NCBI RefSeq assembly: GCF_016433145.1
Contig: NC_058131.1
Coordinates: forward strand, 462,178,899-462,242,898
From: Gracilinanus agilis
Lineage: Eukaryota
Direction of reading: 5' to 3'
Length of the DNA stretch: 64,000 bases
Shown here: positions 1-64,000 of the stretch, piece by piece
Numbering within the stretch: position 1 is the first letter of the stretch
How the letters are laid out: each line of letters opens with the position of its first letter
The notes under the pieces: model-generated
Databases searched by the model: none
Seen by the model: the letters and a program-made list of their open reading frames with translations, nothing else
Told to the model about the DNA's origin: nothing
Program-made: the position numbers and the translations under genes

Positions 1-1393
1 ATGGGATCACAAAGAGTCAGACATGACTAAAAACAACTGAACAAAAACAGAGCTTCACATGTGTGTGAGTTATGAGGGACTTCCTTGATCCAGAAATATA
101 TTTTGCATTTATGAACTTATTCCTATTGATTGCCCTCTATGCTGTTCTTTCACCTAAAGCAGTGTTCTTAGAACCACTGTTAGGTAAAATATGCCTCTGC
201 TCTACCCATCCCTTGAACTTTAATGAGTTTTGGCCTCTGATATGTTTGGGAAAACAAGAAAAACTTCTTTTTCTTTAAATTGATTTTTGCCTTGCTTTTT
301 TGAATGTTCAGAAGCTTCCAGTATGGAAAAGGGCTTGTAATGTTCACTCTCCTTTGGTGTGTTTTCTAAGTTTAAATGAGACTTGGGAGGAAAGCACCTA
401 GAGAGCAAAGCCCAAGTTTTACCCTTTAATGGCAGGAGATTGTATTCCATAGCTGTTATAAAGTAAATTCATAAGAAGTCAGGAGAGACCAGTGGGAAGA
501 TAAAAGAAACTAAGGCACAGATTAAGGAGCCAGGGCAATGAATAATAACTATTTATATTCTATTAGGAAAGGGTATTGTAGACAAAGCCTTGAACTTGGG
601 ATCAGAAGTCTCTCTTGGTGTGACCTCAGGTAAATTATCACTCTGGACATCCATTTCCTTATTTCATCTGTAAAACAAGGATTATTTTTGCCTTGTTAAC
701 CTCACAAGATTATTGTGGAGACCAAATGAGTCAAGGTGTACAAAGAAGAAAAACAAAAACTTTGAACACCAACATGTAATGTACACAATGGACGCTCTCT
801 TTATAATCACTGTCTACAAATATAATCACCTTTCCCAGACTGGGAAGTCGAGGTTTCCCAAAGAGGAATGAGTGTCCTTGCCCTAGAATTGGAATTTTGA
901 ACCTTGATATAAGTAAAGATCCTGTGACTCCTGATTTTAGTGCCCTGTGACAAAAACTCCCTCATCACAAGAAAAATCCATTGGAGAGTCAAGACAAGGT
1001 TTGGAATTATGCGGACAGCTTTCTAATTCTGACATCTTCATTCTTTTCTATCTCTTATAACCACTTTAGGAACATGAGAAATAATCTAAGTCCAGGCTAA
1101 CTAGGGTAAGATCTGGCCAGAGATCAGATGATAAGATAGTTCCAGAGAATCCATGGTACTCTTCTTTCTACACTCTTCTCTCCTTTCTGTTCCAGACAGA
1201 TGACTAGTGTGACTATACAGTCATGGAAGTTTCCAGTGCATTTCTTTTTTGAGATGTCTGAATTAGCCAGGTAGGTGAGGAAGTCCATGGTTGGTGCAAA
1301 GATGGTTAGGTTGATGCCCTTGTGTCCTCTGTCCTCTTTCCTGTGCCTTGGACAGTGCTGTTCTAGACCATTCAACAACTATTTGTTGAGTAC

Positions 1394-2209
1394 TGTGGGA
1401 AATATAAGTAAAGGTAATGGGGTCACCAGGGATATTATAAATAAACTAAGTGGTTTGTGGGAACACACACACTGGGATTTATGAGAGACTGGACCAGGAT
1501 GGAAAGACCAGAGTTTACTGGATTCCCACAGGAATGGCAGTTGATCTTAACTGTCACTCAGCTTCCTCTAGGCCAGAGTCTAGAAATAGGCTGACAAAGT
1601 AAAAGGGACTTAACAGCTTTAATTATGTTTGACTAAAAGGTGGAAAAGGGATTTCTATGCTTAAAATCTAAAGGATAAGACCACAGGGCAATGGGAGGAC
1701 TTATTCTACTCTTGTCTAAGTGATCTAAAACTAACAGGGCCCAAGGAGCTGTAAATGGAGTCTCTGGGTGACTGCCTCAGATCTGGAACCTGCCAGGCTT
1801 GAGTACAGCTAGGGCTTTTGTGGCTTTGGGATTCTCACTGCAATCCACTGATGATCTCTGGATGTCAGGAGCTAAGGTTATCTTAGGAACCAAGTAGAGA
1901 AGGTGTGCTCATGACTCTGTCCACCGGATCTCAAAACTTCCTCCTCTTCCTTGATACAGGACTGTTGATCTTCTCCTTTTACTAGATGCCACCACTCAGG
2001 ATCCCAGGGGAAAATCAGGAGACAGGATGTCCTTTTACTCTGAGTGCTCCCAGGGCTAACCACAGTTTGTGTTAACCCCAATGGAGTCTCAGAGCACAAG
2101 TCACTTCTTCCTGCTCCTTCATTCCAACCTGGAATTCCCAGCTCCAGCTCCTTCCTGCTATGTACAACTTAATTCCTAATCACTAGCTAATCTAATCTTC
2201 CTCACAACA
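1394..2209. mobile_element. Solo LTR (ERV1-like) inserted in an L2 3' remnant
   Basis: TG...CA termini and a 4-bp TSD GTAC (1390-1393, 2210-2213). Removing it rejoins an L2-tail sequence ttgttgagtac|ctacaacgtgcaaagcattgt. Confidence 0.7.
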
Positions 2210-5200
2210 GTACCTACAACGTGCAAAGCATTGTATTGTTGCCTTCAATGAGTTTGTAATCTAGTTGGGGAGACATGGTTCAGGAAAAGTTAAATACCAC
2301 AAGAAATAATAAGAGCACAAGAATTATCTTAGGGTATTGGCTGATAAAGCACTTGGACTTGTGATAGGCTTTGAAAGACAGATAGAGGAGAAGGGGGTGG
2401 GTATTATAGATTGGGGAACAGAATGAACAAAGACAAAGATCTGGGAATTAATGTGGCATATTCAGGAGATAAAAATAGATCAGTATGGCTGGGACATTGG
2501 TTTTGTGTGGTAGAGTGGGAGGAGATCAAGTTGGAAAGGAAGTTTGAAATCAGAATATGGACAATCTAAAATGGAATTGAGGTTTTATCCTGTAGGGTTG
2601 GACTAGATGGTTGTCAAGGTCCCTAATTCCCTTTCATAAGATCAATGTGGCTTCAAACACTGCCCAGCTGTGTGACCCTGGGCAATTCACTTAACTCCAA
2701 GTACTAACCCTTACCACTCTTCTGCCTTGGAACCAATACTTACCATCACTTCTAAGATAGTAAGGTAAGGGTTTTTAAAAAAGAAAAGAAAGATTTATGC
2801 AGTTTATAGGGATTTTGGTTCTTTTCAATTTTGAAAGAACTGCAATACTTTCCTGAGGAATAGAGAGAATGGCAAAGAACTGGAGCAGCAGCAGAATGAT
2901 TAACAAATGGGACATTAATGAATGAATAGCAATTAGAAAGGCAATCTGGGAAGAGATGCTTGAAAGATACTACCTGGGGCAGGGAAGAGGAAGTCCTAGG
3001 TGTTGGAGGGAACAGAATAACTGAAGGGACCATAATCCTATTGGTCAAAGGACTGAAATGCACAGGAAGAATCTGGATCCAGCATAGGACTAAGTCCTGA
3101 GGTCCTTCTTTGTTTGGCCTTCTCAGGGAAATATGTAAGGAGTACATATCTATATGGGATCCTGAGGAGTGAAGCCCACCAGATAGGAGAAAGGAATTGT
3201 CCTGACTTTTGCTGGGTTCAAATACAAGTCCTTTCTCTGTTCTTTAACTAGGTACAGCAAACCTCATTGATGCCATGTAAATCTGAGTGCTTAAAAAGGA
3301 AACCAATGGACTTCCTTTAAGGGAATGCCCTGTGCTCATATTCCCAAGTGCTTTCTTATAGGAGGAAGAAGAATAAATGAATGAAAATGCATTTATTAAG
3401 CACTTACCATGCTAAGTATTAGGGATATGAATTTAAAAGTGATGACCGTTTTTGCCCTAATATATCTTACATTCTAATGGGAGACAAATCACATATAGTA
3501 GAGTGGTGATCAGAAAAGGGAATTTGAATAGGACAGTTAGAGATGCTGAATGGAACCATAAGGCAGTAAACTGGCATGTGTTTTTTTTTGTAGCAATGAA
3601 TTATGGGTTTGATTATGATTCTTGAATAAGAAAGTGGTAGGGTGGTGGGAGACAGAGAGAGGAGCAGAGGCAGCTGGCAAGAATATACCTGAAGAGGCAT
3701 ACCTCAGTGGTTCAGTGGATAGAGTATCAAGCCTAGAGTCAGGAGGACCTAGGTTCAAATTTGGACTCAGACCCTTCCTGATTGTGTGACCCTGCGAAAG
3801 TCACACAATACTAATTGTCTAGTTCTTACCATTCTTCTGCCTTGGAACCAATGTAGAGTATTGATTCCAAGATGGAAAGTAAGGGTTTTAAAAAAGAGTT
3901 AAAAAAGGAAAGAAAAGAAAGAATATAATTGAGGAGTAAAGTGAAGCATGGCTAAGGCCATTTGGCCATGAAGAAGCATTCAACAATCAGACCACATGGG
4001 AGGTAGTTCCAATACTGAGAGGGTTAACTTCTCAGAGCATTGTTGTTGGTGCTGCAAAGTGGCTGCCAAGTCTGGCCCTGCAGGCCAAGTATAGGAATTC
4101 CCTTTGGGGAATTCTAGCTACCAATGTACCCATGCTCCACCTGAGTGGAAGCAGAGGATGTGAGAGAGTGCTTGGTCAGCCTCTTTTCTCTTATGACAGG
4201 AAGATGCCTCAGACACAGGGGTTACACAGCCTTTGACGCCAGGGTTCGAGGATCACTTAATGCAGTAGATTCTGTTTAAGCAGGAGCCCCAAATTGGTGG
4301 AAGACAAAAGAATAAAGTAGGACATGTAAAGACATTTATTTTGTCATCAACAAAAGGAAAGAGGATCCTTTGTGTCTTTTAACTTAAGTTGCTACTGATT
4401 CTAGCGAATGGACTCTAGCGTTCTGTTGGAATGACTGAAGTTGTTAAGCTTCTAAATCTGCCAGGTAGTTTTCAGCCTTCCTAAACCAGACTCCTGGGTC
4501 TTTGTACCTATTGCTTCTTGCTGATCTTCCAGAAGCCTCCTTGGAGGCTAGAAATACAGAATTGTTCTATAGCCGCACCTGTTTATACTTGTGGTAATGG
4601 AAAACCCCAAGGGAATGAATGAAAGCCCCTCTAAGTTTCCTGTAAGACAGGTTTGACTACTAATTTCTCTGGGGCTCTCCTACTGCCAAGTGTACACTGC
4701 CATAGTATCACCTTTCACCAACAGCTTTCCATGGAGGGGAGGGAAGGAAATTGGGAGGTCTGGGTAGAAAAGTATCTTTCTCTGTTCCTCAGTCTCTCCT
4801 TTGACATAGATATAATAGATCCAGATTTCTATTCTTTTCTTTCCTAGAGATCTAATCGGTAAGAATGAGATAATACCTGTGAACATGCTTTGAGGTCCTT
4901 TGAGAAAAGATAAGCATAAAGTGTTATTAAGATTACATAGTTATCAATCAGGCCACTGCTCTGAGTACTCTATATTGGCGGCTCCAGGGACAAGTATTTC
5001 CTGCATTCACTTTTCCAAGATAAGATTTCTCCCTCCTTTCCCTCCACTTCCAATACATTATTCTCTAGTCTCTGCTCCTTCCTCCCTTTTCTCTTCCCCT
5101 CCTCACCTCCTCTGATGAGCTGTCGATGGGTTTTACAATGTGAAAGTCAATATTTGCCATTATAACCCCTCATATCTCCAGTGGATTGGCTCTTATCTGG

Positions 5201-7094
5201 AAACACTTTTGCAATCTAATATTTTGAGGCTGTTTCTCCGTGAAACTTGCCAAACTTCTGAAACTCAACTTCATTTAATAAACATTTGTTAAACACCTTT
5301 ATTATTACATTTTTAAACATTATAACAATAAATAAGTAATAAACTTTACTCAACACCTACTCTCTGCCAGGCACCAGGAGAAAAAGACAAAAATGAATTT
5401 CCTCAAGCAGGATACAATCTATCAGAACTAGAGAACTGAGATTAGCTTCTGAACTCTTTGCTTACATATTCTTTCAACTCAGTAGTAGGAATATGTAAGA
5501 TTTCAAGAATTTTCTAATTGGATAGGACAAAGGTAAGGGTCACCATTAATCCCATTTCCCAGCTGGGAAAATTGAGGCCCAGAGACAGGCAATGACTTAC
5601 ACTAGACAGTTAGATGGCACACTTGATAGAATACTGGACCTGAAGTCAGGAAGACCTGAGTTCAAATCCAACCTCAGACTCTTACTATATATGGCCCTAG
5701 GCAAATCACTTAATGGCTTTGCCTCAGTTTCCTCAACTATAGAAAGAAGATAATAATAGTACTTACCTCTCAGGGTTGTTGTGAGGATCAAACAGATATT
5801 ATAAATTGCTTAATATAATGCCTGGTGGTACATAGTAGGTACTATTTACATGCTTATTTCTGTCCTTCCCCTTCCCACTAAGACTGTTGCAACATGCATG
5901 AATGCAGAACCTTAAGCCTTCTTCCTATGAGTTCCAGGCTGACTCTAAGTATGTACTTATACATCCTGTTAAATCTTATTCACAGGAGCAGCAACATGGC
6001 TCAATAGAGTCAGGTCTGGAGTGGGAAGATCCCAGGTTTAGATCTGGCTTCAGACACTTCCTAGTTGTGTGACTCTGGGCAAGTCACTTAATCCCCATTG
6101 CCTAGCCCTTACCACTCTTCTGCTTTGGAACCAAAACTTAGTATAAATTCTAAGATGAAAGGTAAGAGTTTTTTTTTTTTAATCTTATTCATGACCTACC
6201 AAGTCCTCTGTAGATAGGGACAATCAAGATTTTCCCCCCTTTTCTGTAAGGAAGTGAATTGTATGACAATAGAAAAGGATTCTGGGAAGTTGCTTCTGGG
6301 GGTTCCCACAATATGGCAGACTGGATCATGTTTACGTTACCACCACTTCTCTCTTCATTATACATTGGGAGGCAGCACAGTCTAATGGAAAGAACATTGA
6401 GCTTAAAGTCTTGGATGTGACAGGTTGGATTAGATAATCTCTAAGATCCTTTCTAGTTCTATGTTTATGATCATATGAATCTAGGCACTAACATTTACTG
6501 GCTTCATGACCTTTGGAAAAATCACTTCACCTCCTTGAACCTCATCAATCTACAAAATGGAGATGATCATAATTGTTCCATTTACCTAATAGGCTTTTTG
6601 TGAGAATAACAAAAATAATATTTAATGGCTTAAAGTGCTATATAAATGTTAATTACAAACCTGAAATTATATTGCTTTGAAGACTCAGTAGGGTTTAGGC
6701 AGGAGGAAACAACATGCAAGTTTTCTAGTTTGAACTACAGAATGATTCTCCTTCTCTGGTTTGTCTTTCATTCTTGGAACGTCTTTTGGGTAGCCCTCCT
6801 ATCCTAAAAACACAAATTGATTCCCCTTTTCTGATCATCACTCCACTATATGTTATGTCTCTCCTATTAGAATATAAGCTTCTTTTGGGCAGAAACTATC
6901 TTCACTTTTATATTTGTTTCCTTAATGTTTAGTTAGCATATACAATGTAAGTGCTTAATAAGCACCTTTCCAGTGCGACAGCTAAATGGGAAGTCCTAGA
7001 TTCAAACCTGGGCTCAACTTCTTCCCAGCTGTGTGATCCTGGGTAAGTCACTTAATCCAATTGCCTAGCCCTTACTACTCTTCTGCCTTGAAAC

Positions 7095-7247
7095 TGTAAT
7101 GGGAAATTGTAGGATAGATATAAGGTATAAGATGAATATAAGACTTAAGAGAATAGATGACAGCTTGAAGGAATTCAATTCAATTCTATTCTCTTAAGTC
7201 TTATATTCATCTTATACCTTATATCTATCCTACAATTCCCCATTACA
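7095..7247. mobile_element. 153-bp foldback element with 63-bp terminal inverted repeats, inserted in a SINE
   Basis: Arms 7095-7157 and 7185-7247 are reverse complements with one mismatch, around a 27-nt spacer. Termini are TGT...ACA with a 4-bp TSD AAAC (7091-7094, 7248-7251). It splits a SINE1-type element (about 6975-7290). Confidence 0.85.
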
Positions 7248-7397
7248 AAACTAATATTTAGTATTGATTCTTAGAAGGTAAGGGTTAAAATTTTTTTTCA
7301 ATGCTTTTTCATTCATTTATTCTTCTACCTTGGGAATATGAGCACATGGCATTCCCTTAAAGGGGATCCACTGCCACTCAATATGATCAGTATAGAG

Positions 7398-8660
7398 CAG
7401 TGATGGTGAACCTTTTACAGACCAAGTGCCATGCCCCACTTTTAGAGACCAAGTGCCCCTCACCCTCACCCCAGACAGGAGAGGGAAGAAGCACTCCCAT
7501 TGGGCTGCTGGGCAGAGGGGTGGGTGATATGAAAATATGTCCTCAGGTGGGGAGGTAGGAGGATAGGGGGAGGGAAACAGCTCAGCCCAAGTCCCTTTGA
7601 TTTTCTAGTAACAAACTTGTATGTGTGCTGTAGTATAGAGAGAGGAGTCATATAGTTTTTTCAAGCTTTGGCTGAGTTCCAAAAGCTGTTAGGAATTTGG
7701 AATCTTGAGGAAAAGACAGTTGATTAGGGTCTCCCGTGGAGGGAGGTTGTCTGATCAGCCGAGCTGCCTCCTTACCTAGCTGTAGTATTGAAATTTAGCC
7801 TAGCTTTGATATATTTATTTAAGAAATTATTATTTTGGATAAACCCTTTATATCTTCCTTCCCTAATATTATTTCCTACCTACCCTCCCTTACCTTATAT
7901 GTCTGTGGAGTTAATAAGGAGAGTAATTAGAGAGGAGTTAAAATCTGTGATGGGTTAATTGTTATTTGACAATATTAGATATAGAGAAACTAGTCAGTCA
8001 TCATTTATTTTGTAAGCTGAGTTAAAGTCTGGTCCTTACTCAGACTCCATCTTTGCCACCCTTCCCCCACCTGAGGTTCCTGAGACAACTGTTAGGGCTT
8101 TCCTTTGATCCACTTTCCTGACAAATCATCCTTTAAAGATAATAAACCCTTTTGTGTTTCAACAGACCTATTAGTATAATTTGTCTGTTAGTTATTAAGA
8201 GAGGGAAGAAGAGGGAAAGAACCAACATACTCTGGGCTTGAAGGAAGCCGGGGTATCCATCTTGAAGGAAGGTGTAACTTCAAAACAAGCCCCTTCCTGT
8301 GAAATTAAATAAACCCTGTTTGTTAATTTCAGTTTAGTCTATTTCCCTCAGCCTGTGTTTCAGTCTAAGTCCCAGTCTGTAAAGCCTGCTGTTTGTCTGT
8401 TTAGTTTAATTTCTCCTCTCCCTGAAGATCTCTGTTTCCCTTCTGTGTTATACTCCTGACTTCAGCCCTATTATATCCTGAATCTCCTTAATCCCAGCCT
8501 ACCTGTAACCTAGATTACCCATTTAGCAAGTCTCTGACAACCTCCTTTCAAATTCCCTTATCCCACACACCTTTCCTTACAAATTACCTCCATTACAGTG
8601 CCCACAAAGAGGACTCTATGTGCCCTCTCTGGCATGTATGCCATAGGTTTGCCACCATGG
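7398..8660. mobile_element. hAT-type non-autonomous DNA transposon (MITE), interrupted by a solo LTR
   Basis: Terminal inverted repeats (TIRs) CAGTGATGGTGAACCT / AGGTTTGCCACCATGG and a perfect 8-bp TSD GTATAGAG (7390-7397, 8661-8668). Confidence 0.85.
7629..8597. mobile_element. Solo LTR (ERV1-like, about 970 bp)
   Basis: TGTAG...TTACA termini, a 4-bp TSD GTGC (7625-7628, 8598-8601) and internal AATAAA motifs. It is nested inside the hAT MITE. Confidence 0.8.
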
Positions 8661-10799
8661 GTATAGAGTCATCAAATATCAAAATTGACAAAACTGTGCT
8701 CAACAAATGGTTAACAATTATTTCTTGTATTTAGATTTTTAGTGATTAATAGTTTGAGGCAGACAGAGCATTTAGGCCTTTAGTGATTGTCTACATTAAT
8801 AGAGTCCCCAAATGGCATTTCTTACTGGATCATCAAGTTTGTTCATTTAACTTAGTCAGTAATCATTCTACCCTTTCAGCCCTTTTTCAAAGACTGGATT
8901 CATAGCAGGAGTTGCTAGGTTTGGGGATATGGCCTATTCCACCAATATTGAGGCAATTCTGGATTAGTCTCTTGCTAAGTATGGCTGCACCAATAATGTC
9001 CAGCCTGGCCCATGGCCAGTGGAAACTTCTTTCCTAGGAAACATGTCCCAGTGAGAATCAAAGGTTGGAATGAGCCTCAAAGACCAAGTCTTACCTCCAC
9101 CTGAGAAAGAAACTCCTCTAAAGTTATATGCCTCAGGGGCAGCTAGGCAGCTCAGTAGATAGAGAACCAGGCCTAGAGATGGGAGGTCTTGGGTATAAAT
9201 CTGGTCTCTCATACTTCCTAGCTGTGTGATTTAGGGTAAGTCATTGCCTTGCCCTTTCCACTCTTCTACCATGGAATCAATACATAGTATTGATTCTAAG
9301 ACAGAAGGTAAGGTTTAAGAATAAATAAATCAATAAAGTAATGTGCCTGACAAGTTTCATCTAGTTTTTGTTGAAGACCTTCAGTAAAAGGAATCCCCAC
9401 TATATTCCAAAGCAGCCCTCACCACTCTTGGACAGCTTTCATTGTGGGAAAGTTTTTCACATTAAATTAATATGTTCTTTGCAACTTTTCACCTGTTACT
9501 CCTACTTCCACCCTTAGCTGCTTTTCTTTTATTGTTTTTTCCCCTTTCTGAGGACCCATAGTGCTTAGCATAGTATCTGGCTCAAACTATAAGCTTATTG
9601 GTTGACTTGACTTGAAAAATGGACTTGGACACCTTTACAGGGTCTTTAGAATTCTTCAACCTGTGAAGTTCTGGAAACCTAATATGTGTTTTCTTAGTCT
9701 CCTTGCCCTACCTCCAATGGGCTGGTGCCCTGGACAGTGGGCCTCTAGCTTCAGATTTGTGTGAGTAAATGTGAACCAGCTGAACCTGGATGAGAATTGA
9801 GTTTAAGGCAAATTGTATTGTTCCTCATGGAGGAATCCCATTGCTGAGTCTTTGGATTAGTCCTCTGCTCTTTCTTTGTATTGCTTTGATTATATTTGAT
9901 CCCCAAAGGGAGCTCCATGGGGTGCTGGTTGAGCCTTGAGAAAGAGAGCGAAGTTTGCTCAGTAATTGGTAAAGACAAGCATGGTGGGAGCAGCTGGGTG
10001 GCTCAGTGGATTGAGAGTCAGGCCTAGAGATGGGAGGTCTTGGGTTCAATTTCTGGCCTCAGATACTTCCTAGCTTTGTGACCCTCAGCAAATCACTTAA
10101 CCCTCATTGCCTATCCATTACTGCTCTTTTGCTTTGGAACCAATATGCAGTATTGATTCTAAGATGGAAGGTAAGGGTTTAAAAAGAAAAAAATAACAGA
10201 CATGTCAAGAATCTATTTGAATGTACTTCTGCCCTTCTTCCATCCAGCCTTCAGATATTTTTGACCCTTTAGCCAAATGAACTTACTCAGCTCTGTCCCC
10301 TTGCTGAACAACAGATCGTCTTCTCCCACCCACTTTAGTGATTTTTTTTAACATGCTTTTGAGAGCTATTTCCATTCTCCTCTTGGGAGGAAGGAAGGGA
10401 GCAAGCATTGACATAGTGTCTGCTATATGACAGCACTATGCTAAGTGCTTTTTTATAAATATTATTTTGTTAGATCCTCACAACAACCCTGAAAGGTAGG
10501 TGCTATTATTATCCCTATTTTACAGATGGAAAAACTGAGGCAGAGGATGTGACTTCCTCAGGGTCACACAGCTAGTGTCAGGCTGGATTAGAATTCAGAT
10601 CTTCCTCACTCCAGGTTGAGTACTTTATCCACTGCCCTCTATCCACTACCTACAGGTAGCAGATTTACTTTCTGTGACCTTAGCAGGATGCTGTCCATTA
10701 TCACTGCTACTTTCTTGTCCATAATCTCTGCCCTCTTAATTTCAAGTTCTATAGGCATGGTAGTCAGAGGACTTTCTTTTGAGGCAGACTATGCTAGGA

Positions 10800-11068
10800 G
10801 GAGGGCAGCTAGGTAGTACAATGGATGGAGCACTAGGCTTAGAAACAGGAAGACTTGTCTTCATGAGTTTGAATCCAACCTCAGTGACTTACTAGCTGGG
10901 TGACCCTGGACAAGTCACTTACCCCTGTTTGCTTCAGTTTTTTCATCTGTAAAATGGGCTGGAGAGAAGGAATGGCAAACCATCTCAGTATCTTTGCCCA
11001 AAAAACCCCAAATGGGGTCACAAAGAGTTGGACACAGATGAAAAATGCCTGAATAACAACAACAAAAA
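10800..11068 (+). mobile_element. MAR1-type CORE SINE with RTE-derived tail
   Basis: tRNA-like head, CORE, then ggcaaaccatctcagtatctttgcc...ggggtcacaaagagttggacac...gaataacaacaacaa. Similar copies lie at about 13270-13520, 14940-15170, 20625-20870 and 26330-26780, plus a tail at 1-50. Confidence 0.75.
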
Positions 11069-11696
11069 TACTGGGAAGAAGTGGACATTTCCCAGCCCTC
11101 CTCTCATCTCAGTGAGTATACCCAATTTCTCCTTTACTTCATACTTTCTTCTGACCTCTAGAAAGAGTCTGGAGTGCTCTTCTCACTTTTCTTCCATAAG
11201 TAAGATATCAAGTTCTTGAGAATGGAGCAATGATGGAGCAACCTCATCCCCTGCCTACATCTACCCATGCCTTAGCTCTAGCCCTTTAGCTCCTTGGGAT
11301 TTTCTCTGTTCTGGTGGGTAGCAGCTGGCACCACTCTCTGGCATTCTTTGCTGTGACACTGATAGCAGTTGGCAGTTAATAAAGGAGGAACGTGGCTCTG
11401 AGGAGTAGAGGAGGTCATGGACAAGGGAGTGGCAGCAATAGTGGGAAGGAGGCATTTTGCCAGGGTCACCAAAGGTACGGTTGCTGCCTATGGGCAGTGT
11501 CCTGCTGAAAAAGGCTAAAATTTCAAATTGGGGGCAGTTCAACTTACACAGATATATATTACCTTCTAGTGCTTGCCTGATAACTAATTTTTTTTAAGTC
11601 TTCAGAACTACAGAGGATAATGGTACATATAAGGGAAATTGAAAAAAAAAGAGTGAGAAGGGCAGAAGATAAATACCTTGCCTTTGACCACAATTA

Positions 11697-11835
11697 NNNN
11701 NNNNNNNNNNNNNNNNNNNNNNNNNNNNNNNNNNNNNNNNNNNNNNNNNNNNNNNNNNNNNNNNNNNNNNNNNNNNNNNNNNNNNNNNNNNNNNNNNNNN
11801 NNNNNNNNNNNNNNNNNNNNNNNNNNNNNNNNNNN
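11697..11835. other. Assembly gap (139 N)
   Basis: Run of N characters. ORF-track entries spanning it are artefacts. Confidence 1.
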
Positions 11836-12471
11836 CCTACTATGTGTTGTAGCACTAGACATAGAGGGGCTTTCAAAATGATTAAACACAGTCCCTTCTT
11901 TGCATCTAGACTGGGAGATAAGCCAAACAAATATGAAACAGCTTACCCAACAAGTGTCATTGCTTTAGGGTCTTATCTCAGGTCCCACAAATGCCAACCA
12001 ATTAATCATGTTTATGAATGTCATGACTATCTTATCCCACATATAGCAGGACAGTCCCAATTTCAGGAAAATAAATTATACTTTTAATGAGGTTTTGCAA
12101 AAGCAACATTCTCTTTCAGAGCATGTGTCCTAATTTTTGTTTAAAAAATATGGTCACAAAACAAAACAAAAATGTAGGTCACATTATTTAGCAAGTACCA
12201 ATTTCAGTTAAGGCTTTGTCTCCTTCCTACTGGGTTCTCAGGCAGGCCTCCAAAAAGGAGATTTCCTGAGGACATAGAGAAAATATTGTTATCCTTACTT
12301 TGATTATTTTTCCTCTCTTGAGTTCATCTCTGTCCTTGGGAGTAGAAGCATCTGTAGACAGATAGCATCATTCTACTGCCATGATGTTGTAGATTCCATG
12401 ACATTTCTAAGGACTATGATAGTGTCTCCTGGGCCACTTCCTCATTTGTAAATTAGGGAATTGTTCAAGAT

Positions 12472-12798
12472 CAATGACGGCAAACCTATGGCATGGGTGC
12501 AAAAGATGGCATGCAGAGCACTCTCTGTGGGGGCACAGCCACCACCCATCCCCCCTGGTTTCATTACTAGAAAGGCAGAGGGTTTGGGGCAAAAGTGCTT
12601 CCTTCTACCTCTCCACTGTGCCTGCTGACATTTTTTCACGCCACCAGCCCCTCTGCCCAGCAGCCCAATGGGAGCTCTTTCTCCCTCCCCTCTGTGGGGT
12701 AAGGGGCAGGCAAGGCACACCTGACACTCATTTGGGGAAGGAAACAGTGTGCCATCTGGGGGGAGGTGGGCACCTCTCTAAAAGGTTTGCCATAACTG
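12472..12798. mobile_element. Second copy of the same hAT MITE family, in opposite orientation
   Basis: TIRs CAATGACGGCAAACCT / AGGTTTGCCATAACTG and a degenerate 8-bp TSD TTCAAGAT/TGCCAGAT (6/8). The internal cccctctgcccagcagcccaatgggag is the reverse complement of a segment of the 7398 copy. Confidence 0.8.
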
Positions 12799-15700
12799 TG
12801 CCAGATGTTCTCTTTAGGTCTTTCTAGATCTAAAATGTTTTGATTCTTGGAAGACCACTTGCTGGCTGAGGAGCCTGGGATGAGGGTCAATCCTTATTTA
12901 CTAGTTTTGGTTTTCCTACTGACCATGTAACTGGGACAAGCTACTCTGTGCTTTCAAATAATACTACCACCTCTGACATGTTTCACAGGGCTGTTATAAT
13001 ATGGGCAAATGCAGAGATGTTTGAAAGTTTTCTGAATTAAAGATTTCATAAATATAAGGGCAGGAGCAGCTGGGTCAGTCAGTGGATAGAAAGCCAGACC
13101 TGGAGGTGGAAGATCCTGGGTTCAAATTTGGCCTCAGACACTTCCTAGCTGCGTGACTCTGGGCAAGTCACTTAATCCCAATTGCTCAGCCCTTACCACG
13201 CTACTGCCTTGGAACTAATACTTAGTATTGATTCTAAGACAACAGGTAAGGGTTTTAAAATAAATAAATGGGCAGCTAGGTAGTACATAGAGCACTGTGC
13301 TTGGAATCAGGAAGACTCTACTTCCCAAGTTCAAATCTGAACTCAGACCTGTGTGACCCTGGGTAAGTCACTTAATCCTATTTGCCTCAGTTTCCTCATT
13401 TTCAAAATGAATTGAAGAAGGAAGTAGCAAATAACTCCTTCATCTTTGCCAAGAAAACCCCAAATGGAGTCACAAAGAGTTGGACATTAATGAAATAATT
13501 GAACAATAACAACAATAAATTTAAGGTATCATTATCTTTTTTTCCCTGAAGACAAGGGGTAGGACAACTCACTTTCAGGCTCAAGGATTCATAACTCTTG
13601 GTTTTCATGTCTGCTTTTTCTTCGGCAAATGAATGTGCTTAGTTTCCATGTGCAAACCATTTGTCCCAATAGGATAAGAATTTGAGTTTTGAGAGGATGA
13701 TAGAAAGATGAGGACATCTGTATTCTTAGAAAAGCTGTGACTCCAGGCTGAGATGAGAGTTTGAAAGATTATTTCTTTTGGGAAAGATTAAGTAGGAATG
13801 TGGGAGAGGTGGTGATGACAAGTAGATTATATGGGAAATGATTCTTGTTTACTCTCAACCTCTTTCTCTACCTGAAACACACAGTGTGTGGGCTGCTAAA
13901 TGTAAATAGCATTCTTCTTGGACCATAGTGTCCTGTGTTCCTTGGAAGCACATGGCCATCATATCCTGTTACACACTTACCCTTCCTTAGTCTGAGAGTG
14001 CTTCACTCCCCGTGAAGAAGGAAGCCTTTTTATCTTTGGCCAAAGTTGAACCAGATAGTGCTGGAAATGAAGGGATTGGGGTATTCAATCATGCATGCAT
14101 ACATTCAGCAAATGTCTGTTGAGTTCCAGTTTTGTACAAGATACTGTGCTAGGTGCTGCCAGGCATTTGAGGACAAATAAGATATGATCTTTACAATTTA
14201 TCTGGGGAGGCAAGACACTCACACAAATACAAATATAACAAGGCATTTTGCAATCATCCCTGTAATAGAGATACAGATTAAGTACAATAGGAGAACAGAA
14301 GGGAGGGATCGCTTCTAGAGGGAGTAACAAGGGGATAGTTCATTGAAGAGGTAGCATTTGAGCTGGCCTTTGAAAAAATGGGGAGAATTTCAATAGATAT
14401 TAGAGGGAGAATAGTCTGAGAGGAAGGAATTACATAAACAAAAGCAGAGGGAAAAATAAAAGATATCTTGGGAAACAGTAAAGACTCAAGTTTTCTAGAA
14501 CCCCGGTAAAGGGAATCAAGTCAAATCAACAACCATTTATTATGTACTTAATACATGCCAGCCATTGTGCTGTGTTGGAAATACAAATTCAAGCAGAAAG
14601 ACAGGCCTGGCCCACACAAGTGCTTACATTCTAATAGGGGAAGATAACACAGAAAAGAAAGCTGAAAATGAATAGAGGTGGGTTGAAGAAGGGATTAAGG
14701 GTCATGGTGGAGAAAGTTCAGAGCATCAGGAGTGAAGCTTTAGAGGAATGAAGATATGCCTAACCTAGACCCTTTCCTTAAAACTGAGGTTCCAGGAAGA
14801 GAGAATTGATTAGCAAAGGGGCAAGAAACCAAGTAAGCAGGAAGGAAAGGAAAGGGATGCTATCTTAGAACTCTTAGATTGTTTTGCTATTATTATCAAT
14901 AATATTTCATATTTATATAGTGCTTTAAGATAAATAATGGGGAAGCCATGTGGTGCCAAGAATAGAGCACTGGGCTCAGAATCAAGAAGACTCATTATCA
15001 TGAGTTCAAATCTGCCCTCAGGTACTTAGAAGTGTGACCTTGAGCACATCACTTAACCATGTTTGCTTCAGTTTCCTCATCTGTAAAAATGAGCCAGAGA
15101 AGGAAATTCCAGCATCTGCTCCAAATGGAGTCACAAAGAGTCTAATATGCTTGAAGCAACTGAACAAAATTAAGGTAAATTCCTTAAAATAGCCATACAA
15201 AATAGGATTTATCATTCCTATTTTACAGAAGAGTTTGAAGTTCAGAAAAATGAAGTGATTTATCCACCATCGCATAATGTTAGTCAGGATTTGAACCTAA
15301 TGCACTCTCCATTACACTGAGGAATGGAACATCACCTGGAACATAAAGAATTGAGCTGGTGGCAGCTGGGTAGCTCAGTGGATTGAGAGCCAGCCCTAGA
15401 GATGAGAAGTCCTAGGTTCAAATCTGACCTCAGACACTTCCTAGCTATGTGACCCTGGACAAGTCACTTAACCTCCCCTTGCCTAGCCCTTATTGTTCTT
15501 CTGTCTTGGAACCAGTACATAGTATTGATTCTAAGGTGGAAGGTTTTAAAAAAAAAAAGAATTAACCCAGTCTACTCAGTTGTCTTTTTGACACTTTCAT
15601 TTGTTTTTAAATGACATATTTCATTAAGAAATATTAAGGCAAATGTTGGCAGGTGATAGGTTAAGTATTATCCAGGCTAGGGAATTCCAAGAATAAGAAG

Positions 15701-16633
15701 AATAATGGGGAAGAATAATATTTCATATTTATATAGTGCTTTAAGATAAATAATGGGGAAGCCACATGGTGCCAAGAATAGAGCACTGGGCTCAGAATCA
15801 AGAAGACTCATCATCATGAGTTCAAATCTGCCCTCAGATACTTACTAGTGTGACCCTGAGCTCAAGAATATATAGACATGATCCTGGTCCAAAAGCCTAC
15901 AGTGATACATATAGGGACTTAGGGGTAGAGTTAAGATGCCTGAGCTGTATCTGAGCTGCTGACCAATGCACATGCCAGCTCATTCTCCTAAGGGTCACTC
16001 ACCTCACTCTTTCTGTTCCCTTCTACGATAGGTTTGGGGGAAGCATATCTATAAGCATATCTATATCTCTATATCTATATCTATATATTTGAGCAGTGTT
16101 GTGGGGCAGGGGAAAAGAACATCTTTATTCAGAACTAGAAGTACCTTTCTCAGCTGAGATCGATACCTTCATCAAATGACTCCCCAAGGATCAAGTATCT
16201 ACATGGAAATAAAAAAAAAAAGTTAATGCCACCTCCACCTGTGAGGTAGAACTTCCCTATCTTGTCTACAAGAAACAGCCTGACTTCACCTGACTTTGCG
16301 ATGCACAAGGCATTAAATTCTCTGGGCCTCAGTCTTCCAATTTGTATTGTAGATGGTAATTCTTGTACACACCATGGTTTCACATACTAAATTTTTTTAA
16401 AAGGCTTTCATAAGCCTTTACTATATTATAAATACATTATTAGTAGTAGTTAATAGATCAGTATGAAAATATTTGTTTTTATTCTATACATATATACATA
16501 TCTTGTTCAGTCATGTTTCACTCTTCATGACCTCATTTGCAGTTTTCTTGGCAAAGATACTGGAGTTTTTTGCCATTTCCTCCTCTAGCTTATTTTACAG
16601 ATGACAAGACTAAGGCAAAAAAAGGGGGTGGGA

Positions 16634-16820
16634 GGGCAGCTGGGTAGCTCAGTGGAGTGAGAGTCAGGCCTAGAGACAGGAGGTCCAAGGTTCAAACCCG
16701 GCCTCAGCCACTTCCCAGCTGTGTGACCCTGGGCAAGTCACTTGACCCCCTTTGCCCACCCTTACCACTCTTCCACCTATGAGACAATACACCAAAGTAT
16801 AAGGGTTTAAAAAAAAAAGG
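16634..16820 (+). mobile_element. Young SINE1_Mdo-type tRNA/CORE SINE
   Basis: Head gggcagctgggtagctcagtgg (A box) and ggttcaaaccc (B box), core gtgtgaccctgggcaagtcactt, tail aagggttt-A-rich. Flanked by the repeat aaaaaaaggggg(g)tgggag. Confidence 0.85.
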
Positions 16821-16954
16821 GGGGGGTGGGAGTGTTTAATGACTTGCCCAGGGTCACATAGATAGTATCTGAGGCTAGATTTGAAATCAGTTCTTCCTGA
16901 CTCCAGGCCTAGTCCACTATACCACTTAACTTCCCTTATGTATACATCTATTCA

Positions 16955-17028
16955 CATCTGTATCTATATCTATATCTGTATCTGTATCTGTATCTGTATC
17001 TGTATCTATATCTCTATCTGTATCTATA
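16955..17028. repeat. (TATCTG/TATCTA)n hexamer tandem repeat
   Basis: Directly visible. Confidence 0.9.
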
Positions 17029-17079
17029 TTTTTATCCTTGCTGTTTCCTCCATTAGAATATAAGCTCTTTGGATAAAAA

Positions 17080-17560
17080 AAATGGGGAAGGTTCTGTTTG
17101 TTCAAAAATATTTATAGCTACACTTTTTGTGGTGTTAAAAAATTGGAAATTGAGGGGATATCCCTCAACTGGGGAATGGCTGATTTGTGATATATGGTGG
17201 TAATGGAATACTACTGTACTACAAGGAATGATGAACAGATAATTTAAAAAAACCTGAAAAGATCTATATGAACTAATGCAGAGTGAAATAAGCAGAACCA
17301 GAAGAACATCATATATAGTAACTGAAATATTGCAGATGATCAAAAGTAATTGATTTTGCTATTAACAGTGATACAGTGATCCAGAACAATTCTGAGGGAC
17401 TTATGAAAAAGAACGCTATCTACCTCCAGAGAAAGAACTATTGGAATAGGATTGCAGATGAAAGTGTGTGATTTATCACTTGTTTATATGGGTATATGAT
17501 TTGGGGTTTTGGTTTTAAAAGATTATTCTATTACAAAAATGAATAATATAGAAATAGGTT
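17080..17560 (+). mobile_element. L1 (marsupial) ORF2 C-terminus/3' UTR fragment
   Basis: Decayed KIFIATLFVVLKNWKLRGYPSTGEWL...WNTTV motif typical of the end of L1 ORF2. Confidence 0.8.
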
Positions 17561-17569
17561 TTGAGAGAT

Positions 17570-17632
17570 TATATATATATATGTGTGTGTGTGTGTGTAT
17601 GTGTGTGTGTGTGTGTGTGTGTGTATACATAT
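17570..17632. repeat. (TA)n(TG)n compound microsatellite
   Basis: Directly visible. Confidence 0.95.
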
Positions 17633-19018
17633 ATGTCTCCCAGTGAAATTGCTTATGAACTCCAGGAGTGGGGAGGGAAGAGGGGAGGGAGACAACAAGA
17701 ATCAGCTAACAATGGGGAAAATTTTTTTTTAATTATAATCTTTGAAAATAGGGATTGTTGGAGACCTCTAGATGGCTCAGTGGATTGAAAGCCAGACTTA
17801 GAGCTGGGCAGTCCTCGATTCAAATCTGGTCTCAGAGGCTTCTTAGCTGTGTGACCCTGGGCAAGTCATTTAACCTCTATTGCTTAGCCCTTACCGTTCT
17901 TCTGCATTGGGACCAATACATAGTATTGATTCTAAAATGGAAGGTAAGGATTTTAGAAAAAAAAACAAACTGGGATTTCATTTCTTCTTGTATCTATCCC
18001 TAGGGCCTGGCACATAGTAGATGCTTAATATATGCTTGCTAATTGATAGCAATTTTTGAGTAGCTACTCAACCCTATGCTGATCCTGCAAGGGAACTGCT
18101 CAGGGATGTGAATTTACCACAGTAACTGTTCATCCTGGGGAAAGCGAACAAGCCTGAACATCCCATCCTGGCCCACATCCAATATCACCCTTGAATGTGT
18201 TTTCTCTTGCTCTTCTTGGCTGCTGGGCATTGCCCACTTGGAAAAGTACAGCTCAATAGATATGAGTCAGCCCTGGCTGGTGAAAAATGAATCATGTCTG
18301 ACCAGCTTGATTTGGTTCAGGTTGTTTGGTTTTCTTTCTAATTAAATAATTATTGGTCTGGATGGCTAGAAGGAGAGAAAATGGATTTCATCTGTCTAGC
18401 TTTTTAGAAAGCTTGCAACACATTCCAATGATGGATTAGTGGGCAAACCCTCTTATGTGGGAGAATGATGTAAAGATCATAGATTTAGAACTGGAAGGGG
18501 GTATAAAATTGGATAGCTCCTTTGACTCCATGTACAGTTTTTTCCTTTGCCCCTACACTGCCTCTTCAGCAACTAGCAATAAAGTGAAGCCAAAAAGCTA
18601 AAGACCCTCTGATCAAAATATCTGTATTCTCAGAGGCAGAGTCTGAGTTAGTGGAGAGAGTAGAAAAGACCATCCTCTCATATTGATCTCTGAAGTCCCC
18701 TCCATCTTTAAATCACATTAGCCCTTGAGAAGGTCTATGGAAGAGGGAAAGGGCCATTAATGTAAGTGCAAGGCTCTATTGCAAATATTAATAATATGGA
18801 AATAGGTTTTGATCAATGATACATGTAAAACCCAGTGGAATTGCACGTTGGCTATGGGAGAGGGGTGGGAGAAGGGGAGGGAAAGAACATGAATCATGTA
18901 ACCATGGAAAAATATTCCAAAATAAATAAATAAATAAATAAATGTTTTTTGAAAAGTAGGTGAAAGGAGGCTTGGCTTGGTAATGTTGAAATTTGAACTT
19001 TAAATGATCCTTCTGAAT

Positions 19019-19633
19019 TGTTATGAGTAAATGCAATAAAGGTAGACTGAAGTACATACTCTGAGCAAAATCAGTTTATTAACAGCAAAGCATATAACTA
19101 TTAACAAAATGGGTCAGAATGTCCACCTCTTTAAGGCCATCTATCCCAGTAGGTGGAAGAAACCTTCTTTATTGGAAACACAGGAAAAGAAGGCAGTCTA
19201 GTTGGTTTTGGAACCTTACAATTATTTATACTAGGAAAAATGGATTAGTATTCAGGTGTGGCTAATCATACTCCCATCTGACAATTAAGGAACGATCACA
19301 TTGCTTTATGGAATTCATCTGCCTCTTAATAATCTTGGCTAGGAAATCAGAAATCAGGTTTGTTGTCTCCTTGAGGGAGATCAAATATCTGCTAATTACA
19401 CAAGGACAAGTGTTTTGCCTTTTGAGAGGATAGCACCAGGTTAAACTGGTTGGAGCTTACAGAAAACAAATGAATGTCCCAGAGACCAAGTGCCTAAGTG
19501 AAAATAATGTTCTTTTTCAACCACACCTTTAAAAATTAACTCAGAGAGAATCAAAACTGAATTTCTAATCAAGATAAGTTGAAGCAGATACTAACTAAAT
19601 TATAAAAATCAATACAGCATAAAATTAATTACA
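19019..19633. mobile_element. LTR-like segment
   Basis: TG...CA bounded, with LTR-like composition and a minus-strand AATAAA near 19076. No convincing TSD. Confidence 0.35.
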
Positions 19634-21624
19634 CTGTAAAATCAATAGAGTAGAAATCAGAGGTAAAATTAATTTTTATCTTTTTACAGAGCGAACATTG
19701 AAGGCTGGCACTTTTGGGGTAATGAAAGAAGCTAGAATCATTAACACAGAGCAAGGTCCAATACTGAGGTTGGGGTAGAAGAAAAATGAATCAAATACAT
19801 GAGGTTTAAGTCTGGGTGGATATATTGGGAAGAGGGTTCTCAGTTGGGAGAAAGAGTAACTGGGTATGGTGGCAACGAGGTGGCTCAGTGGATTGAGAGG
19901 TAGGCCTCAGAGACAGGAGATCCTGGGTTCAAATCTGGCCTCATATACTTCCTAGCCATGTGACCCTGGGCAAATCACTTAACCCACATTGCCTAGCCCT
20001 TATAGTTCTTTTGCCATGGAACTAATATACACTATTGATTCTAAGACAGAAGGTAAGGCTTTAATTTAAAAAAAACAAACAATAATTGAGTGTGAGAGTA
20101 AAAACAAAGGGAAGTGGTTTCCTAAGGAGCAAGCCCTAAATGGGGAGAGACAAAGGTTGGGTAGAGTCAAGTCAACAGCAAGTCAATAAGCATTTATTAA
20201 CTGCCTACTGTGCACCAGGTACCATGCCAACTGCCATCTCTACAAATTGGATGCCATATCCACTTTCTTTTTTTCTTTTATTAATTTTAAACCCTTACCT
20301 TCTGTCTTGGAGTCAATACTGTGTATTAGCTCCAAGGCAGAAGAGTAGTAAAGGCTAGGCAATGGGGGTTAAGTGACTTGCCCAGGGTCACACAGCTGGG
20401 AAGTGTCTAAGGCCAGATTTGAACCCAGGACCTCCCATCTCTAGGTCTGGCTCTCAATCCACTGAGCTACCCAGCTGCCCTCTCCACTTTCTTACCATGA
20501 ATTGTTCCCATGATATATTGGTGTTCTTGTTTGGATATCTACTTTTCAGGGTATGAAGGTAAACAGGTACACGGATAATCTGTCTAATACCAAGTCTGTC
20601 CCTCTAGCTGATGAAAATCACAGGGCAGTTAGGTGGTACAGTGGAGAAGGGAGGGGGATTAGAGTTAGGAAGACTCATTTTTCTGAGTTCAAATCCAGTC
20701 TTAGACTTAGTAGTTGTGTAGCCCTGGACAAGTGATTTAACCCTGTTTGCCTTGGTTTCCTCATCTATAAAATAAGTTGGAAAAAGAAATGGCAAACCAT
20801 TCCAATATCTTTGCCAAGAAAACCTCAAACGGGGTCAAGAAGAGTTGAATACAAGTGAACAACAACATGGGACACAACCCAAATAAAATGTGAAATGGAG
20901 CCCAAAGACTGGCTATGTTTCTGATTGTTTATACTAGTAAACATCACAACATGCTGAGTGTTGTGATCAATTTTCCTGGAGGCATTTGGGAATGGAAAGT
21001 ACAGTTCTACTCTGCAGTAGAGTCACCTTTGAAGAAGCTCAAAGTATTTCTTGGACTCCTGTCAAATTTACTCCCCATTCCTACTGATGACATATTAGTC
21101 TTCATTGCCTCCCCTTGCTGTAAATCTCTCTACACGTGAGCAAATGTTTCTGTTATGGACTGGTTTCAGCATTATTTGGGGCTTGCCTGTGTCATACACC
21201 TTAGACACATGTACAGTTCTTAAAGGGCCTGATAATCTTTTGTTTTTTCTTGCCCAGATGCCCAGGAAAAAAACAAGACAAATACAGTTGGTTTGGTTGC
21301 TATTTCTAGGGATTAAAACTCAAGGCTGGGTTCTTCCCAAATGTATATATAGGCTTCACACATGAATACAGTAAGACAGATTTTTGATGTTTTAAAGCTG
21401 TTAATTGAGGCAACTATGAAAAACTCCCTTATGTTACTTCTGCCTCTTCCTGCTTCCCAAGCAGCCTTCTGTTTCATATAACCTTCAGTCTCCTGACCAG
21501 AGTAAGAAAAGGAGTCCTCTAGTCATGCTCCTTATCCCATTATAAATTTTTAGTCTTTCCTGGAGCTTTCTCAAAGCTTATGGCACATCCTCTAACTTGT
21601 TCCTTCTTTCCTCTCTCCCGTCAG

Positions 21625-21685
21625 GAGTTGACTTTAAGATGAAGACTATAGAAGTAGATGGCATCAAAGTTCGGATACAGATTTG
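21625..21685 (+). CDS. RAB15: RAB15 coding exon 2 (61 nt)
   Basis: Pyrimidine tract plus CAG acceptor ending at 21624 and GTGAG donor at 21686. Encodes (G)VDFKMKTIEVDGIKVRIQI(W), the switch I/interswitch region of RAB15. Confidence 0.97.
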
Positions 21686-22514
21686 GTGAGTTAGATGGGA
21701 GAAGAACAAGGAAGCATCAGGCATGTGGGATTGCTTCCTAGCAAAAAGGAGGATGAAGTAGCAGTCCAACTTTAATGCTGGGTTACCCTTAAACTGATCC
21801 TGCTTTTGTCTTAGGCTCACCTGAGAAGCCTGAAACATCTCTTGGGGAGGAAAACAACTAAATTTTCTTGTGTACTGTGTTTCAGTTACAGGAATGTGGG
21901 TGGAGGAAGAGGGAAAGGAGAGATTGGGGGAGGGGGAAGGAGACCATTGTGTAAAGGCAAGGCACCAGCCAGGACGTCCCAGAGAACTATGGTGTAGTTT
22001 CCATATGTGACCGCAAGGAGCCACCATGACTCTCTGTTCCAAAACCTCATGACCACTATTTTAGGGATAGTGTAAGGATTTGTATCTCTACGTTGGAGCA
22101 ATGTAGGACAGGCTTTCAAGAGATTCCCAGAGAATAGACAGTAGCAGGATAGAAATTGAAGCAGCCCTCTTTCCCATCATCTAGCCATATGCTCTGACTT
22201 TCCCAGAGATGCCCAGTTTCATTGCCTTTTCTTGCTCAGCCACATGGTTGCCAGGAGGGCAAGGAGACTATTATGCCTTCCCCTCATGCAAACTCTTCGC
22301 CAGATCTAGCTTTTCCTTTTCATATTAGAGTCCCTATTTCCTGCCAAGTACTGAGGTTTAAAGCTCTATTGGTTTGTACATTCAGCTCTCCAGTTGTGAA
22401 TGTGAATCCTCTATAAAGGATAAAATAATCTTCCCTTTCCTTCTTCCTCCTTCCCTCTGCATCCTTGCTGTACCATGTCTTTACATATCTGGGGAAATTG
22501 GTTTTTTGTTTCAG

Positions 22515-22575
22515 GGATACTGCAGGGCAGGAAAGATATCAGACCATCACCAAGCAGTACTACAGACGAGCCCAG
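22515..22575 (+). CDS. RAB15: RAB15 coding exon 3 (61 nt)
   Basis: TTTCAG acceptor and GTAAGT donor. Encodes (W)DTAGQERYQTITKQYYRRAQ, containing the G3/switch II motif. Phase is consistent with exon 2. Confidence 0.98.
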
Positions 22576-23899
22576 GTAAGTCCCTTGCCTAGAAGTTGGA
22601 GGGTAGAGAAGCTTGATTCTGTGGCTTTCTGTGCAAAGGCTGCTGAGAGAAGAACCCTTAGTTTGCATTATAGAGAAGAGTACATAGGCTTCCATATTTC
22701 CAGCAAACTCAGCAAACATTTATCAAATGCCTAGTCTAACACTTTTGTGACAGCCTCCTGCTGGGAAGATGGTACAGATTTACCTGTTCTGTCTACATCC
22801 TGAAGACAACAAGGAAACAGACAGTATGGGGTTGAGTAGCCTCAGGGGATCAATATAAACTGAGTGGTTTACTTCAATGTTATTATAATATTCCACTAGG
22901 AAAGGGACATTTAAGAAGAACCCTGTTGTGCTTTATGGGAAAGATGCAAGAAGTCATGGGCTCTGGGCTTGCAGCCTGTGAGTGTTCAAGACATAGTTAC
23001 TCATTCTGTTCATTGGATTCCTTCCTTTTTATAATGCTAGGTTCTGGAGGAGAGACAAAATTTAACTAAGACAGCCTCTAACATTTATCTTCAACATTTA
23101 ACATCATGTCTGGCCCAGAGTGAGTCTCTCACAAATACTTTCTTTTATTAATTTATTTGGTTCATTGATGAAGCTTACAATTTAACAGCAGGTGGGGTTA
23201 TGATACATTACCATACATCTGATTTTATAACTATGAATATTGATACAGGGTGAAGTCCCTCTATGGTTTAATATATAGCCTTAAAAAAAAAACAAATAAA
23301 CCCTTACCTTCCAACTTAGAATCAATACTGTGTATTAAATCAAGACAAAAGAGCAGTAAGTACTAGGCAATGGGGATTAAGTGACTTGCCCAGGGTCATA
23401 CATCTAGGAAGTATCTGAGGCCAGATTTGAATTTAGACCTACCATCTCTAGATCTGGCTCTTACTCCATTGAGCCATCTAGCTGTTCCCTTAATTATGGA
23501 CTTAGAGAATAGCAATCAATCAACTTAGTAAACATTTAGTAAGTATCTGCTTTGTGTCAGACACTGAACTAAGCCCTGAATAGATACATCTACAGATGAC
23601 TATAACATAAAATGTAAATGAGGACCTGAGAGAAAAACTCACCAAGGATATCATGAGATCAATTATAAGCAGTTATTAAGTTATATCAAGCAGTTATTAA
23701 GGACTTACTATGTGCTACACATTGAATACAAAATGAAATAATCTTTGAAGAAGGTGGCACTTGAAGTAGGGGGTCCCTTGGAGCAACATCCAGTTCACAA
23801 ACATTTTTCCTACTGTCTGAACACAGTTTTGACAAAAACAAAATTTTTGCTCTTACGGAACTTAGAGTCAGGGGGATATGGCATACACACAAAGAGATA

Positions 23900-25460
23900 C
23901 ACATAAGTGGATGTGAAAAATTGGGTCACTAAAATATTGTTGATGGAACTGTGAACCAATCCAACCATTTTGGAGAGCAATTTGGAATTATATGAAGAAA
24001 GTTATAAAACTGTGTATATCTTGAGACCCCAAAATACCACTATTGGGTCTGTTTTCTAAAGAGATCAGGGAAAAAGGAAAATAACCTATATGTTCCAAAA
24101 TGTGTATAACAGTTCTCTGTGTGTTGGCAAAGAACTGGAAATTGAGAGGATATCTGTTAACTGGGGAATGGCTGAAAAAGTTGTAGTATATGATTGTGAT
24201 GCAATACTACTGCACCACAAGAAATGATGAGCATGTTAATTTTTCAAAGATATTTCATTTGGGGGCAGCTGGGTAGCTCAGTGGATTGAGAGCCAGCCTA
24301 GAGACGGGAGGTCCTAGGTTCAAATCCGGCCTCAGACACTTCCCAGTTGTGTGACCCTGGGCAAGTCACTTGACCCCCATTGCCTACCCTTACCACTCTT
24401 CCACCTATAAGTCAATACACAGAAGTTAAGGGTTTAAAATTAAAAAAAACAAAAAACAAAGATATTTCATTTTACCAATTATATGTAATAATAATTTTCC
24501 ATATAAGTTTCCTGAAGTTGTAAAATCCAAATTGGCTCCCTCTCTCTCTTTCCGGAGATACACAATTTGATCTGGGTTATACATGTATTATCAGGCAAAA
24601 CATATTTCCATGTTGTTCATTGTTGTAAGAGAATACTCATATAAAATAAAAACCAAAAAAACTAACATAAAAATAGTATGCTTTAATCTGCATTCTGCTC
24701 CAACAATTCTTTCTCTGGAGGTAGACAACACAAGTCCTTCAGGATTGTCCTGGATAATTCATTGTATATAGCTTATAATGTTCTCTGTCTCTTGTTTGGT
24801 CATAAATTCTCCCCTTCTTCATAGATCTGACAGAAAAACTATTCTATATTCCCCTAATTGACTTATGGTATTACCCTTTATGTCTAAATCATAAACCTGT
24901 TTGGAGCTTATCAAGATAAGATATAGGGTGTAAGATATTGGTCTATACCTAGTTTTTGTCATACTGTTTTCCAGTTTTCCCAGCAGTTTTTGTCAAATAG
25001 TGAGTTCTTATCCCCAAAGCTGGGATCTTTGGGTTTATCAAATACTAGATTGCTGAGGTCATTTACCCCTAATCTATTCCATTGATCCACCATTCTGTTT
25101 CTTAGCTAGTACCAGATTGTTTTGCTATTATTGCTTTATAGTACAGTTTGAAATCTGGTACAAGCAGGTCAATTAAAAAAAAAAAAACAACTTGGAAAGA
25201 CCTACATGGAATAATGATGAGTGAAATGAATAAAACCAAGAGAACATTATACATAGCTACAGAATTAATATTTGAAGAATAATTGGTGAATGTCCACCTC
25301 CAGAAAAAGAAATGATAAATAGAAGAATGGAAGACATAACTTATATATACATTATTTTTGTTGGGTGATGCCCTCTGTGGTAAAGGGAGAGAGAGGGTGA
25401 AAACATCTGGAAATTTTAATGTAAACAACAAACTAATTAATAAAAAGAAGAAAAAGATAT
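23900..25460. mobile_element. Nested L1 fragments: a + strand L1 interrupted by a - strand L1 3' end, which is itself interrupted by the SINE at 24261
   Basis: The + strand L1 ORF2 end (about 23900-24240) resumes at about 25170. The intervening about 24241-25170 is L1 3' sequence in reverse orientation. Confidence 0.65.
24261..24456 (+). mobile_element. Young SINE1_Mdo-type SINE with 16-bp TSD
   Basis: Full-length head, core and tail, with TSD CAAAGATATTTCATTT at 24245-24260 and 24457-24472. About 20 further, older copies occur across the window, e.g. about 3695-3895, 5985-6180, 9136-9335, 9987-10195, 13062-13270, 15360-15560, 17757-17960, 19866-20080, 20275-20485(-), 23285-23490(-), 28830-29015(-), 40305-40470(-), 46135-46345 and 46770-46960. 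Confidence 0.9.
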
Positions 25461-25714
25461 AAAAGTGGCTTAATTGAGGATAGAAATTCATTTCCCCAAG
25501 GTCAAAGACAATTTTATCATAAGCCAAAGAGGCTTGGACATTAAAATTAAGAGCTGGGGTTGGGCTAAAAAGGGTTAGGTTATATATAACCTATAGGGAA
25601 GAAGGGAGATTTGGACCCAGTAGTCATGATACTGACTTCCTAGTTCTCAAGGTGTTTTTCTGTGCATGTCTGTCTATGTGTATCCCTCATTCTCTCTCTC
25701 TCTCTTTATCTCAG

Positions 25715-25792
25715 GGAATATTTTTAGTCTATGATATCAGCAGTGAGCGATCTTACCAGCACATTATGAAGTGGGTCAGTGATGTGGATGAG
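25715..25792 (+). CDS. RAB15: RAB15 coding exon 4 (78 nt)
   Basis: (TC)n tract plus CAG acceptor and GTAAGA donor. Encodes GIFLVYDISSERSYQHIMKWVSDVDE. Confidence 0.97.
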
Positions 25793-27229
25793 GTAAGACA
25801 AATAGCTTCTCTCTCTTATGTGAAGTAGGAGACCTCAAAGGGTATAGGTGAGATGGGAGAGCTTAGAGCTCAGAGACTTAAGAGAAAATTCTAAGCCCTG
25901 GTTCCCATGGATTGAGGACCAAAGCAAGACCACCAGGAAGATCTCAAAGTTATCACATCCTATATCTCCTCCACTGACTTAGTGTGGGGAAAGATTTGCC
26001 ACAGCTCTCATCCTCATCCATGAACCACTTTTTTTCATAGGCCTCTAGGGCTAGATAGAATAGAATCAAATGGGAATCCGTAGACTTGAGCTCCCCTAAC
26101 TTTATGACTTTGGACAAACCATCTCACATCTTTGATATTTGTTTTTCTCACTATGAAATGAGGGCTATGAACCTATAATAGAGGGTTCTTATCTATGGGT
26201 CCATGCATTGATATCAAGGGGTCCATAAATATGGATATGGGAAATCATTCCATCTTTATTTTCACTAACTTTTAGTTTTATTTTTAATCCTATGTAATTT
26301 ATTTTATGGGCAGCTTATAGATAAAGTGCCAGGCCTGGAGTCGGGAAGATGAATCTTCCTGAATTCAAATCAAATCATTTAATCCTATTTTGCCTCAATT
26401 TCCTCATCTTTATTTTTATTTTTTACTATTCCATTTTCCCCAATTACATGTAATAACAATCTTTAACATGTTTTCTAAAATTTTTGAGATCCATATTCTC
26501 TCTCTCTCTCTCTCCCCCCCCTTCCCTAAGATGGTAAGCAATTTGATCTGGGTTATACATGTGTGATCACATATTTTCATTTTGGTCATGTTGTGAAAGA
26601 AGATTCATATAGATAAAAACCAAACAAACAGAAAACACACAAATAAGGTAAAAGTTTCCTCATCTGTAAAATGAGCTGGAAAAGGAAATAGCAGATCACT
26701 CCAGTGTCGGCCAAGAAAACCTGAAGTGTAGTCATGAAGAGTTAGACAGTACTGAAACGACTGAACAACAACAACAAAATTTTAAAATACATTTAATAGT
26801 ATTATTCTGAGAAGAGGTCCGACAGGTTTCTCTAGACTCTCAAATAGATCCATGATACATAAATGGTAAAGAGCCTGGTTGATGGGAACCCTTCCAAATA
26901 TAAAAGTCCCATAAGTCTTAGGAGTATCTGTAAAATGAGAAGGTTTGGCCCAGATCGTGTCTAAGGTCTCTTCTGCCTCTAATATTCTGAGCTCTAAATG
27001 TCCAAAGCACCTATCCTAAGCTGCCATAATGGCAATCCTTCTGAGATACTTAAGTTGAACCAGGCTATTGCTAGAGGAAACATATAGATGAGCAGCTTTC
27101 TATGCCTCATTGGTTCTTGATCTTATGGATAGTTTTGTGGCAGAACTCTGGGAACAGTGATACTATACAGAAATGGGGAGGAGCTGGAAGAGAGGCAGTA
27201 GGCAATAGTGGACTTTTCTTTGTTTCTAG

Positions 27230-27319
27230 TATGCACCAGAGGGAGTCCAGAAAATTCTTATTGGGAACAAGGCTGATGAGGAACAGAAAAGGCAAGTGGG
27301 AAAAGAACAAGGCCAACAG
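27230..27319 (+). CDS. RAB15: RAB15 coding exon 5 (90 nt)
   Basis: TTTCTAG acceptor and GTAAGT donor. Encodes YAPEGVQKILIGNKADEEQKRQVGKEQGQQ, containing the G4 NKxD motif. Confidence 0.97.
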
Positions 27320-29889
27320 GTAAGTAGGGGGAAGCTTGAGGTATAGAGGACCTGGAGTCAGGAAGGTATGGGTTTAAATCCTAGCTTCAGTCAGGAACTA
27401 GCTGTGTGATCCAGGGCAAAACTTGCCTCAGTTTCCTCACCTGTGTAATAGGGATAATAATAACACTTCTTTGGGATGTTTTGAGGTTTAAATGAGAAAG
27501 TATTTGTAAAATGCTTTGCAAACCTTAAACAAAGTGCTATATTGGTGTTAGCTATTATTATTATTATTGTAATCCCCTTCCCACTCCATATCCCTTGCAA
27601 CACCATGGGTGTAAATAAGCTAATCGAGGGGCTCTGATGAAGAATGAAGCTCTATTTTTGAAACACCACTTCACTGAGAATTTTGTCATCATCACTAGTC
27701 AACAAGTATGTTAAATATCTACCATGTTATGTAAAGGATGGCAGCATGGAATCCCTGCAAAATACAGGGTCAGCCTCACCCAGAATTCCAGTGCCATCCT
27801 TTACATAACACCATGAACTAGACCCGGTAGTAGTTTTTAGAGCCACAAATAAAAAAAAATGAAACCATCTTTGCCTAGAAAGAGCTTATATTCTTTTTGA
27901 AAATTCCATTTTTTTCATCTTTGATTTTTTTCTCTTTTCATCTCCCCACTAAAAAAGCAAGAAAAATAAAACCTTTTATAAACATGTATAGTTAAGCAAA
28001 TAATCACATGTCCCCCCAAAATATGCCTTACTCTGTACTTCGAATCCACCTCTCTATCTAGAAATGGGTGAGGTTCTGGTCTAATAGGGAAGACAACACC
28101 CTATAAGGAAGTGGTAGCTAAGGAAGGGAGTTGTGGTCTAGGTAATTACAAGAATTTGAATAGAGTCATAGGATAAGAGAAAGGAAGGAAGCAGGGTGAG
28201 GTGCAAAGGTGTATCAGGAGTGGAGGGGCAGTTCAGCTGAATAGGATGTGAAGCATGGTATAGGATGTCACAATATAGTAGATAAGTAAATTCCCAGTAA
28301 TTCCACTATCCAGAACAGGTTAATCCCAGGGCATAGTCCTAAAAATGAGTAGAATAATTAGGGGAAGGGGCATTTGAGATGAGAGTAGATGTGGTCTCTG
28401 GTGGGTTAGATTTTCTAATGGGACAAAGAGCAGACTGGGTGGCAAAATGTCCATGTTTGCCAAGTCCTAGTAGCCTGGTAAATGGCTGCATGGGATGTTG
28501 AGTAAGATTTGAAATCATGTCAGTTCCACCTTTCCCACCTTCTCCTCCTTATACCACAATTACTCTAGCCTAAGGCCTCATCACTAATTTTGTCTGGAGC
28601 CTCCTAATCAGTCTTCCTGCCTCATCTAACTCCCTGTCCAGTCCATCTTCCACATAGCTACCAGATTGGTGCTCCTAAAGCATAGGTCTGGTCATGTCAC
28701 TCCATTGCTCAGCAAGTTCCATTGGCTCCCCAGTGCCTCTAATATAAAATATAAATTCCTCTATTTGATGTTTAAAGCCTTTCACAATCGAATTTAAGCC
28801 TATCTTTCCAATCTAATTTCTCTCTCTCTTTTTAAAACCCTTACATTCTGTCTTAGAATTGATACTAAGTATTGATTCCAAGGTAGAAGAGAGGTAAGGG
28901 CTAAGCAACAGGGGTTAAATGGTTTGTCTAGGTTCACACAGTTAGAAAAAGGCCAGGTTTGAACCTGTCTTCAGGCCTGGTTCTCTGTCCACTGAGCCAC
29001 CTAGCTGCCTCTTTCTAATCTAATTTCTCATTACTTCCCTTTCCTAAGAAAGTAGAAGAAATGGATAATTCTAATGTAAGTATGCTCCTCCTTGCAGACA
29101 GGGACCATTTTTGATTCTCTCTTTGTGCTTGTTGAACTGAACTGAATTGAACTTCCCTCTCTTCACTCAAAGCACATAATGCTGCAGTCAAACTCACCTA
29201 ATGTTCTTTTTTAAATTAAGAACAAAATGTTTTAATTACATGTAGAAACATTTTTAGCCATCATTATCTGACATTTTGTGACCCCCTTCCCCCAATTTAT
29301 CCTTCTTTCTTTCTCTCCGTTCAGCCTTTCCCTGTTCATAAATATCACCTGTTGGTCTTCATACATGATGTCCATCCCCCTCCATACTTTTGTATGCTGT
29401 CTGTATCCCTGAAAATACTCTGCCTTCTTACTTATTGGAACCTCTAGCTTCATTCAGTGTAGGGCAGGAACTGAGGGCAGGAAATTTTTCAGTAAAAACA
29501 ATGCCTCTGGCTAGGGCAACCTAGTTGGAGGAGCTTGGTGGAACTCTCTGATAATCAGGAAACTAAGACCCCCTGCCCTCCCTTCTCCAACTTTCTATCA
29601 TTATCCTCCTCCTCAAGCCAGAGAAGGGGCAGAGATAGGATAAAGAGTAAAAACTTATCCCCTGGAAATGAAGTTAGAAATTATCATGGGAAAACTGGGG
29701 GTTGGGAGGCCAGGGATAGAGTTAAGGAGTTGTCTAGGGGACAAAGGGAGAATATCCTCAGGAAGTTGAAAAGATGTGTAATTCCAAGGAAGGGCTGATT
29801 TATCCACCAGCTTTTAGTGATGCTCAGGGGCAACTTTCCATCCTTCCTCTCTTGCCAACCCCCTCTCAGGGGTTTTCTTCTCCTTGCAG

Positions 29890-29955
29890 CTGGCTAAGGA
29901 GTATGGCATGGACTTCTTTGAAACAAGTGCCTGCACCAACCTCAACATAAAGGAG
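29890..29955 (+). CDS. RAB15: RAB15 coding exon 6 (66 nt)
   Basis: TTGCAG acceptor and GTGAGT donor. Encodes LAKEYGMDFFETSACTNLNIKE, containing the G5 ETSA motif. Confidence 0.97.
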
Positions 29956-30186
29956 GTGAGTGAGCTGAGCTAAGGGTTGGGTTAGGGTGGGGCAGTGGCA
30001 AGTGCTTTACTTGAGGAGAAAGCCATAGTGGGGAATTGAGGGAAGGAAAATGGAAAAGGAAATAACTCATAGATCCAAGAATTAACCCTCATACCCTGCC
30101 CCTGCCCAGCAGATGATTATGAGGAAGGGAAGAGTCTAGGTGAGAGTGGGAAGATCAGGGCTAACTCATATCTTTTTATCCCTCAG

Positions 30187-30345
30187 TCCTTCACTCGTCT
30201 GACAGAGCTGGTTCTGCAGGCACACAAGAAAGAACTTGATGGTCTACGAGCACATGCCAAGGAAGAGTTGGCACTGGCTGAATTGGAAGAGAAAGACAAC
30301 AAAACTGAGGGCACAGGGAACTCTTCGAAAAATTGTTGGTGTTGA
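30187..30345 (+). CDS. RAB15: RAB15 last coding exon (52 aa + stop)
   Basis: CCTCAG acceptor. Encodes SFTRLTELVLQAHKKELDGLRAHAKEELALAELEEKDNKTEGTGNSSKNCWC then TGA. The C-terminal CXC (CWC) geranylgeranylation motif matches RAB15. Confidence 0.97.
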   Translation, partial: SFTRLTELVLQAHKKELDGLRAHAKEELALAELEEKDNKTEGTGNSSKNCWC

Positions 30346-33300
30346 GGAACCCATGTGGGGCATCCCCTGCCCCATGCCACATTTTCTCCTCCACAGACCA
30401 GGGGACAGTAAAGGGCTCTGGGTCTCATTCCCCTACTGCTATTTCCTTCCCTGATAACTTCATTGAATGTCAGTAGGTATCATTGTCCAGCCCCTGAAGC
30501 AAGGGTCCTATCCTCTGTTAGTGACCTTTTCTTCCACTCCAGGCACTGGTGTCCTCAAATGTTTTCCCTGAGCCTCAGGCTTCCTGTGTTCCCAAGATGT
30601 ATAGTGATAAGCATCTACAATCTCTATCCCTTTACTCCCCCATCTTGATCTTTTGAGTCCCTACCTCCTTAGAGAGCCTGAGACCATAGCCACATCCGTT
30701 CTTTTGCCTCTCTGACTCACAACCTCACACAACCCATGAACCCATGCTCCTCTACTCTTTGTTATTATCAGTGCTGTCAACTCCTCCATTCCTTTCTTTC
30801 CTCTATTCCCTCTGCCTCAACTAGGGGCTAGTTTTAGGAACTGGAGCTAAATTCACACATCTTTTTTTATTTCTGTGCTCTCTGCCACAGGTAGTAATAC
30901 CACGTATGGAGTTTATTCCTATGCCCCATCTTTTGGTACTACATTTGCCTGTGTTGTGAGGAAACCATAAAGGAGCAGGGCAGAGGGAATGAGCACCCTC
31001 TAGACAGTACCTTAGTATGTGGTAAAGCCTACCCTACCTTTCCTACCCCCCAACTCTGATGTCTGACCCTGCTTCTGGCATTTTGGGATCAGTTTCTGCT
31101 GCTTCCCAACTTCGACTGAAACCCTCTTCCTACTAGAGAGTTAAACATGGAGGCAGAAAAAATATATCAATAGGAGGCTGGGTAAGGGAAAGGGGTAGCT
31201 CAGGAAAAGGAGTCTGGGTAGAGGGATAGAAACTCTCTTATTTGGGAGGAAACTGACTTCTTTGTCAAGTTGGTCTCATTTCCCTCACTTCTATCCTCTC
31301 CCTACTCATAAGCACATGCATTTTTCCTGTTCCTGGACTCCTATATTTGAAGTAAATAGATCAGGGAGATGATGTCCTACTGTGGGGAAGACTTTGGGAC
31401 CAATATTACCAGTAGACAAACTCTTAAGTGGTAGGATGGGGGGCCAAGACCACAAAATCCATGAAAGAGTAGGGTAGTCTGTGAGATGATAACAACAATT
31501 TGCTCTTGGACTGCACCCTCAAGGAAAGGTAAAGCTTTTTGCATTCACTTTCTGAGAAAAGCATTTTCCCCATTATCCTTGGGACCAAGGAGGGAAGTTG
31601 TACCTTTTCAATACCCTTTTCTTGAACTCAACTTCCTTCTAACCAATCCATGGATTTGCTTGACAAAGAATTAGTGAGGCCATAGACTTTAGGTCTCAGA
31701 CATACATTCTACCTTTGTCTCAAGAATAAAGTTGAAGAGTACAAGAGGTGGCAGATCCTAGGTGAGAAGCTCTTAGTGATATTCTGGGTGCCCTTGAGGA
31801 TGAAGTGTACACTGTTTGCTCCTATAGCAGGTTGATGGTGGTGGAATGTTTCTAGCTGAAAATTCATTATACTATGACTGCCAACAGGAAAGAGGGAGCC
31901 TGAGATGTTTATTTACAGCCTCTAGTTTAGGAAGATGCCTCCTTTCCCCTGTGTTCTTGAGGCTCCACATGTCCTAGACTGGACCCAATTTGCCTTCAAG
32001 TACAAAGAGACTGAAAGTATGCTTCTCTCTTGGGAGAGTAAGCGTCAAAGATTTAGGATCATCAACTTCCATTTGGGGTCATCCCACCCTGGTATTGCAG
32101 TGTAAGAGCAGCTTAGAGGAGAGGTCAATTATCCAGCTGCCTCATGATACCTCAAGTAGGGGTCCTAACACGACTACTGAGAATTCAATAACTTAGAGGT
32201 AAAAGTAATTGAGTACCATGGCAAGGAGTAAAGGGTATGTGTGACAATGCCTTTCAACACACCATCTAAATAGTTTAATTTGGTCTCTTTCCCAGAACTC
32301 AGGTAATGGAAAGGCCAGGAAAGGTAAGAATGGGAATAGGATGATGCTGGGAGGAGAAAGAGGAGCATAGGGACTTCTACCCCATGGGAGACTTAAGATT
32401 AAGGGAGAGGAGAAGAGGAGATGGGACTCCATTTAAATCAGCTAAATTTATTAAACCTTTACTAGGTGCTTAATTGACAAAAAATAAGCATTTATTAAGT
32501 GCCTATTATGTGCCAGGCATTCTTCTAAGTCCTGGGGATACATAGAAAGGATCCATTTTAATGGGGGAAATAATTAACTGAGGGGAAGGTACTAGAATTA
32601 ATTAGGAGTTGGGGAGTTCCTATAGAAGGTGGGATTTTAGTTGGGACCTGAAGGAAACCAGGGAATCTAGGAGATAAGAAGTAAGAAAGACCATTCCAGG
32701 CACTGGGGACAGCCAGAGAAAATGCTCAGAGCTGAGAGATGGAGTGTCTTGTTCATAGAATAGCAAGCAAGAAGACCAGTGCCACTGTATCTAAAAGTAT
32801 GTGTGTGTCTATATGGGGCAGTGATGTGAGGGATAAGAAGACTGAGGTGAGGTAGAAGGACTAGGAGAGACTAAATTTAAAAGGCTTTGAATGTTAAACG
32901 GGATTTTATATTTGATCCTGGGAGGCATCACTAGAATTTATTAAGTATGGGGATGTCATGTTTGGACCTGTGTTTTAGAAAATCACAATGAGCTAAAGTG
33001 GTGGGCAGACCAAGCAACAGCCTATTGCAATAGTTCAGCTATGAAGGGATGAGAGCCTGCACTATAGTAAATGGTTGAAGCCATCTAGAGTTTACATAAA
33101 ACACTGGAATCCTGCCCTCATGTGCCTCACGTGGTGGTGGTATAATCTAGCAGAAAGATAAAATACAAGTAGAGTAATGTTCCATTAGCGTGATATAGAA
33201 GTACAAAATTAATTCCATGTGAGGGGGAAAATCATCACCAATAAGAGGAATCACAGCATCTCAGTAAAAATAAAGCCAGACTTCATCTTGCCTTCTAACA

Positions 33301-33876
33301 AGGAAGTCCCACAGGATTAGAGCAAGGAAGTGTTATCTTGGGCACAGGAGGTACATTCTAACTTATGCACCAAGGTGGCCTCCAACTCAATTCACATATT
33401 TATTAAGTACTCCCTATATGCACAGAAGTGTGATAGGTATTACTTCCCTGCAAAATGGGCAGAGATCTACATTTCTCTAAGGAGAATGGGGCCAGATTCT
33501 ATCCTGGAAATATATCTAGGGGTCCTAGAAAGAAGGTCTCATCACCAACTGGCTTGCTGGGGGAGGTAGCTGCTGGTAGAAGGTAGGATTTTGTTTTAAA
33601 GGAGAAGCCTAGTTTTGGAGGGGGGTAACAGTATTGGTGTCTCATAACCCTCCCATGGCATGAAGCCCAGGCCATTACAGTTCTCCCCTTGCCTATTAGC
33701 TTATTTCTGCCACCTCTGCCCCTGCTGTCTTAGCACACAGCCTTGCTCTAGAAATGCCACTGGTTTCTGAGCCCCTGCCTATCTCTGTGACTTGTGAACA
33801 TTGCTGTCCTGTGTCTGGGGTTCATTGTATGAACTGTGAACAGGGGCTCATCTATTTTAAACACAGATGTTTACAG

Positions 33877-33882
33877 AATAAA
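33877..33882 (+). terminator. RAB15: Probable RAB15 polyadenylation signal (AATAAA)
   Basis: AATAAA ends a non-repetitive, UTR-like stretch about 3.5 kb after the stop codon. An earlier AATAAA near 31725 is an alternative candidate. Usage is inferred. Confidence 0.55.
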
Positions 33883-35315
33883 GGAAATTTCAAATCACAG
33901 CTAGGCTGCAACACAGCAGTCCTGGGATAGAAAGTCTCAGTGACAGGGGAATGGGGATTTGGGATTATTGGTGTGAGAAGGGGTCTATGGTGCTGTAAGT
34001 CACAGCACTGTGATTTGTGCTATAGTTTCTCTGATGCCACCTGCAAGGAAGTCCATTTTGGAGGCTGCTACATCTCTTTTTCCCATCCTGGGAAATGCAC
34101 TTACAACTCCAGGATTTGGGTGAGACACAAGGAAGAACTTCCCAACATTTATTTGCTAAAATAGATTGGCGGGAGGGAGTTTCATCATTATCACTATCAT
34201 CATTTCTAGAAGATCTTTTAAAACTAGCATTATATTTTTAATTGTTTGGGAGTATAAGTGTATCTGCATCAAATGCAGAGAAGAAACTATATGACTTTTC
34301 AAAGTTCATTTCGACCTTCTAATGGATACTCCAGTAAAGCTGAGGCAGAGGCAAGCATTCTTTTTTTTTTTTAAATCCCTTCCATTTCTCGTCACCCAAC
34401 AGAAAAGAAAAAAGAATTTTTGTATCATATAACCAAGTAAAACATTCCCATGTTGGTTACAACCAAAAATGCATTTCTCCTTTTGCATAATTAGTCCATC
34501 ATCTCTCTATCTGAATAGCAGCATTCTTCTTTACTCTGGAAAGTGATTTATTGGTTAAAGAATCCTCAAGTCTTTCAAAATTGTTTGCTTTTATAATAAT
34601 AATGCTATGGCATAAATTCTTCTTCTCTGCTCACTGCCCTCTGCATTAGTTCATACAAGACTTTGTATGTCTCTTTGAAACCAGCTTTTCCCATATTTCT
34701 TACAGCATGTTAGCATTTGTTTACATCCGGCATCATCTTCATTTTTCTTTCTTTCTTTCTTTTTTTTTTTTTTGCTCCACAAAAAAAGCTGCTATAAATA
34801 CTTCAATAAGCTAAAGAAACTAGATGTTTGGAGTTGATATTAGGAGGAGTGAGACAGAAATAGAGGTGGAATTGCTTAGTGGAAAAAGCACTGGATTTGG
34901 GATGCTAGGATCTGAACTTGAATGATAGCTATGTGTGACCCTTGGTTTAACCACTTCATCTCTCAAGGTCTCAGTCTCATCACCTTTAAATGAGAGGTTG
35001 GGACTAGATGATTTCTAAAGTCCCTTCACATGCTAAGACACAAGCCTGAGCACTGATAGAATGATACTGACATGTCTATAGAACATAAGTATATGAGTAT
35101 AGAATAGACATTTGCATTATTTACATATAGCATAGACATTTTCCACATATCTAATATTTTATTTGCACAAAAATTCTATGAGGTAGGCAGGATAAGTAGC
35201 ATCTACAGATAAGAAAACTAAAACTTAGAAAGGTTAAGTTGCCCAAGGTCTGAAAGATAGTAAGTATAATAGCTAGAATTTTTGTATTCTGACATATCCC
35301 ATACAATGCTTTTTC

Positions 35316-35942
35316 TGTTAAACCAAAAAAGAAAAGTCCGGTGAATTATCTTGCCATGTAAGTTTAGTGGCATAAATTCACCCTTAGACACTTCTCGAGA
35401 TCAATTTATCATCTCTGATAATCTCATAAGGACAGTTTAGTTGATAAGGAAATAACAGGACACAGGAGTTATCTTTTAGCTCATGCTTCCAGCTCTATCT
35501 CCAGGAGCATGGAGTTTATTATATATATTTCAAGACTCATTTCATACAAAAGAACCCCCACCCAAAACTTTGCAGATGTGCAGAAGTTACAAATTATGTC
35601 ATATCAAAACACAAAAAATCTCATTTGACTTCAGAATAGAACAAGGCCAAGGCTGAATTTTGACTGGGTTCTTATCAGAAAGCCAAGCCGGGGAATATTT
35701 TTCTCAGGGTTGAATTGCCCCTGCTAAAGTTTTGGCCTTGGCTATACCAGGCAGCTGCATTCCTGGCCAAAGGGGAACAGTGTTAATCCTTTTAACTGCT
35801 GGTTAGCTAGAAACTTAAAGCTTTTCAATAAGGCCACAATAATTTTCAACAAGAAATCACAAGGATCACAAAAGGGGTCAAAAGAGGAGTCTCAGATTTG
35901 TATCTATTCTCTTATTGGCTTCCCACATATTTCCCCCTTTTC
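35316..35942 (-). mobile_element. ERV LTR with adjacent polypurine tract (3' LTR-like)
   Basis: The minus strand reads aaaagggggaaata|TGTGGG, a polypurine tract (PPT) immediately before the TG at 35927. There is a CCAAT near 35914, an AATAAA at 35515-35520 (minus) and a candidate CA end at 35316. Confidence 0.55.
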
Positions 35943-38408
35943 TTTAAATTAAAATGATTTATTACACAGGAAAACTTTTAATAACAAAAGGAGTCATCAA
36001 TTAGTTATAATCATTAGCTATAGCTGGATCTGATAGGATTTGCAGATTAAACTGTTTATTTATGGCTCTCTATAGACACTGCCACCAAAAAAAACCTGCT
36101 TTTCCTGAAAAGTGGGAGGGGACTAGTATGGGGCAGGGCAGGACTCAGGATGAAGAGGAGACCTAAGGAGAGATAGTGGGATTCAGGTTCCCCAGTCTAA
36201 AAACTCAAGTTGTCATGGGGAATTTTAAGGGTGTGGCCCTAGGAAGATTCAAGAAAACCTAGGGAGTACTGGAAACACATGGAAACAAGTGCAGGGCATG
36301 TTGGCAGCATTATAGTTTTGCCCATCATCACTGCCAATAGGCTTGGTTGCCTGGTAGACAGATTTATTAGGAAATTCCAGAGACCCACCCTTCCCAGCCT
36401 CAACAGGGAACACAGTTTACCTCCAATTCTTGCTAGCCCTACTTGTTAAGAAAAAAGTCTATAGTACTTTAGGGAGTCCTTTTGTCCCTGCACACATGTG
36501 TCTAGCAGGTGTGTGCCAGATCCAGTTTGTAAGAGAGAAGAGGCTAGACTCTTTCTTAGAAGTCAGAAGTCCCTAAGGGTTCAAGCAGGGAGGGAACACC
36601 TTCCAGGGTATTTTCCCTCAGACACTTTCCAGAATTGTAAACAATTTTTAATTCTCTTAATTTCATTTCAATACTTATTAAAAACCTGTGTTTGGCAGGA
36701 TTTTTTTAACTCTTGGTAAGGAACTTTCTCTGACGATGCAAATGATAAAATCCACCACTTATAGATTCACTGGGACACTAATAGGTTAAAATCATAAGAC
36801 CATAGGATCACAAATACAGAGCTGGTAGGAGTCTGAGAAGTCATTAAGTTCAAGCCCATCTTTTTACAGAAGTATCTGAGCTCCAGAGAGAGAAAGGTTA
36901 AGTGATTTGCCTAAAGCCACACAGCTTTTAAGGGTCTGAGACAGAATTAGAACATCACTCAGACAATCAACTATTTCTAAAAAGACAAGCAGAGGAATTT
37001 CCCAATGAGGAACCCAAACCTTGGTTTCCCCTGATATAAGGGTATACTCAGTTCTATACTTACAAAGAGGGGCAAAGGCTAGATTTGAACCTAGGTCTTC
37101 TGACTCTAATGTCTGGCTTCTAGCCATTAGGCCAGGATAGAAAAGAAAAAATGAAAAGCAGTTACTACTCAAGCATCTTACTTTCCATGACCTTTGCAAG
37201 TGTTGGAACTGGTCCACAGACCTTTGGATTCAAGGATCCCAAAGCCACTGATGTTTGACAAAAGTTTGGCTACCTCTAACAGATGAAGAAATTGAGGCAT
37301 AGGAAAAAAATGGAAGTACTCTGCCAAGTTATTGAGCACTTTATAACACTGGCAGTTATAGACTATCCTGTGTTCTCATCTTTTAACCTTGAACATTTTC
37401 TCTTTCCTATTTTTAATGTCTTTTTAAAAAATTATACTTTCTGATATATTCCTCTGTCTTCTCTCAAAAAAATAAAAATTTAACCTTGGTACATATTAAA
37501 GCAGTTAAACATAACCAATCAAAAAAGCAATCAGGTACTGCAATTTATGCTACACTTTGAATTCATTATACCTCACCTCTGAACCAAGGAGGCATGTCTA
37601 TCACTTATGTTCTTTGGAACCAAGGTTGCTCATTGCAATTAATCAGAGTTTAGCTGTCATTTACTGATGTTTTCATTTACATTATTGCAGACTGTTTTCT
37701 TGTGAGCCTTGAACTCTTAAAAGAAAAATGTTATTCAAATCCAAGACATTCCAGTAAGAGAATCACATGTGGTCATTTAGCTGTGGATTACACCAGAAAT
37801 CTTACAAATGAAGTTGCTGAATCTAGAACATGGCACTCTGGATCCTATATAGACTGTTTCTTCTTGGGAGGACAAGTTCCCTTATGAGTAGAGCACCTTT
37901 AGAACTGACCCTTTAACTGAGAGATAATGGATTCTGTTTATACACCAATTTATGTGTTCATTTTACCCTGTTTGCATTTACCACATGTCTAATATGTGCA
38001 AAAGCACTGTGCTAGATCCTGCAAGAGACATGATATGAAGTCAGATATACTCTGCCTCCAAAGAGCTTACAATGGGAGGGAAAGCACTTCACAGATTCTC
38101 ATAGCTGAAAGGCACTCAGAGATAATTTATTCCAATCTGAGCTGAACAGAAATCTTCCCTACAACATTTCCATAAGTGGTGGTCATCCATCCTCCACCTG
38201 AAGGCTTCTAATGAAAAGGAACTCACTACCTCCTATGACTGGGCAGCTCTGATTAGGAATTTTTTCCTTATATCAAACTGAAATCTGTCCATCCCAAAAC
38301 CAAGTCTAATTCATCTGCCATTTAACAGTCCTTCAAATTCTATGGTAGCTACATGTTACCACTAAATTTTCTCCCCCAAGCACCCTCAATTCCTTCAAAC
38401 AATTCTTT

Positions 38409-39335
38409 TGTAAAGGAAAGTTAATCCTAATAACTCTTTCCTACTTAAGACCTTTGTCAATAGGAAATACATCTCACTGAATCCATCAGAATTTGAACTA
38501 AGTGGGAAAACAGTTGGTATCAATCAATTAATCAAAAGGAATTTTAACAAGGTGTAATAGGAAGTAGATTTGGATTAGTCACACTGAGTCTTCTACAAAA
38601 TAATAGGTCAGCTAAAAACCTAAGAGATTTGAGTATCTGGCAGTGGAGAGAATCTCCCAGTCAAACCCCTGAGATAGAATAATTTGTAGGCCTGTGAGTG
38701 AGAGAACACCCACACTGCTTCAGTTTCCTCCCCTCCCTACCTTGACTGGAGACAGACCTAATGAACTTCAGAGGACAGAAGGATTTTGACTATCAAATAC
38801 ATCCTAGCAGTATTCCAAGACAGTCATAGCTGGTGGGAATGTCTACACGGGGAACCAAGGATGAACTGGATGTGATGAGGAAAGCCAGATTCAAGGCTCC
38901 ACAAGGAGCCTAGCAGAAAAGCTATGCCATATCTTAGAAAAACTTCATGAGAACCCCACAAAAAATAGGAAAGGATTTCCTACAAACAGGGGATCTCTGC
39001 TACATCGCTTTCTAAGTCTGAGCCTACTTTCTCCTGGATTCTGTAGATGCTGGTGGAAGAATGTGTCACAAATTGCTAGGGGGATATTTTGTATAAACTG
39101 TTTTTTAATATAGCAACTTAGTAAATAACTCTTTCTAAAAGATATTTAAGTGTAGCTAATTGAGATCAACTGAAAGTCATATAGGAAAGTACCTTGAGCA
39201 TAATGCCCTTGAGCATTAGGAAAGCCATGACTAGCCCTTTAGGCTAACTCTGTAACTGAGTATTATGTAGTAGCCCTGATCTGAGGGCCTAGCCTTCTAG
39301 TGCAAATGGGAATTGGGAGAGTAGCATTCACTACA
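38409..39335. mobile_element. Probable solo LTR inserted in a CR1/L3 remnant
   Basis: TGTA...TACA termini with a near-TSD CTTT/CTTC. The flanks rejoin into an L3-like sequence. Confidence 0.55.
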
Positions 39336-39489
39336 CTTCTATGGCAAGATTTCCATTCTGGTCATGCTCCACTTTTGGGGGAGGGGGGGTCTTTTTAAGA
39401 GTGAAGAGCTGAACTCACTACTCAGATATCAGGAGAGAAGAGTAGATGAGACAATCACTTTTTTCCTTCAAAGTATTATGCCTCCCTTA

Positions 39490-39790
39490 ATGCAACCTAA
39501 AGCTACACCATAATGTTCTATGAGAAGCCATCATATGGCATGATAATTAATCTTCAGAGAATCAAAATTGAAGATAGCCCATAGGACAAAGGAGAGGTAT
39601 TCAGTGGGCATAAAGGAAATGTAGGTTAAGAAAAGGATGTAGGTTGGTCATGAAAATGAGAGCAATGGATAACATGGACAACTGGAGTGCCGTAGTGGTT
39701 CTCTCACTATGTTAAATAATCTAGAGAAAGGCCTCCATCAAGTTAGGTAGATCTTTTCTGTAAGGTTTTTGGAAGGATATGGTTCAAAAT
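39490..39790 (+). mobile_element. RTE-clade LINE ORF 3' fragment
   Basis: Degenerate nucleotide trace of the AGHV.RM.DNRWT...W...GRP..RW C-terminal RTE motif (ggttggtcatgaaaatgagagcaatggataacatggacaac). Confidence 0.55.
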
Positions 39791-40139
39791 CAGACAAAAT
39801 GAGAATATATGGGTGGTATAGTGGTCTAGGTCTCTTACTAGGTCAGTCTGGTCCTTCAGGTTTGAGATTAGGGCCAAAATAAGACATTCACAAAACATTC
39901 TGAAGCTAACAAAGGGGAGACTTGCTTCATCATAACAGAAGAAAGATATTCAAAGGGAAAAGACAGTTATTGAGAATATAGTCTTGATTAAGTTGCTTAA
40001 GGCTTCCCTCCTTGTGTTGCCCATGATAAGAAACATAAGGGAGCAGTTGGAGCTCCTCATGCCCTGGTTCTTTGGGACCAGGTGACCAGAGAACTGTAGT
40101 CAATGAGTTGAGCCTGCAGTATTCTAAACCAATTAAGTC

Positions 40140-40269
40140 TTTTTTTTTAAAATAATTTTTTATTTTTTAGAAAAGTTATCCATGATTACATGATTCATGT
40201 TCTTACTTTCCCCTTCACCCCCTGACCTCCCCACCCTACCCACCCCATAGCTGATATGCATTTCCACTG
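40140..40269 (-). mobile_element. 5'-truncated L1 3' UTR insertion with 15-bp TSD
   Basis: T-rich tail at the left end and TSD TAAACCAATTAAGTC at 40125-40139 and 40270-40284. Confidence 0.8.
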
Positions 40270-40479
40270 TAAACCAATTAAGTCCTAAGGACTGTTTCAA
40301 TACTTTTTTTTTTTTAAACCCTTAACTTCTGTGTATTGGCTCCTTGGTGGAAGAGTGGTAAGGGTGGGCAATGGGGGTCAAGTGACTTGCCCAGGGTCAC
40401 ACAAACTTGAACCTAGGACCTCTCGTCTCTAGACCTGACTCTCAATCCACTGAGCTACCCAGCTGCCTCTGTTTCAATA

Positions 40480-41350
40480 CTTTTTAGAGAGATGACTACC
40501 CTAGCCTACAGGAAAAAGGACTGGTTGATATTCCACTTGCCACAGATGAGTTGTGATCTGAACCTTGGGAAGGTATACTCACATTTCTTATCAGCATGGA
40601 TCCTTCTAAGGGAAGACCCCCTTCATTTTCTTGCTGTCATGTCATGAAGACTCATATAGAGCATGCAGTCCACTAAAACCTCCCAGCTTTTTTTTCACAC
40701 AAACATCCAGTTCCGTTTCTCCCATACTTTAGTTGTGCAGCTGATTTTTTAACAGAGTCACAGTATAGGACTTTACATTTGTTCCTATTACATTTTCTCC
40801 TATAAGATTCAGCCCAATATTCAGCATATCAAGATCTTTTGAGATACTGATTCTTTTGTCTAATGTTAGGTATTCCTCCTAAATTTGTGTCATCTGAAAA
40901 TTTGATAAACCAACCAAAAATATTGAATGAGGCACTCCTACATAATCAAGGAGAGATCTTTGGGGTACCCCACTAAAGACTCCCATGTAAATGTTGTTCA
41001 TTATTCTTCAGATTTGCTAAGTCAAACAGTTCCAGAATCTGCTATTTGCACTATCATTTGGCATTTAGCATTCATTCTTCTTGCCCACAACATTTTCAAT
41101 TCATTGCTTCCTTCCCCCCATACTATATTTATGACCACATTAAAATCTTCAAAGAATTCAAACACAGGGAGTGACATATGGCCAATAAAAAGGAAATGAA
41201 TGATAAGAAAAGGACATGGGTGTGTATGAAGCATTAGATTTACCAGTTGAATAACTGGGTTAAACAAGAAACTAGTTTGGTGTGACTGATCTTGATAAGC
41301 GCATGCTGGCTCTGAGTGATCAACTGTTCCCTTCCTAAATAATTAAAAAA
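40480..41350 (-). mobile_element. CR1/L3 LINE remnant
   Basis: Reverse-strand CR1 RT-region motifs (aaatttgtgtcatctgaaaatttgat, tttggggtaccccacta). Another L3 piece lies at about 18290-18470 (+). Confidence 0.55.
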
Positions 41351-41429
41351 TATCCCCTTAGTAATATGTTCTAGATAAGCTTGGCCCCAAAAGAAAAGAT
41401 ATGAGAAAACACATCCTCTCTCTCCTTTT

Positions 41430-42420
41430 AAAAATTCATTTAAAAAATTCAATTTTATTTTCAGTTCCATATTTTCTTCTTCAGTCATTGAGAGGGCAAG
41501 AAATACAAAATACATTAAAATATGAAGCCGAAATGTAATTCTGTATTAGCCATGTTCTGGGGAGGGGAGGGGAACAAGAAAAGGAAGAAAGATTTTAAAA
41601 ATATATACTTCAATCTGCATTATATTCCATCAGTTCTATCTCTGGAGGCAGATAGCATTTTTCATCATGAATCCTTTGAAGCTGTGGTGGGCCATGGTGT
41701 TGATCAGAGTTATTAAGTTTTTCACAGTTGATTTTCTTTACAGAATTGCTGTTACTGTGTTAATTATTCTCCTGGTTCATTTCACTTTGCATCAGTTCAT
41801 GTCTTCCCTGGGTTCTTCTGAAACCATCACCTTCATATTATATAGCACAATAGCATTCCATCATATATACCATAATTCATTCAGACATTCCCCAATTGAT
41901 AGGCATCCCCTCAAACAAAAAGAGCTTCTATAAATACTTTTTGTACATATGGGCCCTCTTCCTTTTTATTTGATTTCTTTGGAATATAGAAGTAATGATG
42001 ATATTTCTGGTTCAAATGGTATGCAATTTGATAGCTTTTTTGGGCATAGTTCCAAATTGCTTTCCAGAACAGTTAGACTAGTTCATAGCTCTACCAAAAG
42101 AGCAGTAACTACTTTTGTACACTCCTTTTGGTATTTATCATTTTCCTTTATTATCATTTTAGCCAATCTGATGGGTGTAGGGTGATTCCTCAAAGTTATT
42201 TTAATTTGCATTTCTCTAATTATTAGTGATTTAGACTTTTTTTAAAATAAAGCTATTGATAACTTTGATTTCTTTTTCTGAAAACTGCCTGTTTATATCC
42301 CTTGGCCGCTTATCACCTGGAGAATGGATATTATTCTTATAAATTTGGCTTAACTATCTTATATATTTGAGAAATTAGACTTTTTTCAGAGAAACAATAT
42401 TTTTTCCCCTCAGTTCCTTG
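41430..42420 (-). mobile_element. L1 3' end fragment
   Basis: Reverse-strand L1 ORF2 end/3' UTR motifs (ttctccaattgataggcatcccc-like, ttttaatttgcatttctcta), similar to the other L1 pieces in the window. Confidence 0.75.
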
Positions 42421-45400
42421 CTTTTCTTCTCATTTTAGCTACTTGAGTTTTGGGAAAGCAAGTATTCCAATTTGTTTGGAAAGATAGGAATAGTGTTATA
42501 TAAGGGTAGAAAAGTGAATTAGAACCATAATATGGACAGCCTCAAATGTCAGATGTCATTTGGATTTCATTTGGTAAACAATGGAGATTTTCTGAAGATA
42601 TTTGAGCAATGGAGTTATATGATCAGTTATGCATAAAATATTAAAGTATAGCTATTCTATGATTATTTCCCATTATATTCATGGTTATTTGGGGGTAAAG
42701 GTTGGAGAATGGGAAGCTGGAGTTTCCCAACCATTTATCTTCCTTTATAGAATAAGGGCAATCCCAAGGAATGTACTATGAGAAGAGCAGGGTAGGTCTT
42801 CTAAAAGGGGACCTGCTTGCTAATAGCTGCACAGTCTTCTTAGATTAAGAGGACAGGGATGGAAAGCCCTTTGGTGAATGATAGCCAGAGTATTAGTAAT
42901 TACAACTTCTAGGGTTAGAATACATGGTGTACAAATTCATTTTGAAGCAAGAGATTCTGATTCTATAAATTGAGTTTACTGCTCCTTGATCAGAGATAAA
43001 CCACAGTCTTGGTCTTGATGATTATTCCTTTCTCTTAGATCCTGATCTTAATATTTCCAATCCATTTTATTTCAGTCATAACTAAGATTTTTTAAACTGA
43101 GGCAAAAACTGTTGGGAGATCAGGGTGTGGTGTTTTCATAGATGGCTGATCACAGGTATAGTCAGGCCAAGAGAGGGCATGGCCCATCTCCCAGATGCTT
43201 TCTTTCTCAAGGTAGACTTTAGGAAAAGGGCCCTATGAGGAGATTCTGGGAGTGGCAGCTTGGATATGGTTGACCTATACCAGCAGAGTACTGCAAGGAA
43301 AAGTGTAAGAGGGGTGATCATTGTGGTATGGAATTATGCCCCATCCCCAATGTTGATTCCCAGAGGCAAATCTGTGATTACCACTCCCACTCCCCACCCT
43401 CACATGCACATTATGTAATTATAATTAGTAATTATGGCTTTTTTTTTTGCTTTAAACCATCAAAGTTTGAACAGAGACTTAGAATTCCTTCATTTTCATT
43501 TACTCAAACACTTCTTCCCCATGGATAAAATGGGGTGCAACCAATTCATTCCATTTTGTGATATGATGGTTTCTTATATTAGCTACATTCCTTCATTCCA
43601 GTGTACTGAACCCAAGTGAGCAAAAGTCAAGAACTACAAGCTACTAATATACTCTTTGAAAGACTGTAATCTACATAGTCATTATATGACAAATTGGTCA
43701 TTTTGCTTTTGGATGGCTCAGTTATAGATTTTTTTTTGTTCCTTTTTCTTTCTACTTTTCTCATTCTTCTGACCTTCACTATATTTATTTCTCTCTCTGC
43801 TCCTGCCTGGCTTTACAAAACATTCCCATATCAAAAACAAGGTGCTTAATTCTGTTTTCCTGACTATTAATCCATTTGAATATTTAAAATGTGTGTGTGT
43901 GTGCGCACACCTGCACGCGCAAAAGGGTGGGAATCAATTGAATCAATAAATTATCCCTTCATTTTAGAATTAGTATGCTATGACCTTGTGCCTTTGTCTG
44001 GTAAGGAAAAACAAATCATTAATTCATTCAAAGGAATGAACAAGGTATAGACATCAACCAATCAATCATAGACTTTAGTCTATGTGCAGAAAAATCTTTG
44101 ACCAGTTTAGATGTCCTTGAAAGCTAGGAGATAAATTGAAATGATGTTACACAGGAATCGTGTTCAGATTGGTTGAGGAAATTTGGTCACATCTTGTTGG
44201 TTTTGTATAAATAGCAGAACACTTTGGAAACTAGGAATTTGAGCAACTAGCAGCTTGGTGGTAGAAGACCCTAGCTATGTTCCTGAGAAGGAATTTTTTG
44301 AAGTGGAGGGAAAGATAGGAAGGAGAACAGAAGAGTCCTGATCTTGGACCCTGACTCTTCCCCTGCCCCTTCCCAGGAGAGAATAACTCATGAATTTCAG
44401 TTGGCTGGAAAATTTGAACTTTTTTCATTGGCTTCCTAGTCCTCATGGTATCCCCAGAACAGCTGGTACAATTTCTATATTAAGAGAGGAAAATATACAC
44501 AACACACTGAGGAAAGGCAGTTTCAAGACTCTACAAGAAGCTCAGCAGAAATCTACCACCATATCTAAGGAAAATGTGTTGAGGACTCCTACAAAAGGAC
44601 CTCCAGAAGCTTTGAGTTGTAACATTTGCCACACGTGCTCCATGCCCTACTCCATTTTCCTTAGATTCTATATAGACATGGGGGGGGGGGTTTGTACCAA
44701 TTATACTTCCATAATAAATATCCCATTCTCAAAGCTAATTATGTCTAGGTGATTGATATCACTGATAATCATGGAAAACATACTAGTCAAGACTTATGAC
44801 TTATAGCATTAGAAAACTACTTTGAAACCTCCCCGGCTATGCCTAGATCTTGAAGGGAAATGTAGCAGTTGAGCCAGGTTTCCGGGTTGGGATAGTAGTT
44901 CCAGGGTCACCCCCTTTCTGTGTATGTATGTATGTATATATGTGTGTACACTTGTGTGTATATATAATCAATGCTATATGCATTGTATTCTTTGAATGAT
45001 GATAACTGTAATGATGATGGCAGTGTTCCCTACCTGGAGTCCCCTTGTGAAGATGAGAGAACAAGTGACAATGTGGGTCCTGAAGACTGGCTTCCCCAAT
45101 TCATTAGAAGTTCCCAATAAAGAGAAACAGATTGGTGCAAAAAGAAGGAAGTTGTGGGACCATTGGACCATTATACAGTATCCCAGCATTCCTCCAGTTC
45201 CTTTTCTTTGACTTTGTGTCTGCTGCTGCTTTGGGGGTAAGGACTCCAAAGAGATGCTGCCTACTTTTTTGCTGCTTTGCTTTTACAATGAGAACCTACA
45301 GAAAGGTCATGTGGGTGATGGCCATGGATTGCTGTCACTGTGAAGCCACGGAGAAGCTGAGGTCAGACTGGGGATTCACAGCAGCCAGTCAAGGACCAGA

Positions 45401-47055
45401 ATGTGAACATAATGGAGAGGTAAGTCTAGACCAGGTGGCAGGCTAGGACAGCTTCCACAATCCTCAGTGAATGGTGAGGTCAGAAAACTGATCTGACTTC
45501 GAAAATTCCCTCTGATTTTTCCCTTAATTTCACTGTTCTAGTCCATAACCTTAGATTTGCATCTTGGGCACCAGCATCAATCCCCTTCTTCTCTTTCCAC
45601 AATCTATGAGAAGAATCTGATATAAGATCAAACGAAGGGTCCCTATAGGAACACAGTCTACTTATTTTTCATTTTCTTCTGTTAAATAAACTAGGTATCT
45701 AAAGAAAGCTGAGTGCCTATGTAGCAGAGGCTCATACCTAGCTCAAACTAAGCTAGGAAATTTCCCAGATGTGAAGATGGGGGCTCTAGAGCTACAGATA
45801 TTCCTATCATTTTTTATCTCAAGTAATATTTTATATCAGCCCCTAGGCTAGAATTGGGAGCCCTGTTAATGAGAGTTTCTTTCCTGTTCATTTAAACCTA
45901 TGTGATCTGTTTAGGGTAGGAGGCTTCTGTATACATACAGGAAGGCATCTCTTTTACATGTCCAGTCAAATCAACTAATATTTATTAAGCTCCTACTATG
46001 TGCTAGGCACCCAGCTAGAGATAATGAAGAAAGGCAAAAAACCTAACACAAAAACCAGTCCTTGCTCTCAAGGAATTCAGTCTAGTGGGAGAGACAACAT
46101 TCAGACAATGATCATAAACAAGACATAAATATGAAAGGCAGCTAGGTAGCAGAGTAGGGAGAGTGATAGGCTTGGAGACAGGAAGTTCTGGCTTCAAACC
46201 TGACCTCAGACACTTCCTAGATGTGTGACCCTGAGCAAGTCACTTAACCTCCATTGTCTAGCCCTTACCACTCTTGTGCTTTGGAATAGATATTTTGTAT
46301 CAATTCTAAGAGAGAAGATAAGGTTTTTATTTTTTTTTTAAGACATACAGTTCACTTTGGTGATAGTAGTAATATACCCTTCCAGAAGTTCTCTACTCCA
46401 AGATGTGAATCTCTAGGCTTCCTGCCTTAAAAACCAGAAGGCAACAGGGAATTGTGAAGAACTTCCCCAAAAATAACTCCCCCAAGCCCCACTAGCTCAC
46501 AGACTTCCCTTCTTGTAAAAACAATATGAACCACACTGTTCTGGAAGTGGACAGTTTGGCTCTAAGGTGAAGAAGAAAGAAGTGGGCAAGACAGACACGA
46601 TTGTGGAAATGCTCCACCATGATCCTCATGGGGATCATGGACTACATATGCACTTAGAGTCTCCATACATTCAAAACTATTCTTCCTATCAGTGATTAGT
46701 TTGGAAGAGGTAGTTGTACAAGAATTAGCACAAATTCTTCACCAGATACTGTAAGAAATGGCAGGACAGGGGCAGCTAGGTGTGTCACAGTGGATAGAGT
46801 CAGGTGGACTTGGATTCAAATTTGACCTCAGATACTTTCTAGCTGTGACCCTGAGAAAGTCACTTAACCCCAATTGCCTAGTCATTACTGTTCTTCTGCC
46901 TTAGAATAGATACTTCTATCGATTCTAAGACACAAGGTAAGGATTTTTTTTTTTTAATGGTAGGATAGTGATAGCAAGAAACAGCTAGACAAAACCTTCA
47001 GGTTTCTGAGTTATTCCCTATACTCAGAGTTACCTCCTCCATTCAAGGAAGAATT

Positions 47056-47500
47056 CTTATCTAATGAAAATCCAGGTAAATGGTGACAATATGGTGGAGA
47101 AACCAAAACATCAAGTACAAGTATTTTGTTTGGGCAGGATGAGGTGACTGATGCCATTGGGGTGACCAAGCACAAGGGTTACAAAGTCATCACCAGCTGC
47201 TGACACACCAAGAGGCCGCTCCATTAAACCCACCCAGTCCTGCAAAAAATGGCTTGTATTTGGAGCTTGGTTCCTGCCTGTGTGGCATCCTCTGTGGATT
47301 GGGCTGGTCAGGAGTATTTTTACCACACTGACATCAACAAGATCTACAAGATTGGCCAAGGCTAATATCAGGGATGGTGAACCAATTTAAAAAAATAATG
47401 CACCCACCAATTCTGCTCTCTCTGATAAGAGCATTGACTCTCTGGGAAAATTTGTTCACTATGATAGACTATCATGCTTAAAGGTTTGGAGTCAAGAAGT
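47056..47500 (+). pseudogene. RPL3: RPL3 processed pseudogene fragment
   Basis: Conceptual translation gives YLMKIQVNGDNMVEKP...[59 protein letters not shown]...TDINKIYKIGQG*...KNNAPTNSALSDKSIDSLGKFVHY. This matches the central part of RPL3, with several stops (e.g. TGA 47201-47203), frameshifts and no introns. Confidence 0.9.
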
Positions 47501-49003
47501 TTGTTCTATCTAATGGTAGTTCCTGCTAGTACAGAAAAAATGTCATGAGATTTTCATTTTTTATTTTTTCAGTTGCATATAGAAATAATTTTTGACAACC
47601 TTTTCCCTGACATTTAAGATTTCAGATTTTCTCCCTCCCTTCCTCTGCCTCCTTGAGGTGGTATATAGTCTGATAAAGGTTATGTTGGTACTTTCATGCA
47701 ATACATATTACTGTATTGCTCATATTGTGATAGAAGACACATATTATACATACAATAAAAATCTCATGAAGAAAATAAAGTGGGTGATGCATGCCCTAGA
47801 GATTTGACTTGAAGTTCATCAATACCACTTCCAAATTTGGCCATGGCTGCTTTCATATCATAGTGAAGAGTAAAAAATTAATGAGACTACTCAAGAACTG
47901 AGCTGTCAAAGGAAAGACTGTTTCCAGGCTAACTTGGAGCTAGTGAACTCTCAGTAAAATTTGAATTTTTTTCTTTAAAGGATGAGAAAAAGGGTACTAG
48001 AGGTTAAGTGATTTGCCCATGATTACACAGCTACCATGTATTAGAGGCTTAATTTTATAGCTGAGGAAACTTTCCAAGAGAGTTCACCTCTCTTTGTTCT
48101 TTGCTCAAGGGCATACAACCAATTTAATGTCATTTCTCCTAACATCCATTTTCATGGAATCAATTAACTTTGTGAAGGGGAGTATCCTTGCATATTTTGT
48201 TATATGCTTTGATTCATTCAAGAACTATTTGAGGACATTTTGGAACTTATAGGATATTTTGATGATTTATAAGGCCATGGGGTAGAATAGTTGACATGGG
48301 AAGTTACCCAACTTTTCAGTTAAAAGTGGCAGAGTATCTCAGTAGATAGAGTGTGGAGCTAGAAAGATCTAAGTTCCATTCCAGCCTCAGACACTTTGCA
48401 AACTGAATGACCTTGGGCAAGTCACTTAACCTCTTTTTGCATCAGTTTCCTCAACAGTAAAGATAATGATAATCCCAGGACTGTCATGAGTATCAAATGA
48501 GATAATATTTGTAAAGTGGTTAATAAGTACTTATTTCCTCTCTTTCTAAAGTCTGATTCCAACATCTAATAACGACACAGAGCCCCTTGATTCCTAAAGG
48601 CTCAGACAGCTGTACATTAGGTATGGTGAATAACCAACCTAGAAAGGCTTAGTGGTAGCCTATATGAGTGAGGACTGACCAGCCTAGAGAGGAATGGACA
48701 AAGCCCATAGATTTGTGAACTTTGGGGCCTCAGAAATTCTCAGTTATAAAACGATCTAATTTTGCATTGGCTAAGAGAGTACTAATACAATAGTAATAAC
48801 TGATCTTTGCAGTGAAGTAATATTCATTACGATGTGATGGGCTCTCAGTTAATGCCCTTGGAAATTGTTGTACCCCACGAATACAGGTGGGAGTCAATGC
48901 TTCAGCAATGCCATCGCTTTCATCCCTCTTTCTTCCTCATTAGACCTTGGGGGCTCTGGTTTCCCAAGGCAGGACAGAGACTGAATTATTCACGTAGACC
49001 TAG

Positions 49004-49103
49004 AGATAACAAATCAACCCAGTCCAGGTTGCCAAGCAGGGCAGGGTGGGGCAGGTGCTTTGTTTAGAGGCTATAAATAGCTGGCACTTACTCAGATTAC
49101 TCC
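49004..49103 (+). promoter_or_regulatory. GPX2: GPX2 proximal promoter motif cluster
   Basis: AGATAA (GATA) at 49004-49009, GGGTGGGGC (KLF/Sp) at 49044-49052, TGTTTA (forkhead) at 49061-49066, TATAAA at 49072-49077 and an Inr-like TTACTCC at 49097-49103. Function is inferred from motifs and position only. Confidence 0.5.
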
Positions 49104-49123
49104 TACAGGTATAAGATTATTTG

Positions 49124-49134
49124 TGCTAAGTCAT
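49124..49134 (-). promoter_or_regulatory. GPX2: Antioxidant response element (Nrf2/small Maf) in the GPX2 promoter
   Basis: The + strand TGCTAAGTCAT reads ATGACTTAGCA on the minus strand, a full ARE (RTGACnnnGCA), 145-155 nt upstream of the ATG. GPX2 is an established Nrf2 target with a proximal ARE. Confidence 0.8.
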
Positions 49135-49278
49135 TCTGAGAACATTCAGAAGTTCAAACCAGACAGACGCTCCCTTTTTTCTTGCTCCTCCTCCCCTTCT
49201 GCCTTTCTGCCCTCCCTACCCTCCATAGGCCCTTAAGTAGGCTCCATACTCACCCAGGAGCCATTCTGCTCTCTCACC

Positions 49279-49500
49279 ATGGCTCACATCGCCAAATCTT
49301 TCTATGACCTCAGTGCTACCAGCCTGGAAGGGGAGAGGATTGATTTCAACACTTTCCGGGGTCGGGCAGTGCTTATCGAGAATGTGGCATCCCTCTGAGG
49401 CACGACCACCCGGGACTACACCCAGCTCAATGAGTTGCAGTGCCGCTTCCCAAGGCGCCTTGTGATACTTGGCTTCCCCTGCAACCAGTTTGGGCATCAG
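49279..49500 (+). CDS. GPX2: GPX2 exon 1, including in-frame UGA selenocysteine codon 40 (49396-49398)
   Basis: CACCATGG Kozak context. Encodes [74 protein letters not shown], followed by a GTGAGG donor. NVASLUG and FPCNQFG are glutathione peroxidase signatures. Confidence 0.98.
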
Positions 49501-51621
49501 GTGAGGGCTACCTGGCAGGATGCCCATGAAGTGGGACTCGCCTCCTGCTTCCTTTCTCCAGGGAAATGATATGTGTGTGTGTTTGGGGAGGGGGTCTGGC
49601 AGCTTGGGATGGGAGGATTGAGATGAATTAGTGAGGCATGTTCCACAACCTTAATCATATTGATGTCTCTGGGTAACTGGGTTGGTGTACCAAAAAAGCC
49701 CAGGGCACTAAAAGGTAGTTTATGGAGTCACTGACTACGTCCTCAATGACTACTCAATGGATGACTGAAAATGGGAAGAAAACTGAATTGGACTGATCGG
49801 TTTCTGGAATCTTATGTTAGATTTACCTTTATCTAGCTGTGTGACATTGAACTTGGTCACAAGCTTTTTGAGTCTCAATTTCTTCATCTATAAAATGGGA
49901 AACAATAATAGCGGAGTTTTTATGATAATGTATGTAAACTCAGCTTGAAAAATATCAAGTACTATACAAAAGCCAGTTACGATCATTTATACTGAATGCT
50001 TGTCAATAGCCAGGTCTACAGTGGGTCAAGGGGCCATGTGTGGAGTGTACAAACTCATCTAAGGACATTGCATTCTCTGTCTCTGCAAGTGAGCCAGTTG
50101 GAGATGATCTGGCCTCTGTTTTAGCTGTCTTTTAAGGGTTTCTATTATTTTTTATGCATGTTTCTCCGAGGGAAAGTAGCCAAGACCTTCAGCAATTCCA
50201 GATGTAGTGATGTAAAAGGCAAGGAAGCCAGAGGGGCAAGTCAAAGAGGATTGGCTCAGGCCAACAGTCAACATCTATGCCATGTTAACAACTGTAGCTT
50301 TCCTCTCCAGACTGACCATTGTAGCAGGAATAAGCCAGAGCCAAATGCTGCTGCTTCCTTCAGTGCCACTCCATCATTCCTCTGGAGTGAGCAGCTGGAA
50401 GGAGCCCATGACAGGGAAGCAATTAATTAGACATTAACATAAGAGATAAGAGGTCTCATGGTAATTAACTTGGGATAAATGATGGGGATATGGTTCTGAT
50501 CTAACTGTACTAATTGGCTCTAGTGGGGCAGAGAAAAGGGCTTTTTCTAATAGCGTGGCTCCTAGGCTAGTGAGAAGGAGAAACAAGATGTTTATGCTTT
50601 GATGGGAAGAATACATCCCAAGATTCCATAGTATCATTGACTCAGGGCTTTATAATATTGGCTGAGGATGAGGATGGTGTCTGTGTGAGCATAGGCATAC
50701 TAAGATACATCTGTAGCTAAACTCGGGGGTGATGAACCCTAGATGGCTGCTATTCTCCAAAGTTGGGGTCACAGCTAACATTTAATCAGAAAGGGTCATA
50801 CGATATCCATATTATTTCACTTTCTACTTGCTCTCTCCATCCAACACACATTTAGTTAAGTATCTTCTGTCTCATTAACCCATCCCATCTCTGGTGGAAA
50901 ATAAACAAATCAGTTTGGAGGTGACTCATTCATTCCCTTTGTCCTACTATTACTTTGTGAAGAGTGAGACATGAGAAAAGCCCTTTCATGTAAGATTTGT
51001 TCCCATCAGAGTTTTCTTCTCTCAGTTCAGTTTTAGAACAGAGGGTTGGAGCAAGAAACTAGAAATCCTATTTCTTGAAAATCCTCTTCCTGTCAGCATG
51101 TAGAGATTATTGGGGCAGGGGAAGAGCCTTACTTACAAATGAAAGGCCACAGTAGTAGGAGGGGACGGGGAAGGCAATATCAAGATCTTTTGTGTAGTTC
51201 CTGAGCCACAGACTGATCTGAAACCTCCTTTCCCTCTTCTCCCCTCCTTTTCTTAAGCATAAAGTCCCAGCAGCTGCTCAGGGTAGACTATACACCCAGG
51301 TGTAGCTAAAGAGTTGCCTCATTCAGTGAAGGGTCAGTCAAGACAGGATTTGTAAAAGTTCAAAGGATTAAAAAAAAATAATGGGTTTAAAGAAAGGTAT
51401 AGTACTAATGTGAGGCAAAAATCCCAAATTAAGGGTGGGAAGAAGGGAGAAGGTAGGGAGGATGAAAATACAAAGGTAGGGGCAAAGATGAGAGAAGGAA
51501 GAAAGGTAAAAGGAGAAGAGAGAATATGATTGGTAAGCACAAGATGATTTGAAATGTTGACATGATCTTTTTCCTCCGATCCTCCTTTCCATTTCCACCT
51601 TTTTCTTTTTCCTTCCCCTAG

Positions 51622-51972
51622 GAAAATTGTCAGAATGAAGAGATCCTGAACAGTCTCAAGTATGTCCGCCCTGGGTCTGGCTTCCAGCCCAACTTTGTTC
51701 TTGTCCAAAAGTGTGAGGTGAATGGACAGAATGAGCATCCCGTCTTTGCCTACCTAAAGGATAAACTCCCCTACCCTGATGATGACCCATTCTCCCTCAT
51801 GACAGACCCCAAGCACATCATATGGAGTCCTGTGCGGCGCTCAGATATTGCCTGGAACTTTGAGAAGTTCCTCGTGGGGCCTGAGGGTGAGCCCTTTCGC
51901 CGATATAGCCGATCTTTCCAAACCATCAATATTGAACCCGACATCAAGCGTCTCCTCAAAGTTGCCATATAG
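51622..51972 (+). CDS. GPX2: GPX2 exon 2 coding part (116 aa + stop; total protein 190 aa)
   Basis: Long pyrimidine tract plus TAG acceptor ending at 51621. Encodes [18 protein letters not shown]...[42 protein letters not shown] then TAG. The WNFEKFL motif and the length match GPX2. Confidence 0.98.
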
Positions 51973-52185
51973 ATGAGTTTTTCAGTATGTACCCCCAGGT
52001 CCCATTTATTCCAATCTTAAGAGTTCCTTTTTTCCAGGGTCTAGCATCTCTCCAAGATCTGCTAGACTCAGAAGATGCTCAAGATCAATACCATTCATTG
52101 AACATTCTTTTCTTATCCACCTGTCTCCTTATGGCTCCCCAATACTTCTGTTGTCGATGTGAGTCAGGGCTCCAAAGTCTGGGTT

Positions 52186-52258
52186 GGCTCTTCACAGGAT
52201 GATGGTATCTTCTTAAACCCTTGAGGGGGAATGAGATGCTTGAGAGTCGTGAAGAGCC
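52186..52258 (+). promoter_or_regulatory. GPX2: SECIS element in the GPX2 3' UTR
   Basis: Helix I is GGCTCTTCAC/GTGAAGAGCC (10 perfect pairs). The core is ATGA(T) at 52199-52203 opposite TGAG at 52241-52244. Helix II is GGTATCT/AGATGCT. There is an unpaired AAA at 52215-52217 and a CCC-ttga-GGG mini-stem, giving a type-II-like fold. Confidence 0.95.
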
Positions 52259-52280
52259 TAATTCTAGCCTATGTGAATCC

Positions 52281-52286
52281 AATAAA
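52281..52286 (+). terminator. GPX2: GPX2 polyadenylation signal AATAAA
   Basis: Canonical AATAAA about 22 nt after the SECIS and about 310 nt after the stop codon. Confidence 0.85.
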
Positions 52287-53849
52287 GGTCAGGTGTGAAA
52301 AATTGTTGCATTTCCTGTCTTTTTCCTTAATAGCAAGGAAAAGCTGTAGGGAAATTGCAAGTAAGGTAGAAAACCTAGTGGTCCTGATAAGGACTTTGCC
52401 TTGAAGTACACAACCCTGTGACTTAAGAGGTGGGCATTGGTTAAGGGTTTGATTTGATACTGGAGGAATGCCAACAGCTTAATCACTTTACAGTTCTTTC
52501 TCAGAACTGGGGAGGAGGAAACAAAGGGACAAAGATACATCTGAGTCACTAGGCCAAGGTCACTAGAGCTATATAGTTAGAAACACATCTTTATTTATTT
52601 AGTGACAATTAACTACTCTTAATCTCCAGAGATATACCTAGGAATAATTCGAGTTAACTATTACTAATTTTTCTGAAAATGGGAGGGAGGGCAAGGTGCC
52701 TGAGAAAACAAAAAGCCTTTTATCCTCTTAATGGCCTGAGAGAAAAGCTGGTGACTGCCTCTTTGCCAGGCTTCTCCTTAGAATACTAAATTCACATTCC
52801 AGGACCAGCCTCAAACTCATGATAATCTAGTAGTTTTAAGTTTGAATGACTATGCCATCATTTCTTCCATTAGGGTAGAAGAGGGGGGTTCCCACAATAG
52901 GATCATCTGTATAAGGCTTGCCAACTAAATGGCTTATCACATGGGCTACAGCAAGTTAGATTCCTCTTTAAGTCTCATTTGGGAAATTCCACTGCTGTGG
53001 GCTAGGTGGTTAGAATGCTAGGCTACAAGGCGCCATTTTGTTTTTCTCTCTATTGATTACTTACTTTTAATGTACTAATTCCCTTCTTTGGCCAAGATGA
53101 TTTGTGGCAAACCACATTTTCATTCTTTCCTAATTGGGAAGTCGATATCCTTCCCAGTGTAGTTATCACCATTTGAATGGACATAATAACTTAAGACTTC
53201 TGTGTTATGAAGCAAAGTCTTTGCCTTCTATATTTTCTAGTAGTATGGGGCTAGTAATAGTACTTTTTAATCCTTTTAATGTGAGGATTAAAGGAAACAT
53301 TTGTAAAATGCTTTGTAAACCTTAAGATAATATGCAGGGTATATAAATATTAGTTACTACAATCAGTGATAATTTATCTGGAGTAAGTAAAGCTGAGGAG
53401 GTAAACACCCACCTCTGCCTTATGGATTGGGAAAATGAAGCCCAAAGATTATGCCCAGAGCTGAGAACACTCAGCTTCAAGAGCATTATCCTCCTTGAGA
53501 CATGATCCCCCTAGTTGTTTGTGCTTTTTCCAGCCTCCTCAAATAGTCATGTATCCTGTATCATACTTATCTGTTTACATGTAGTAGTATCTAGCTCTTC
53601 TCCTTTTCTACTTCCCCATGGAAGCTCCTGAAGGGCAGGAATTGTCTTTTGTCTCTGTATCCACTGAGACTAGTCATGTTTTACAAGTAGTAAGTGCTTA
53701 ATAAATGTTTGTTGGCCTAGAACCAGTCTCATCTGCCAGTCTACAACAGAGACCCATGATAAGACCCAAGTCCTAGCTTTCACTAAAACATCTACTATGG
53801 CGTATAATTCAGGAGGACATTCAATTTCTGGGCAACACGGGGTCCAAAA

Positions 53850-55853
53850 GTGTCAGGGGTAGAAGAAAGATCACTATGCCAATCTGTAAACCCCCAATTC
53901 AGACAATCCTTCAGACAAACCTGTAAAACCCCAATTCAGACAATCCTGCTTGAGTATAAGTTGATTATCCTTCTTTTGCCTCACACCCTCCCCCCCAAAC
54001 AGCTTTCTGACGACTGGCATGACTCCAGTTTCGAGCTCTCAGCTAATAAAAATGACCTCTATGTACACCCACAACCCTAACCCGCAGCAACAAATCTCCA
54101 AGCTAAGTGTCTAGAACAGCCACAGCTAGAATGGTGTGCTCTATGCCAGTTTAAAGTAGCTATTAGTTGCTTGAACAGGAAAAGGCCACTTAGAAGGCAA
54201 TGTCTGCTACTGAAACCTCAAAACCCCCTTAACTACCTAGTGTTATAAAGAAGGTATCTTTAGCCACTATTCTAGTTATTATAGGGTATCAGGGAAGCTG
54301 TGCTTTGGATTCCCTTGATAGCTGATGCAGGGACACCCGAGTCCTGTCACTCAGCTGGATGTTATAATAACTACCCCTTCTTGATAACAGCACCCAGACA
54401 GGATCCCTAAAGGTCAGTGGATGGGTAACCCTTTCAGGTCCCACCTAGGGTTGGATCGATTTTTAATATTGGGCTCTATTAGCCTTGGATAACGTTTTCA
54501 TCTGACTGCGTTGCTCCCTCCCCAAGGGTTGTGATGTAATAACCACTTCGGGAAGATATTTAATAAACTTTATCTATAGATGTTAATAAGGGAAAGGAAT
54601 AATCAGGAATGGATTGGGGATAGGAGACCCTGTCACTAATGGCTATGATCACTAATCCCACAGGACTGTAGGCTGTTTCAGTAATGCTGGAGCTCTTGTT
54701 CTTCACCTCCAAAACAAAAACCAGAGAAAGCAATCTGCTTGGTTGATACAGATATCGATGATCCCTCTCAGCTTCTTATTGCCAGTTGTTATGTCAGTCC
54801 TACAGCTGTCAGGAAATATCTCCCTTACCTCCCTCTGCTTCGGCCCGGATACCTGAATATCTAATGATGGTTCAGATGTCTAAATATCTAGGGGGAATTC
54901 AGAGAGAACCAGAGGACCCATGGTCAGATCCACAGGTCAATGCTCCAAGATCAGATCAATGTCCAAGGCCAAGGGTTCCGGGCCAAGGGGTCCAAAACCA
55001 AAGGGTCCTTGTCAGATGGCTGTCCTCTTGTCCTCATGGCATCCGGGAACATTCTGATGTCTCCAACTGTCTTCACCTGTCAATCAAGGTGAGACTCACA
55101 ACTCCCAGAGTTTGAATATGACACTAGCCAGAGTAAGACCAGCAGTAAAAACCCAAAGATTCTTTCCCATATCAATTACCTACTAACTCTCCAAGAGTCT
55201 CTCCTTCCCCCACCCTCAACTAGTATGAATTAGTGCCAGTTCCCAGGTCCAGGTCCACTCTTTGGTCTTGCCAGATAAAAACCTTCTAAAAACCCAAGAG
55301 ACTTCACTCCTTGGGAGAAAGGTACTCCATTCCCCTTAGGAGATCAGGAAGATGCATAGCCTTATCCAGGACCCTAGCAGATGTGGCCTGTTTCCATCAT
55401 TCCCCTTGACTGTTCTTCATTTTGTGAGTATCAGTAAAACTAGTTTACTTTGCAGTCTTGTTGGGAGCTCCAGGTTTCCTTGTATGAGGCTTTGGTCTGT
55501 ATTAAGGCAAGCTCTCCATACAGTGGCAGTATAGACAGTGATTAGATTATGAAAACAGTATGTCTTCTGGGGAATACCAAGGAGAGTTTGGAATTCAATA
55601 GAATTGTCAATGGAGTCTCCCAACATTCTAGTTCAGAATTCTCAGGAACAAACATCTTCCTTTAATCTTTCCCTAAGGTTTGGAGCTGATAGAATAGCTT
55701 TCCACCCCCAGTAGCACCTGAGGCTCAAATCCAAAGAACTAAGGTGCTTTGAAATCTTGTGCACATTGTTTGGGCCCATGGACACACCATGAGATGCTGC
55801 CCTTCCTCAATCTCTGTAACAATAAAGAGAACCAATAACCGATGTTTGATTGA

Positions 55854-55901
<48 letters not shown>

Positions 55902-56790
55902 TATGGTGAGTCTCTCTTCCAGATCTCCCCTGGGGCTGAATATACACTGGGAGAATTTAAGAGGGTGTCACCCTGAAACTGGGTGACCTGGATGATCATG
56001 CTGCCCCACAGGAGTTGGGGGCGGGTTTCCCTATAAGATGAGGTATGTGGTATTCTAATCCAATTCTGAATAAGGATGGGGTTCACACAAACCCCTGCAA
56101 TCAGTTAAATTCACTGCAGGTGGTCTGGCTTCAAGAGAGGCACCCAGACCAAGCTGTGGTTCCCCTCTCCCTTGTTGTATCTCAGGTACTCTGGAACACT
56201 ATCTAACTGATGAATGGCTTTTATTATTTGCAAATCAGGGAATGAGGAAAGGGGTAAAGGGCTTAGGGAATTTGGGATGCCCTCTTGGCTATTGCTATGG
56301 GGTCTGTCACTCGGGTGGGAACCCCAGTGGTTCCCACACCTAAGCTCCTCTCCTCGCTCCTTCTTCTTCTGTTTCTCTATTTCTGTCCTTTCCTATAATT
56401 GTAAGGTTTGACTGAAAAAGGGTCTCTCTGCAAGGTTGGGAATAGGTGAAGGAGACTAAGAGAATTGCTCCCAAAATGGAATCCAAACTTAGCTGACTCG
56501 ATAGTTGAAGTCTTAATGGGGGAGATGTGATGGAAGGGCTTTGATCAGGGAATCAGGGTTTCAATTTCCAAAAGAAGATCCTTAGGAAGCCCTCAGGTTT
56601 GGATCCAAGCTGGGATGTCCTCCTCCTCTCTCCTCCCAGTCCTTCCGCCAGAAGACTTCTCCTCTCCTCTCTTCCTCTGGAAAATCTCCCAGAATTCTCC
56701 TTGTCTCAACTGTCAACAACTGTCAGCAACTCCTTCTCTGGCTCCTTTTGTCCCATCCCCCTAGCACAAATCCCATCCTTACATCTCTAA
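53850..56790. mobile_element. Mosaic of ERV/LTR-derived sequence downstream of GPX2
   Basis: Several TG-initiated LTR-like blocks (about 53850, 54530, 56526), a 27-bp internal duplication (53884-53910/53921-53947), AATAAA at 54045-54050 and a PPT-like aatgggggaga before TGTGA at 56526. No intact gag/pol ORF. Confidence 0.45.
55857..55892. repeat. (GA)n microsatellite
   Basis: Directly visible. Confidence 0.95.
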
Positions 56791-57932
56791 TTATGAATGA
56801 GCACTCTGACTTATTCAGTAGTGCAGAGAATGCTGTGGTGTGAGCATGCTTCCAAAGGGTTAGAGAGTAACAATTGTTTCCTCCATTTTTGCCTTTCTCT
56901 GGGCATTTTACCCACTAACCAACCACAAAGTAACAATGGAAAACCTGCCTTTAGCTTTCCTCAGCAAAAGGCTGCATAACCATACCTGAATTCTTAGCTT
57001 CCACTTCTGATGAGTCTACCCACCTGAAAATTTTTTATGCTCAGGGACCTAAATTATATCACATGAACTGGGAAAGCATCAGTCTGTTCTTGGGTGGAAA
57101 AACCCCCCACTAAAATCTTTTTTGGACATCTCAAATAGGTAAAAAAGATTAAATGATGGAAGACTACATAGCACAGTAGAGAGCTAGATTTGAGAGTTGA
57201 AAAGACCTAGGTCTAAATATTGCATCTGAGACTAATTAACTGACTCAATTTCTTAGCCCTTCAGTTTCTTTATCAGTTGAGAGGTTAATAGAACTTTTCC
57301 TCATTGGGTTGTTTTTAGATTCAAATGAGGTAATATACTTAAAGTGATTTGCAAATTTACATATAATGGTTAGCTATATAGAATAGATTTTCACCTCAAA
57401 TCAATACTGTCTAAACCATGATTCTGGGGAATAGTGCCACTTTCTCAATTACTTTGCTCCCCAAACTCTTTTTCTGAGCTTGATCCAGTTGAGGTAGATA
57501 GAGGTGAATTTGGTCCTTCTGACCAGTTTATAAGTCTGTCTGTATAATTACTGTTTCATTTCGTAAAACACCCTAAGAAATCTAAGCATACTAAATTGGA
57601 GAATGAAAGCTCTAGTATCTCTCCCTACTCCTTTTTGGAAAACTCTGGCTACTTCTGGGTCTACAGTATCTTTTACTCTATTCTTAATCCCACCAGAGTA
57701 GCTTCTCAATATGAATTCCTTCCTTTCTCCCATTCCCAACTTTCTTTTCTCGAAGAACCAAGTCTTAGGATAATTGTTCTTAACATCAATAGGTAGTTTA
57801 CTTAGCTTCACCTGAAACCATATCAGGCCAAGACCAAGGGTCTCATTCTTAATGAAAGGAAATTTAGAAGATTAAATCTGATCTGTTTTTTTTTTTTATC
57901 TCAGTAGTGCTTAGCATAGTGTTAGACCTACC

Positions 57933-57967
57933 AACAGAGCCAGTATCACTAACAGAGCCAGTATCAC
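57933..57967. repeat. 18-bp tandem duplication AACAGAGCCAGTATCAC(T) x2
   Basis: Directly visible. Confidence 0.9.
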
Positions 57968-58695
57968 CTGATGTTGGCATTATGCCCCAGGCAATTTAGT
58001 TCTTGGACTGCTAGTACAATGTGGAGGGCCTTTTCCATCAGGTTCAGGCTGAATGAATTATTTGGGGTTTCTCATAAGCATAAATTATAGCTATAGTGGT
58101 CTTTGTTGAGAGTAAGGAAAGTGCCTTGTACTTGGGGAGGGGAACTATCCTGGGTAGGAAATTGCTACTTGCCTTGAATAGTGACAAAAGTAAATGTTTT
58201 ATGAGAATTTTTAACTTTATTAGACTTCTAATGGGTCCACTGCTAAAGTCCTACCTTTATTTTTTATCTAGTTCACTTCCTTTCTAACCTTAGAAATAGT
58301 AACTAATGGATATAAACAAAGCAAACCCTAACATAACCAGATTTCCCAGAAATCAGGGTTTAGATAGTATTGATTTAGGGAGGTTTCTTAGATAAACAAA
58401 ATCTTTGAGCCAAATCTACTTAAGGTAAAAGGAAGTAAGGAAGTTTATTCACAGTGTGATTTGTCATCAACAAATTCCTGCAGGTGTGGTCCATCAATGT
58501 TCAACTTAGGGAGGTCACAGAGATATCAACTTTTTTATAGGCTCCTATTAAAAAACAAACAAAAAAAAAAACCCAAACCATGGTTGAGCCATGTAGTCCA
58601 AGAATCTGGTTTCAAACCCTGTCTTAGATGCTTACTACCTGTGAAACCCTGGGCAAGTCCTTTAACCTTCCTGATTTTGTCTCCCAACTCTAGAT

Positions 58696-58889
58696 CAGTG
58701 ATTCCCAAAGTGGGTGCCACTACCCCCTGTTGGGTGCTGCAGCAATCCAGGAGAGCGGTGATGGCCACACTTTTTTTTGTATTACATTCTATTCTGAGTT
58801 CAATAAATAGTTTCATAATTTCCAGGGGATGCTAAGTAATATTTTTTCTGGAAAGGGGGTGGTAGGCCAAAAAAGTTTGGGAACCACTG
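58696..58889. mobile_element. hAT/Charlie-type MITE (194 bp)
   Basis: TIRs CAGTGATTCCCAAAGT / AGTTTGGGAACCACTG and an 8-bp TSD CTCTAGAT/CTCTAAAT, matching the NTCTAGAN target preference. Confidence 0.85.
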
Positions 58890-60090
58890 CTCTAAATCTA
58901 TAATCCCATCATGATAACTTAGGGGTAAGGGAAAATAGAGGATCATGGATCCTTGAGGGAAATAGACTGTGCTGACATGATTTTAGAGAAGACAAGGGTA
59001 GACATTTTAGAGAAGACACTTTACTTAGTGCTTTGAGAGGAGAGGGATGTGGACTGAAATGAACCACTTCCTGTTCCTATAACCCTGGCTCAATAGAAAG
59101 AAAATGTTGGTCTTAAAAGTCAGAAAGACCTTGGTTCAGATCTGCCTCTGGCATCTACTAGTTGCACGATCTTGTGAAAATCACTTAATCTCTATAAGAC
59201 TCAGTTACATAATTTATTTTATTGGGAAAATAATATCTATAGTACTCATGTCACAAGGTTATTGTGAGGCTCACATGAAATAATATGTACAAAGCATTTC
59301 ATAAAGTACAAAGTGTTTTATAAAGGTTTATTATTATCATTATTATTGTTAAACCCCAAACAGCTTTTTAAAAAATGTTTTATTGATGCCTTTTGCCTTA
59401 AGTCATTTTGGAGGGAAAAAATCCTTCCCTTCCTGTCCAAGAGTGACTCCTCCTTTGTAAACAAGGAAAAAAAGTTAATCAAAAAACACTCTGCCCAACT
59501 TTGACAGTGTATTCTGCTCTAACTCTTAATTCCAGTAACTTCTCTGTTAATTATTTGTTTGCATAGATATTTTCCTGAAGACTGTTCCCAGAATCCCAGG
59601 GCTCTGTGTGGTGTATGTTTGACTCTGTGTGGGGTCATTTGAACTCTGTCTCCCTTGTCCTGATTAAAGACTTGTTCTTTGTACTTATTTTAGTGGTTCT
59701 GTGTTTTTCCAGGTTGACAGCATGTTGTCTCCCACATTAGATAGTAAGCTCTTTTAGGGCAGGAACTGGCTTTCTTCTTTTTGTATCTCCAATGCTTAGG
59801 ACAGTTCTTGGTTAGTAAGTGCTTAAAAATGTTTATTGATTTAAGTCTTTCTCTTCTCTATCATAAAAACCATAGGATCATAGATGTAGAGCTGAAATAT
59901 ACCTCAGAGGTCATTCGGCCTAATTCTCTAATTTTATAAGTGAGGAAATTGAGGCACACAGTGGTTAAGTGACTTGCCAAGGTAAATAATGTACTAAGTA
60001 GCAGAGGTGAAATTTGAACCCAAGTCCTCTGACTCTAGAGTAAGTGTTCTTCATTTTCTGCTCTCTAGGACTTAGTTAACTTGGAGTTCA

Positions 60091-60133
60091 ATTCATTCAT
60101 TCATTCATTCATTCATTCATTCATTCATTCATT
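60091..60133. repeat. (ATTC)n microsatellite
   Basis: About 11 perfect units, probably derived from a SINE tail. Confidence 0.95.
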
Positions 60134-60520
60134 TTAAACCCTTAACTTCTGTGTATTGGCTCCTTGGTGGAAGAGTCCTAAGGGTGGGCAATGGGGGTCA
60201 AGTGACTTGCCCAGGGTCACACTGCTGGGAAGTGTCTGAGGCCGGATTTGAACCTAGGACCTCCTGTCTCTAGGCCTGACTCTCAATCCACTGAGCTACC
60301 CAGCCTGTCCCAGTTCAATTTATTTTTTTTATTATTTTTTTTTTAACCCTTGTACTTCGGTGTATTGTCTCATAGGTGGAAGATTGGTAAGGGTGGGCAA
60401 TGGGGGTCAAGTGACTTGCCCAGGGTCACACAGCTGGGAAGTGGCTGAGGCCGGGTTTGAACCTAGGACCTCCTGTCTCTAGGCCTGACTCTCACTCCAC
60501 TGAGCTACCCAGCTGCCCCA
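60132..60520 (-). mobile_element. Two young SINE1_Mdo-type elements in head-to-tail tandem
   Basis: Two full-length reverse-strand copies (about 60132-60310 and about 60340-60519), with AGTTCAATT at 60085, 60312 and 60520. Confidence 0.85.
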
Positions 60521-60968
60521 GTTCAATTTATTTTTAGTGATACTTTCATTTACATTGTTGTAGTCATTATACATATACTGACCTTTTTGATCCTAATTAT
60601 TTAACTTTGCATTCATTCATACAATTCCCATTTTAAGAAAAAAATTATAGAACTTTTATCTCAGATCTCCATTTACAAATAATCTCATCATTCTGAGAAA
60701 CAAAGAATAAATGATTTATCTTAATTCACAAAGTAAGATTGAGAATGGGAGTGAAACTGAAGCCCTAAATGTATATTCTACTTTATAGCTACATAAAACT
60801 TGCATGATAAAGTACATTTGAACCTCCAAGGCTAGAAATTTGCTACTTTCCCACTTTCCTTTCATTCTTAAGTCCCATAAAGCAAGACAAAACCCAGAGA
60901 TTTTTAGCTCAATTATCCCTCACCTTGGTGGAAGACAAAGCAAACTACAGAATATTGAGAGCTGGGAA

Positions 60969-61411
60969 TGTGAGACATGAGAGATTAACAAGATGGCAGA
61001 CTCCTCTCATGGGTCCCCTGCACTGGAGTAGAAATGGGAGGCGATAGGTCCGCATCCCATCAGGAGGACCCGAGGAAGAACACAATGATAGGTTATTCCT
61101 TTAAGAAGCTAACAGGTGAAGTTGATTGGTTTAAACTCATATGGATAATTAGGATAATGAGGCATTCCAATTAGCTGGCTATAGGTTGTAACTCTAGTAA
61201 CTGACCAATGGTGAACAAGGGGAGGGAGGGATTCGTGTTGGGGACTAAGATAGAAGAAACCTGCATGCTCCCATACTTAGACTTGTTTGTGGGCTGTAAC
61301 ACTGCTAACGCTGGCTTGAAGAACACCCATTCTTGGGAGGATGAAATTAAATAGCCTTTGCCACATTAATGCTGAGTTCAAGGCTCTTTTGAGCAGATGG
61401 TCTTCCTCTCA
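60969..61411 (+). mobile_element. Solo LTR (about 440 bp) inserted in a MIR-like remnant
   Basis: TGTGA...CTCA termini, CCAAT boxes (61125-61129 reverse, 61205-61209) and ATTAAA at 61346-61351. The TSD is degenerate. Confidence 0.6.
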
Positions 61412-61595
61412 GAAGGAATTTTAGAAGTCATCTAATGTAATCTTTTCATTTTAGAGAAGCTGAGGCTCAGAAGATAAGGGACTTGTCCAAGGCCACACAA
61501 TTTCTAAATGGTAGAGCTAAGACAAGAATTCAAGTCTCTGGATTTTGACTCCAATGCTATTTTCTTTATAACAAGATTCTATTAAAAAGGCTTGG

Positions 61596-62439
61596 GACCG
61601 CCGTTGCCTCCCTTCCTGCCATGGGCCGCTTCCGCTGGGGCTGACCCTTGCCTGGACCTGACAGGTACCTGGGGTCTCTGCTGCCTGGCTCCCTAGGGGG
61701 CTTCCGGGCCCCCGAGGAAGTGTCGGCTGGGAGCTCCGGCGCCTGGCTCTGCTTTTGCCCCGGTGGCGGACTCCAGGGAGCCCGGGGCCCAGCAGAGCTG
61801 GGCTGGCCAAGCTTGAGGACCCCTCAAAAGGATGCCCATCCTGAAATAGCTGGGCCCAACTGGGCCCAAGAAGAGCTTGGACCGAGATGCCATCTCCGCC
61901 CCTTTGGGCGACTTTCGGCACACCATGCACATGGGCGGGGGAGGTGGGGCGATGCCTTCGGGGACACGTCCTTCCTGAGCCCCCACGGCTGTGTGTGTGT
62001 GTGGGGGCCGGGCCCGTTCCCCGGCCTCTCCCCAGCGCCTTCTGCCGCTCCATCCCCCACACCCCCCAGCCCCCGAGGCCCTCAGACAGCTAGCCTGAGA
62101 CCCACCGGCCCGACACCCCCTTCCTGTCCTTCCATCTGGACCTGGGGCTCTCCCTTCTGAACAAGGTGCTGGGGGTGATGGATCCGGGCCCAGGCCTCAG
62201 CCGCTCTGGCGCTGAGGGCGCCCAGAAGCGCCTGCCTTTGGCTCAGTGGAGGACCTGGACGAAGTGATCAGGCTGTAGCGGCCCCAGAAGAGAACTGTGG
62301 CCCTGCCTTGTACCTTGTTGCCCAAGTTTTTCTACGATGCCCCTGAATAGCGCCCTTCTCCCGCCCCACACCCCACCCAGCCTGCCCCCATTTATATATA
62401 TATGTATATATATAAATAGCAACCCCTCCTCCCCCCCAA
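61596..62439 (+). pseudogene. CDC42EP5: CDC42EP5 (BORG3) processed pseudogene with 5' UTR, decayed CDS (61832-62278) and short A-tail
   Basis: Reads MPILK*LGPTGPKKSLDRDAISAPLGDFRHTMHMG / GDAFGDTSFLS (CRIB domain) / SFHLDLGLSLLNKVLGVMD (BH3) / EDLDEVIRL*. It has a premature TAG at 61847-61849 and at least 3 frameshifts. It is a GC/CpG-rich island in AT-rich DNA, flanked by the direct repeat AAAAAGGCTTGG (61584-61595 and 62440-62451) at a TT/AAAA L1-endonuclease site. Confidence 0.9.
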
Positions 62440-62451
62440 AAAAAGGCTTGG

Positions 62452-63010
62452 TTCAAGTGGCTCAATGGATAGGGGAGACAGGTCTAGAGATGGGAGATCC
62501 TGGGTTCAAATATGGCCTCAAATATGGACTCAGACAGGTCCTAGTTGTGTGACCCTGGGTAAGTCACTTGATCCAAACTGTCTTGCCCTTTCCATTCTTC
62601 TGTCTTGGAACCAATACTTAGTATTGTGTTGTTTAAAATTATTCTAAGCCCTGCTACAACCTCCCCTACATCTCCCACTTCCTTTGTGGGAGGTGTCAGA
62701 GAAAGTATAAAAGAGTTTTGGTGCCTTTGGGGACTCTCCAGACCCGGGAAGCTCTCCATCCTGGAGAGAGAAGTACCTACCGGAGGATACCCTCTTTCCC
62801 TACCTAACTTTTCCCTTTCCAAATCTAAACAAAACCTAGTTATTCTAACAATAAGTGCTACCTGATCTTTATTGAGCTCCAAGAACTCAGGTTTCCCCTC
62901 CTGGGCTTGGGGGCTACCCTGGCTTCCCTACCTTCCTTTCCCTTCCTTCTCCTATCACCCACCTCACAGTATTGATTCTAAGACAGAGGGAAAGGCTTTT
63001 TTAAAAAAAA
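62452..63010 (+). mobile_element. SINE1_Mdo-type SINE carrying the 62627-62968 LTR
   Basis: Head, core and tail are recognisable. It is flanked by AAAAAAAGGCTTGGTTCAA (62438-62456) and AAAAAAAAGTCTTGGTTCAA (about 63003-63022). Confidence 0.8.
62627..62968. mobile_element. Solo LTR (342 bp) with 6-bp TSD, inserted in a SINE
   Basis: TG...CA termini, a perfect TSD GTATTG (62621-62626, 62969-62974) and TATAAAA at 62706-62712. It splits the SINE tail cttagtattg|attctaagacag. Confidence 0.85.
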
Positions 63011-64000
63011 GTCTTGGTTCAATAGGTTTTCTTTCTAACAAACCCACCACATAAAATAATGTTGAATTAATGTGTTAAACACAGATACCTATTCTCTTGA
63101 TAAAAATGCATTTTGTATAATTCTAGAAGCATACAAAAGGGAGAATGAAATACTGTAGCACGACTGACCTAATGATGGAGAAATATAAAAAGGGGCTCAT
63201 GCTTCAATTTTAAAAATACATATAATGCAGAACAAAAAAATGCATTATAAGGACAAAGCTGAAGTACCGAACAGCTGGAAGTGAAGAACATCTTCCCCCT
63301 AAAATCTGAATGACTAATGTGGGTACATTGGAAAATTCTAAACATCCAGGATCTAGCAATTTTTTTTAATGCCTTGCTGGGTTTTTAATGGAGAACTTTT
63401 TTTACTACCAAGGATGAATGTTACCAAGTGGCTGTAATACTGAGGTCAGATATAAGTATGCAGCAAACTGCAAGAATATAACAACAGCTGGTTACTATCT
63501 AGTTACAGGATTCCCATGAGTGATATCACTAATAATTGAAACCTCTTCCCAAACTCACCAGAGATTTAAACTTCATGCTTATAAAGAGGATGGTTGAAAG
63601 GGAGTTAAACTATTCATGGCAAAATTCGAAGTTTTTTTAAAAGAGCACAAGAGATCATACAATCACAGATTTAGAAAGGATTTCATTTTACAGATGAGGG
63701 AAGCAGGACCGAGTGATGGATTAACTTGCCCATGGTCATACAGCAAGCAAAGTAACAACTAGATTCAGACCCAAGATCCTTGAATTCGAACCCATGATCT
63801 GGACACCAAGTTGCTTTTATAGTTTTCAAAGTATTGATATATTTATAATTTCACAATAATTTTCATAATCCTGTAACATTGGTAGAACAAGAGATATAAT
63901 TTGTTTTACAGATAAAAAAACTTGGATCCAGAGAAATGACTCAAGTTCCCAAAGAACAAATGTATAGGCCTAGAACACATCTTCTGATTTGTAGACCAGC

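Follow-up and report, generated by a model that had tools for sequence, protein, structure and literature searches.

A 153 bp fold-back insertion in a SINE of Gracilinanus agilis, most likely built from two U3 ends of one retroviral LTR family

The window considered here, the whole 64-kb stretch of Gracilinanus agilis DNA that was analysed, carries at positions 7095–7247 a fold-back element which is most likely composed of two U3 ends of one retroviral LTR family, and which probably derives neither from the neighbouring solo LTR nor from a Ginger transposon. An origin of the element as such from LTR ends can be held with considerable confidence; that it arose as a self-primed fold-back of viral plus-strand DNA, inserted by integrase, has about an even chance of being correct. 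In its workings the element resembles an ERV integration product, in its appearance a Ginger-type MITE.

Structure of the Fold-Back Element

The element and its host sequence are made up of the following parts:

6986..7094, + strand: 5' part of the host SINE, 77–86% identical to nine of nine other window copies compared
7091..7094, + strand: left target duplication AAAC, the last two or three letters of which are matched 5' of TGT by several contigs of the parent family (pieces starting at 7091, 7092, 7092, and 7093)
7095..7157, + strand: left arm, 63 nt from the start of a longer, low-copy repeat and likely the U3 end of an ERV LTR, according to the arm alignment with contigs of run X1
7158..7184, + strand: spacer, in which the same repeat continues (most contigs to 7174, one to 7187), with a small stem-loop at 7165–7178 and a 5-nt repeat run
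7185..7187, + strand: TCT, at once the last matched letters of the longer-repeat variant and the complement of AGA 7155–7157, and likely the fold-back microhomology
7185..7247, − strand: right arm, an inverted copy of the first 63 nt with one difference (7238 against 7104) and the terminus ...ACA
7248..7251, + strand: right target duplication AAAC
7252..7298, + strand: 3' part of the host SINE with its A/T-rich tail

The arms at 7095–7157 and 7185–7247 are complementary at 62 of 63 positions, the sole mismatch being A7104 against C7238, and enclose a spacer of 27 nt (7158–7184) within an element of 153 bp that has AAAC on each flank (7091–7094 and 7248–7251) and both of whose termini end precisely at TG/CA. 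The sequence-only reading, which had described two 63 bp arms with one mismatch, a 27-nt spacer, and AAAC on both sides, was accurate in each of these points. Coding capacity is absent from the element, and a BLAST search of the 64-kb window with arm and spacer returned no further copy. The RNA fold of the element amounts to −100.7 kcal/mol (z −18.6), a stability equalled by none of 200 shuffles, and its DNA fold to −62.7; an inverted repeat of at least 19 bp within 400 bp appeared in none of 30 block-shuffled windows, and the chance of a 4-mer repeat at a fixed register is 0.0045. As far as the assembly shows, the element is real.

Host SINE and Gene Context

The host SINE, which we take to resemble the opossum SINE1 family, becomes gapless at the junction in comparison with four of four other window copies aligned once 157 bp (the element plus one AAAC) are removed, and AAAC is therefore a true target duplication; the target hexamer at the insertion reads GAAACT. 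From the 77–86% identity between the host SINE and nine other copies it follows that the insertion is much younger than the SINE, which bears out the earlier view of their relative age. The insertion had also been described as clean and placed in the SINE tail; it is indeed clean, as the gapless alignment demonstrates, but its site lies ≈40 nt before the A/T-rich tail. The SINE, earlier described as lineage-specific, is not specific to one species, as the family is abundant in contigs of all three organisms compared.

RAB15 exons occur in the window from 21642 onwards, and GPX2 with a SECIS element at 49.3–52.3 kb. We infer that the element is placed in RAB15 intron 1, as had been presumed: it lies 14.4 kb upstream of RAB15 exon 2 at 21642, and exon 1 was not found in the window. 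In the GPX2-like gene (49.3–52.3 kb), an in-frame stop occupies the selenocysteine position, and a SECIS_1 match extends over 52191–52253. A separate candidate for double-stranded RNA upstream of RAB15 exon 2 is found at 19871–20479, where two facing SINE copies with 174-nt arms (83%) are separated by 186 nt.

The Parent Repeat Family

Relatives of the arm were sought in the contigs of public sequencing runs, and contigs of run X1 were aligned on 7080–7265 at 80% likeness. Run X1 contains a fraction of 0.59 of the words of 6880–7411 and is possibly the source sample, in which case it is not independent. A total of 41 X1 contigs match 7080–7265, 12 of them at 99% or above and 14 at 95–99%, and their summed depth reaches 1100–2200 on 7094–7149 and 620–700 on 7150–7170, with single-locus contigs at 22–31. 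These values suggest some tens of young loci of the arm family in X1, a rough figure and not a copy number, as overlaps inflate the depth sums.

Among the matches listed, namely the best 9 of 42 pieces and 8 of 17 loose ends, seven X1 contigs diverge into unlike sequence behind 7174, and other flanks are present in three before 7095 and in two before 7097; no second inner continuation at 7157 is found among them. At least two X1 contigs, with loose ends before 7092, carry a purine-rich tract directly before TGT. A purine tract in this position is the mark of the U3 end of an LTR, as in the 3' LTR after the polypurine tract. Given the other flanks, the unlike continuation, and the purine tract, the left arm and most of the spacer thus make up the 5' (U3) terminus of a longer repeat that is likely an ERV LTR. 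The LTR-end origin and the integrase-type footprint put forward in the sequence-only reading are accordingly supported, namely by a longer, multi-copy repeat and by the purine tract before TGT in two contigs. The grounds for a putative assignment to ERV1 are the purine tract, the termini, and the 4-bp duplication; the other LTR end, a primer-binding site, and a pol gene were not seen.

One X1 contig with a depth of ≈30 comprises the whole spacer up to 7187, with no difference listed, and then continues in unlike sequence for at least 255 letters; therefore, the entire spacer is parent-type sequence, and the overlap at the joint amounts to 3 nt (TCT). The last 10–13 bases of the spacer are covered by one X1 contig only. 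This contig, whose depth is that of a single locus and whose spacer is identical, may represent a sister copy, or it may be this locus with an ordinary LTR.

The same alignments bear on the proposal that the element belongs to a self-propagating MITE family with 63 bp terminal inverted repeats, mobilized by a transposase of Ginger type or by an integrase that acts on copies in the chromosome. Ginger1 and Ginger2/Tdd are defined, in the sections of the Ginger paper drawn on here (PMC2836005), by TGTNR ends, inverted repeats 40–270 bp in length, and 4-bp duplications, all of which the element displays, and hairpins other than this one could be hidden, since the window's own hairpin joints are likewise unrecovered in the contigs. 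Against such a family, the relatives of the arm are not of uniform short length but continue in longer, unlike sequence, with a purine tract on their upstream side. The X1 depth across 7157 passes from 699 to 628, so it is not halved at the inner end of the arm, and the end of the spacer occurs in a single contig as described above. A change of strand is seen in none of the 41 X1 contigs, a weak blank in view of those unrecovered joints, and the low-cover run X3 follows the arm only to ≈7174. Furthermore, the target AAAC (hexamer GAAACT) fits neither the CCGG/CCGT preference of Ginger1 nor the RTATAY of Ginger2 described in that paper (PMC2836005), which speaks against the Ginger-type option raised earlier; the arm of the element, unlike Ginger termini, belongs to a one-sided longer repeat, and the window contains one copy. 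The sections cited name only the domesticated Gin-1 gene for mammals (PMC2836005). A MITE family, also envisaged in the sequence-only reading, finds no support so far and is regarded as improbable.

The outer flanks of the parent copies deserve attention as well. At least four of at least nine X1 contigs with outer flanks match on into 7091–7094 by 2–4 nt, in a listing that favours long pieces, where the chance of matching is 0.047 for AC and 0.014 for AAC. Judged from these alignments, proviral copies likely have before TGT the very letters with which the duplicated target ends.

In runs from other organisms, the arm was met in no contig of X2 and X8 and in one weak 37-nt piece of X21, blanks of a kind that can be false; that in X2 and X8 fits a young, lineage-limited arm family. 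An exact 26-mer of the arm had no match in viral contigs and none in metagenome contigs.

The Neighbouring Solo LTR

7629..8597, − strand: solo LTR, TGT...ACA, 969 bp, with the 4-bp duplication GTGC, of a different high-copy family

This solo LTR exemplifies the 4-bp duplications that LTRs leave in this window. A likeness between the start of the arm and one terminus of the solo LTR had been pointed out in the sequence-only reading, and when anchored at the terminus it holds, as only 1–2 of about 3990 random places score equally. Past the first 20 nt, the likeness falls to background (194 of 474 random stretches are equal), and the solo-LTR family is about a hundredfold deeper in X1 than the arm family. 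The solo LTR was for these two reasons rejected as the parent of the arm; it is at most a cousin.

Within the solo-LTR family (7629–7900), depth is very high in the runs X1 and X3 of organism A and close to nil in X2 (organism B) and X8 (organism C), in contrast to the SINE and hAT families, whose depth is high in every one of these runs; this depth contrast points to a lineage-limited ERV burst. The solo LTR interrupts a hAT-like non-autonomous element at 7398–8660 with the 8-bp duplication GTATAGAG (7390–7397 and 8661–8668), of which a 70% similar copy is located at 12479–12798. A stretch at 55815–56783 has the same length as the solo LTR (969 bp), TGTA...TACA ends, and a 4-bp direct repeat; it is one of 12 hits of a loose scan and possibly due to chance.

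Coverage of the Junctions

Contigs of X1 match the flanks of the element without difference at 6400–7050 and 7261–7430 (0 of 651, 0 of 170, and 0 of 97 flank bases differ). They stop at 7050 and resume at 7261, and none of those listed spans either junction or the joint between spacer and right arm; in the alignment of 41 contigs, 7192–7265 has no cover, although contig holes prove nothing. Contig building readily drops short single-copy links that connect high-copy repeats, and hairpins are difficult to sequence. X1 contigs that skip 7094–7254 and 7090–7250 read as other SINE copies (among the best 15 of 451 joints). The reads, then, neither confirm nor refute the fold-back, nor the existence of further fold-backs. 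Depth dips to 9.2 at 7080–7086, and the right-flank contig has 21.8 in comparison with 28.9 and 30.9, which could reflect the loss of hairpins.

It might be argued that the locus is an ordinary LTR or a longer palindrome, and that the fold-back was produced by the assembler or by a chimeric read. The scaffold is indeed gapped, with 139 N at 11697–11835, the joints of the element are not seen in the X1 contigs, and the single-locus contig with the same spacer continues otherwise. A chimeric fold-back, on the other hand, would run into the inverted left flank and would not come back to the right flank with an exact duplication of 4 bp. In addition, the two arms differ by one base, missing contigs carry no proof in either direction, and the window contains a second, independent fold-back whose ends are of the same type (see below). 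Such an artefact is considered highly improbable.

Proposed Origin of the Element

The preferred reading of the element as a self-primed U3 fold-back would involve the following steps. Plus-strand synthesis would start at the purine tract, copy ≈93 nt of U3, and stall. In the released strand, the spacer stem-loop would bring the 3' end near, TCT would pair with AGA, and polymerase would copy the first 60 nt back, to yield a hairpin whose closed end would form a blunt U3 att site. Integrase would then trim to CA and join the hairpin to the SINE. This last reaction may have taken one of two courses. The hairpin may have been converted to double-stranded DNA beforehand, its two U3 ends then being inserted at a distance of 4 bp; alternatively, a single end may have been joined, while the 5' letters left untrimmed paired with the AC/AAC of the target, which would give the same AAAC duplication with no second end required. 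The match between the letters before TGT in sister copies and the duplicated target favours a single hairpin. A point against the fold-back route is that two ends 153 bp apart make a tight loop for one intasome.

The stem-loop at 7165–7178 has pair probabilities of 0.6–0.75 as single-stranded DNA. The priming pair TCT/AGA is weak (probability 0.02–0.04), the best fold of 7093–7187 using another register at −3.2 kcal/mol, and some 3-nt upstream complement exists at 25 of the 54 possible 3' ends, so that the TCT/AGA overlap is not special. With a weak priming pair and so common an overlap, self-priming is a step that we infer rather than see. TG/CA is described as an integrase recognition motif in the material cited from PMC3601003, and gammaretroviral integrase leaves a 4-bp duplication, which the cited part of the XMRV study gives for 13 of 15 sites (PMC2857682). 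Self-priming of strong-stop DNA by reverse transcriptase has been described in vitro for HIV-1 minus-strand DNA; the same source, as far as it is cited here, concerns minus-strand DNA, calls this self-priming a dead end, and reports it as undetected in endogenous reactions, all of which counts against the fold-back route (PMC6088434).

Two further histories start from the same viral sequence. In the first, a solo LTR came first and made the AAAC duplication; a later template switch during replication then replaced everything past position 93 with the inverted first 60 nt, by way of the short terminal inverted repeat of the LTR, and the duplication was kept. A single template switch suffices to produce a perfect hairpin, and such switches are frequent in mammals, as stated in the cited part of 10.1101/2023.04.19.537475, the terminal inverted repeats of LTRs are given as ≈7 bp in that of PMC3601003, and the single-locus contig with the exact spacer followed by unlike sequence could be the unswitched allele. 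The switch, in turn, must skip all that remains of the LTR and resume precisely at the final base of the LTR; it leaves the AC/AAC match of the target to the letters 5' of TGT in sister copies unexplained, and with X1 flanks identical throughout (0 of 651, 0 of 170, 0 of 97), a different allele at full depth would be a little surprising. This course of events is judged unlikely.

In the second, the U3 ends of two viral DNAs were joined 4 bp apart by integrase, the chromosome was broken, and the tails were trimmed and joined at TCT/AGA, or a longer palindrome was later shortened centrally. Concerted products from two molecules are common with purified integrases, and such an event yields exact ends, a 4-bp duplication, and a lopsided centre, with arms that may differ at one base from the start. 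It needs two viral DNAs in one germ-line complex and survival of a double-strand break; trimming of both tails to less than 100 nt is not expected, and the G variant at 7104 is not seen among the close X1 copies listed. An origin from two molecules is rather improbable.

A Second Fold-Back and a Possible Recurring Class

27725..27810, strand unassigned: second fold-back, TGT...ACA, 86 bp, with perfect arms of 19 bp (26–28 with one gap) and an inner stem-loop, z −7.9

This fold-back is situated ≈20 kb away from the first among RAB15 exons, is unrelated to it in sequence, and is flanked by the 3-bp direct repeat CCA, or by the 4-bp repeat ACCA if its last A is counted as missing. Six inverted repeats that start from an exact seed of 12 bp and have arms of at least 14 occur in the window, comprising three SINE pairs, one at chance level, 7095–7247, and 27725–27810; in an anchored scan, in which TGT starts occur in 6 of 361 candidates, only the latter two beat the best score of 15 shuffled windows. 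The fold-back at 27725–27810 is a candidate for a second member of the class; it could also be a catalogued MITE or a product of template switching. Two other structures were rejected as members: 54241–54389, a 149-bp imperfect palindrome with TGTTAT ends and no duplication, has a z of −3.5, and neither it nor 44563–44666 rises above the shuffles. The former has 14-bp arms with 13 of 14 terminal matches and a further inner match of 11 nt, and is possibly an old relative, possibly chance.

The occurrence of a second fold-back within 64 kb makes a recurring class plausible. It is tentatively proposed, as a conjecture with rather less than an even chance of holding, that ERVs here repeatedly shed short self-primed U3 hairpins that are inserted by integrase, and that these would form a gene-less, MITE-looking class from several unrelated LTR families, perhaps with thousands of members genome-wide.

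Comparison with Known Systems

With ERV1-like solo LTRs and gammaretrovirus-like integration products, as characterized in the cited parts of PMC2857682 and PMC3601003, the element shares the TG...CA ends, the 4-bp duplication, and the purine tract before sister copies. In contrast to an ERV1 solo LTR, it has two facing U3 ends and ≈93 nt of LTR, and R, U5, and a polyadenylation signal are absent; since its second end is an inverted copy of the first, it is LTR-derived and not a solo LTR. The self-primed strong-stop DNA of HIV-1 cTAR provides a parallel for the proposed mechanism, in that reverse transcriptase extends a short viral DNA, folded back at a stem-loop, into a hairpin; whereas those products, in the cited sections, are minus-strand and formed in vitro, the element would be plus-strand U3 DNA with an att site, fixed in the germ line (PMC6088434).

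The mammalian hairpin MITEs Made1 and MER53, the source of miR-548 and miR-1302, are likewise short palindromic insertions that give an RNA hairpin. They are represented in the portion of PMC3742188 drawn on here as many two-armed derivatives of DNA transposons, whereas the element has LTR-type ends, and no second full copy was seen in the window or in X1 contigs. Template-switch hairpins, too, arise in a single step as a perfect inverted copy of the neighbouring sequence (cited part of 10.1101/2023.04.19.537475), but template-switch mutations alone, unlike the element, bring no foreign sequence, no att ends, and no target duplication. In the largely open-access literature searched, no germ-line U3–U3 fold-back insertions and no marsupial LTR-derived MITEs were found; the parent family or the class may be catalogued in Dfam or Repbase.

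RNA Potential

If RAB15 transcription crosses the element, its RNA on the RAB15 strand is predicted to form a 63 bp duplex with one A–C mismatch. Canonical miRNA hairpins are marked by an apical UGU/GUG and a flanking CNNC. The 63 bp stem, with UGU/GUG absent from the loop and CNNC absent from 7248–7275, makes the RNA a poor fit to the Drosha substrate suggested in the sequence-only reading, and in length the stem greatly exceeds the 35 bp that miRNA precursors favour according to the cited part of 10.1101/2023.04.19.537475; an Rfam match at the element was not found. No RNA-derived run appeared among those listed for 6880–7411, a blank that bears on expression in neither direction. The RNA is predicted to suit ADAR or Dicer better, with editing or siRNA production as the likelier fate, and siRNAs from the element would be complementary to the U3 RNA of the parent family.

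Significance

As a single locus, the element is most likely a neutral passenger and probably harmless. Its interest lies in what it points to, a way for a retroviral integrase to fix a reverse-transcription by-product in a germ line, and in the route that it suggests from an LTR end to an element with terminal inverted repeats. Repeat annotation would break up or misname elements of this sort, and short-read data would under-represent them. Should they recur, they would offer a countable in vivo test of integrase fidelity (U3 versus U5 ends, lengths of the duplications). They would also put to the test the link proposed for LTRs and Ginger-type repeats, and the question whether hairpins of this origin silence the parent virus. 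If the class is true, it would constitute a living case of LTR ends becoming terminal inverted repeats, and each transcribed fold-back would supply a finished double-stranded RNA trigger directed at the family it came from.
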